64,000 nt of DNA, taken from NCBI GenBank assembly GCA_010093815.1, contig ML996581.1. One strand, written 5' to 3'. Shown here one piece after another: positions 1-64,000 of the stretch. The notes beneath the pieces are model-generated. The model was given only the letters and a program-made list of their open reading frames with translations, was not told the origin of the DNA and made no database searches. A program made the position numbers and the translations under genes. Source of the DNA: Pseudovirgaria hyperparasitica. Lineage: Eukaryota. The number at the start of each line of letters is the position of its first letter. The first letter of the stretch is position 1.

Positions 1-1091
1 CACATTTTGGCATTTCGTGGGGATATTTACACGTTGGGGTCGGGTGGTGTGGTGGATGTATGAGTAATAATTAGTTGACATGTCGCGGCGCAAGATAAAA
101 GGGCGCGCTGGCATGAAAGTAAGAAATGTTTACATAGACAATACACAGAATTGCTTTTCTGTCGACCCCTCTCTTATCTACCCTACCTCCCTTCTCGCGT
201 TTCCACGATCACGAACAAGCCCATCTTTCTGCATCGGCGCTGAATGGACCCTTGGTCCATTCATCCGTCCGGATGGGAAGGTGCTGGCGAAACCTCCTCA
301 GGTTCAAGAATCAGTATCCGTTTGTTTTTAAAGCTAGATATTACAATTAGTACAAAAGTGACTTTGAAAGGAAGCGTGGCAGTGTGATGGATCAGAACCT
401 CGCCCGAGGGTGAATCTAACTGTACTGTACACGTTACCAACCCAAACATCGTTGAATATGATCGTTTGGCCAACACAGCCACGTCGCTTTGCATCGCATC
501 GCATCGCAACATAGTTCCAAATGTGGTGCTTGATTGACCTGATGATTCTCACAATCTCCCGCTAGAAAGGAGGCAAGAAAGTGAGTAGGAATGCAAAGCA
601 AAGCAAGGGACAGACAGATAAACAAGGAAAAGATAATAGCACCCCCGGGACCCGCACCCGATGCCCTTCAGACTATATCTATACGCGTATATGCATACGT
701 GCATATATTACACATGTGTGTGTAACAACGCATACGGGTTCCAGATTCATCAGGCGAGTTCTGGGCCTGGTCCTTGGTTCTAATGATGTTGCGTCATGGA
801 GTGAGTATATTGGAACGATATAGTCTAGAGGAATGGCAAATTCTGCGTGCCTTTGGTTTTGCGATAAGGATTGAGGGTTGAGAGGAGTGGTGAGTTTCTC
901 TTCTAGTCAAAAGATGTGTAGGCTGTTAGGTGTGGGTGCGCTTTTGTCAAGGCTATAGCTATGTATGTATTAATATATGAGGTTATGCATAGTTTCACAG
1001 GGTGAGTCAGAGTAATCATCTAAGGAATTCTTGGACGTTTGGATGAGACAGTACAGGGGAAATGATTGATCATTTGTTAGTGCTATTCATT

Positions 1092-1265
1092 CTAGATGAC
1101 GACACACTTGGATGGTAGGCCACAGGGACCGCCTTTGTCATGCTCTTTGCGCTCTTGCGGGCTAGATCCATTCTCCTGGTTGTTCGTCGCTGCTGGCGTG
1201 GAAGTGGCCCTGTCGTTACCACTGGCTGGTGGTGGTACGGGCTGCTTCTTCTGGCCATCTAGTCA
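1092..1265 (-). other. Putative stop-codon readthrough extension (TGA-CTAG) encoding a 57-residue tail ending in CaaX (CVVI)
   Basis: Stop TGA at 1265-1263 is followed by CTA G. Then 56 in-frame sense codons (LDGQKKQPVPPPASGNDRATSTPAATNNQENGSSPQERKEHDKGGPCGLPSKCVVI) run to TAG at 1094-1092. Confidence 0.8.
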
Positions 1266-2133
1266 CGCGAAGTTAACCTTGGACACAGCCTCGTAGAAGG
1301 CCTTGCCCTGTCTCTCGGCGATCTCGAGCTCCTTGGGAGAAGGCTGGCGCTGGCCCTGAGAGCCCTGTGACGCATCGTCAGTCAATCAACGCACAAAATC
1401 TCTAGTTTCTGCGGAGGGACGAACAGCGAATGTGCCTGCTCCCCATGGAGAGCCTCCATGAAGCTCGCTCACATCACTGAGCAGATCACCAGCCACCTTG
1501 TATCCGAGCGGGACGTAGATGAGACCGTGGTGAGCCAGCGTGCTCATCGCCGCAATGGCGGTGGATTCTTGACCTCCGCCCGGGGTGCCGGAACTGACGA
1601 AGAGACCGGCGTATTTACCCCATAGAGCACCTGTGAGAATGGGATGATGGATCAGCGAATGCTAGATACATTGCCATGGCTCATGATCAGGCGTACCTTG
1701 GCTCCATAGACCGCCTGTCTTGTCCCAGAGGACCTTCCACTGGGCAGGAAAGTTTCCGTATCGTGTGGGGATGCCGAAGAGGAAGGCATCGTATTCTTTC
1801 AGGGTGTTGACGTCGGTGAGGACTGGCACATCGGAGGACTTTGCTGGGGCGTGCATCTTGCCGAGGACCTCGTCGCTGAGGGTCTCTGGGACTCTTCATG
1901 GCAGTTAGCAGTGAGTCGTTCGTGAGCTTATGAGACTCACTGGTAGACCGTTACACTGCCACCAGCAGCCTCAATACCCTTCTTCTCAGCATCAGCTAGC
2001 TGCTTGATGTGCCCATACATGGAATACTGTGACGTGCAATGTTAGCAGGGATCGATCGTAAAGATGAAGAGAATGGTCTGACGCCGCACAGGAACTGAGG
2101 ACGTACGTAGACGATTGCAATCTTGGGAGCCAT
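1263..2133 (-). CDS. PST2: Flavodoxin-like NAD(P)H:quinone oxidoreductase, WrbA/Pst2/Ycp4 (Alt a 7-like) family, 205 aa, 5 exons
   Basis: Exons 2133-2107, 2026-1941, 1893-1697, 1630-1425 and 1364-1263 total 618 nt, with GT..AG introns. Translation: [20 protein letters not shown]...[20 protein letters not shown]...GGGQESTA...[13 protein letters not shown]...[13 protein letters not shown]...[28 protein letters not shown]. These are WrbA-family motifs. Confidence 0.95.
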
Positions 2134-2241
2134 GGTGAATGAATGCTGTTTTCCAAATTTCAGTGGAAATGGATATAAAGTCTCGATATTGGCTGGTATG
2201 GTCAAGAATGAGATATATCAATGAACACAGCGGGATCCCTC

Positions 2242-2247
2242 TTTATA
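2242..2247 (-). promoter_or_regulatory. Probable TATA box of the flavodoxin-like gene
   Basis: TATAAA on the minus strand about 110 nt upstream of the ATG at 2133. Confidence 0.5.
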
Positions 2248-2906
2248 CCTCGTCTCGGTGGGCTTGGGGTCGTACATGGCTACGCCGTCAACTTGCAAGT
2301 TCCGCGTATACCCCACAGACTTGCTGCTCATGATGCAGGAGACACGAGAAAAGAAGCACCGAGAACGAGACATAGCTAGCACAAAGCTCCAAAGAGCATC
2401 GAGCAAGTGGGGTTTAGCGGCCCAAGTTCTCCGAATCTGGCTGCTTAACCAACCATTACAAATGGCCGTCTGCCCCTCCAAATGACGTCCGAGCGCTGCT
2501 TGCGTGAGTTCATGCAGCGGGTTTGCAATGCTGAGAAACCTGAACGGATGCCTTGGTATGCCTGAGGCAGCCGCAATATGGAATCATCCTTGTTTATGCA
2601 TGCGTAGACACTATCTTGACTAAATGTGGTAGAATTGGGCTACTTGTCTATCAGATATTTACAGATGCACTCCATGAAAACCTCGACTGAATAGAGAGAA
2701 CCGTGTCTGGCATACTAAAGCCCCACATGTATTACTACGCACCATGCATGAATTGAGTTCTACTCATTAAACTGGACATGAATCTAAAAACGCCTGACCC
2801 TATCCTTTGGTATCTGTTAAGTATGCGAGAGTAATGGATCAACATTAATCAATCTCAGGAGACTACGCCCATGCTAAGAAGGCGTTCAGAAGCAGCGTGT
2901 TCATTC

Positions 2907-4020
2907 TCAGTTGTTGAAAGCGACGCTCGCGTTCAAGGAGATGGAGATGGTGCTCGCCCGCATCGCTTCCGAGAGATAGTCGATCTTGATACCATCCGAG
3001 TTGGTGATACTGTCGCCTATGATGTTGATGGGAAGCTGGAAATCGCCGTGCTTGCCATTCATGAGAATTGAAACGACAAGCGTCTGGTTCGTCTTGGCGT
3101 TTGTTGGATAGTAGTTGTCGCCTGGCCTCAGAACAAGATCGTTGATAAATGCCTGTCCGATGTACTGGTCTTCGCATGTCAAGTTGAACACAGCGTTGCC
3201 CAGTTGTAGTGTGGACACTGAGGGGTTGGGGATGTAGGCTGTGCCTCGTAGCGTAGTGCCGTCAGACTCTGGCATGATTGTGATGTTGTAGTCCTGAAGT
3301 TCAAAGCCCTTGAATCCATTGAGCCCCTTCTGAGTGACTGTCTTGTCGTAGTCGACATTAATACCGTCGAGGCCTTGTTGGTGGATAACAGTCTTCCCCT
3401 TGATTCCGTAGGAGTATGTTTCGCTTGTAACAATCAGTTTGTTGTACGCAATGAAAGCGTCCATGTCTGTAATTTCCAGGGTTTGGGTGATATTGATAGG
3501 GACAGCGCTTTGTACACTGGTCTCTGGTATGTGGAGTATACCAAAGGGCTTCTCGGGCTGGTCCTTGAGATAGAGTGACCCTTCGAATCCCTCAATTGTT
3601 GGGTGGAAAGAGCTTTTGCTGTGAGCGGTAGAGTTGATGGCAAGCTCAACACTGTTTGGCTGCGGGTTGGTCACAGCTTGAGCTTCGACAGTGAGAGTGG
3701 AATCATTTAGTTGCTGTTGTGCGATATTCGGAATACCGACATATATACTGGACATGGTATTAGACATATATTGACTAGAATAATAGGGCAACTAGCTGTG
3801 CTCGGTGATAACACTTGCATCAGGACTCGACTTACATGGGAAGCACAACAATCAAGATGATAGCAATCCACACCAACACATGTACCCACCACCATTTTGC
3901 GCAATGTCTTTTTGCCTTTTGTCCAAATGATGGTTTCTGTCCAGTTGGAGTAGCATCTGATCCTTCCCTGGAGAGATTGCTGAAACGCTCTGCTTGTGAC
4001 GTGTACTTATCGTCCGCCAT
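2907..4020 (-). CDS. Single-pass membrane protein, DUF3712 (Tag1/LEA2-like) family, 2 exons
   Basis: Exon 1 (4020-3836) reads MADDKY...KRHCAKWWWVHVLVWIAIILIVVLP, a TM segment after basic residues. A GTAAGT..CAG intron follows, then exon 2 (3747-2907): IYVGIPNIAQQQLNDSTL...KGLNGFKG...IPNPSVSTLQLG...LRPGDN, typical of DUF3712. Confidence 0.85.
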
Positions 4021-5953
4021 GGTGTCAGTGTAATGAGTCTGATAAAGAGTGAACGTATATAGAGAGGGTTCTCTGCCTATATACCAGCGAAGTATTGGAC
4101 AGTCACTTCGTAGACAGAATCACGACAACCGCACGGTGTAGAATTGGGACAGACCAGCCAGTATATAAAAAGCTTTGCAACGCACGGGTAAACGCCATAT
4201 TAGCACAGGCACGCAAGAGGTTAATGATGTGGATCCCGTCAATTCGGGCGGCCAGCATACTCATACTGGGACTGATCGTCAAACTTGAGTGACGTGCAAG
4301 GATAGGGGGTTGTCTGACCACCGAGCAGAATACCCTCTCACGCGCCACCACCTGGGGTGAATCTTGGTAAAATTCATTGACGTTTGCTGGTTTGTTGCAT
4401 CTAGAGAGGATGATGGAGCAGTACAGATGGCGATGCGCAGCCAATCAGCGTGGCTGAGAGTGACCTGGCTGCTGGACGTAGTATGAGGTAGCATGGAATC
4501 CGAGACAAGGGACAAGCTTTACCGAATGATTCGGTGGTCATGTCCTAGTCTGTGAGTGGTTTGCCAAACGAGGTAAGCCAGGCTGCCTCCATCCACCAAT
4601 GCACCCACATCCTTCCCCCCCCCTTCTCTTTGTGCAAGATACTCGGCGAGAAAATTTTGCATGTGCTCGCCCGCGAAGTTGTAAGTTGTATCATCATCAC
4701 CGTCCATCAAGGTCTTGTTTGCGGCGCCCGCCACCAGATCAGACGTGGACGTCCTAGTGGCAGTTGATGATACGGCGACTAGCGACGTCTTAGCTACGGC
4801 CCGCCTCATGCTCCTCAAGCCGACTTTCTCGCCATCAGCATCAAATTGCGTCGCAGTCTTTGTAAATGGGAGAAGGTTCGGCATAGGAGATGTCTCTTCC
4901 CCAGGTTACAGATCCACTTCCTTCCCCTTTGTCGCTTTGTTCGCTTGCAACTCAATGCCCGCAATCTCCGGGCAATAGTTCCCTTAGAGTCGCTTCCTCC
5001 GCCCAATACCATGACATGTCTTTGACGGAGGTTCCCCCGCAATCCCACCTTACTCCGGACAAGGAAGTAGGCATAGGCGCGGGCCAATCTGCAGTGGCAG
5101 CTGGAGAAGACCTCTGCAGTATGATCAGCTGCCAGTCGCCAGCACTCACATTTTGATGGCAACCACGTACCTGACGCGGCCAACAATTGTCAGATAATAG
5201 GAGATTGTAGGGCCGATAGGCGAAGCGGTGACAGCGGGATTCAATCCGAATCTGGCATAAGGTTCGCTTGGACACGGCGTGTCCGTGCAGATCCATACGG
5301 TAGTCTAAGGTGTGTTTCATTCTTCGATATTATCGCAGAGCCGGGATGGCCGCCTTGCGAGATCACCTGCACACTACATTGCATAGAAATGCAGATGAAT
5401 ATGATGAAGTGAAAGATCTCTTTTGAGGGGGCGATTCCTACCGTTGCACACGAGACCTCGGTCCCAAGCCAGAGCGGAGAAGGGCATCGCCATCGTTCGA
5501 TGCTGTAGAAAGATTATCATGTAACCCTCAATGCGACGGCAAGCTGGACCCGTTTTCTTTTCTTTTTTTGGTGTTGTTGCTGCTTCAGAGTCGAGATCTG
5601 ATACGATAGCGTCGTATGTAACAACTCTCTTCTCCACTTGCGCAGCTGGAGAAGTGGAGATGGAGAAGGAAATGCGACCTGGAGTTCCGCGGGGATCCCC
5701 ATGATCAAGTCTACGCCATGTCGCGCATATATGAGACCATAAAGGCCACGCTCGGCAAGCGCTGCCGGCGGTCGGGAGAGGTCCATGACTCCACTTGGGC
5801 ATGGATAGATGGTTGGGTCCTTACCTGGATGCATGCTTCTGCAGTTCACCGAAGAATTTGCAATCGCGAACACACTTGCCGTCACATTGTTCTTCCGGGC
5901 CCAGGCAATAGTCTGCTCTCCCAATCACCAGTCAGTACGCGCACCCCGCAAGC

Positions 5954-6904
5954 ATGTCATCAATAATTCCTGCGGACGACGAGGATGACTACATGTCAAT
6001 GATCATACCAGATGCAAAACCGAAGAAACCTGAAACCTCTATCCAACGCCGAGCTCGAAAGCAACGCGAAAATGAAGAACGTGCGCGTCCCAAGTCCAAG
6101 ACGGAAATCGAAGCAGAGAAGGAGAAGGCTCGCGAGGCTGCTCTCAATACTGCAATCGACAGCTCCAATAAAGGATTCAAGATGATGGCAAAACTAGGCT
6201 TCAGACCCGGTGATACCCTTGGGCGCTCTGAGACGGCTAGAAAAGAACCAATCAACATCAGTGTCAAAGATGACCGAGGAGGTATCGGAATGGACTCGGA
6301 GAAGAAGCGCAAGATAAGGGAGGCCGCAGAATCTGCAGAGAGGACTGCGAAAAAGGTCAAAGCCGACGAGGGAGACTACAGAGAGCGCATGCGAATGGAA
6401 AGAGAAGAGCGCAAACTCTTCGGACAGCTGAAGGGTGCCCAAAAGGTAGCTGAAAAGCTCGACATGGAACTTGAGGGACAGAACAGTGACGGTGCTGGAG
6501 ACACCGAGGCGCAATCCGTGATGATACAAGATAAGCCGCTGAGACAGATCAATGTGCTATATAGGACTCTAGAGCATGACCGACGCCATAAAGAGCGCGA
6601 TCGTGAACTGCGAGCTGAGCTACAAGACCGGCTTTCGAGCCTCCAAGCAGATCATGACACCGATGAGGACGAGGACGATCGCGTCGCGTTAGGCAAAACG
6701 GTCAAGACTTCACTTATCGCTGAGGACATTGACGAAGAAGACCTGGAGCTTGAGCAATTTGAGAGTCTTCCCCTCTCTGACCGTCTGCTCAAAGTTACGA
6801 GCTATCTGCGTGAGAAACACCACTATTGCTTTTGGTGCAAACATGGGTACGCCGATGACAGCATGGATGGCTGTCCCGGAACAACTGAAGATGACCATGA
6901 CTGA
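5954..6904 (+). CDS. GPATCH11: G-patch domain protein with C-terminal DUF4187 zinc motif (GPATCH11/Cmg1-like)
   Basis: Intronless 316-aa ORF. N-terminal EDDYMSM, G-patch SNKGFKMMAKLGFRPGDTLG...DDRGGIG, and C-terminal YLREKHHYCFWC...CPGTTEDDHD. Confidence 0.9.
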   Translation: MSSIIPADDEDDYMSMIIPDAKPKKPETSIQRRARKQRENEERARPKSKTEIEAEKEKAREAALNTAIDSSNKGFKMMAKLGFRPGDTLGRSETARKEPINISVKDDRGGIGMDSEKKRKIREAAESAERTAKKVKADEGDYRERMRMEREERKLFGQLKGAQKVAEKLDMELEGQNSDGAGDTEAQSVMIQDKPLRQINVLYRTLEHDRRHKERDRELRAELQDRLSSLQADHDTDEDEDDRVALGKTVKTSLIAEDIDEEDLELEQFESLPLSDRLLKVTSYLREKHHYCFWCKHGYADDSMDGCPGTTEDDHD

Positions 6905-7221
6905 CACAGTGTCTATTCAAAATTCAAACACTATGACGACTGGGTGACTTGATGCTAACTCTGAATGTTTGCTCCGTCGCTGAATGGACGCTCTGCCGCT
7001 CAAGGTATTTTCAGGATAGACAAGTGTAGACCTCCTGGTTATTTTCCACTTCAACATTGTAAGCCATAGAACACGTTCTAGCCAGTCAGGAAATTGACGT
7101 CCTGGCACTCTACACAATAACAACAGCAATGTAAACATGTGCACAAACTCGTAGCAATGAAATTGGGTTGCACAAGTTGACTTGATGGATGCAGCTCACT
7201 GGACCATACCTGCACGTGACA

Positions 7222-7227
7222 ACGCGT
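7222..7227 (+). promoter_or_regulatory. MCB element (ACGCGT) upstream of ORC3
   Basis: ACGCGT about 130 nt upstream of the ORC3 ATG, with a related TCGCGT near 7256. Consistent with G1/S (MBF) control of a replication gene. Confidence 0.45.
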
Positions 7228-7353
7228 TAAACTAAAAGTGAAGTTCGACCGTGCATCGCGTGCAACCTGGAGTGCTGTGTCTAAAAGCCATTTGCACATT
7301 CTTGCTGGACGAGAAATGTCGCAGCGCTCTGATCTGTCTGTGAGTCAATTGCA

Positions 7354-9663
7354 ATGGATCAAGAAAAATGTCGAGTTTTCGTGCCAAGTCGCGATCGAGA
7401 CAGAGTCCCTAAGAGAAGACGTGGTGCGCAAAGCGAATCGACCGACGCAATACAACAAAGACTAGAGTTATATCGAAGTTTGTGGACATCAGTAGAACGT
7501 CAGCTTACGGTAAGTACGGCCTTCATTGATGCTGCGCGCGCTAATCAGAATGTTCAGGCTATCTTACAGCAAGCACATGTGGCAGCTATTGAGGAGCTCC
7601 ATAAATTCATTCTGAGCGATGCGAATCAATACCGAAGCCACAATCTCATTCCAACTGGACTCATTGTCACGGATCCGAATTTGACACTACGTAGTTCCTT
7701 CTTTGATCGATTGCATCTAGACGTCAAAGAAGATCAGAAAGCGGCTTTCATCCCTTTGAGTTCCGGATCATGTCCAAATCTCAAAGCACTGTTGAGAGAA
7801 GTGAACAGGTCATCTGCTAATCTTTCCTCCGAGGATGATGCCAATGAGATGAAGAACGAGACTAGGCTGTTTGACTATGACCTAGAGGCTATCAGGCAAC
7901 AGTATGCCAAGGGGGCCGCAGAGAATGTCATCATCGCATTCCAAGATAGCGAGGCTTTCGATTCTTCAGTACTTGTCCAGGCTATCGATATATTCCAGTG
8001 AGTATGTCTTGAACTTGGTATATGTAAATCTCACCCCTACGCAGCTCATGGCTAGATCGTATACCATTCGTGCTTCTCTTCGGCATTGGGACCTCCACCG
8101 ATACCTTCCAAGAACGGCTCCCGGCTGCTACGCTACGAGTTCTTAAGGGAGAGAAATTTATCCTCAAGGACTCTGCAGAGACTCTTCAGGACTTATTCTT
8201 AGCCACCGTAGATGGCCCAGACGTGCGGCTTCGCCTTGGTCCTGACCTTGCGTCTCGGATGCTGAGAAATCAGGAAGAGCATGTCCAAAGCCTTGGCACA
8301 TTCTGCGATTCCGTCAAAGTAAGTTCACAAAGTAAGTTTGTCTCGATGCAGATCTGTAGTACTGATCATGCAGTATGCATACATGTCCCACTTCTACGCC
8401 AATGCGGCCAGCATTGTGCTCGGCGGCGCTAAGTTCAAGGAACTACCTAAGAGTGTTTTCGAAGCCATCCGCAACCTTCCTTCGTACCGAAGGTACGTAA
8501 AGTCTTCCACAATGTCAAATAATAAGTCTCTTAATTCTTTAGATGGGCCGAACAAGAGCTCGATCAGTCGCATCCCGTGGTTGTACGGAAATCGTTAGAG
8601 TCAGACTCCTTCCTTCTTGAGATTACGAAGAAACATCTGGTCTCCTCCAATGCAGCCATAGCAAGACTTGTGGATGCTACAGCAGTCATAGCAGCTATTA
8701 GGCGGTGCAACCAACAAAGTTCCGCTGCGCACGTTGCTCGGTCTGAGTTGTACGTACGTGCGATGACAGGAGAGCTTGCCGGGGCACCACTACTGCGAGA
8801 AACAATGATGTCCGTCAGGAGAGCATCCTCGGACGTCCTTGATCTTGTCCTCACTGCCCTCCTCGAATTGGGCGAGCAATGTCCGATCAATGCAACGAGC
8901 TACAAGGCGCAACTAGAGGAACTGTCAACACAAAACCCCAATCAATCAGGTCCCCTCCGAAGCCAGCATGGTGAGACAATTCGTACTACAGTGGTGTCAC
9001 AGAAGGTGCAGCTCAGCAAACACAAAGCATCTCTTACGAAGGCCGACGCAGATTACGCCGAGCTCTTGGAGTCAGTCAGTGGTGAGCTAGGGGCGTATTT
9101 TGATGAGACTCTCGTGGACCCTCGAAAGCTGTTCCTTTATGAAATACTAGTCTACGACTTGAAGTCGCCACACTTGGATGTCTTCCAGCCTCGGCCACGA
9201 TTCTCATTAGAAAGAGCTTTGTACTCGCCGCATGACTATCTCAACTGTGACTGCTGTCCATCTCTCCAAAACAGGAACAACGATGATGTGTGTATGGCCC
9301 TAGGCTTTTTGATAATTATTGCTAATGGCGCGAAGAACACATTGGCTCCAACACAGCCCGCAACTTCTATTTTATACCAATTGTATCTAGAGTCCGGCTC
9401 ACTGATCAATGCGAGCGACCTGTGGTCAGCCTATCATGCAATAGTGGGTGCCGACGACGATAATGATGATGATGACAACGATGAGGTATTAGCACAACAT
9501 CAGTAAGTAATTTCCATGACGGATATGTCAGAGGCACGTATTAAAGCTTCCATGTAGGGCTCTGTTTCAGAGGGGTCTTGCTGAATTGAGATATCTTGGG
9601 ATCATCAAGCCGACGAAAAAGAAAGCCGATCACATCGCCAAAGCTACTTGGAGAGGCCTTTAA
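7354..9663 (+). CDS. ORC3: Origin recognition complex subunit 3, about 7 exons
   Basis: Approximate introns: 7510-7557, 7998-8044, 8319-8373, 8493-8542, ~9288-9335, ~9503-9557. Motifs IIAFQDSEAFD, SWLDRIPFVLLFGIGTS, YAYMSHFYAN, PRPRFSLERALYSPHDYLNCDCC, LYLESGSLINASDLW, FQRGLAELRYLGIIKPTKKKADH...TWRGL*. Confidence 0.93.
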
Positions 9664-9745
9664 GTTGCCTATAGCCTCCGAGCAATAACACGACCTCACA
9701 AACCACCTTACTCCCACTACGCCTCTACGATATGATCAGCGCCAA

Positions 9746-10373
9746 TCAGCTCTTCTGCCTCGGCGCCGTGTCACACAACTCCCCGCAATTTTTGCACGTT
9801 CTCGCCTCCGTGTCCTCCTTGAACTGATTCACAGCCGCCTTGATCTGCGTTCCCAGATCCGTGCAATGGAAGGCAGCTTCATGCACGATTTCCTCGCAGC
9901 TCTGGCAATACCACCGTAAGCGATCAATCGAGTCCTTGGGCCGATGTTGCTCGATCACGATACCGACCGTGTCCGCGAAGCGAACGGGGTTGTGTGGCGT
10001 GTTGGCTGGGAGCAGGAACATCTCGCCCTCGTCGATGTAAATGTCTCTAAACTTGCCGTCGTCGACCGTCTTCAGAAGCATGCGGCCTTTGTACTGGTAG
10101 AACCACTCAGGAGTCTCGTTGATATGGTAGTCGGTACGGGCATTTGGGCCACCGACAATCTTTGGTGACGTCAGCAGGGCGGATGTCATTGGCACGAAAC
10201 GGACATACCATTACAGTGACATCCTCGTTGTACACGCAATAGTTGTTGATGGGTGGCTTGAGGAGGTGGCCGTTCTCTTCTAGCCTATGATCACGATGAG
10301 CTTATGAGCAGCATACTGGACAGTCCAAGAGATAGACATACCACTTGGGCATGTTGATCGGTTTGGCGAGCAT
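9746..10373 (-). CDS. BNA1: 3-hydroxyanthranilate 3,4-dioxygenase (kynurenine/NAD pathway), 3 exons
   Basis: [61 protein letters not shown]...[13 protein letters not shown]...RWYCQSC...FHCTDLGTQ...CKNCG. Confidence 0.96.
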
Positions 10374-11014
10374 GTTCCGACGCGACGTGCAGGAGATGTA
10401 TCTTCTAGGCGGATTTTGCTCGGAGAATGGAGTTTTGATATATGGCGAAGCAGCCGACGTCGATTTCGCGTGAGGGAATCCTCGATATATTGGTAGTTTC
10501 CGAGCTAGTGAGGTCGTGAAGCGTACGTCTCTCAATGATCTCATGGATAGACGGCCGGGCTCATCCAAGGCTGTTGTGAAGTAAGACCTAAATATCACTC
10601 AGTCTCATATCATGGCGTGATTGACGTATTCGAATATTTAGTTTCGGCCGGGTACATGCGCAGAGCTGCTGAGCACTCAGGCACGGGCCGTTGTTCTACT
10701 TAGTAAGGTATCGACCGCTTGGATATCGGAACACCACATGATCCAGCAACATTCAGTCTCGTGTAAACATCCGCACTACCATTTATGAGTAAGGAAGACT
10801 GCTCGACTCCATGATCCAATGGGCATAAAACGAGGTGCTTGTGTTTTCCGTCGTGGGGCTGTTCTGCCCCGCTTTTGGCACGCTACGGCGTCCCGGCTTG
10901 CGAGAGACCCTGCGCCGCAGCTCGACGGCGAGACATGCTGCGTTACGCAAGCAATCCCTCAGCTTCACATACGCACTCAACCACCTCCGCAGCCCTAGCA
11001 CATATCTATACAAT

Positions 11015-11907
11015 ATGGATCACTCACACATGGACCACGGCCACATGGATCACGGCCACATGGGCCACGGCGGCATGGACATGCCATCCGACATGTGCAA
11101 CATGAACGTACGGAACCACACAGCTCTCCACTCATCCATCCATCCATCGTCCAGACGCTGACCCCGGTTGTCCCAAACCATTAGATGCTCTTCACCTGGT
11201 CGACGGAGAACCTGTGCATTGTCTTCAAGCATTGGCACGTCCGCGGGACGTTCTCGCTGCTCGTCTCGCTGCTCGGCGTGGTGCTGCTGACGGCGGGCTA
11301 TGAGCTTGTGCGCGACGTGTCGCGGCGCTACGAGGCGTACGAGCTGGGGATGCTACGTGTGGGGGATGGAGATAGGGCTTCGGGACTGCCGAGTAGGTAC
11401 CTCCGTTCATTCTGCGCGACGGGTGTGAGAGACGGGGGAGAGGGTGGTTGAGAGGGGAGAAAGAGAGGACGACATGATGATGTGAAGTACAGTATATGCT
11501 TGCGCTGGGCGCAAGAGGCAAGAGACAAGAGTAAGGAAGACCTGCACAGGGCCATGATACCCCAGTTTCTTACGCCTGTGCATGCGCGTGGAAGCTGACG
11601 AGGACGTGTAGCGGAAACGGAAACGGAAACGAGCTCATTGCTGTGGATAGGGCGGTTTCAGTCGACGCAGAAAAGCAAGTCGATCAAGGCTTTGCTGTAC
11701 GCCGTACAGGTCTTTTACTCGTTCTTCATCATGTACGTTCGCGACTGAGAGGTGTGCTCTTGGGTAGGACACTGATTGCGCTCTGCTAGGCTCCTGTTTA
11801 TGACGTACAACGGCTGGGTCATGCTCGCGGTTGCGGTCGGCGCGTTTGTCGGATATATGGCTTTTGGGAATGGTCTGAACGCTACCAAGTCTGTGGCGTG
11901 CCATTGA
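11015..11907 (+). CDS. CTR2: Ctr-family copper transporter (Ctr2/low-affinity type), 4 exons
   Basis: Met/His-rich N-terminus MDHSHMDHGHMDHGH..., then CNMN|MLFTW..NLCIVF..W, IKALLYAVQVFYSFFIM|LLFMTYNGWVMLAVAVGAFVGY (MxxxM and GxxxG motifs), and C-terminal ACH*. Confidence 0.92.
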
Positions 11908-12639
11908 GGGTTTTGATATCGGAGGTTTGAGGCCGGGCGTGTGAGTAGGAGGTAGTGACCGATGGAGCGGAAGAGTGTACGTCCACTGCGCAGTCTTGTA
12001 GCTCCGACAGTATGACATGGTTGAGAAGGCATGTAACTTGCGACAGGTGCACTTGAGTTTAAGATATCACGATCCTTGAGCAAGAAATCATGTTGCCTGC
12101 TACAGTCAACTGGACCACAATCTTAGACCACTACGATCATGAATCTTCTGATCCCATTAAATCCATCACCAACATGTGTCTGACTTTCTTCTCTTTAAAG
12201 CTCCACCTCAGCGGAGATATCACTTGCCAGATAGGAAAGTGAGGGAGTGAAATGGAGCTATGGGGGAAGCTCATCTGATAGCGAGCTGTACAAGACTACT
12301 ACTACGCCAGCATTATTGATCGTTGGGATGACCTCGCTCACTTTCCATCTCCTACTTCACCAAGATCTTCCCCGAGACGTCTTCCCAAATGATCCTTTGT
12401 TGTAAATCTGTCTATCACAAGACCAGCTCAATTGAGGGTTCGAAAACACATAACAACAGCTTCTATCACACAGCTCCAACGTCGTAAACATCGAGATGGG
12501 CAAAAAGCGAGTTCCAGCCAGCTACGTTGTTGATGTAGATGTATGACGCCGTGGCCGGATAGCTAGTGTCGTACAAGGGCGAAGTCTCCACGGGCGACAT
12601 CAGCAGAAGTTCGCAATCTATTCTCTACTCGCAGTCTTG

Positions 12640-13320
12640 CCCTTGCTGAACCTAACTTACAGGTCTCTAAGTCGATGAGGCAGGTACAAGAAGGCTTCTG
12701 AAACTATTCGACAAAGCGCAAGAATCAAGACGACTTGGTGCGTTCCGGGCGTGGCGATTCATGTCCCCGCGAGCCTCGGAAACTGATCCGGACAGAGGCC
12801 ACTCGCTTGATACCTTTCCCGCGAAGCATGTGCTGAGGTCAGGGACGCCGGGCATGAAGATCGGACTGCACGGCTGGGTGAATCCACGGGATGTAGGAGG
12901 ATATGTGCGCGGGAGTCATTCCGATTACATTCTATGGCGAGTACGACGAGTCTTGTCTTTCAGATGACGATCGATCAGCATGTGAGTCGGCGGCCTCGTG
13001 TGCTCTTCATGCACGAACGGTATGTTTGGCAATGCGGAGGAGTAGCTGTGGTGTCTTGTCTTGAAGCTGACGTGCGTAGACTCACCTAGCACATCAACAA
13101 GCATAAAGGGACTCGAGTAGGCGACGATAGAGCAGCTGTGCGACGAGTTCAAGGCCAGGTAACAAGTCGGCAGAAGGTGCTCTCGTGCCTATGTCGCCAG
13201 CGGAGGTGTCGCAAGAAGGACGATGCGTAGAGTCGTGTTCAGATAATGACCGCATAGAAGACCGGGGGTGGAGGAAGCTGGTTAGAATACCTGGAGCGCC
13301 AGCCTGTGCTGGTGTCTATG
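12640..13320 (+). pseudogene. Possible decayed gene fragment
   Basis: Well-formed intron-like unit GTATGT...GCTGAC...TAG (~13020-13079). It is flanked by coding-like frames interrupted by TAG/TAA codons. No recognisable family. Confidence 0.25.
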
Positions 13321-13539
13321 GCTTTGTTCTGTGAGTGTACTTGATATATACTATTCTCGCACTGCGTTTGTGTATACTATGCCGTTCCCTTTTCTAGACT
13401 TGTCTTCCTGCCCCCTTTTTTACCCCTACGTCCACCCATCCTACAACTACGTCCACAATAACAATACCAACCCTCCAACCCTCCCTCGCCCAGCAGCCCT
13501 CTTGCCCAGATACACATATCCAACACGCCCCAATAATGA

Positions 13540-14130
13540 CCGGTTGAATATAGATTATATATATCTATAAGCCCCGCAGAGATATAAATATCCAGACTGA
13601 CCCTTCAGGAGGATTTTGCAGCAGTGAGGGATGGACGGGGGAAGCCGTATCCTTGCATTACCTATCTACCCTACCACACACGCAACGAAACACAGAAGAT
13701 GTGCTTCGTATGCACAAAGCCCTCTTCAAGGGGTTTGATAGTTGATTGATCTGTAGTAGATGATATGAAGCCTAGGTATAGGGGCAGTTGGGGAGAGAAG
13801 AGAGAAAGAGAGAGATACATAGACAGAGAAAGAGGGAGAAGGTAACAAAAAGCTTCTCCATCTAATAACAGTTTACAAGATATTAGTTTAGTAGATTATT
13901 ACCCACTGGATTATTGCCTTCTTGCCTACTAAAACGCTAGAATTAGATACATATATATATAACTCATAAGTATATTTATAGAGATGAAACAAGACGGAAT
14001 ATAATGATAATGATAATATATTTCTTTTATTCTATGTAGGTAAGGATGAGATTCTAGGAAGGTAGTTGCAAACTAGATGGTAGGGGGTATGGAGGATGGG
14101 GGTTGTTGAGGTGGAGTTTTATAATATGGT
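13540..14130. repeat. AT/TpA-rich island, probable RIP-mutated repeat relic
   Basis: Visible excess of TA/TAG/TAA and low GC compared with the flanking genes; no ORFs. Confidence 0.4.
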
Positions 14131-14184
14131 CGTGGGAGGATAAAAGGAGGGATAAAGGGATGGATAAAGGGATTGACAAAAAGA

Positions 14185-14336
14185 TGGATAGAAGGTAAGA
14201 TAGAAGGCAAGATAGAAAGCAAGATAGAAGGCAAGACAGAAAGCAAGATAGAAAGCAAGATAGAAAGCAAGATAGAAAGCAAGATAGAAAGCAAGATAGA
14301 AAGCAAGATAGAAAGCAAGATAGAAAGCAAGACAGA
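14185..14336 (+). repeat. Minisatellite (AAGATAGAAAGC) x ~12
   Basis: Directly visible tandem 12-mers with a few A/G and T/C variants. Confidence 0.95.
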
Positions 14337-17300
14337 CGGAGACCCCCCAAACCGCAACTAGATCCACACGAAACGACTACTGATTATCAACTAACTCTTG
14401 GTATCCGATAGACAACCTATAAATGTCCAAAGATCCAAGCGCTGAGTGATGAGGTGTTTCACGCACGGTAGGAGTGACTGACTGGTGGTAGTGACCGTGG
14501 AAGTCCCCGGAACCATCCAATCCATATAATAGACATAGACACACACTATTGTATTTTTTTTTAAAAAAAAAGAGCGCAATGCAGTGGGTGGGCGTGCGTT
14601 GGGAGTTCCTCGTGTTTTGATCATCTCATTGTCGAACGGGTATGCTCTTTTACGTGGATGTTTTGGTCAGGTCCGGTTCTTCTTCAGGGACCGAGCAAGG
14701 AAGGGAGGAAATCCGATGAATGGCCTGACGAGCAGACAAGTAATTATGCATCCATCTCGCGGAGACGACATCTACAGTACCTAATTACTCAGGCTCATCA
14801 GTCTCCAGTCGCCAAGTCAGCAGCAGCAGCAGCATCCGGAGGCAGGCAGGGAGACGCGAGCAAGCAAGTCGGACCGAATACCCTCCTACGCATCCGCGCG
14901 GATCCGTCCTGAATCGAGCAGTCGAACTCGGAGAGTAATAATTAAATGGGCCACCACCCGAAAAAAAAAAAAAAGGCAGAAAAGATGATCTACACTATTT
15001 GTACTATTTCGGGATCAGGAAGCGTCTAAAGCGTCTGTGACTATTATATTTTCCCCCTTCCCCCCCTTTCCCCCTTCCCCCTTTCCCATCTCAAACCCCA
15101 CGCTCCAACGACCGTGGATGATGTGATCCATATCCGGGCACTTGGGTTGCGTGGGGAAATGGATGCCAGTGACCCACCGCCAGCAAAACGACGGCGTGCT
15201 CGGTGGAGGAGACGGTAGAGTCTGGCGGAGGTCTCGCGGGGAAGAGGATCTTGGTAGCCCTATTTGCATCGTGCTCGAGTGGATACATTCAGAATGGTTT
15301 CCTCGCTACTCCGGGGCACATGGAACCGAAGGCTCGCCGAGCGCGGGTGGATATGAAACTGTAGACTTTCTGTGCTGGGAGACGTCGCCTAGCGATGAGC
15401 AAGCATATCATATGTCGGCGAGTTTGTGGTAGCATGTGCTTCAATATGTGGACAAGTGACGGATCGTCAAAGGGTTTAACGCTTTTGAATACACGGCGCG
15501 TATGCTGGACGGTCCCAAATCGGAGTGGACTCCGCGCCCGACAGGCTGTCAAGGCAATATCGCTTCCAACACGTCAAGGTCTTGGTGCTTGTAATGAGTG
15601 CGTCATTGATGGGAGTGTGCTGGACGCTCTGGCGTTGCAAGTACGGTTGTGTACTACCAGCAGAGCTGACGTGGATAGCTAAAGCAAGCATGGGTTTCTT
15701 CGAGACGATTGTCGACGATGCTGCACCCCTGCGGCTCGGGCTAATGCAAATCTATTACGATCGAGATGGGCTGATGCAAACAAGACGACAAGAAGATGCC
15801 TCCTTATGTTTGCATGGAGGGTGAGCACCATCGCGGCCACATAGTCCGCTCTCATCTCCAGCAAAGTTCATTAGAATGCCATGAGAGTGTGAAGGAGAAT
15901 GTGAAGGAGAATGAGATAAGAGGCAATGTTGTATACAGTGACGGACTGATCTGTTGATTCGTTCGATTGCTTGCTTTATCTTCGGCGTTGGAGTTTGGTG
16001 CGGGGCTGGTTACAGGGCTGAACCGGTACCGCTCACCTACACTGCGTTCAATGTTGAGCACGCTTTGGGCTGGAGGTCCTACAGTGGTGTGAATCTACAA
16101 TCCACAGTGCAACGTCTATATCAACGGACATGCGCTGGACGTTGGGCATCCTTGATGACTTCATGAAGCCCGGTGATCCCTCGTACTGAGAGTTGTTCCA
16201 TCCACATATGACCGTCTCATTCGATATTACCACCTTGAAGACGATGGACTTGGTTTAGTGTGCTCATGAAGGCCTATAAAATGCTGCAAATGCAGCTTTC
16301 AGGTCGTGGCCGGGCTCTCTCTGAACGTAGTGTAGGGTAGGAAGGTAGCTCAGTCGGACAAATGTCGGTCACATGCAGTTCGGTCCAGGACCTTGAAGCG
16401 GGAGTTCATACGCATATCCATACAGCCCAGCCAGCCAGCCAGCCAGTCCTGTTCAATGTACTGTAAGTGGGTGGTAATTAATGGCGTTTGGGCACGCGCT
16501 CTAAGCGGCGGAGGCCAGAGTCACGACTATGCGCTTGCCGATACGTATGAGGCGCCGAAGAAGCATGGCAGAAGCTTGCCAGAATGTCAGATTGCCAGAC
16601 TAGCAGAGTGGTGATAGGCCATCAGAGCTGTTGTGCCATGTCGCGAGTGCAGACTGGAGCTCGAGAATGAATGGATGTGGTGGGGGTCAGGTGGGGGATC
16701 CATCGAAGGTTGATGAATGGGATGGCCGGTTATCAACAACACCACCACCAACCCACGCCAGACTACCAAACTAATACCTTCCGTGTCATCCCAGATGCTG
16801 AATCCCGAACTCTGATCCCTATCTGAGTGGATTGAGGCCTGGACGCCTGTCATGGATATTGAGTCTAAGCGTCTGCTTACAGTATGTAGCGTCTGCTTGC
16901 GCACATAAATGATAAGGTTACCACTGCAGATGCCAATAGCTGTGCCCAACCCGACCTTCTTCTCTGGTGCCGCGTTCCCATTGAGTTTCGGCGAGATTTG
17001 GCAGAGTGATTGATGGATTTGACGGTTGAGGGGAGCTAGTCTTGTGGAGTGGCGGCTTGAAGGTTGAAGAAGGACGTCGCAAAATGATGGACTTCTTCTT
17101 CCTTTCTACGCCGCATTCTAGCGGTATCGGCTTGCCCCTACTAGGAATCCGGCTCACCAAAGAAAGCATTGCATTGAGACGTCTCGGCAGCCATTGGCAG
17201 GGCAAGATTAGCAAGCAAACCCATTCAAACGGAAGCTATGACCATGCTATGCCGCGAGAATTTCGAGGAGCAGAGGATGAGGCGAAGGAAGAGATCTCTT

Positions 17301-20300
17301 TAAAATCTCTGCCGTGTGCCGTAATTAGTGGGAATGGAGCCATCCATGGTTGAAGGTCGAGTTTCCAAAAATTGACGTCTGCAAAGAGACGGAGAGGCAA
17401 TTTGACAAGGTAGTCTGCCCGTCCTTTATTGCCCGTAGCTCAATAATGGCCGGAGCAGGAGCTCGAGACTAATTAGTCAACAAGTGTAGGATGGTGAAGG
17501 CGACGCGTGGTAGAAGAGCAAGATCGGAGAAAAAGTCGATTTTGTTGTGTTGATTAGCAGAAGTGGGACGGGACCGCCCCGGGTGCGGTGAATATGGCTA
17601 GCTGGCTACTGATAGGATTGATGATGATGAGGGCTGATAGTAACACATATGGGATTACGACGCATTCTCTAGCCGTGGTCGTGATGGCTACCTTGGATAG
17701 TAGTCGGTCCACAGCGGTCGAGTCGAGTCGAGTCGAGCGCGGGATCACGGTACAGTGATGGCGAGAGCAGGCATGGGAGTTTTGTGATAAGCATCTAGTC
17801 GTGATGTGGCTGATCCCTGGAATGCTATGCAGACAGGCAGCGGTAACAAATTGACATTGACCATTGGCAAGGTGGATGATGGTGGTGGTCGTAAGTAGCA
17901 GCAGTAGCGACAGTAGTGGTCGTAGTAGTCGTAGTAGTAGCAGCAATGGAAGTAATCAATTAGATAGCAGGTCTGAGGTAGTGTGAGTGTAAGTGTAAGT
18001 GTCGTGTAAGTGTAATATTCCTGTTGTTCAAACATCCAAGGTTGTGGTGGACGCTACCTAATACCTAGTATTAAGCTGCAGCTCTATCTGCTGCAAGATA
18101 GCTGTCCGCCATGTTGCATAGCGCCAAACCGGTAGCTGCAGATGTCAACGCGATCCGCTATAACAACTCGCTCATATAGTAATAGCAATTGGGCAAAGTA
18201 AACGAAGCCGGACTGCATCGATCGGTGGAGCATTGATCATTCGAGACTACTGAGGTCGTAGTGTCCTGGGTACTGTATAGTCTGTATAGTCTGCATAGTC
18301 TGCATAGTCTGCTTCTTTGCACTGCAGGCACGCGGTTGAGTGTGATGAAGCTTCGAGTCGCCGCCTCGACTCTCTCCACCACGCCAGGGCCAGGGACAAC
18401 GACAAAGACAGGGACAGGGCCAGCGACAGGGCTTCTTTTTGCCGCGCATGCATGGCTGACGCCGACGACCAGGGAGAGTGCAGAAGGCAGAATGCAATAT
18501 GCGAAATGCAGAGCGTCGGCATCAGCTAAAACGTGGTGGCTTGCCCGTGCATAATGGCTGCTTTGATGGACCCCCCTCACAATCCAACAATCGGCACAAT
18601 GAAGTCAGCGACGTCGAGGAGATGCTGTGAGTCGACATCATCAATGGATTGGCTGCACTACAATGCGCAATGAGCAATGAGCAATGGGAATTGCGCGATC
18701 TGGTTGGTGCATTATGTGTTTTTCCAATCGAGCGGCGATACTGGCAAAGCCGTTGATGCTGATGCTGGAAGGACTAATTAGTAGCAGAAATCTATTCAGT
18801 CAGAATCCACCATCAAGCGTTACAAGATGGGATGAGGAGATTTTAGTGGAGTCGGTGTGTGTGCGGAGGCGAGAAAGGCGTGGACATGGACATCCTCCAT
18901 TTTCCCACACCTGATCGGGGCGCCAATTCATTATCAATAATTACCAATACCAATGCTCTCTACTTATCTAGTGGGTGTTTGGAACACATACCATAATAGT
19001 GTACTTGGTACATACTACTCATAGTACAAGGAAGCACTGTACAATAGTAACCTACAGTACAGTACCTAAGCTAAGCCCCCCCCGGTAGGAGAAGAGACCC
19101 AGACTCGTACCCATACCATACCCAAATGGCCCAATCCATACCCATAACACCCATACTCTCAGAACCCATAATTACCACCACCACCAGGACCAGGGTCGAG
19201 ACGGCCAGGACAGCCGAAGCCGAATCTGCCTGGTCTCGGCTTGGGATCTCTTGGATCGCAGGCGGAATACTGGAATACTGGATACTGGAATACTATGTTC
19301 GGGCGATATGTCCATTGTTCATTCACTACACTACTACTACTGTCCACCGACTGCATCTCCACAGCCCGCAATCCACCCTTCACTCCACAGTCCACAGTCC
19401 ACAGTCCACCACTAATCAGTAACTAGTAATAAAGTGAAGAATTCTACGGAATGCGCTTGTGCGTACAATTCGACTTAGCTTTGCCTTGGACCGCCTTAAC
19501 CCAATCTCTCCACACTCCTTCTTCCCTGTCACGGCCCACACCGCGATCAAAACGGCCGGAACTCTTCCTTTTTCACTAATGAATGACTTGCCCACTGCTC
19601 TGAACCTCATCTCCTGATCATCTTTCTCCAGCTCAAACACTGACGACGCCCCTTGGCCGCAGTCAAACTTTCTTCTCTCTTTCCCTCTTCTGATGATATT
19701 GTTCTGAACGAACCCTTTCCGCCACAAACCGACATACAATTACACTATTACATCTAAACACCTCTCACTCACCTCGGCCGGACACGGCAGCCGCACCCCG
19801 CAATTGTCAACCTCCCATCCTACTCACTCCCACACAACCCAATAACCATCCACTCACACTCCTCGCTTCGTCCACCGACTCTTTGCTGCCCATTGCTCAA
19901 GCCTCAATCTCCTCTCGACTCTGCACTCGCTATTACCGGGACCCTGAAAGTCCTTTACCAAACACTATTCCTGTCTCGTCACTCGCTCCATCATCAACGC
20001 CTCCAACACTCTAACTTGTACCACACATCCGGTTTTCTTCCTTCACACTTCACTTGACCTCCCGCCCATTCCCTCGGACTCTCGCTCCCCTCTGCATTTC
20101 CAGCACCCACACACGCACCTTGCCATTCTCCACACACACATCCTCGACCGTAACGAGTACTCCCGGTTTCGGCAAATCCTCTCTCTCACTGTCGCGCCGC
20201 CGTTTAAGACGTTGATGTTGACGCTCGGAATCGCATGCTAGTTTGGTGGTAAAGGAGGAGGAGGGGATACTGGGTCTACAAATCACCACGAAAACTCGCG

Positions 20301-20354
20301 GAACCACCACTCGCCGCACCATCCGATCCACCACACTCAATCCCGCATCACAGA

Positions 20355-22080
20355 ATGGCTGAAGTACTCTCGGCAGTTCCTGATGCTCAGTCATACTTTG
20401 CTCCCTCGCCCCTCCGCCGTTCGTCGCCCTCTCAGACTTCACTGTTCTCCAATTCTCCACGCTCATACTCTCCAAAATCACGACCGCAACCTGTCGAACA
20501 CAACGACATCATATCACATTCGCTCTTATCGTCGGGTCACTCTTCGCCTCGTGTCTCTCGCTTCGATACCCCGGACGACTCGTCCGTTAGCTCAACACCC
20601 GCAAGTAGCCTGTCATTGTATACGCAAAGCGACGATTGCGATGCCGATGTTGAGGATGACGAAATCTCCTTTCCTAGCTACGACTTCCAAAGTGAGCCTT
20701 CCAAGGAAGATTACCAAGAAGAGTCTGTCGAATTGGACTCTAGTCACGTCAGCGGGCCCCCAAGTTCGGTGACACCGGATGAGCATCCGACTGCAGAGGA
20801 CGATACGGCAGTTCGACCTGAACCGTCACAGCATGTCGACTATCTCTCTCATAATTGGGACGAGGAGGACATAGCTGCATCTTGGAGGCACATCGTGTCC
20901 AAGCGTAAAGTATACGGAGAGCGTTCTCGGTTGGAGAATGCATCGTGGAGAACCTGGGCAAAATCAAAGCACAATCTGAAGACTGTCTCCCCAGAGACTC
21001 TCAACTGGTAAGTTTACCTCCTTGGGCACTCGATCTTGACATATCTGACAAAAGTACCACAGGCTAAAGGACTGTGACGTAACATGGCTATATGGCCCAT
21101 TGCAAACCGCGCCAAACAGAAGCTACCCATCTCAAAGTTCGGAGCCAGCGAGTCGGCTTTCTAAGAACAACTCCTTCATTGCTAAGAAGCCAATCCTGAA
21201 GAAACGAAGTGTCTCGGAGCTAATGCTGCAAAAATCATTATCGGCGTCTTCCCTGGTCAAACAAGCTGCGGCCTGCGTTCAAGCTCAGCAGAAAGCTGGT
21301 TCCTCTCTAAGAGCTCCTCGACCCGGCTTCGTTCGAGCTTGCTCTGATTTTGTGTCATCTTCATCTTCATCGAAACCTGCAAGCAGAGACGCGACTAGCT
21401 CCATATCATCCCGATCATCGTCAGGTTTGCAGACACCTGATCAAGGCGAGAAGAGACATATTCGCTTCGACGACAAAGTCGAGCAGTGTATTGCTATAGA
21501 TGTCAAGGACGGCGAGTACGATGAGGAAGAAGACAACTGGCCGCCGCAAGACGACGATTCTTCCGACGATGATCTCGTCATGATGAAAGCGTCAAACAAG
21601 AAGAAAATACTGTCTAGGAATAATTCACGGAGCAGTTTCAATGGCGACACCAAGATTATTGAAAAGCTGGAACCGACTACGTTAAAGTATCGGACAGATT
21701 CTCCTGACGTCACTCAGCAGACCACTGTACATTCTTTTGGGATGTACAAATCCAGCAAAATATCCCCATCACCCTCGCAAGAGACTCTACGCCCTTCGAA
21801 CTCGTCAAAGAATTTTCTTCTTCCAGAGGATGATGACGATGACGATATGGCATGGGAACCATCGAGCGCCTTCAACAACGGTGGCCCTTTAGTATCGAGG
21901 CAAGGCGGCGACCTTCGCGAGGCGGCTGGTCTTAGACGGACTGAATCAGGCATGTTCATGCCCTACGAGGATGATGAAGGTATGGATCCGGGAAACGGCA
22001 TATTGGGGCGTGTGGTCGAGACTGTCAACACCGCTCGTGACATTGCCCACGTTATATGGAACGTTGGCTGGAGAAACTAA
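20355..22080 (+). CDS. REG1: Protein phosphatase 1 (Glc7) regulatory subunit Reg1, DUF1752 domain, 2 exons
   Basis: HVDYLSHNWDEEDIAASWRHI...RLENASWRTWAK...VSPETLNW|LKDCDVTWLYGPL (intron 21009-21062). Also KPILKKRS, the PP1-binding RVxF-type RHIRF motif, and C-terminal VNTARDIAHVIWNVGW. Confidence 0.92.
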
Positions 22081-22748
22081 TGACTCAAAAAGTCAAATTT
22101 TGTGTGAATATCAACGATGGTGGCATCTTTGTGGAGTACATCCGATGAGCTTCACTGCCCGGATTTGGCGATTTGGCGCGGCGTTCTGGATGTATGTGGT
22201 GATACCAGCATGCATATACTCTGCCGGGACGCGATATCGGGGCCTGGCGAAGAGAATCTACGACATATATCACGACCTGTCTGCGGCGATAGTTACCGCA
22301 GTCTTGCCATAATGAAAAGCTTGTAATCATTACTTCCAAGCCCCCTTGAATGTCCGTGTGCGCTTCTGTTATAGCTATGACTGTTGTGATATAGGTCGCA
22401 GATCGACGGCCACAACGTGAGAACCGTTTTTGGCACATTGGGTGGGGACGCGACCGTTCCTAGCTAGCCGGCCCTGAAACAAGGGCTTGTGCGTTTCATG
22501 CGCGTGAATGCCAAGACTGAAGCTATCTATGTGCGAGGTCCACTCCTAAACTTTCATAACTTCGCCAATGAAGAAGCCTGCCGGGCCGTGAACTAGATCG
22601 CCTTTTGGTTTCGCGAATTTAAACTATTCCCGTCTGTGCCTCTCTGTTCTTGAATCATTCTGAAAATACCTCACTTACTCCATTCTTTTATCATCATCAC
22701 CATCAGCAAAGCCACCCAGCGATCGGCACTCCTCCCCACCCCCTGGCC

Positions 22749-24985
22749 ATGGAGGGTGTCAATATCTATGAGCTCGTCGAGCGACTCGGCAGCGACGAAG
22801 AATCGGTGCGCAAAATGGCAGTCTTCAAGCTTCAATCGGCGATTGGTGACCCGTCGTTTGCAGACGTGCTCATCGCCGAAGGCGGACTTCCCAGACTACG
22901 GGCTCTTGCGCTACGCTCGACAGGAAACACCCTCGCGTACACGCTCACAGCGTTGTCCAGGATGCTAGAGCTAGACAAAGGGTGGGAGGCGGTTTCAGAT
23001 GATCTAATCACACGCGTGAGTCGCCTCGTCACTCGGTCAATTGCTAGTTGTTGTGCTGATCGGAAGCTTGCTCCTAGATTGTCGAGCTCGTTGTCGCGCA
23101 ACCCCTCGTAAACGTGAACCGCGGTGCCATGTCTGTCCTTGCTGCGATAGTCTCGAATCCCCACAGTCGACGTGCCTCCACGGGCTCTTCTGGGTTCCAG
23201 AGGCTCAAACCTGCCATCGATCTCCATCCACAATTCCTTCCCATGCTGGTCGAGAAGATCTCGTCGGCCGACCACGCGCTGTGTGCAAACTCCCTACAAT
23301 TGATCAATTCGTTGATGAGAGATGCTGTCAGGAATGAGGCTGATACGGAGTGGCCGCGCTTCATCAAGCAACTACAAGAGCTTGGTGTGATCAAGTCCGT
23401 GTATGGGCTCATGCAGAGCTCTGCTGTGCAGGATCTGGCCCATCCACTTCTGGAATTTCAGTCCCTGACCAAGATATTACTCCGTAAATGGAGGGAGGAA
23501 GCCGTAGATCTAGAAAAGGCCGATCATCGTAGGGCGCTGCGTGGCATACACATTGCCAGTAATGCTGGGCACGCGGAAGTGCCAGACAACTCCAACGACA
23601 GTCAGAAGAACCAGACAGAGAAATGGCGAAGGCTAGGGTTCGAGACGGAAGCGCCGCAAGAAGACTTTGGCTCCACAGGCTTTCTTGGTCTCATGGACCT
23701 GACTGACTACGTCTACAAGAACGAAGATGGCTTCCAGAAGATATTGCTGGAGCAGGCAACAGAGCAAGTTGAGAGAAGGTGCCCACTTGCAAGAGCGAGC
23801 CTGTCCGTGACTGCGGTGCTGTTCGAACACTTTGAGGCCGAGAAAGCGGAGGCGGATGAGGGCCGCTACAATCTAGAATCGAGAGCCAACTTTGACAGGC
23901 TGTTCAGACCGCTCCTGTTACATTGGTCAAGGCTACATACCAGCGGCTTGAATGCGTTTCTGAGGCTATGGAAGGCCACTAGTGCAGAGGTGGAGGACTT
24001 TGACAAGATCGTAGAGCTTGTGCGGATCCTGATTGAACAGGTCGTCGGGCAGGCTCCGCGAGTGATGGAAGTCAAGGATGTTGAGGACGAGCTGGCACGC
24101 TTCGATTGCCAACGACTGAGAGAACTCCAAATGGAGCTTCTGGAGCTGACATATGAGGATGCATGGGGACATCACTTGCGGTATGTTCTGGCCTACCCAT
24201 AACTCAACAGCAATCTGACAGGATCTTCAGGCAAGTACGTGAGGAGCTGAATCACGAAGCGCTACAATTTGTCAAGGAGCAGAGGATCAGATGCCTCCTG
24301 GAGGGCTCCTGGTTCCCGCAACATAGCAACTACTCATCAGACAGCGGGCCCATTACGAAGCAATACCTTCACCACAAAAGCTCTCCATCGTCATGGCGAT
24401 ACGTCCGACTGTCGCACAATAGGCGCTACCTCCACTATGCAGACTTCTCCGCAGCCTCCACCTTCAAGCCCCAACTCGACGCTCTTGTGGAGAAGAGTAC
24501 GCTTATCCGACGCCCTAAGAAATATATGTAGTATCATCAGCTAACAATGCGTAGTCGATCTCTCCATCGTGTCGTCCGTCGTCTCCAACGTCTCCGCCTC
24601 GGCCCCAAACACCGCATCCAGCATCTCCACCATCAAGGACGCGGCCTCGCCCACGCAAGCAAGCACGACGTCTGCCAAGATTACCATCCACGGCTACATC
24701 GCGGACGGCGTCGGCGGCCAAGAAGAAGCCGTCCTGTTGCAGCTCCATCCCAAGACGCACACCCTGGCGTCCGAGTGGCTGGACGGCCTGCTCATGCTGC
24801 TGAACCAGCAACCGATCACGGCAGACACCAGCAAACTCGTCAACCTGATCGGCGGCTACGGCCTTAAGATCAGGCTGTTGAACGTCAGACATGAGGATGT
24901 CGGCCTGGAGGAGCCGGTGCTGCCGAGCCGCAAGGACCTGGACGACGACTACTACTACGACATTGGCGGCATGGACGCAGCGTGA
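22749..24985 (+). CDS. ELMO/CED-12 family protein with C-terminal PH domain (Lmo1-like), 4 exons
   Basis: Approximate introns: 23016-23078, 24182-24230, 24497-24554. Motifs GNTLAYTLTAL, WRRLGF...PQEDF...GFLGLMDL, CPLARAS (ELMO domain), FVKEQRIRCLLEGSWF, WRYVRLSHNRRYLHYADF, EWLDGLLMLL. Confidence 0.92.
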
Positions 24986-25640
24986 TGCGCGAGCGTAGAA
25001 GCGTGTCGAAAAGAATACCGGACTATGTCATTTTCATGCATACATGTCATGCATTGCATCGATTGACCCGCATCCCCGCGCGTGTCGAACAATTTCGACG
25101 GGGAAGAAACACGGGGATATACGCATATACTTGCCCATCCCCGTACGCTGCAGGATAGAATGCCTTTGACCTGTGTCCATCTGCGGTATCTGGAGTCATG
25201 CCTTCCTGACGGCCAGCCAGCAGATATACGTCTCGCTGCAGCTGCAGCAGCAGCAGCAATAGCCACGGGCTACCTGCCTCCCACAACCGACCACAACATC
25301 GCTAGATTAAAGACCTAGCTAGGTACGCACACATCTCCTCGCTTGGTGTTACGTTACGTCACCGCACCAGCAGTAGCAGTAGTAGGAGCAGGAGCAGAAG
25401 CAGCAAGAAGCACCAGCAGCAAGAAGCAGAAGCACAGACCGCGCACGCGTGCACCCTGCATATTCCTACTCCTACTCCCCCCTTCCTTCCCCCTTTCCGG
25501 GTCACGCGTCGAACGCCCGCCATGCACATACGCTATGCCCATGCATACATGCCATGCACATGCACATACATACGCCTTGTTTCTAATGTTTAACTTTTTT
25601 TCTCTTTTTTTTTTGGGGGGGGGGATGGTTTTGACTTGAT

Positions 25641-25678
25641 ATTGTGTGTGTGTTGTGTGTGGATGAGTGTGTGTTGGT

Positions 25679-25719
<41 letters not shown>

Positions 25720-25850
25720 TGTGTGTGTGTGTGTGTGTGTGGGTGTGTGTGGGTGTGTGGATGGGTGTGTGTGGCTGTGTTGGTGTGTAGATGGGTGTGG
25801 GCATGCATGGATGTGTGTGTGGATGGGGGTATGGATATGGATGTGTGTAC
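25641..25850 (+). repeat. Imperfect (GT)n microsatellite
   Basis: Directly visible. Confidence 0.95.
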
Positions 25851-26215
25851 GCTGTTTCAATAATGTGTATTTATGTATGTATGTACGTATGTACGCATCT
25901 CAACTCCGTCTGTCCATGATGTCCATGATGGCCATGGCGACTTTTGATGTTGTTCTTTGACTGCCCCGTGGCGAGAGAACAAAGATGTCTTGCATGATAT
26001 ACTACACTCTGTGACGCTGTACTTGAGGACCTCTGGGCGCTGTTACGGACTATGTGATGTTTGGTATAGTGGTGATGGGGCTGTGAGGGGGGCGTGTCTT
26101 GGTTGCTTGGTTTACTGGGGCTCTGGGGTTCTGGGGCTTTTGGGTTCTGGGTTTGTGGATTTGTGGATTTCTGGGACGTGTTGAGATATGGTGGGTGCGT
26201 TGGTAGTGGTGGTGG

Positions 26216-26216
<1 letters not shown>

Positions 26217-26297
<81 letters not shown>

Positions 26298-26298
26298 G
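26217..26298 (+). repeat. (GTT)n microsatellite, about 27 units
   Basis: Directly visible. Confidence 0.97.
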
Positions 26299-26453
26299 CT
26301 ATCGAGCCAGCATAGTACCGATATCAATGTACAAATCCGTTCCCGTTCTCTGTTCGCAGAGCGCGAGTCGGTGGCTCGTGGGCACGTCGACATGTTGACG
26401 TGTGTTGATGTGTGCTGTTGGTTGATGTGTTTGATGTGTTTTGGATGACGGAA

Positions 26454-26499
<46 letters not shown>

Positions 26500-26590
26500 A
26501 CTCAGGCTCAGGTTTCGTCTCAGGCTCGGGCTCAGGTTTCGTCTCAGGCTCAAGCTACAGGCTCAGGCTCGGGCTCAGGTTTCGTCTCAG
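26454..26590 (+). repeat. (CTCAGG)n hexamer array with interspersed TTTCGT units
   Basis: Directly visible. Confidence 0.92.
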
Positions 26591-27454
26591 CTTCAGGAAC
26601 CAGGATCAGTCGGGTATGAGGATAGTCCCGGCTATGGTCTGGCGCATGTTCCGGGGGTGAATATGGCGGCGGGAGAAAAGGGGGATGTGGGAAGACGGAT
26701 AGGTAGGAGGTAGGGGGGTAGGGGGGTAGGCTGGTAGGGTAGAATGAATGAAGGAATTGAATGGTATGAAGGATGGAGATGGAGATTGAGATGGAGATGG
26801 AGATGGAGAGGAACGGTGGAGCGTACTGTAGTATATAGTAGCATAGCATAGCATAGCATACCGAAGCATACCGAAGCATACCATAACACACCAATATATT
26901 TCCCATCAGTCCATACACTCATACACTCATACCCAGAACATACACATACCTAAAAACCCAACAGCCCCAAAACACAGCACCACACACTACCCTAGGCCAT
27001 CACCCATCTACCCACTACACATACAACACCCACTCACAAACACCCACACACTGTCCACAAAAAGCCAGACACCTCCCAACACCACAGAAGCACCCAGGCA
27101 CAACAAGCAAAGCAGATTATACCCAGTCCCTAAAGCCACGAAAACAATAAGTAGGTAGGAGGATCTATATATATCTATATACGTGGATAGATAGCATCTA
27201 CCTACAAGACATCGTAGATTCTATTAGAGAGAGATATATATATATATACTATTCAGGTAATCTATTAACTTCGATACGCTGGATACTACTATACTCTAGG
27301 GTTATACGTGGTTGAGTTAGTTGGAAGACCGTGTGCTCTTGCGTTGAACTACTGCTACTCTGGATGTATATATGTATATATGTATATGTCGTTTTGAGAT
27401 TTGGGTGGGATGTGATCTACTTTTACCTTGTCTAATCTAATCTTGACTAGGCAC

Positions 27455-27458
<4 letters not shown>

Positions 27459-27509
<51 letters not shown>

Positions 27510-27527
27510 GTGAGTGAGTGAGAGAGT
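27459..27527 (+). repeat. (GA)n/(GAGT)n microsatellite within an AT-rich tract (~27130-28050)
   Basis: Directly visible; the surrounding sequence is TpA-rich. Confidence 0.93.
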
Positions 27528-30500
27528 AGATCCTACTCCACGAAACCAAAGGAAAAAAAGCATAATACCAAGTATAAAATAAATCTTACTATTTCGACAA
27601 ACTTATGATTTAGAAAACGTATGTGTATAATTATTAGCTTCTTTAAATCAGGTCTAATGTCAAAGCTTCTAACATATTTCTCTCCAAGAAAAAAAGGAAA
27701 AACGGGTTTATTAGGAGTTCGAATGCGCTTTTTTATATCATTCAACGACTAGTAGCTCGATAGAATATCTATATGTACTCTTAATAGCTTTGATACTACA
27801 AAACGGCAGTATAGACATGACTTGGATGATGGAAGTCGAAGATAGAAGACTCATGTATGGACTACTACATAAGCTACATCTATCTATTCCATCACCCAAT
27901 TCATCACCCTCTTTCTTTTAGCTAGTATGTATAGCACCAATACCCATATCAATCAGCGGAACGTATTGATTCGGTTCGTTTGAATAGCTAGCTAGCTCAC
28001 TATTCAGTCATATATATACCTACACAGACATGTATGGTATATAGACAGATCTATAATCGCCGCCATGGTCACGCAAAGAGCTAGCATTGAGGACTCGTTC
28101 TATCGATCTTGTTGTAGCTTACCTTGGATCTATGGCCTTCTACTCTACGGGCAGGGCATGGCTTGGGCATAACATTGGCACGCGGTATGTCGGCGTATTC
28201 GAGGCTATACATTCAAGTCCACGTGTCGACTTGTCGGTCTTCGACACGGCTGATGATGAGCAGATATGATCTGAGCCGCACGGTGCACTGCGGGCGGTGT
28301 GTTTGATAGTGGTGCCAGCCCCTTGGCTATGATATCAGTAGTGGCCATCCTATCAGTCTCATATCAGTGCCACGCCGTCGCCAAGCATTTTTACCACGTG
28401 CAGCCCGGGTGCGTCGTCGTCATGGCACTTCGTATGCCCTGTGCGATACCGACGATGCGGTGTCGTCAGTACCGTGCGGTCCGTGAAACAGCTCATGAAA
28501 GCCAGACAGACGCGTATGAGGAGGAGGAAAAGCAAAGATGAACGTATACGGGAAGATACACGAGGGGATACGATACAATGGGATGGCGAGGCGGTTTGCT
28601 GAAACGGCTAGCCCAGCGTGTATAATGCAGCTGTTATCGTGCAGGCGTTTCTGTTTCTGGTTATCGTGGGTGTCGATGGCTGGATGGATGGATGGATTGA
28701 TGCATCAATCAATGGTCAGAGAAGTCCTGCGTTATGCAGATATGCTTGGATTTGTTTCCCGGGATTGCCAGCTTGGTAGCCAAGTTTTGTTTGCTGCGAC
28801 GACGATGTACATAGCGTGTGACGACGAACTGGTGACATACACGGAGGGAGATCACAGTCCCGACATTCAAGTTGTGATCGTGGTGGTGGCAGCGGTGACG
28901 AAGGGTCTTTCCGTGTTGGTATTGTGGCGGTGGTGCAGACAGGGATACCTAGGGTGGGCGGTGCAGCGAGGGGAAAGGCCCCTCTGAGGTAGGTTTGAAA
29001 CTTTGAGCTAGGGAGATCGACGCTGGGGTAAGCATGTGCAAAAATTCAAGTTTTGCGCGAGCCAGAGACGACCTGGAGAGTCGAGCCACGGACAAAATGG
29101 ATTTTACCGTTGCGACAGGTTGAAGTTTGGGTTATAAAATTCTTTCGGGGTTGGACTCGGGAAGGTTCGTGCTGCTTTGACGTTTGGTGTCGGCACGAAA
29201 ATCCCATATCATAAAAATAGATCTGGAAACAGTACCTGAAACACCCGGATGTGGAGAAGACAAAGTCTAATCTAGTCATTGCGACTCAATGTTCCACGAA
29301 GCTCTGTCTACACGACGAACGTGAAAAAGTTTGGTCCAGGCATATCTCTGCGAGGGTATCCTGGTCATGACATGTGCTGCCTTTTGCGTGTTATCTACTT
29401 CGTACCTGTGTTGCTTGGAGCCTTGGACACGTCACACGATGACGCGATGTCAGTGACGGCTTCGGTGAATCGAAGATGCAGCAGGAGTGAGTGATCTTGA
29501 AGATGCACTCGACTGTCGGGCGTTGCCGCATCATGCTATTCGCGAAGGTGAGCTTCGAGTCTGTTATCCGAAATGCCGCCCTATATGCCGACCTATATTG
29601 GCACTAATACAGTCCATAATGGCTAGCTATATTGATGCTTTGGGAGATAAGCTTGCTCGCATTGACCTGGAGAGGATGGCTGTACCATGGATTAGTCTAC
29701 AAATCTGCAACGAGGACTGACCAGTGTACGATCTGCCAGATCTGAAGTGCTGATACCCTGCAGGAGGTCGTTCTTTCTTCGAGCACGACATGTGAGATCG
29801 TGTTCCCGAAACAATTGCGTAAAGGCTGTTTCCTCGAGATCACAATTTCCACGACAAAGGGAACTATTGATCCGTCTCGAGCCATGTGACACCTTCTGGA
29901 ACATTGGTCGCGCGAGCTTGGTATATCAAGGTGAGTGGAATTGGTCGACATTCCGATTAGCAGATGGCATGCTACACGGCCATGTTTCGCATGGAAGTAC
30001 AGACATTGAGTAGGCGTTTCCTTAAAAAGTCTGGATATCGTGAAAGGAGGGCTATCCTTCTAAGTCCTGGCTACAAGCGGGATACGAAGTGGGTCTACTG
30101 CCCGGATCCCGTTCGTCGCGAGTTGTAGCAAGTTTGGAACGATCCTTTCAGCAAGCACTGCTATTTTAGCTGCAAGTCTGTAATACTGATGATGGACTAG
30201 AACGATAAGAGGCGTGAAGAATCGACACGTTATGATAGTGTGCGGCAACGGCGGCAAGTTGGTTAGATCAAGTGGCGAATGAAGATCTATAGTGAAAAGG
30301 AATATGTTTGTTTGGGTGTGTTATGACTCGTAGCCAGGTTGGATGTTCCAGATGTAGGATGCGAATGCGAATGAATAATTGGCACACGGAGCCTCGGTGC
30401 CGAAAGAGGGCTGAGGGCCGGCATTGATGTCTTTACAATTCTGGAAGCGTGCCACGACACGATCAGTAGATGATTGTTGAGGCTTGAAGTTGACGCTGTT

Positions 30501-32009
30501 GCGGCAAGAAGGCGGACGAATTTGTGCAATTAGACGGATTGGCGTTGGGTCCATCATGCGAGCATGGAGCGGTTCAAGAGACGAGTTTCTTGCAGCAACG
30601 ACGTGAGGCTGAGCACGAACTGATAGAGAGAACATGTAGATACGTGGTGGTGAGCCATGGTACGGAGTACTGTGCCGTCCATCGTGTCAAGCTGGAATGG
30701 AATTCGGATTTTGAAGCTGAAGCTGAAGCTGGAGCTGGAGATGTGGAGAGGTAAGCATCATCAGGATACGAGAAATGTTCGGCCCCCGCCCCGCATGACG
30801 GACTATGCGACTGTCTATCGACACTGTCCATGCACTCGAGTCTTGGGGTCGCCTTGAAAGCAGTGTAGTCAGTCGTGTTCCGCAAAAGGCATACATACTG
30901 TGATATGTGTGCAAAAAGTAGCAAGACAAGGGTAGCCAGCAAATGGCTGGTGCTGCTGTCCGAAGGGGATGGAGCCGTCAGCATTGAAGCGCGTCTGCAA
31001 CATCTCACATGCTCCATCGCCCCTGTTCCTGGTCATCAGGATCCAGGCATCGAGCATCAAGGGTCAAGGATCAAGGGACAAGAGTCAAGGATCAGAGAAT
31101 TCTGGGCGTCTCCGACTGCGAGGGGCCGAGAAGGCTGAGATGGATCACTGCAGAGAGCTGGCGTAGTCAGCTGGCGGCTCGACGGTGCATGTAGCTGGAC
31201 CTGACTGGCAGCGTTGGCGGGCTCTGGTTGGGATGTGCGTGGGGATGATGGGAACGGAGAGGTTCAGAAAATGGAGAGTGTTGGACGATGATGGATGGAT
31301 TGATGGGACGATGGGGTGATGGAATTATGGAATGGATTATGGATCTTCCTCCTTTAGTGGAATCACCGTGAATCCCACGGCGGCAGTAGGTAGTGGTGAT
31401 CATGGCCAACAATCCAATTACACGCTGAGCCTTGTCAACAAGTAACAGAGCCAGTAGGTCCCACTTCTTCACTACACAGTGGAGGAGGCGCCTAGTATGT
31501 ATCAAGTGTTATTTTCGGCAGTGCTGTGCGGTGTTGTGTTGTCTGATTTGTGTCTACACACAGACAGCACGCACATACACACTCATACACACAGACTCGG
31601 AAAGGAGCCTTGTCTTCTGCCTCTTTTTGTCTGTTAAATTTCCTCGACCGCTTCGCAAATGCAACAATCTTGCATTTTAAATCTTTTCCGCTATTAATTG
31701 TCCTGGAACACTCCATCAATCCACTCTCTTTTTCTCCGTCATTGCTTCTACGCATCTTGCCACGCTGGCGGGGCATTGACTATTCGCACCAAGCTGTTTA
31801 CGCTGCTTGCAACAACACACTGGAACGTCAAACACGACCCTTCTGTGTATCCAAAGGGCTCAGACACAATATCCCTTCTGATTTTGGCTTCACAAGGTCA
31901 CGGTGGTGGAAAAGGTATGAGTTTGGCGTAAAACCTTTTCTCGATTCGACACCCGGTCCACCGTTTCACACGGCATCATCCCTTGGATGCGCCAAACTCC
32001 ATATACCAC

Positions 32010-34275
32010 ATGTCTATTCACTTCCCTGTCAGTCCACGCTTATCTGCCATGCCAGGCCCAGTCATCGTGGTCGATTTGCTGCCGGAATCTCCAGAAGCTA
32101 TGGTGGCAGCCGCTGCTGTTCCGCGACAAGCTCCAGCTATGACTATATCATCTTCGCGTCTCCCTTCCTCATCATTATCCGGAGCATCATCATCAACATC
32201 ATCATCATCACCATCACCCGCACCGCCTCGACCTCTGCTTGCTTCCAGTGCGACGCCAGCTCCCTCTTCTCGACTGGAAAAACAACTGCCACGGACGCCA
32301 CCAGAACTCGAGATTCAAGAAAAGAACCGGACGCGTCCACGAGCTCGACCAAACGTCACCATCCGAATTCCCAAGCGGGGCTGGCCGAACTCTTCCGCCA
32401 TGAGCAAGCCAGCGTTGTTGACAGAGGCCGAATATGAGGCTCTACCACCCTCTATCCAGTAAGTAATCATTTCCACGCTATTACTATTATTATTATCATC
32501 ATTATTACCACTACGAGCATTCTCCATGCATTCCAACCATCTGCACCTGCACCTGCACCTGCACCGTTGTCCGTCACTATCACCTCTGGCTCCCGCTCTC
32601 GCGTTGCGCCCGCTCTACACCAAGTCCGTTCATGGATTCTGCCGTTGCCCCTAGACCTCAAACGAGTCAGCATCTCCGCTTCTGCACCGCATATGTTCGT
32701 CGTGTTCCGTGTGTGCTGGCTAAAATAGCTGCTGCATCACGCCGTTGCAATTGAGCGTCTCTGAGGGGGCTGCGAGATCGTCGCTGCACCCCTTGCAACG
32801 TGCCCCTCGCCCGTCCAGAAAAATTCCCAATCTCCGTCCCTTTGCTGCACCGGAACATTCACTCACGTTCTTCCTGTAGGCGAAAATATTTCTCCTCTCT
32901 GGAGCGTTTGAGAATTGCAGAGCACACCGCTCAACAGCAGCAGCAAACAAAGTCGCGGCCGTTGGCTCGGTTTCCTGGTCCCGTTGTTGTTACAAAAACC
33001 TCATCTCCCACCACCAGCCGACCTCGTCCCTGGACCCAAAGAGGCAATTCACGCGTACGGAAGTCGCACTCATTACAACGAGATTGCACCATCTCCCACG
33101 CTGAGGCTCAGTGGTTCTTGTCTCTTCCTGAAAAAGTCCGTCGTCAACAATTCTCTCGCGAGGAACAAGTCTTGCTAGCTGGCGGCCTGGATACATATTA
33201 CCTTGATCACCTGAACGAGAAGTCTGGCCAGCCGGTTACTGCTGTGGAACGACATCACGACTGCGATCTTGACTACGAATCTGATCCACTTTCGGAGAAA
33301 CGCGGCTGTCTAACCAACCGTCACTCTTCCCACTTGCTCCGGAAAGACAGCTTTACCAAAGACAATTCCGAATTGGTGTGTATCGACGCCATGGCCCCAT
33401 CTCCGGAAGTCATGACCCAACGGCCTCGCCGCAGCTCCATGCGTCGAACCATGTCGAGCACGAGCGTGACGCTGAGCCCTCTCCGTCAATCTACATCATC
33501 GACGCCGTCTGTACAATCATCATTTGGTTCGAGACGACCTCTTCTGAGACCTCGCGCACAATCTCACGCCATGCCTGCATTACTGGACACCGGTAGAACT
33601 TCAGTGGATGGTCCAGCAAAACACTATCAGGATCCCGATGCCAGACAGAAACTCAAGACATATCTCGGATCCGCACAGAAATTCGACGAGGCAATTGAGT
33701 TTGGCTTTCCGTCGACACACACCGAGGAACCAGCTCCAAGCAAGGTAGAAACCGTGTCGAGTGGTCTAGTCAGCTACGATGTTGCCAATTTTCTACGCGA
33801 TGAGGTTCTATCCTGCATGGAATCTTACGCTGGCGACCAGTCAGACCGCGCATCAGCAAGAAGCGAAGCAGATACGGAAGGAGACCTTGACAGCCCTGTT
33901 ACACCTTCCGATTTTGCCCATCTTGGATTCCGTCATGGCGGGCGATCCAACTTTTCCTCCCTCGATTCAAGTGGGCTTCCACCGTCATGGCCCAATCTAA
34001 AGCCATACCCGCAAGATGCTCAGCAGGATCTATTTTCGGGAGCGCGCGAGATGACTCTACGAATGACGCTCACTAGACCGGATCTACGTGCGAACGAAGA
34101 AGAATTATACGGGTGGCGATACTCGTCGCAAGCCCCATCCAAAGATCCTCTGGCGCTCGAGGCACTCCCTGCCTTTACCAGTGACGTGGACGGGTCTCAC
34201 AGCCCTTTCTCCAACAACAGCCCGCGATCAAGCCTAATCGGACGGCTTTTTGGCAAAATCAAGAAGAAGACGTGA
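32010..34275 (+). CDS. Uncharacterised S/P-rich fungal protein (type often auto-annotated 'mucin'), 2 exons
   Basis: Exon 1 (start at 32010 or 32049) ends LTEAEYEALPPSIQ at 32458. A GTAAGT..TAG intron spans 32459-32879. Exon 2 reads RKYFSSLERLRIA...WFLSLPEKVRRQQFSREEQ...HYQDPDARQKLKTYLGSAQKFDEAIEFGFPS...REMTLRMTLTRPDLRANEEELYGW. Confidence 0.85.
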
Positions 34276-36469
34276 CACATCTTCCATCAAAAAGTTCCGC
34301 AGCCGTTCCTTCAACCTACTACTTTAATTCTCTGTATGTTTTCATTGGACTTTAATTGTATTTTCTCGTGTTCCTAGTCATTAGCACGGCGTCGTAGGGA
34401 TTTGTTGTTGTCTCTCGGGAGCTTTCCCCAAGTTGTTTGTCCTTGAGTATGCAAGGGCATGTCGCGCCGAGTGCGACCTAGCGATGTTTCAGATGGGCAA
34501 AGGGATCTGAATTTGGAACCTAGATCTGTGCGCGTTTTCTACTTCTAGACGGGAGCGGCGCGAACAAGCGCGATGGCGATCAGCAGAGCCTGTAACAGAA
34601 TGGGTGCGCTTCTGCGCACGGGAGGAAAGTTCGTAGTTGAAAATTGTATATTCGCCTACTCCTGATACGAACGGAGACGGACATGAGTGTGTCAAAAGCT
34701 ATTAATGATTACGTATGAATGGGGATCTCTGGAACGGACCAGTGGTGAAGTTGAAGACCAACATCTCTGGCGAGTCGTCTGGTCAGCCCCCTCATCCTGC
34801 CGCACATCGCAAGAGGCAAATCCCGCAAGACTGTGTCGGCTTAGTCGAGTAATTATGGAGTCTGGATGGACAAGACATAACGAGGCGTGGAACTGTTTAT
34901 CGCGTCACTCTACAACACTACTGCGTAATACACACGCGCAACTCCTTCCGTCTCCGTGCATTGTGCAGATTCAGCCCTGAAAATATGTCCTAACAATGCA
35001 TATAAGACGATCACAACTCCTCTCCTTGCAGGTCGGCGCGCGCTAACTTGGCTAACTTACCAACATACAGTCTCGAAAAGCGGGCTATCTACTTAGAGAG
35101 GAGGTCAAGGAGGCTCGTGAAACGCGCCTTGGCGCCACCTCTTTCGTGCCGACAGCCCTAGGTGGTTAGATTATGCTGGCGCTGGGTCCTGGCGTATGCA
35201 TTTGAGGATATGAGGGGCTTGGATGTGGACGCTCACTCACCGCCTTTGGATGGGCGGCTCTTGGATTCGATTCCGAATTTCAGTACGGTACAGTGATTAG
35301 TAGGACCGTGTCATGGATGAATGCTACTTGCTACTTGCATGGGAAGCTTAGGTGGGAGGATATCACCGTTTGAGGTCGTGCAAAGAAGGCATTATGTCCG
35401 CATTGGTATCGGTGTCCGTCATCAGCAGATCTCGCACCACCATTGAGCATATGAGTAATATCTCTCTCTCGCTCTCTCTCCTATCTTCTCTCCCTCTCCC
35501 TAGACCCCGTGAACCAAGGGAGTGGACCTTGTCCAGTCATTCAGGGATATCACGTCGAGATAAAGTGGACTCGTGCCTGACCCTCAATTGAGCCCTGGAC
35601 TATTACTGCCTTGCAAGTCTCTCATTGGCTGTCAACGTTCAGACTGCCCCTGTAAATCTGGCACACTCTGGCGCGCGCAATACATTGGCATGTCACGTGA
35701 GGCTTGATATGAAGATATTCAACCAATCAGACCCACAACCTGGACGGGTGACGCTAGCACAACCCAGAGAGCGCTGATAGGCTTAACTGATAATGGAATA
35801 GCGTGAAGCACTGCTCTCCTGGCGATATGAAGACTATTACCACTCAGAGCGGGTGACGAGATCAGTGGAGCCATCAGAGCTCTTCTCCTCGCCCACGTCT
35901 CCTCGAGGACCTCGTCGTCGACCTCATCATCAATTGTGCGAGGCCTCTGTCTCGGCTATTCTGTTCTATTCCTGTTCTCTTTGCTTTCCTCTTATTGAGC
36001 CCGACGACCTGGACGACTACTCCGATCCTGGCCCTTAACAAGACACTGCAGATCCACTCCTTTGCAGCACTTGCATCATTCCGGACTGAGCATCAGGTAA
36101 CACTGGACCTTTTCATGTCATCTCTGCACCTTCGACCATGAGGTTGTAGGCTCGACATTGAATTGTTCATTGTTTCTTCTGTTTGCTTTCTACCACTATC
36201 ATTAAAGATCATTTGCGAGAAGAGGGAAACATACGCTCACTAGCAACCTTTTGACGCTATATACACAATTATATACTAAAGACAGACGTCCTTCGACATA
36301 CTCAAGTCGACATACACCTTCGCTCTCTCAGCTTGGAATCGCTGGTCGGTTTCATACACACTCTCTTGATCGGATATCGTCTACGATCCGAGTACATTTA
36401 CGCCACTACACTCCGCTATAATACTGTAACTATCTACCGGCAGAAAAAGCAAAGACTTCACATATCAAT

Positions 36470-38131
36470 ATGCTTGGATTTCACAGACGGCAGCGAAGCC
36501 TGATACCCGTCAAAGAGCTCGCGCGGTATGACAAATTGGACCTAAAGATCGAAGAGGAGGAGGAGATGGAGATGGAGCTTAACGAGATCGAGAATGAGTT
36601 GCTGGGTGGCCAGAGGATGAACAAGCACAGGCAGCTATTGGTCATATATGTGGTCTTTCTTGCAGAGGCGTAAGTTCTCTTACTTAGTATGCTGAGTTGT
36701 GACATTAACAGAAGACTAACATCCAATAGCATCATGTCCTCGAGCCTACAACCGCAGTTGAAGATGCTCATCGAGTCCGACGACTTCTGTGGTAACCTCT
36801 CCTCTTCTTATCTCCGCTCAATTCTCGACTGTGCATATTTCTTTGGTGGTACTGCTGGTATATTTTGGGGGTTCCTTTCAGATCGAATCGGCCGTCGCCC
36901 AGTTGCGATTGGTGGTCTTGTTGGCATGACATTCTGCTGCATTGTCATGGGGCTGGCAAACGATCTTGTCTCTTGCGCCGCTGTACGCTTCATGGCTGGT
37001 CTCGTCAGCTCTTCAGTCCTCGTCGTAGCCCTGACTATGATCTCGGACCTCAGCCTGAACCCCAAGGAACGAGCGAAGAATGTCGCAAGACTACCAATCG
37101 TTGCGGCCGTAGGGAGCTTTGGGCCGGTCGTACAAGGCATGGTTGCAAAGAGCGTCGAGCACAGCGGGAGTATATGGCAGCGCTTCCCCACTCTGAGTGG
37201 CCAGATCGCATGTGGAACGGCGGTACTCGCCATCACCATATTCGCCTGCCTCACTCTCCAAGAAACCCTCCCTAAGCAGAAGCAACAAATCGACGTCAAC
37301 GAGCTTGACTGCGAGAAGGCCGCTTTCCTCGGTCAAGAAAGCGACTCCGAAAGCGATACTGCCTCCGTCCGCATCGTCGAATCCGACATCCCAACCGCAG
37401 CCCCGATCTCCATGAACCAATTCCTCAGCGCTCCCTCGCTCATCAGTCTTCTCTCCTCCTACTCCATTCTCTCCCTGCACAGCTCCACCTTTGACGTCCT
37501 CCTCCCACACCTCGGCCACTCTTCCTCACAGCACGGCGGCATGGGCATGCCATGCACCTACCTCGGCGCCATCGTGCTCGTCGCCCGTGCCGTCGCCGGC
37601 ATCGCCCTCACATACACAATTCCCCTCCTCGTCCGCAAATCAGGCCTCCTAGCCCCCTACCGTCGCGCAAGCATGTGCTTTCCACTTCTCTACATCCTGA
37701 TTCCCGCACTTGCTTCCCTCGCTGCCTCACACACCTCGCTCGTCGCCCTGCTCAGCATCGGCGGCCTGCTCGTCAAACACCTCCTCGCCGGCGGCGCCAG
37801 CGTCCTCGTCTCTTTGCTGATGCTCAACGCCGCGCCCGACGCGTTCAGCGCCGGCACCGTCGTTGGTCTGATGCATGTGGCAGGCTTGTTCCGCGCCCTG
37901 GCGGTTGCGGTTGCGGGTGCAGTGTTCTTTGTTAGCGATGAGTATAGTGTGTTTGGCGCAAATATGGCGCTGTGGGTGGTGCTTGCGGTGCTGGGCACGG
38001 TGGGTGCTGGAGCGGCGTGGGTGGTTCGGGATGGGATGAGGGTCGAGGAGGACTTGGGGAGTGAGGTGCTGCGGTGGGAGGAGGTCTGGGAGGCGAAGGC
38101 GGACGGTGGATATGAGGGTGATGAGATATAG
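36470..38131 (+). CDS. Major facilitator superfamily transporter, 2 exons
   Basis: Intron ~36670-36729, multiple hydrophobic helices, and MFS motif A (GFLSDRIGRRP) followed by RFMAG. Confidence 0.88.
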
Positions 38132-38555
38132 GTCGTTCAATATGTTATGACTGAACCGGAGGAAGAGGTCATGGGTTATGAATATTTTTTGCGACATGTA
38201 CGGTGGATTGACATGGCATGGCATATTGCGTTTATCTTTTTTTTTGTCATAACATGTTGTACGACTTCTTGGGGGATGGTGGTGGTCCTGGTCGTAGTCG
38301 TAGTCGTAGTCGTGGATATTGACACTCTTATACACGCATACACACACACTATCTCTCTCTCTCTCTGTCTCTGTCTCTGTCCGTGTACTCTACTCTATAT
38401 AGCTAACTCGCATCTGACGGCGAACGCCGGATATGGCTGTCTCAAATTGAGTTTTTTTTCTTTTTGGTAATTTTAGTATTTCTGCTAGGTTTTGATGAGA
38501 TTGATAGGATCGTAGTTGTAGCCTGGCCTAGCATAGCATAGACACCTGCACTCAT

Positions 38556-38641
38556 CCGTTCGTTCATTCATTCATTTAGTCATTCAGTCATTCAGTCATT
38601 CAGTCATTCAGTCATTCATTCAGTCATTCATTCAGTCATTT
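38556..38641 (+). repeat. (CATTCAGT)n/(CATT)n array
   Basis: Directly visible. Confidence 0.92.
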
Positions 38642-38802
38642 ACTTTGTTGTGTTCTGTGTGTGTATACATGTACGGGGGAGTGGATGTAGGGGGGTGGAT
38701 GTACATCCGGCGTCAGAGGTATAAATATGGAGTTGTGGAGTTATTAATATGTATGTGTACTTGGTGGTTGAAGTGTTGGACTTGGGATCATAGCAGGTAT
38801 AT

Positions 38803-38834
38803 ACAGATAGATGGATAGATAGGTGGGTAGATAT

Positions 38835-38924
<90 letters not shown>

Positions 38925-38934
38925 NNNNNNNNNN

Positions 38935-39024
<90 letters not shown>

Positions 39025-39090
39025 GGGTAGATAGATGGGTAGATAGATAGATAGGTGGGTATATAGATAGATGGATGGGTAGATGGATGG
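38803..39090 (+). repeat. (GATA)n microsatellite spanning a 10-N assembly gap (38925-38934)
   Basis: Directly visible; the true length is unknown because of the gap. Confidence 0.97.
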
Positions 39091-39094
39091 TCGG

Positions 39095-39262
39095 TCAGTC
39101 AGTCAGTCATTCAGTCATTCAGTCATTCAGTCATTCAGTCATTCAGTCATTCAGTCATCCAGTCATTCAGTCATCCAGTCATTCAGTCATCCAGTCATTC
39201 AGTCATCCAGTCATTCAGTCATCCAGTCATTCAGTCATTCAGTCATCCAGTCATTCAGTCAT
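39095..39262 (+). repeat. (CAGTCATT/CAGTCATC)n octamer array, about 20 units
   Basis: Directly visible. Confidence 0.95.
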
Positions 39263-39559
39263 ATCAGTAATACCAGACATACCACAAAAAATAGTAATGC
39301 CTGGTCTATGCATACGCTACAAGACAGACGTATTCCTCTACTTGGTTCCTAACTTGATTAGATTATTTAGGAAGAAGAAGAAGGAGAAGTGCTTGCTGTG
39401 CTATGTTCTATGAGCTGTTGCTGCGGTGTTGACTGGCTGTTTTGATAGAGTTGGGATAATGAGTGGTGGCTATGCGTGTAAGGAGTCGTTTTTGTTAGGG
39501 ATATGATTGGGTGGTTGGTGTGGAGGAAGGACGCCGTGCCATGCTATGTAGTCTACTCG

Positions 39560-39950
39560 TCAGTGTGATGGCTGGTGATTCGGATAATGTGAATTTGAAC
39601 AAGACTAGGAATAATCGTAATGACGATAACAGTAGTACTAACAGGGCAACAGTAGAAGGACTAGTGTATGTCGGTTTAGATAATCGTTCGATTAGTATAT
39701 TCGGAGAATCAATTATATTATTGCTAGACTAGAGTATATAGTAATCTTAGCACTCGAAGGTGTTAGTATATACTTATACATACATTAGAAGAATAAAGAT
39801 GTATAAGAATATTTTCTCAAGCTTAAGTAGAAAGCCTAAGGCCTAAGTTTTATAAAGAATTCTTCTTCTATATAGATCTATAAGATTATATATAGTTTCG
39901 TATATGCCATAGAAGTAGAGATAAAAGAGGACTTAGAACTTAGAGGGGCG
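39560..39950. repeat. AT/TpA-rich island, probable RIP relic
   Basis: Dense TAG/TAA/TATA content and no ORF. Confidence 0.45.
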
Positions 39951-40164
39951 TCTCCATCCATATGCACACTAAGATTATCAGGTTCTGCCTAGGTACGGAA
40001 GAATGCGCTATTTACTAGGTGCAGCTAATTAGAGCTCGAGCTCCCCTGAAAGTTTAATCACGACCGTTTAAATGATGCATGCCTCTAGCCCCGCGGCGAG
40101 AGGCGAGCAGCGGTAACGCAAGATCAGGGACTGGGAACTGGGAACTGGGGTGAAGTGATAGAGA

Positions 40165-40471
40165 GTAAATATGGAGCTGTGGTATAGGCATCTATATTGA
40201 AAATAAGAAGGATCTTATACTGGACCGAGGGGTTCTGTCAGACAAAAAGTAAACAGTGCAGGTTCGGCAGCGTGATTCACGTGTCTGTCCGGGGTAACGC
40301 GTGTTTACATGTCATCCCTGTCACTCTCGCATCTGAAACCGCAGCGCAAAGTAAGGTGGGACGGGCAAACATCTCCCACCCCAAGACCCCAAGGGCGTGC
40401 ATCGTTCCTCCCCTTTCTATCTGCGCCTTCCCTTGTTGACGCTGAAAGCTCCTCCTTTTCTCGTTGTTTAC
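40165..40471 (+). promoter_or_regulatory. Cluster of forkhead (RYAAAYA) sites plus an MCB element
   Basis: GTAAATA at 40165-40171, GTAAACA at 40249-40255, ACGCGT at 40297-40302 abutting TGTTTAC at 40302-40308, GCAAACA near 40365, and TTGTTTAC at 40464-40471. Confidence 0.55.
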
Positions 40472-40630
40472 CTACCTGCACATCACTCCACTCTTGCTGT
40501 AGTCACTGTCGCCAATTCACTCTACTTTTCCGATCTCACTTCACCCCCGCTATCAGCTTATACGGCTGTTCGCCTCCTCTATCCAAAGCCATCGCTTGTC
40601 CTTGCTCAAGCTATCGACGCATAATTCAAG

Positions 40631-42335
40631 ATGACTATCGCTGGAAAGTACCAGAGGTTTCTGAACAGCCCTTCGGCGGACGCGCTGTCAGACAAGGCCT
40701 CGCTCAACTACATCACGACCCTCACGACAATAAATGAGCCGCTGCCAATCCTGAAGCACTTCGTCGGCCAGAGCAAGCTTTTGGAGAAGAAGAGCGAGAA
40801 GTTTCTTAGCACAATCGACAGCGGTAGTGCCCTTTGCGCCGATGTCGAGACCACCATCGAGTTCAAGAACGGTGGTGGCGCGTACTTACCTGGACTAGAC
40901 GATAATTTCTTGTCTGACCGCGTCGCAACATTCCCAGTGGTAAGTCGGTATTCGCCAATGTCGTGACGAATGCTGACAGGTTTTATCATAGGTTCACATC
41001 GTACACTTTGACGAGCAACAGAAGATCACCCAGATCCGTCAGTACTGGGACCAGGGAGCGCTGCTGAAGCAGATTGAGATTATTGGTGCCCGTGGAAAGA
41101 ATTGGCCTATCAAGGAAAGCAAAGATCAGATCAAGTTGATTGCGAACAGCGCTTCCCTCACACCCCAGGCTTTAATTGACAACTCGCGTCCCTCTACGAG
41201 CTCCTCCGATGCCATGAGCAATTCACAAAGACCTACCTCGAGCAGGAGCGCCACGAGAGGTGATCCTCATGCTAGTTTGAACCTCTTTGCACCCCGCGAG
41301 GTCATTGAAGAGGAGGACATACCCGCTGGTCCTGGCTACGCAACGCGCCAGTCTGCCAAACCAGAAGATCGTGATCTTGGCGAGCTATTCGTTGGTGAAC
41401 AGTCTGCTGCCACTGCTCAGAGCACGGCTTCGTCCAGAAAGAGCAGCAAGGCCGGCGCTGGCAAGAAATTCGTGGCCAACCGTATGTTCGACGTGGATGA
41501 TGACACTCCCGCCGACTCTCCGCAGAAGACTTCAATCAAGACCGAGGCGAAGAGATATGATCACTTCGAGTTTGGTGATGGCGAGGAAGCTGGTGGTGCT
41601 CCACCTACGCGTTCTATGATCAGCCAGCAACACAACAAGAAGCATCAGTCCCAGTGGGGTTTTGAGGATTTTGCTACGCCACAAAAGGCCGGCAACAAGA
41701 TTCAACCGCAGCAGGAGCGCCACTTTGGCTGGAGTGATGATGAGGAGGAGTCTCCTGTCAAGCGCCCGGTCGTACACCAGCCTCGCGCCAATCTAAAGGC
41801 TCAATTTGAGTTTCAGGACGACAGCACTCCAGAAGGCAACAAGAAACCTGTGTCAAACAAGGGGAAGGTTGCCAATGCCGGCATGGGCTTGTACAAGGAC
41901 CACATTCTCGGGGAGGATGAAATCACGCCCAACGCGAAGAAGCCCCTTGAAAATGTAACTGCTCAGTACAACAACGAGAATCGCAGGAAGGACTTTGGTA
42001 GCCAGTTCGAGATGAAGGATGCCAGCCCGGCAGCATCTCAACAGAGCACCGTGGATCAGAGGCCCATGGGTCAAATGGGCCAGACCCGTAAGAACGTACT
42101 GGAAAGCGGCATGAATGCTGGCTGGTCTCTATACGACGAAACTCCAAAATCACAGAGCAAGGAGAACCAGCCTCGCAAGATCTATAACACTGCTGGCAAT
42201 GGCATGGGAGGTCGTAAAGACGCACAGCAGTGGAACATTGGCGATGACGGTGGTGAAGCGATGCCCATTCGTGGCAAGCAGCATTCACAGGCTCAGGCTA
42301 ACAAGCAAACAGAGAAGAGCTTCTGGGACTTCTAG
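40631..42335 (+). CDS. Uncharacterised protein with N-terminal NTF2-like domain and long disordered tail, 2 exons
   Basis: Exon 1 40631-40939, intron 40940-40991, exon 2 40992-42335. Motif GGGAYLPGLDDNFLSDRVATFPV|VHIVHFDEQQKITQIRQYWDQGALLKQ is an NTF2/SnoaL-like strand signature. The protein ends ...GNGMGGRK...SFWDF*. Confidence 0.85.
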
Positions 42336-43425
42336 ACGATGTACGACATGTATGCCGAGTGAGCGAGCGAGCGATTTTGGACACGCTTTCCTTCTCTTGT
42401 TGAATATTGACGGTATCTGCACGCTGTTACGACTCGAAGCGAGCATGACCTGAACGGTCTTCCTTACGATAATAGCCTTCATTAGAAAGCCTGACGATCA
42501 TTCTTGTATCCTTTTCTTTCGTGTAATTTGTCTCCTTATCGTAGGTGGCGTAGCACTGCTCGGGCGCTGGAGAATGAACAAAAAGTCATTGCTCCATTCG
42601 TATATCAAAATGAGACTGGTTTCCTGTACCTGCAGAAATCTGTTGTGACACTTTGGCTGTAATATTCAGACCCGCTCCTATCCAAATATGGCCATCCTTG
42701 TACACGGTGCATGGAAAGGGGTTTTGGCTGCCGTGATCGGCTGTGTATTCGTATTACGACGCACCAAAAACTTGTCGTCATGAGAGCGTTTGGAGAGAGG
42801 GGGGGGGCATATATTGGCGTGCATACTTTGTATTCGATGTATGGCAACTCTTCTACTGTAATACCTATACTTGCTTGTATGTGCTTGCATCTCGTCGTGA
42901 AGTTTTATTGTATCATGAACGTGCTTTGAAAGCTATCTCTGCTCCAATAAACTATGTATGGATGGTGCAGACTATAATTTCAAGGAGTTGCAACTTCCTG
43001 GTACGTGCGCCTGGCCTAACCAGGCCTAAGCACCCGTTGCGTCGCTGTCGGGCTGGGCTGGGGCTTGGTCTCCTCCATCTTCGACATCACTGCATCTTCG
43101 CCGTCCATGGACAGCATTACACTCTCAGCCAAGCATCTTTCGTGGACTTTAGCGCGCTGATTACACCTCATTTCTTGTGGACTTTCTTTATTCCAATCTC
43201 TATATACCCGACGCTGCGTAGTCGGCTTGACGCCTAACCGAGAGGTCTCCTATACAATTATCCGTCTGCACCTCGACATTCTGCGGGCTCCCTCGGCGGG
43301 GCATTCATTCTACTGGTCTTTGCTCTCGGTTCGATTGTCAGAAACGCAACACGAACGGACATTTCAAATCTCGGCAGCGACATCCCACATCCCAGCTCTC
43401 GCTCAACGAATCCATTTCAGGCATC

Positions 43426-46400
43426 ATGGTGTTCCTTGGCATTTATCGCGCTATATACGACTATGCGCCGCAAGCTGAGACGGAGTTGCAAATCGCAGAG
43501 GGCGACTTACTCTTTGTTCTAGAAAAGAGCACGGACGATGATTGGTGGAAGGCAAAGAGGAAAGCAAGCAGTGAGGAGGAAGAGGAAGCGGAAGGCCTGA
43601 TACCGAATAATTACATTGAGGAGGTGAGTGAAGTTATATCTCAAGATCTTGGAAGAAGGATGCTCACGGGCGTCCTGAAGTAAGAATGAGGGCTGACATT
43701 TTTGCACGCAGGCGGTTCCAATTGCAAAGGCGAAGGCGATGTACGACTACACGCGCCAAACAGATGAAGAACTCTCATTTAGCGAAGAAGATCTACTTGA
43801 TGTATATGATACTTCTGACCCAGACTGGACTCTGGTCGGATTCAATGGCGAATACGGGTTTGCTCCGGCAAATTACATCGAGATGTCAGACTCACCCCCG
43901 GAGACGCCTGCGGCTCTAGCAGCTCCAGCAGCTCCAGCCGCTCCAGCCATGCCTCCTCGGCCAACAGTTGTTGAGCCTGAGGATGAGGAGGATGAGCCAA
44001 ATAGCCCACCTCCGATAAGCGGGCCAGCAGCTGCTCTAGCACAAGCTCTGCGAGGACAAGGTGCTGCGAGTGCAGGTCCCTCGGCGCCGCGGTCTGCCAT
44101 GTCACCACCGCCAAATCTCAGCGCTCCTCCTAAGAAGAAGAGTGTGCAGTTTACACCGGAAGAGTCCGACGAAGAGATACCTCCTCCGAACCTTCCGCAA
44201 AGACCTCCCTCGCAGACTCTCTCTCCTCCAATTACGCAGTATGCCTCTCCACGAACACCAATGTCCCCGCCGACCGACTACGACGATGAAGATCGACACT
44301 ATCAGCGGTCACCGTTATCGCCAAGCGGCTACCACCTGTACAATATTCATGAAATGGTCTCACACATGGGCAAGAACAAGAAGATGCCGATGACTTTGGG
44401 CATCAATGTGCCAAAAGGCACAATCATGATATCTCCAGAGAAAGCAAAGAATGGGCCTGAGAAGGAGTGGACAGCCGAGAAGCTGACGCACTATTCCATC
44501 GAGGGCAAGCACGTTTTCATGGAATTAGTCCGGCCAAGCAAGAGCGTGGACTTTCATGCGGGTGCCAAGGATACGGCTCAAGAGATTGTTGCCTATCTTG
44601 GAGAACTAGCTGGTGCTGCTCGTGGAGGTGGGATGGAGGACGTTCTGGCTGCTGGGTCAGGGGGACAAGTACAGAAAAAGGGCAAGATGGTGTACGAGTT
44701 CATGGCGCAAGGAGATGACGAGGTAACGGTCGCTCTTGATGATGAGGTCATCATCATTGATGATACGAAGAGCGACGAATGGTGGCAAGTGCGGCGACTC
44801 AAGAATGGCAAGGAGGGGGTTGTCCCCAGTAGTTACGTCGAGATCACGGGCACCATAAACGTCTCAGCAGCACCAAGTCGAAGCAGATCCGATGCAGGAC
44901 TCTCAATTGTCGAGCAGAATCGTTTGGAGGAAGAGAGGCTAGCAAGGCAAGCGACCAAGTCGCAAAGGAAGAATGATTCCAGAGGGGCAGAGGTAGGCCC
45001 TGGCTTGAGATTGCCTGAGCGACAAAGTAGCTTGGCGCAAGGCGATCCTGATACTAAACGCCATTCACAGAGAAAACGAGATAGCACGGCTAAGTCATCT
45101 TCGAGTTCGAAATCCAGTAAGTCATGTTCAAGTCGTGCTCGATAGTGGCGCTGATGATGATTGGTAGAGCCCGATTCTTCGAAAGTGCGAACCTGGACGG
45201 ACCGAACCGGCTCTTTCAAAGTCGATGCTGAGTTTATTGGTCTCAGGGACAACAAGATCCACCTGCACAAACTTAATGGTGTGAAGATTGCTGTCCCGGT
45301 GCAAAAGATGGCTATCGAAGACCTGGAATATGTTGAGCGCAGGACTGGAGTGTCCTTGGATGAGGACAAGCCACTGTCTGAGATCAAACGCCGGTCTACG
45401 CTGCTGAAAAGGGATAACGAACGCGCTTCCAAGGCGGGTATCACTGTTGAAAAGAAATCAGACTACGATTGGTTCGACTTCTTCCTCAGCTGTGGTGTCA
45501 ACCCTCAGATCTGCCAGACGTACACATCGGCTTTTGAGAAGGATCAGATGGGCGAGGAGAATATGGCGGATATCAACGAGAAACTCCTACGGACGCTGGG
45601 CGTGAAGGAGGGAGATATCCTTCGTGTCATGAAGTATCTGGACGCAAAGTACGGACGCGTAGGGGGTGCCGGAGATTCTGCAGATGCGAAGGGCGGGCTA
45701 TTTTCAGGTCCAGGGGGAGCCTTGCGTAATAACACTGGCAAGGGACGTCCGGCACCTCCAGTGCAGACTAACGACGTTGTTGACGCAAAGGTTTTTGAGC
45801 AGATGACGGACGCCGCAGTCAAACAGCCTCCCCCGGACGCGCAGGCGACCTCGTTGGCTTCAGCACCGGTAAAGCAGCCCACGAACGGATTCGATGACAA
45901 TGCTTGGGAAGTCAAGCCATCGAAGCAGCCCACTCCAGCCGCTTCTTCTCCTGCACAGCAGACGACCTCGCCGCCACCAGCTGCCCAGAGACCACCTACT
46001 GGTGCCATGGCAGAACTCTCGCTGCTCGACCAGCCCTTGATACCCGCACCTCCTGAGCCCAAGGCAGCTCCACAACCGCCAGTGCAACAGCACCTGCCAG
46101 CACCACAACCCCAACCTGCGGTCCTCCAACAGCCTGCACAGACAGGAGCCACTCAATCAGTCTTCGACCAAGTAGCTGCTGCTACCATGAAGGGACAGCA
46201 ACAGCCCATGGCACCCCCGAGACAGCGGCCTATGGCTCCGCAGCAGACGGGGATGCCCGGCAGCCTCATACAACCTCCACCGCAGCGTGCTGCATCCGCA
46301 CCACAGAACTTCCAACAACAGCAGAGTGCTTTTGGACCACCTCCTCCCCTACAGCCTCAACTCACTGGATATCAACCGCAGGTCCAAGCTCAGGTCTCTC

Positions 46401-47043
46401 CAGCCGGACAAAGCCTACAGGAGCTACAGCAGCAACGTATGCAACAACAAAACTTCCTCCAGATGCAGCCCACCGGCTTCCAGCAGCAGAATCAATTTGG
46501 CCAATTCTCGCAGCCCAGCTTCCAGATACCCCAGCCAACAGGTTTCAACCAGTTCCAGCAACAGCCTCAATTCCAACCTTCCAACGGCTCTCCCTTTGCC
46601 GACCCTCCTCGCGCCCCTTTCCAACCACAGCCAACCGGTTTCCAGCAATCGTTCTCCCCCATGCAACCTCAGCAAACAGGAATCAACGCCTTTCTCCAGC
46701 CCGCCCTGCAGCCTCAACGCACTGGCTTCCAGCAGCCTTCCCAGCAAACGGGCTTTGGTGGTACAAGTGGCTTCACTGTCCCTCCTGTGCCCCCAATCCC
46801 GACTCAGCCGACCATTGCGCCGCTCCAGCCGCAGAAGACGGGCCCGGCGCCGCAAATCAAGTTTGGTGTGCAGCCGGGACAGAAGAAGCTGGTGCCTCAG
46901 CCGACGGGCAGGGCGAATTTGAGTAAAGCTAGTATGTATCCTGTGATTAACTTGATGATTGTTTTTTGTTTTCGTTTGCGTGTGTGCGTGTGTGCAGAAT
47001 TGCTAACGGTTGTGTAGCGCCGCAGAATCCGTTTGGGTTTTAG
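43426..47043 (+). CDS. SLA1: Actin cytoskeleton-regulatory/endocytic adaptor Sla1, 4 exons
   Basis: Three SH3 domains (YRAIYDYAPQ, AKAMYDYTRQ, GKMVYEFMAQGDDE), SHD1 (RTWTDRTGSFKVDAEF...IHLHKLNGVKIAVP), SHD2/SAM (YDWFDFFLSCG), QxTG repeats, and C-terminal ANLSKA|TPQNPFGF*. Confidence 0.97.
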
Positions 47044-48070
47044 GGTTGTTCCGATGGTGGTAGTCTTGATGGATTTGTTGGAGACTATGATCGTGCTGGC
47101 AAGGGTGAAATGCCGTTGATACCTATGTGAGTATGAGATGGCGGTCGAAGTCGACATGCGGCAATGCAAGCAGGCAAGGAAGATGAGCAGACGGGAAGGA
47201 ACGAAGGCAGTGGAGTAACCTCCGGCTGGTGCTCCACGTTGTATATAGCTCATTGACTCTATTTCTGTCTTATCTATCTATTTACAGTCAAATCTCGTCA
47301 TCGCGATATCCAGTATACCGAGATCCTCGGTACAATGATAAAATTCTCGTGGACAAAAGCGAGGGTTTACTAGAAGATTAATCCTCAAATACGATATTCT
47401 CGCCATAGCGACACGTTTGAAGTAGCCGTATCCATATCATGATAACGGGATCTGACTGTATCGATGCATCTATCAATCTATAATGGCCTCTTCTTTCCCC
47501 TTATCCTTGAATGATCAATAATTAAATTCTAAATGAAATCTGAAACTTTGTATGCGAAATAAATATAGTACTGGTCTAGGAGTGACATACTGTGTAGAGA
47601 CAGGCGAGAACTCCAAACTGTGAGTGGATCCTGGTATCACGAAGTACCTCAGCTAGAGTCTTGAGTCCAATCATACTGCTGCTATGCCTCCTCCAGGCCC
47701 GTGCAGTATTAGACCGGTAAGGACATGTTTTGGAAGCGCACCTATAGAAAGTTATCCACTTGCTTACTGTAGGCGCACGGGATCGTATTAGATCTGCCCA
47801 CAGGTCATAGTATCGCTAACAGCTCACAGGTTACTGTTTTTATCGCGCCCGGGCTTAAGTTGACGCAAACCCATGGAAGAAAGCTAGGACTCACACCATG
47901 TCTGAACTACGTCTGGGATATTCAATGGTAGAAAATAGTTTGAATAGAGAGTTCTTCAAGGTACTTGAGAATATTATATAGAGTGTATCATCGTACAGCG
48001 CTCCTTGCTCGTGTAGATTCTGGTTGATATTATACTTTCATCACGCCCTCTCCATATATATCGGCGACTC

Positions 48071-48937
48071 ATGCTCCTACCTCTCACCGCGCCGGCGCGG
48101 CTGCTGCTGCTACTGGTGAGCTTATTACTCCTGCCTACAGCCTCTACGATCAGGACATACGCTTTCGATACGTCATGCGTCAAACACCCAGCATACGAAA
48201 AACTCCGTGATGGGATTGAGGAAGCGATCCACATCGCTACGCTGAGTGAATTCTACCTAAATTTCGACCCTCCTTTACAGTTCATCAACGAGGGCTTTCA
48301 ATACATTTTTAAAGAGGAGGCTGATAGTACGCGGGTGTTGGGCGTAATGGGGTACATTGGGGCCATGAAAGAAGAGAAGAGGTTCGAGTTTGCAGGACTG
48401 CACATCTACTGCGACAACACACGCTGGACGGAAGAGTCTCCAAGTAAAGCTATATCGGACACGGGAGAGCCAGTGTGGTCAGATTATAGCAGCGGTATGA
48501 TGTTTGTGACTAAGCCGGAGTGCACCGACACAATGACAGCTACAACCTACGTAGGCAGAGAAACCCCTCCCGGGTACGAGCACTACAGGCCAGCAGATCG
48601 AACGACCATAACGATATGCGAGTACGGCCTGAAAGCATTAAAGGGAAGTCTGCCTAAGGATATCGGGAAGCTAAAGACAATGGAAGATTTAGAGATGTAT
48701 ACTAGTACTCTATTTCTTCACGAGTTGGGTCATACGAGTCCGCTAGAGCTAAAGGATGTTTACCCAGCATATGGGTGGAAAAATGTCCTCCAAAAGCCAT
48801 CAGACGACGCGCTGGACAATGCGGACAGCTATGCTTTTTTCGGAATGCTGGTATATTTAAGTAGCAAGGGGTATCGCCTTTTACCAGGTAGTATTGTGCC
48901 TTTTCCACCCAGAAATAAAACCCAAAGAGAGGATTGA
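48071..48937 (+). CDS. Secreted aspzincin/M35-like zinc metalloprotease
   Basis: Intronless 288-aa ORF with a hydrophobic signal peptide, ITIC, HELGH (HExxH), a downstream D...AYGW and NADSY motifs. Confidence 0.8.
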   Translation: MLLPLTAPARLLLLLVSLLLLPTASTIRTYAFDTSCVKHPAYEKLRDGIEEAIHIATLSEFYLNFDPPLQFINEGFQYIFKEEADSTRVLGVMGYIGAMKEEKRFEFAGLHIYCDNTRWTEESPSKAISDTGEPVWSDYSSGMMFVTKPECTDTMTATTYVGRETPPGYEHYRPADRTTITICEYGLKALKGSLPKDIGKLKTMEDLEMYTSTLFLHELGHTSPLELKDVYPAYGWKNVLQKPSDDALDNADSYAFFGMLVYLSSKGYRLLPGSIVPFPPRNKTQRED

Positions 48938-48939
48938 AA

Positions 48940-49310
48940 TCAAGAGTATAGACTTATTCATTAGTGAATTGATGTTATTAGAAGTAAGAGAAAGATAGTA
49001 AGAGAGTTTATAGTAGTAAGGTTTCAGATAATCTAGCTACCTGTTTTACTTAGACAAGAGTCATTACTACATTAGCTATATTCTTTTATAACTTCCAGAC
49101 TTATAGATATATCCTAATCCTATATCTATATCATATTCTTACTAGCTATACTACTATTATAGTAGTAAGAGTATCTACTTATCTTCTAGTTTAGTTCTTA
49201 ATTTATTTCATACTACTATTATTATCTTAAGCTACTTTATAGCTTACTACTAATTACTAGTTTTAGTTCTCTTGTCTTAGTTGTAAAAGTAGAGCTAGAT
49301 TCCTTCCCAT
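48940..49310. repeat. AT/TpA-rich island, probable RIP-degraded repeat
   Basis: Very low GC, dense TA/TAG/CTA, and abrupt boundaries against GC-balanced flanks. Confidence 0.6.
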
Positions 49311-49733
49311 TCCCTTTGACGCGCCTGACAGCAACAGCGACACGTTCATTCTACACAAGCATGTATGTTCACACAGTAGCATATGTAGAATCAACAAACT
49401 CTTCGCATACTATAGCAGGCTTCGATGTATCTAATCTAAATCAACAGATCCGTGGTCTACTGTTCGTACAAACGACTGCATTCTTGTGTCCGCGTGGACT
49501 TGCCCTTCCTGTACCACCGATCCGATCCCTTCTAGTAGTAGTAGAGAGTGGCGCCTTTCTGAAATAAATGACAAAGACAAGAGACCCGTGGGTGCTCATG
49601 GTTGAAGCGCCAGTGATGCCCATTGCTCCCAATCAAAATGCTAAACGCAAACCCGAACCCTCCGATGCAATTGACACCACGCTAGTATGACTGACCCAAA
49701 AGTAAAGGACCGAAAGGAGAAAAAGCCTCGAGT

Positions 49734-50881
49734 TTAATATCGCTTCTTCTTGGCGGCAGCGGCAGCGGCTAGTTTCTCCATCTGTTTCTTACGCAATAGT
49801 TTCGCCTGCCTGAGTGCGGCCTCCTCCCGCAGTGCCTCTTCATCTTCTTTCTTTGCCGCGCGCAAGCTAAGCTGTTCTTCATGGTCGACATCAAACGCGC
49901 CAGCTTCCATGTCAGAGGATGCGTCAGACATGTAAGATTCTTCTTCGTCTTCATCTTCATCGGCGTATGCATAGCTGGGTCCTCGATTCTTCTCGGATAT
50001 CCTGCCATTATAGCCCTTCACGTAAGGTGCGGACTTGTGGGATTTCGTCGCAGGACCGGAGCGCGCAGTGCCGCTGTATGATGGCTCGGGAGCCTTCCCA
50101 TGCGCAGTGCCCTGGTACGAGGGCTCGGATTTCTTCTTCTCCCTTGCAGTATCGGACTTTGCGTCAGGCTTTCCCGGGCGTCCATTTGTAGTTGCCGACT
50201 TGCCTTTGCTCAATAGCTGCTGTTTCTTTGCCTCCTCTTTACGAGCCAAAAGCTCCTTCTTGGTCAATTTCTCGGTCTGTTTGTGTGTGATCGAGCCGAC
50301 TACGGGCTTCTCGGATTGAGTGGCCTTGGCCCGAGCCAACATGGCTGCATATGATCCGGCTTTAGGAGCAGGTGGCGCCAACCCACTGTTTGCCGGCGTC
50401 GTGGGCCTGGAGATGGGTCTCGCAGGGGCGGATGACACCACTGTAGTCGATTTGACGACAGATTTGGGTCCATTTGTCGTTGACGGCCCGGAATTCGCAG
50501 TCCCACGGTATGGAAGACTATCCGGGCCAGTTGATGCAGGCCTTGACGAAGGTCGACTCACAGGTGGCGTAGCACTGGCTTTTGCAGTCCCGGTATACCG
50601 AACCGCACCATGCTGCTGATCGTCTGTCCGAGGTGCCTTTGTCGCTACAGCGCCTATGTCACTCTCGGCCTTGCGTTTCGTCGCTTGAACTAGGGTGACG
50701 CCATTTATGGGAAGTGGTCTTCTGCTACCAGGCGTGGAAGAGAGCGTTGGAGCTCGTGCCGGGGCTGTAGAGGGGCTCGCCGGCTGGCCGGTGCCAATAG
50801 AGGAAAGAACGGAGTTGAGGAACTCGTTTCATTGTCAGCGCATCGCCCGCGTTATAATCAAAGGGTTTAACTCACGCTCAT
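49734..50881 (-). CDS. SPT2: Spt2-type chromatin protein, 2 exons
   Basis: The exon ATG AGC (50881-50876) is followed by intron 50875-50823 and exon 2 (50822-49734, 363 codons). The protein has a K/P/S-rich body with repeated YxGTA motifs and the C-terminal Spt2 signature SSDMEAGAFDVDHEEQLSLRAAKKEDEEA. Confidence 0.85.
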
Positions 50882-51370
50882 AGTATGACCTCGATCTGTA
50901 GATTCTCAGTGCTTTGATATGCAGATTCTCGCGCGCATCATGGGAATAAGAAGGGCGTGTGGTGAATAATATGGCGTGCTCGTCACGGCGAGACACGCCA
51001 GATGTAGTTTGAGGGAGAAAGATGGCCTGACAACAACCTGCTAGGAGACGTGGACGCCGTTGCAATTTATAGGCGGGCAGGGACAGCACGTGATCTTATC
51101 GATGGCGGTGACGCGAGCACAAACGCGGACTAGCGCACACATCTGCACGCGAAATTCAATGAGTCTCCAAGCCTGTGACTGTGCACTTTGATAGCCAAAA
51201 CTTCTACAAACCACACCCAGAACTTGACGCTCAGTCTCCGCCCACGCGGTTAAATCGATTGAAACGCTTGTTCATATAACGCTCAAAAAACTGTCAGTCT
51301 TTACTTTTACTCTCGCAAATTCCGTATTCTGCCAATATACTGACCAAAGTCTGTAGTCCCATCCTACAAA

Positions 51371-51804
51371 ATGAAGCACCTCGCAGCCTACCTCCTCCTT
51401 GGAATCGGTGGAAACACCTCGTACGTCGCCGTTATCGTATTTGGAGCTCTTTCTAACAGACAGCAGTCCCTCTGCCGCAGACGTTAAGGCTGTCCTTGAA
51501 TCCGTCGGCATCGAAGCTGATGATGAGCGTCTTGACAAGCTTATCTCTGAGCTCAAGGGCAAGGACATCTCAGAGGTGCGGAATAATGGTCTATTGAGAC
51601 GTCAAAGTTACTGACATGGTGTAGCTGATCTCTGAGGGATCCTCTAAACTCGCTTCCGTTCCATCTGGTGGCGCTGGCGGTGCCGCTGCTGGTGGTGCTG
51701 CTGCTGCCACTGCTGGTGGTGACGCCGCCCCGGCTGCTGAGGAGGCTAAGGAGGAGGAGAAGGAGGAGTCAGACGACGACATGGGCTTCGGTCTGTTCGA
51801 CTAA
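51371..51804 (+). CDS. RPP2: 60S acidic ribosomal protein P2, 3 exons
   Basis: Exons 51371-51420, 51467-51575 and 51625-51804: [33 protein letters not shown]...[13 protein letters not shown]...[13 protein letters not shown]. Confidence 0.97.
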
Positions 51805-52319
51805 GTGCATTGGCTACAACTCTCTGCCTCACGACGTGTCACGAAACACAAGCCAGTCGATGGCGACACGTTTCCCGGCTGGAATTGGGAAAAGACTTTG
51901 CCCGCTTTGTTACGACAGTATGAAACATTTCAAGAACTCGGGAAGTGTCAATTGGCACCCTTGTTCAATAGTAACATAGCCGAGTCTCGGACCATATAAT
52001 TTCAAAAAATAGAAGAAAGTTACATGCCACCTACGTGCATCCCAAACGAACGTGAACATCACGCATATTTCACTTCTGGCTCCAGAATCAGTGTTGAACT
52101 TCGTTAGCTGCAAGTGTGCTTTTGCTGCGCTGCGAATCCAGCCGTGGCGGCCAGACTTGATTGGCCATGAGGTGCCAAGACTCGCTTCTCGCTTAATATT
52201 GTGGCCGCACCCGTGTTGGAGTTTCATCGTCAACCACAGCCCTAGGCACAGCTTTTCGACTTCTACTAACCCTCCAGCCAACGTCGAAGTCGTCCTCATA
52301 CCCGTCGAACTTCGCAATT

Positions 52320-53088
<769 letters not shown>

Positions 53089-53390
53089 ATTCGGATTTGG
53101 GTGCATGGTCTGCATGGGTGCTTGAATGGGAAGGAGGCTATGTACTTCATGAACACAGATATCATGAGTTAAATATGAAGATTCGCCTCCAAAATTCACA
53201 ACATTACTCTACCTTTGCGATTCATGTGTGAACGTGAAACCTGCTTGTTCGGTTTGTATATTTGATATCTTATATTCATATGATATATACGCTACGCTAA
53301 TTCTATACTCTTAAATTATGCAAGTACACTGTACCCCTTTATACGACATCAAGCATATTATCGCCCACCATAGCCCCCATCTCAATCCCT

Positions 53391-56300
53391 TCAGAACAGC
53401 ATATCCTCATCCCCACCAATCCCGCCACCCACAAGCCCATCCAACGCCTTCCTCAGCGCATCTCGCACAAGCCTAGCATCCACTTCCCCAAGCCCCACCT
53501 CGCAACCACCACCCTTCCTCCCCCTGACGAGCATGTCCACAACACGTCCAGTCCACAAGCCGACCTCCCCATCCGTAACCACCGAACCATAAACCCCGCC
53601 GCAACACACAGCATCTCTGCCCGCGCCATCACGGCCGAGCACATCGAACTCACCGTCGTCCAACCTGCGCAGCAGTCTCGCAATCTGCGCCCCGGAGGTG
53701 TGGATGCGGATAGTCACAGTGCGGACGTTCGACGGACGCAGGAGTGGATTCATGGATTTTGTTCGCGTGCGGCGTCGGCAGAGAGGGATATGCTGCTGCT
53801 GCTGCTGCTGCTGTGCCGTGTTTGAGTTTATTCCACCGGAGGCGGAAACGGATTCGTCATTGGCCTGGCTTTTTGCGCGGTCCGGCGTCTCGGTGACAGG
53901 GGTGGCGTGTGGGTTAGGGGTAGTAGCAGGTATGGAGTGCAGGGTTGCTTCGGCCAGACTCGCGAGGAAGGAGTCGATTGCCGGAGTGGCGATCGCAGGG
54001 GCCGGGGCTCGGAAATATGGACTATCGGCGTTGTAGTGCTCGTTGTGGTGCTCGTTGTGGTGCTCGTTGGGTGGAACGGGCGCGTGGCTGGAGAAGAAGC
54101 GGCCGATATCGTGCTCGGATGGTGTCTGATGGGGAGTCTGAGCGGACCGTGAATGGTGATGGACGTTGTTTGTCTCTGTCATGCTGCTGCTACTTGAGTT
54201 GTTTCTGTTGCGTTGTCGATTGGATCGGGGGTCTGTTTGTCTCCTGAGGGGAGGGGTACGGGGAGCACCGTTTGTAAGGGCTGGCGGTCTGAATTTCTGC
54301 TGACTGCGACGCTTTTTGGGCTCTGCTCTTCTGGTGTCATTCGCGTGTTCGGGGTCGAAGAATCGGACTCCGGGGCTGTGATCGTCTTGGATCTGGAGGC
54401 TCTGACACTGTTGCCGTTCCGTTTGTTGTTGCGGTTGTTGTTTTCCGAGTTTTGCTCGTGGGCGCCGTGAGATTTCAGGAATTGCTGATAGTGGGGTTCC
54501 TAATACGGAATTCGGGTTTGGGTCTGGGATTGGAAGACTAGAATCTTGAAATTGTGGAGTTATAACGTCCATAGGTCGTCTTTGGTGGCTTGCGTATACC
54601 TCAGTTCCATCTTCGACCCTTGAAGACGAAGGCGGATCTGCTCTGTTGCGAGCCTCCGCTAACGTCTGTGTTGGTCGAACAGAGCTACTCGAAAGTGTTG
54701 CCGGGGGTGTCTCCAATCCAAAGTGTTGTTCATGGAAGCCAAATTGAGCCTGTAGGCTCCTCGTGCTTGAACTTTGCGGAGCGAGGTCGGAGGGTCGAAT
54801 CTTCAGCGGAGTCTTCGCAGGCGTGTTGAGTTGGACCGGCTCACGGTATCTGCCCCTTGTCTTTGTGGCCATTTTTGCAAGTGTCCATGGATTAGACACT
54901 TCGACGGACCTCAATGCTTCCTCGGTCTCGTCATCATCATAGTTTTCGTAGTTCCCACTTGTAGTATCTGTCTCGTTGACTACATCCGCAAGTTCGTCAT
55001 CGTCATCGTCATCGCCACCGTACATGTTAGAAACCCACGCAGACGATCGCTGTGGAGGGGGGTAAGTTCCAGATCCTTGTGTGCAGTCCTCATGGGTCGA
55101 GATTATTGCTTGAGGAGGAAGTTCCATTTCAGGCTGTGGTGTTGGATCTCGGTTCGCAGACGTGTCTCCCACGACTTCAGTTGACTCCAGGAAGTCTATC
55201 AGTTGGTCTAGTGCCTGAGGAGTATCCTTTTCCGTCTGGATCTGATAGAACGAATGCATAAGGTCCCCGACAACTTTCAGTACAGCTTTCTCGTCCATAA
55301 AGATGAAGTCACCTTTGCCAGGCTCCACGTTGACATCGTACGTCCCCTCTGGGCATGCAATATCAAGCCAGATAAAGCCTTCCTTGACCCCACCCAAGCC
55401 GGCTGTTTTCAGGTTGTGCTTCCACAACTCCAGGATTTTCTTGAGAACGCCTCTGGCATGCCCGACAGGGCGTCCGTCTACCTGAAAGAAGCAACCAAAC
55501 CCGCACACATATGCTGGTTTAGCATCAGGTCGTGGTAGAAAGGCGCGGACGTGATATCCGTTACCTTTGAGTGCATCGTATCGACATTGGCTAGTGGCCT
55601 GGTGGCCTATTATCTTGATAGCAGCTTCTTCGACAAGTGATGCCATGGACTCCGAATTTCCATCGTGTACTTTACATGGCGCAAACGTCCAGTTCCCAGC
55701 AGTTGAGGTTGCCCTGAGAATCTTCAGCGAAAAGCGTACTGTTGGCCTAGTAAAGGCGTAAGCCTTCAGCATGCGTTTAATGTCCGCAAGACATTTGCTG
55801 GTAGTCTTGAGCGCTGCTTGTTTGCGCACAGGTAGAGCCGCAAAGAAGTCCGTCAGACGCACAGTAGTACCAACTGGATGCGAGGTAGCAACTCCTCTGC
55901 ACCACCATTAGCCCTGACTTGAAAATACCTCATATGAGTGGGAGCTTGAGCCCAGACAATAGGGTGCATACATGTGATTGACTGCCCAGTGCCCAACGTC
56001 CCAGCTCCGTCCTACTTCCTCACCTGCGACTCGTGTCGTTATCCTCACTGTCTTGCAGACACCCTTTACGAGAAGGTCCCCCGACAAAGCACTGATGGCC
56101 TCACCTCTGAAGCCTAAGGTGTTCCCACCAACCAACCTCAGATCGCTCTCGTCACGAATCTTGCTCGTGCAACCTCTCTTGCCGAACAGCAATCTATCCT
56201 CGGGCGGAATACCGTGACCATTATCTCGGATCTGTACCTTATTAGCTGAGCCACTAGAGTTGAGAAGAAGGATTCAGTCATGGTGGTTGCTTGTCCTCAG

Positions 56301-56492
56301 ACGATGCCATACAAAGCGCTCACGTACCTGTATAGAGCTCATCGTGTCAGCGCTGATATCGACTGCAACTGACGTGGCGCCAGCATCCAAGGCATTGTCA
56401 ATCAGCTCTTTGGTGGCAGAAGTGGGACTTGTCAGGAGCTGTGAACTGCTGAGAAGATGTGCGGTCGCTGCTGGAAGTGCCTGAATTGGCAT
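53391..56492 (-). CDS. MLH2: MutL-family DNA mismatch repair protein, Mlh2-like (no C-terminal endonuclease motif), 3 exons
   Basis: GHKL ATPase motifs KELIDNALDAGAT, DNGHGI, TSKI, LGFRGEA and GTTVRLTDFF...LPVRKQ, plus the transducer motif YDVNVEPGK. A long disordered C-terminal half follows, with no DQHAxxE motif. Confidence 0.8.
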
Positions 56493-56982
56493 GGCTCTAC
56501 GCAATGTAGCACTCGGAGATCAACTTCGCGCAAAGCGGACGATTATATCCGCAGGACTATGGTAGTATAACAAGTGAAGAATTGACGTTTACGTCCGGTG
56601 TAAAATTCGGTAGTGAGTATGCGGAGAGGATTGACCTTCCTAACAGCGGACAGAAGACTACACCTGACCATGTGACATACGAAGCAATTGAGCAGCAACA
56701 ATAAAAGACAGTCGAAGCGTTCTACGTTTGTTGTATAGATAAACACATTCAGATGCACGTCATACTAGACGTGCATCCAAGAAGCATACACCGATGCTGT
56801 ACTAAGTAAATACTAAATCACAAATGCAGAGACCGTGAACACCCGGGACACCAGACTTTGAAACCGCATAAGGTACACTTTAGACTTGACCGTACCATGT
56901 CTGTCGATAGGCAGAAACCCAGTCCGACCGTCTCTTACGCTTGAAGGAAGTAAGAAAAAAAAGCCCAGGGAAAGAATTCTTC

Positions 56983-59900
56983 TCACAATGCATCCGCCAT
57001 GACTACATCGGTACCAGCGTTTGCACTCGTGGACTCAATTTTCTCACCCTTGAGCCGTGCATATTCGGCATTTATTGCATCGACTTCCTCCTTGCTCATA
57101 CCTTTCATCCAGGAGTTGTTCAGGACGAGCTTCTCGCGTGCCTTTTCACCTGCGCGAATGCTCTCATTCTTGATCGCCTCGAGTCCTTCCTTGCCGCCTG
57201 TGCGATCTTTATTCGATTTGACGAGATATTCTTCGGTCTTCGGTTCGAATATCATCTTATAGCTATGAACTGCAATTCGAATCGTCATGACGTCGTTACT
57301 GGTAATGTAACTAGATTTCAGGGAGCTATTGCTAGCATCGCTCTCATTATCATCAAGGCCGTGCGCCAGGAACACCTTGGACAGCCTTGTGTTCTCCATG
57401 CCTTCTGTGGGATCTACGTTGGTAAACGTCGAGATGTAGTATCGCCATCTCTGCTCCGCGGTGTAATTTCTCTGATCGAATGTAAGGTCATCCTTTTTGA
57501 AAATCTGGACCGTCGCCTTCATTTCATTCTGTTTCTGTAAACACGCGTTAGAAAAGGACTTACTAATGGCAAGGTCGATACTTACAAAGCATATGCGGTA
57601 TACGTCTCCATCTTTGGCATATTTCTCCACCTGGCGACGGTAGTTGATCTCATCTTTGTGAGTCGTTTCCCTGCGCTGACGGTCCTTTTTGAACAATTGG
57701 TAGATATCCCATGACTTGTCCTTAGTATCGCTTGTGAGGACTGCCACGGCGAATCGACCAAGCGAACTGAGCAACTTATCAACGGAGTATAGTTGCCAGC
57801 CGTTTTGCAGGTAGAATCTTCGAAGTGTTTCCTCTACGTGAATCATGTCCATGTCACCCTTGACAACTTCCTCAAACATGCCTAGTACCTGTTGGTAATA
57901 GTTTGCATTGAAAGAGGTGTCTCCGAAAAAGTCGCTTGGTAGTTTATCGATGAGCTTGAAATCGGTCGCCGGCTTCTCCGATTTTGCGTTCACGACCTGG
58001 TCATGGACTTCGTTTTCGACCCTCTTTAGGTTCACGAGACGCTCGTAAAGTATGACTAGCATTCTGAAGAAGCAGTATATCGGGAGGTTGGCATACATGT
58101 TGTATGTGTCACGTTGGAAAGGCTCATCAGGGGCGATATCGTTCTCGTTGCCTAGAGTTGGATGTTCCAGCCACTTGTTCAATGGACGCTCTTCTGCAGG
58201 TTCGCCACTGGGGCTATCAGCGACGCCAGTCATTTCATCGTCGATGTTCGAACCAATATCTGGAGTTGTTGCACGACTACCAGAGGCATTGCTGTCCTCG
58301 CGATGCCTTGTGGATGCTCGGCCTTTGTCAAGCACACCTCGAAGTAAATTTTGGTTCTTGCCCTTGCCACGGGCTGATCGAGAGGATACATCGTCGGGGC
58401 TGGTCATTTCATCATCCAGGTCCTCCTCACCTGGAGAACCGTTAGGCGAGATACGGATGCGCTCGTCGAAGGTTGCGACATCGAGTCCAAAGAACATGGG
58501 GATGAATTCCTTCATAAAGTTCAACAAACGCGGGTGGTCAGAGCTTTGGTTATTTTCTACCTGTACGAGCACCAAACGGGCTGCGTCGTACAGGACATCA
58601 ATGTCGTCGAAGGCATATTCGAACTGCCATTGCGGGACATAGAGTTTCTGGACCTCACGTTGCCGCTTTTGTTCTTCGTGCTTGACCTGGATCTCGGTCT
58701 GCAGTGTCTTGGTCTGAAATTGTCGCTTGTCTGCTTGTTTTGCACCGATGCTTTGGTGATCAAGACTTTTCCAGAAGATCCTCTGAGTCTGTTCACGCCA
58801 GACTTTCTCCCACTCGCGTTGCGCCGCTTTCCATTCCTCAAGCTTGGATTTCAGACGACCAAGAACGACAGGGACAACTTTGTATGGTGAATCGAAGAGA
58901 CTGTCAAGAACCAAACGTCCTTTTTCGCGACCATATACTTTGAGGATCACACGCTTGTAGATAGCCTCGCTTTGCCCACCGAGTCCCTTTGGCAGTACAA
59001 AGTTGAGACGATCTTCCGGTAACATCTGGTATAGTTGCTGTGCAATGGGTTCTAATTGCTGTACAGTACGAAGACAGGCTTCGATGTTGAAGTCATAGTC
59101 ATGGCGTTCTTCTTCGATGCGATGAAGACCCTCTTCATGTTGATTCTTGCGATGTGCGATAAATCCAGAATCTTCCGATGCCCAAGTGGGATGCGATGCC
59201 CATTCGTCGTTCAGGACAGAGCGACAAAGATCGTCGCGACCACTGCACACACGCATGCGATCTCTCTTTGGCAATAGCCTATAGCTGGGTCCCAGGCCAC
59301 GACAGTTTGAAAGGGAAACTTTCGAGCTGAATGATTGGATGGCTCTAGCTTCGAGAGTTTCTGGTTTGGGGTCATAGCCCATGAAATGTTTGAAATAGGT
59401 CATAAGCTCAGGATTACCGCCGAGAAAGCTGTGAGCTCTCTGTATAAGCAACTCAGAGCTGATGAGATCTTGCGAAAACAGATTGCAGAGCTTCAAGAAC
59501 TCATTCATATTATTCTTGTTACCGATAAACTTCTTTGCGCGGTCGAAGAAAGCCAGTTCATCATGCGTTGCAGCGGTCGATGACGTTGGCGGGATCGGCT
59601 CAGGAAGAGCTGGAGTCAAGGTAGGCGATACAGGGGGTCCCTCGGGGACTGTAGATTTGTTCATAGTATGGTGTTGTTTGGTTCGCTGAAACGAGTGACC
59701 GACCATTAGTGTCTGCTGGTAGGTGTATGTATATATGCGACGCCACACAAAAGAAAAAAAAACCAACAATGAAATTCGGCAGATGACGCATTAGGACGAG
59801 GGTATGAGCCGCAGAAAGAAGCTTCAATAGTGCTGCATGCGAATCGAAAGCTGAACAATGAGGGCTGAGTTGTACAGGAGGGCAGGAATAAAGAATAATG

Positions 59901-62305
59901 GAGGATAGTTAATGGAATGCAGTTACTAACCTTGGCACCCGGAGGATAGCCTCCACGGCTACTGTGTGCTACTTCAAGAGCAGGGGGTGGGATTGCAGCC
60001 TGCCCGGCAACAGGGCCCTGTCTGTCACCTCTCTTCCGCTTGTTGCTATCTTTCGCCGGAGTGGGTGCGAAGTTCCCGATCGGAGGAAGACGACCACCTT
60101 GCTCGGGTCTTGGGGTCTGTTGTAGTTGCTGAGTATGAGCTATGTAAGTAGCATCACTGCGTATATTGCTTGTCTGGGCTACATCTTCGGCCGTCTGGCG
60201 GGCAGCGAGTGCGGCTCTTTGCTGGGCTCCGGTAGTGGAATCGGGTAGGAATTGTTTGAAGTCTTCCAATAAGTCTGGGGCACCTCCGAATAATGTCGTG
60301 ACTTGAGCGTATACGTCCTGGATAGGCTTCGACTCTCGTTGATAAGTCTGCAGAATCTCGAGGAACTGCTTGTAGATATCCGGTTGTGTCGCGAAACGAT
60401 TCTTGATTTTGTTGACATAGCTGATCGCGTGGTTGAACTCGACCGGCCCTCTTTTCTCAGCAGTACTACCAGCACCGGATGGCGCGGCAGATGCGATACC
60501 GTTGATAGACTGGCCATGGAGGTGGGCAGCAGCGCCACCAGGCGGCGACTGCATACCTTCCGGGCCTTGACCAGCGTTAGCAACCACAGCAGCATTTTGG
60601 AGTGAAGACATGCTACGCTGCTCTAGTTGTCGAGCTTCGACCTGTGCGGCAGATTCTGGGTGTGCCCTTTGTATTTCAGGCGACATCGAAGCCGGCTGGC
60701 CGGGCTGCGGACCATATGGGCCGGATCGCCCCGGCCCAAAGACGTCTGAGCCTTGTGGTACCGACTGTTGCCAATTATTGCCGCCATCTCGGTTTGACTG
60801 TTCGTAGAATTGCTGATCTGACGGAGTAGACGTGATGCCATTCGTCACACTTTGGGATAGAGGGTGGACTCCCAATGCCGATACTGTCGTACCCATTGGT
60901 GTAGTTACTCTGATTGTGTTCGGGTCGTCGCCTGTACCACACTCTATACGATATCCAGGCGGGAGGAATGTATTGAATCCTTGGATCAATGCAGGGTTCC
61001 CAGAGAAAAGTGTGGAAACTCTGTCGATAACACCAGGAGTGTCAATTCTACGTCAAGAGTTAGCCGCGCGCAACAAGTTCACGCTTCCAGGCTGTCACTT
61101 ACGCGCCACTCTTGAAATCTTTCATGATATCCAAGAACTGATTATAGACAGTGGGCTGTTCGCCAAATTGTATCTTGACTTGGTCAAGATAGCTGAGTGC
61201 ATCCTGTGACGCGGTGGATATTAGGTACTGTATGAGTGTGAATGAGTAGTGATACGTACATTCAGTATAGGCTGCTGTCCTTGTCCCACATTCACTGGTG
61301 GCTGTTGCCCTTGTCCTACGTTCACTAGTTGTTGCTGTGGCTGCTGTTGCTGCTGCTGTGGTTGTGCATTGCCACCAGAGAAAGGGACGAGAAGAGTCTG
61401 AGGCGGTGGCTGGACAGCGTGTTGATTTCGAGCATTGCTCTCACTTGGAGCAGTTTGACCTGAACCATTTGCAGACAGCCCATTGACTGGTGCGCTGATA
61501 GGACCTGGTAAGCCACTTGTGCCTGTCATGACGGCAGCATTACCAAGTAGACCGTTTGGACCATGTATACCTCGAGTCTGAGGAGCGACTGCAACAGGCT
61601 GGTGAATTTGTATCGGTCCTCCATGATTCTCGTGCGCGGCCTGCTCTTGATGGTGCCGTTCACGGTTCTCACGATCGCGTTGCTCGGCCGCGGCCATCTC
61701 CAGGTGTCGATCGAGCTCTCGACCATCTCTCCCGTCAATCCTTCTTTCCATGTTTGGGGGAGGTGGGCCATGGTGTTGGGCGTGAATCGACTGGTTCAGA
61801 GCAGGCAGTGGGTATGGGCCGCCAGGCATATTTGGCGTGGCGTCAGACCCTGTCGGTAGCGCTCGCTGAGAGGCCTGATGTGGAGAAGTTTGTGCAGGTT
61901 GTGCAAGTCCTGAGATTGACGGTAGGCTTTGGCTCGGTTGTCCAGGAGGGTGATAGGAGCCTAGAAGTAAGTTAGAAGGTAATCTTTGTAGTTGGCAACA
62001 CGGGTGATATCACGAACCTGGGGGAGGTGGTAGCACCGGGCCACCACCAGAAGTTGGATTTTGCGATTGTGGTGGTTGCGCAGGTGCAGAAGTACCACTA
62101 CGAAAAGATGTGTTAGCTAAATGTATAGGACGTATTGAATCGCTTGCGACGGCTCACGACCTATGCATAGGCGAAGTTGTACTTACTCGTATCTTCCTAT
62201 GAATGGTCTTGACGATGGCCCAGATCCTGAATCATTGTTTTGAGGACCTGTTCCAGGAGTCTGATTCTGTCCTGAAGCCCACGGCTCGCGAGATCCTGAA
62301 TTCAT
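56983..62305 (-). CDS. SIN3: Transcriptional corepressor Sin3 (paired amphipathic helix protein), multi-exon
   Basis: PAH1 [10 protein letters not shown]...[16 protein letters not shown]2 [17 protein letters not shown]...[12 protein letters not shown]3 [22 protein letters not shown]...[29 protein letters not shown], and the Sin3 C-terminal domain. The start at 62305 is inferred from two short, frame-consistent upstream exons. Confidence 0.95.
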
Positions 62306-64000
62306 TATAGGCAACGCCAGCCGATCGTCCGTTTGATTTATTCGTCTTGTTCGACACCGAAACAGTCGCTCCCAGAATTCGAAGCGCCGTGTTCAAGGGG
62401 TGGTATTTGTATAGTAAGGTGTATGCTCGATGAATTAGGGAGGTAGCGGACGGCATGCGCCTTGTAAATGTTCGAAACTTCCTGTTGCAGCGCAAAACGC
62501 GGAGCGTGTTTGAGCTGATGGCGCGTTGCTAGGTCTTCGCAGAAGAGAAGGTAGATCAAGCAAGAAAAACGGAGCTTAAGGAAGCCCAGAATCTCTCTTC
62601 ACATAGGTAGAGCCGCCGTAGAGGGAGGGGTAAACGTGTAGGTAGACAAGTGGTGATCGTGAGGGAGCTCTGATTGCGCTTTCATGACCAAAGCAGAATC
62701 TCGCGCAAGAGCTTCGGAGAAACAATTTTCCATGGGTCCATCACGCAGGGGTACCTGGGCAGTTGAAAGCATGCGTCAGTGGTCTGTGCACACATCATTC
62801 AACGCTTTGTACTGAGCAATCCATACATCGAGCATCATTATATTGACCGCAGCTAAGTCTGGATAACCCGTGTTTGACGCGCTTGTCAGCATCACTTCCC
62901 TCTACCCTGACTACTTAGAGTCGCACTCTTCACCTATATTTATACCGGAATACTTTGACCATTTTGATGGTCGTCTCACGTATATTCGCCAGTGATGGAG
63001 TATATCCATCAATCATTTGGACATCATAAAGCAGTCTCATGTATTACAAGCATGCAAACAGCGCACTTCTGCGCTATATTCCGACGGATGAACCATAAGA
63101 CGAATGAATGGGCTGCGCGTAGACTGGCGTTTCCATCCCAGACTACTTCTACCAGTGATGATAACTACGGATTCGTGAACGCGAGACCGCTCACTAGATA
63201 AGAACCGGTATTCTCAACCACGATATCGCAGGGCAAGTAAGGCCGCTAAATGATTTGCGTGGCAAGCTCGCTCGCCAGCTACGTATAGCTTCCGAGATTG
63301 TTCTGGACAAGTACGTCCCTCAAGGTTTCCCGTTACGCGATATCAGGATGTGCTGTGATACTCAGTCATTATGCGTAGAGGAGAGATTTGTATTATGTCT
63401 GCGCTCATCCAGTGTAGCAAAGGCTTGTAGAAGATAGATCCAGGGACTGCTCCACTCTGCACATCTTCACTTCGAAATACCAACACCGGTATCAGTCGAT
63501 AGCCAGATGAAACAATATAATCAGAGTGAGATTTGACGAGCAGGTAGAGGCACGCCACATCACAGCATGCCTTTCCAACGACACTAGAGATCGACAACAA
63601 TTTGAGAACCGAGAGTGGGATGCACACCGAACAAGGGTAGTATGGCATCTCAAATAGTTTTCAAGTGAAAAGCATTGCACTTTGAGGGATAGATAGCGAA
63701 GACAGAGCCGAGACGAGAACTGGAGAATACCATTAGTGTAGATTCTGTGAGCAATATCTTCGGCGGCCACTCTATTGGTAATAAATATTCAACGTACCGT
63801 CTCGTGGTGTCGTCTCCGGAAGGGTAGATTGTCAAGTTCACGGTATACAGGCAGGGGATCAATTCAAGTCGCACAAGATCAGACTTCAATGCGTCGCTGT
63901 CTTGGCTCTTGTGGCACGGTGGGGTATAGTATCACGCCCACAGTGGTGCAGGCTGTAGTCATCGCATGGCCATGCCCAGACTCGAAGAGGCTTGTGCCCA

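Follow-up and report, generated by a model that had tools for sequence, protein, structure and literature searches.

Can the stop codon of a single fungal gene divide its product between a soluble enzyme and a membrane-bound one? The question is raised by a locus in a 64,000-nucleotide stretch of contig ML996581.1 (assembly GCA_010093815.1) of Pseudovirgaria hyperparasitica, the whole of which is referred to below as the window. On its minus strand, positions 1266..2133 encode a 205-aa NAD(P)H:quinone oxidoreductase of the WrbA/Pst2/Alt a 7 type in five exons (2133-2107, 2026-1941, 1893-1697, 1630-1425 and 1364-1266), a structure read from the sequence and from two spliced contigs (X3 and X4, see below) that lack all four introns (2027-2106, 1894-1940, 1631-1696 and 1365-1424). 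The product is the protein annotated as “flavoprotein WrbA [Pseudovirgaria hyperparasitica]” (P0002), and belongs to the family by its scores against TIGR01755 flav_wrbA (204.2 bits, cutoff 132.5) and NF002999 (210.8 bits, cutoff 141); it also matches the Pfam families Flavodoxin_1, FMN_red and Flavodoxin_2, and is 70-78% identical to proteins named Alt a 7, Cla h 7 or Pst2. Enzymes of this type are abundant, common antioxidants of fungi, and two names in the family, Alt a 7 and Cla h 7, are those of minor allergens. According to PMC4556627, flavodoxin-like enzymes guard fungal membranes against oxidative damage and promote virulence in Candida.

The coding sequence closes with the codons AAG GTT AAC TTC GCG and an annotated TGA (1263..1265, minus strand), which is proposed here to be leaky, allowing readthrough at low frequency. 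CTA GAT GG follows directly, and TGA CTA G at 1265-1259 corresponds to UGA CUA (G), which Stiebler et al. 2014 (PMC4207609) describe as a context of weak termination that serves dual targeting in both fungi and animals. For MDH1, a readthrough of ~4% has been reported. The eight nucleotides from +4 to +11 (CTAGATGG, 1255..1262) are conserved in the ortholog loci described below. Beyond the TGA, the frame of the enzyme stays open for 56 codons (1262-1095, LDGQKK...GGPCGLPSKCVVI) before a second stop, TAG at 1092..1094, which would end a readthrough isoform of 262 aa; this TGA-CTAG stop and the open frame down to the TAG stand in the window exactly as the original prediction had described them. 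The extension begins with a hydrophilic linker of 44 codons (1131..1262, LDGQKK...KEHDKG), for which no Pfam family match was found, and ends with the motif GPCGLPSKCVVI (1095..1130, alignment A2), containing an upstream Cys as a candidate palmitoylation site and the CaaX box CVVI, with Cys at -4, as a candidate prenylation site. The heptamer TGACTAG by itself is no evidence, since it occurs in the window at chance level (9 observed, 7.8 expected), and at none of its other eight copies does a long ORF end with a meaningful extension to follow. Chance does not account for the stop position, the open frame, the CaaX end and the conservation occurring together.

The two spliced contigs come from a second sample of the same organism and were judged to be RNA-derived solely because all four introns are missing from them. 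Contig X3 (record 3, 962 nt) extends from 2293 to 1079 and includes the CDS, the TGA and the entire extension, whereas X4 reaches 1103. Both pass through the TGA, with no other letter at its three positions and no joint across it, and the extension is accordingly part of the mature mRNA rather than spliced into it, at the resolution of contigs, which give neither the true 3′ end nor the expression level nor rare isoforms. The mRNA had been expected to continue past 1092, and X3 does so. A sequencing or assembly error can be set aside as well, since the same TGA is present in the RNA-derived contigs of the second sample.

An alternative to readthrough is that alternative splicing joins the tail by excising the TGA within a short non-canonical intron, in which case the in-frame layout is incidental. 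It had been argued that splicing offers no easy explanation, the nearest GT..AG pair spanning the stop being only 19 nt long; the first part of this argument stands, but the 19-nt pair is not the only relevant one, as 24 frame-preserving GT..AG pairs of 27-180 nt were found across the window TGA besides it. Formally these pairs favour splicing. Not one of the 24 has a canonical GTRNGT donor, however, unlike the gene's four real introns (donors GTACGT, GTGAGT, GTACGC and GTTCGT), and none is used in X3 or X4. As contigs drop rare variants, a minor spliced or edited mRNA would be compatible with both of them.

The comparative evidence comes from 80 metagenome loci retrieved by the enzyme domain alone, which together with the window gave 81 sequences in 73 distinct groups. 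A TGA followed by an in-frame extension ending in C..CaaX was present in 38 of the 72 distinct metagenome loci (39 with the window, here called readthrough-type). In the tail-less orthologs the stop is TAA (14), TAG (5) or TGA in other contexts (10), and the extensions behind it are short and random. Two loci, L035 and L041, run off their contigs ahead of any tail and were counted as “off”. L015, with TGA-CTAGAT, an extension that stops after 15 codons and a contig that goes on into an unrelated GTPase-like ORF, was treated as a probable chimeric contig and counted as tail-less. Taxonomic grouping was done with FastTree, in which few deep branches are well supported and only coarse grouping is meaningful; taxonomy by the best named tblastn hit was set aside as biased by the tail-bearing queries. 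In this weakly supported tree the readthrough-type loci fall in with Dothideomycetes and Eurotiomycetes, among others. Of the 38 from metagenomes, 27 are on contigs of at most 1.9 kb, most with an intron-less CDS, and we infer these short contigs to be transcript assemblies.

All 39 readthrough-type loci use TGA as the stop, and the codon behind it is CTA in 31, CTG in seven and TCG in one. The context is conserved further downstream, with C at +4 and T at +5 in 38 of 39 each, A (31) or G (8) at +6, mostly G (24) or C (12) at +7, A at +8 in 37, T at +9 in 32, G at +10 in 38 and G at +11 in 33, which gives the consensus TGA-CTR-NAT-GG. No base pairs were predicted by RNAalifold for 31 sequences over 105 nt (12 upstream, the stop and 90 downstream), and the short context is therefore the only conserved cis element seen. 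The post-stop frame 0 is open in 39/39 loci versus 8/39 and 2/39 for the other two frames, and its 2349 codons contain no stop, compared with 57 and 134 stops in frames +1 and +2. The extensions vary from 44 to 100 codons in length, always by whole codons, and are rich in G, A, K, E, P, T and Q with few hydrophobic residues.

The end of the extension is its most conserved part, 35 of the 39 distinct loci terminating in GPCGLPx[KNG]Cxxx. The codons for G, P, C, G, P and C in this motif show no variation at their first two positions (zero entropy), the L codon varies at position 1 only, and the entropy at position 3 of the motif codons is 0.7-2.0 bits. A Cys at -4 is found in 39/39 tails, though such a Cys was among the criteria by which the set was chosen; in the 35 loci that carry the canonical motif, the a2 residue of the CaaX box is V in 18 and I in 17, and the X residue across the 39 is distributed over L (16), M (8), A (4), S, I and V (3 each) and Q (2). 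In the linker, dN/dS was 0.11-0.42 in 12 of 13 close pairs. The region behind the stop is thus an in-frame, stop-free extension under purifying selection at the protein level, with the TGA itself conserved. That orthologs would show TGA-CTA(G), an in-frame CaaX ahead of the following stop and codon-preserving indels had been put forward as a check, and 38 distinct loci agree with it, some having TGA-CTG instead.

These data also bear on whether the extension is still made at all. The tail could be what is left, in decay, of an ancestral Ycp4-like gene in which it was contiguous, or the TGA could stem from a recent nonsense mutation or from a sequencing error; the existence of two yeast-type orthologs (L069 and L070) with a contiguous tail would fit the former idea. 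A dead remnant would gather stops and frameshifts, which is contradicted by the contigs, the reading frame and the dN/dS values; the TGA stands in contigs of two samples, and stop and tail occur together in 38 other distinct loci, where the tail is under purifying selection. The conservation of the TGA across lineages means that it is no private nonsense allele, which disposes of that objection to the original prediction, and we regard the remnant explanation as very improbable.

Least probable of all, to the point of being hardly credible, is that translation of the post-stop frame starts on its own, from a small downstream ORF, or that the UGA encodes selenocysteine. Gene callers do report the tail as a stand-alone ORF: 82 of 84 representative database proteins (clusters) that match the tail profile are stand-alone ORFs of at most 115 aa, as would follow from the tail being consistently cut from the enzyme by the stop. 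But 38 of the 39 extensions lack any Met, and without exception they continue the reading frame of the enzyme, which is open immediately behind the TGA. As to selenocysteine, an Rfam scan of 600-1400 (E<=1) gave no match, neither SECIS nor any other family. Dikarya are not known to have selenocysteine machinery.

Most public gene models lack the long isoform, and metagenome protein sets contain the tail as orphan small ORFs. A homolog search for longer proteins with a 90-aa query of exon plus tail returned only the window's own protein, and a word-based search with the tail profile returned two proteins only, low-complexity words having crowded its candidate list. Gene models of five named species, and likewise one model from the metagenome-assembled genome of a lichen fungus, run from the enzyme into the tail with no stop between them. 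These long models skip the stop-bearing stretch, as they would if splicing were the true route, but we interpret them as putative micro-intron artefacts.

A further argument for splicing comes from a sister clade of eight distinct loci, grouping with Sordariomycetes in the weakly supported FastTree tree, in which a perfect GTGCGT donor overlaps the stop. In six of the eight, removal of a predicted intron of 63-133 nt would join the tail in frame, and three of the loci also have the tail in frame 0. In this clade the same tail is thus apparently reached by splicing, which is an available solution within the WrbA/Pst2 family. At the 39 readthrough-type loci the situation is different. No GTRNGT donor was found within -30..+9 of the stop at any of them; splicing needs no open frame between the stop and an acceptor, yet all 39 are open from the codon after the TGA; and it would demand neither TGA specifically nor the CTAGATGG context. 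With no such joint in the spliced contigs either, alternative splicing is an unlikely source of the tail in the window gene, though it ranks first among the rivals of readthrough.

A slightly less likely rival is stage-specific A-to-I editing of the mRNA, which would turn the stop into UGG. Stop-loss editing with C-terminal extensions is documented in Fusarium and Neurospora in PMC13123824, and a minor edited form would escape the contigs. The known system, e.g., DBF2 of Sordariomycetes, resembles the window gene in that a single gene of a filamentous fungus gains a disordered C-terminal tail. According to the same source, however, fungal editing favours UAG in hairpin loops and the sexual stages of Sordariomycetes, and its tails are destabilising rather than targeting. 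The window gene, in contrast, has UGA in a leaky context and a conserved terminal motif; the stop is TGA in 39/39 loci and never TAG, no conserved hairpin was found, the conserved context is the known leaky-termination motif (PMC4207609), and the loci group, weakly, with Dothideomycetes and Eurotiomycetes.

The reading that remains, to which we assign a probability of roughly 80%, is programmed readthrough, in which a conserved leaky UGA-CUA-GAU-GG yields mostly the soluble 205-aa subunit together with a minor 262-aa readthrough subunit that we infer to be lipid-anchored. One gene would thus probably make both a soluble and a membrane-bound form, as had been proposed from the window alone, and the comparison of 39 loci, itself drawn from sequence, supports that proposal. 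Most ribosomes would terminate at UGA-CUA-GAU-GG and release the soluble subunit, whereas a minority would insert a near-cognate amino acid at the UGA and continue for 56 codons. The resulting 262-aa subunit would carry a disordered hydrophilic linker ending in GPCGLPSKCVVI. Its CaaX cysteine would be prenylated, and the invariant Cys six residues upstream of it then palmitoylated, as in Ras-type proteins and yeast Ycp4. Through its tail the subunit would be held at the plasma membrane, near its quinone substrate. As WrbA-type enzymes are oligomeric, a tailed subunit could carry soluble subunits along.

The predicted lipidation and localisation of the tail rest on motif rules and on yeast precedent. 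The C-terminal extension of Candida albicans Ycp4 ends in a CAAX box, and Saccharomyces cerevisiae Ycp4 is listed as a palmitoylated substrate of Erf2; the analogy drawn originally with Ycp4 therefore holds, and by this analogy the long isoform is probably both prenylated and palmitoylated. Ycp4 of Saccharomyces and Candida shares with the window gene the same fold, a hydrophilic linker rich in K, E, T and A, and a terminal Cys-CaaX. In yeasts, however, the tail belongs to a dedicated paralog and is contiguous with the enzyme, and it is likewise contiguous in the yeast-like loci L069 and L070, which end in ...EKKEDKGLLSCCTVM, whereas the window gene, which appears to be a single Pst2/Alt a 7-type gene, has a conserved TGA between enzyme and motif. 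The GPCGLPxKC motif of the window-type tails was also not seen in the yeast-type tail. The window gene may thus work like Ycp4, yet it is not a contiguous Ycp4 gene.

The closest mechanistic parallel is found in the PTS1 readthrough systems of fungi and animals, including mammalian LDHB and MDH1 (PMC4207609). These have the same stop codon and 3′ context as the window gene and, likewise, a short conserved C-terminal targeting signal behind the stop, by which one gene serves two locations; there, too, as in the WrbA/Pst2 family, lineages reach the same signal via readthrough or alternative splicing. Unlike in the PTS1 systems, the signal in the window gene is a CaaX box with an upstream Cys, a predicted membrane lipid anchor, the extension is long (44-100 codons), the context is conserved to +11 (CTR NAT GG) and the enzyme family is another one. 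The terms “flavodoxin”, “quinone” and “prenyl” are absent from the main text of PMC4207609, and these together with WrbA, Pst2 and Ycp4 from four of its supplementary files. A CaaX-type signal is likewise predicted at the end of the readthrough extensions of Drosophila Syx17 and Arabidopsis MT1C, but these are single-gene predictions from profiling surveys, in the available text of which no family-wide conservation is reported, whereas dozens of divergent fungal lineages have kept the window-type signal. A literature search, with subscription journals outside its scope, found nothing linking readthrough with Pst2, Ycp4, WrbA or flavodoxin-like proteins.

Taken jointly, these observations suggest a wider picture, which we hold with less assurance than the readthrough itself but still on the favourable side of even. 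An ancient recoding would have been kept across much of Pezizomycotina, by which a single Pst2/Alt a 7-type gene gives rise to a minor prenylated and palmitoylated subunit through UGA readthrough, and the readthrough rate would set the fraction of oligomers tethered to the plasma membrane/eisosome, where they would keep ubiquinone reduced. The tail would be reached by three interchangeable routes: readthrough in the loci grouping with Dothideomycetes, Eurotiomycetes and others, retention or splicing of a stop-overlapping intron in the Sordariomycetes-like loci, and a separate paralog in the case of yeast YCP4.

For annotation, this would mean that the long isoform is mostly absent and, where present, seemingly modelled with artefactual micro-introns. 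Dual targeting by readthrough is already established for peroxisomal signals, and a conserved lipid anchor behind a stop codon would extend readthrough targeting to membrane attachment. If true, a lipid membrane anchor placed behind a stop codon would here be seen conserved family-wide for the first time, and recoding, alternative splicing and gene duplication would be interchangeable evolutionary solutions for the same isoform. For filamentous fungi, it also offers a testable answer to a point left open in the yeast literature.

On the minus strand of the window, the sequence around the stop reads ...TCC AAG GTT AAC TTC GCG TGA CTA GAT GGC CAG AAG AAG..., with the TGA at 1265-1263 followed, in the same frame as the enzyme, by 56 open codons (1262-1095, LDGQKKQPVPPPASGNDRATSTPAATNNQENGSSPQERKEHDKGGPCGLPSKCVVI) and a second stop, TAG, at 1094-1092 that closes the extension frame. 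The original prediction, that readthrough of this TGA gives a minor, CaaX-tailed and membrane-anchored isoform, was thus borne out as to its stop, open frame and tail. The upstream ORF is made of five exons (2133-2107, 2026-1941, 1893-1697, 1630-1425 and 1364-1266, minus strand), and its product is identical to P0002, a database entry of 205 aa that carries the name “flavoprotein WrbA [Pseudovirgaria hyperparasitica]” and comes from this dothideomycete of the order Acrospermales. P0002 is a clear match to the WrbA family (TIGR01755, 204 bits versus a cutoff of 132.5), and a Pfam scan of the post-stop tail returned no family match.

Four sequencing runs from this organism contain the stretch. 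X1 and X2 are possibly the assembly it was taken from, and X3 and X4, with one contig each, come from a different sample and study. The X3 and X4 contigs lack exactly the four introns of the upstream ORF and are therefore RNA-derived. Both cross the TGA with 0 differing letters and 0 joints over the stop, X3 reaching to 1079, past the second stop, and X4 to 1103 (these being contig ends, as contigs display neither rare isoforms nor the true mRNA 3′ end). A sequencing or assembly error at the TGA is thereby ruled out, the main mRNA form is not spliced across the stop, and all of the extension lies in a transcript that does reach beyond 1092.

Orthologs were collected by scanning metagenome contigs with an alignment of the enzyme only (A1); the scan gave at least 587 matching stretches and at least 359 confirmed ones, of which the best 80 went into the analysis. 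Many of these lie on contigs of ~1 kb whose CDS has no introns and which were taken to be transcript assemblies. At each locus the C-terminal exon was walked to the stop and then onward in frame (the anchors of L035 and L080 were re-set), and merging near-identical loci left 73 distinct groups from the best 80 loci and the window. The combination sought in orthologs, TGA-CTA with an in-frame tail ending C..CaaX, was present in 31 of the 73 groups, and such a tail also followed TGA-CTG in 7 and TGA-TCG in 1, so that the readthrough-type set comprises 39 distinct loci, window included. Three groups had TGA-ACG with a splice-type tail, one apparently reached via a predicted intron whose donor overlaps the stop, and in two the contig ended before a tail could show. 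The tail-less groups used TAA (14), TAG (5) or TGA in other contexts (10); the in-frame walk past the stop gave these loci extensions of just 2-52 codons, in which the tail motif was not found. At L015:685-1211, TGA-CTAGAT was followed by only 15 codons and then by an unrelated GTPase-like ORF (...HVDHGKTSL...), this contig probably being a chimeric transcript assembly.

In a weakly supported tree, readthrough-type loci clustered with named proteins of the Eurotiomycetes Penicillium, Aspergillus and Thermoascus, and with those of the Dothideomycetes Zopfia, Polyplosphaeria, Parastagonospora, Cladosporium and Teratosphaeria; others formed a further clade with no named members. Two tail-less loci with a TAG or TAA stop (L008 and L011) lie within the otherwise readthrough-type clade that groups with Dothideomycetes, and may represent paralogs without the tail or its secondary loss.

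Past the stop, frame 0 of the 39 readthrough-type loci contains 0 stops in 2349 codons, and frames +1 and +2 contain 57 and 134, with just 8 and 2 loci, respectively, open throughout in these frames. Extension length ranges over 44-100 codons in this open frame, so that all length changes are whole codons, the codon-preserving indels that had been looked for. The tail ends in GPCGLPx[K/N/G]Cxxx in 35/39 loci, and in the motif codons for G, P, C, G, P and C positions 1 and 2 are invariant and position 3 is near-free (up to 1.97 bits). The linker is fast-evolving and rich in G, A, K, E, P, T and Q; with the motif excluded, its dN/dS was 0.11-0.42 in 12 of 13 computable close pairs and 1.28, with few synonymous changes, in the remaining one, compared with 0-0.23 in the enzyme’s last 40 codons (the pairs, drawn from four clades, are partly non-independent). 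The stop-free frame, the third-position variation and the low linker dN/dS together indicate that the post-stop frame is kept as protein-coding, contiguous with that of the enzyme. Variant tail ends (..GKFCGLPKKKCTIM, ..SSDKFCGLNCIVA, ..SSDKFCGVKCVIV and ..DSGSCLPKGCTVI) were seen in L028, L033, L078 and L074/L075, all after TGA-CTA or TGA-CTG; they keep two Cys and a CaaX, so conservation is higher for the two-cysteine layout than for GPCGLP.

The stop is TGA in 39/39 of these loci, and the bases that follow (C in 38, T in 38, A/G in 31/8, G/C in 24/12, A in 37, T in 32, G in 38 and G in 33 of 39) spell TGA CTA GAT GG. UGA CUA (G) is described as a weak termination context used in fungi and animals for dual targeting (PMC4207609). 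The A at +8 (37/39) and the GG at +10/+11 (38 and 33 of 39; +8 to +11 being window 1255-1258) are conserved although the residue of the second codon varies among D, H, Q, N, Y and E, which hints that the leaky context may reach beyond CUAG. No conserved RNA structure was predicted 3′ of the stop (0 pairs among 31 sequences).

The tail might instead be joined by splicing out the stop, and 24 frame-preserving GT..AG pairs do cross it in the window, but all of them lack a canonical donor and the X3/X4 contigs use none. A GTRNGT donor is present at -30..+9 of the stop in 0/39 readthrough-type loci, and splicing leaves the open in-frame stretch directly after the TGA unexplained. Translation of the tail from a start of its own is opposed by the lack of Met in 38/39 extensions, and decoding of the UGA as selenocysteine by an Rfam scan of window 600-1400 with no SECIS match. 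Fungal A-to-I stop-loss editing prefers UAG in hairpins and was described in sexual stages of Sordariomycetes (PMC13123824); as an account of the tail it is countered by a TAG count of 0/39. Readthrough of the TGA is the reading retained here.

In the protein database, 4864 proteins matched P0002 at E<=1e-20, and among the 120 matches listed nearly all had 201-208 aa, many with a ...KVNFA C-terminus. Nine proteins were examined whole (P0002, the seven that exceed 208 aa and one with exactly that length), and three, the gene models of Teratosphaeria destructans (ending ...SKGPCGLPVKCTVS), Phyllosticta capitalensis (...KSGPCGLPVKCEVM) and Penicillium waksmanii (...SEGPCGLPKKCTIQ), carry a C-terminal tail whose end resembles the window’s post-stop frame; in the remaining four longer models (226, 247, 214 and 214 aa) the extra length is not related to it. 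A tail-profile search recovered two further tailed Penicillium models. When metagenomic relatives read through the stop were aligned with these proteins (A4), their stop-bearing stretch was absent from the long models of three Penicillium species: what is missing from P0122 and P0123 is exactly VNHQ-stop-LHGS(A/T)ESK, and the missing stretch of P0098 is shorter and overlaps theirs. The Phyllosticta model also lacks the last residues ahead of the stop. Judged from sequence, the long models (P0042, P0093, P0098, P0122 and P0123) are probably the product of gene-caller micro-introns bridging the stop. The profile, built from 35 tails, gave 84 matches at E<=1e-3 (P0124-P0207) among 1.84 billion representative proteins, 82 of which are stand-alone small ORFs of 37-115 aa with the motif at the end; the tail is thus common in public data, yet catalogued as hypothetical mini-proteins. 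Ten matches were examined: P0161 and P0204 show an enzyme end that continues into LDG... through a W in place of the stop (...KVNFA-W-LDG... and ...KAHA-W-LDG...), which could reflect gene calling with TGA=W or a natural TGG variant of the readthrough site, and a MAG gene model of the lichen fungus Variospora aurantia joins enzyme and tail without a stop.

A second apparent route was seen in eight distinct loci (L018, L024, L029, L041, L042, L045, L053 and L071), where the stop is overlapped by a GTGCGT donor (G|GTGCGTAA or G|GTGCGTGA) that is followed by a branch-like CTAA[CT] site; they cluster, with weak support in the tree, with named Sordariomycetes proteins (Metarhizium, Stachybotrys and Beauveria). 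Three of the eight have the tail motif in frame +1 or +2, and excising the predicted 63-133-nt intron brings the tail in frame in 6/8; of the other two, one ends at the contig edge and one is tail-less. L018 and L053 have an intron-less CDS, yet the last, stop-overlapping intron is kept in the contig, which fits intron retention yielding a short form. In the yeast-like L069 and L070 the hydrophilic tail is contiguous and ends ...EKKEDKGLLSCCTVM. The same kind of tail would therefore be delivered by readthrough, splicing or a dedicated gene, and a parallel mix of delivery routes was reportedly found for peroxisomal signals by Freitag et al. in 2012.

Predicted prenylation signals behind leaky stops have been reported for single genes, Drosophila Syx17 and Arabidopsis MT1C, and a link between readthrough and the WrbA/Pst2/Ycp4 family was not found in the full-text literature searched or the supplements of PMC4207609. 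The comparative case for readthrough is strong; synthesis of the tail, its lipidation and a membrane location of the long form are predicted. The terminal CaaX Cys would be prenylated, and the invariant Cys six residues before it is a candidate palmitoylation site. S. cerevisiae Ycp4 appears in a list of substrates of Erf2, the Ras palmitoyltransferase (PMC5364179), and is described as palmitoylated (bioRxiv 10.1101/2023.04.27.538084). The final CaaX residue is L in 16, M in 8 and others in 15 of the 39 loci, the window among these last with I. As a rule of thumb this residue tells geranylgeranyl from farnesyl, and it suggests the former in some lineages and the latter in others. WrbA-type enzymes are oligomeric. 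A few percent of readthrough, which for MDH1 was reported at about 4%, would be enough to tag a sizeable share of the enzyme oligomers.
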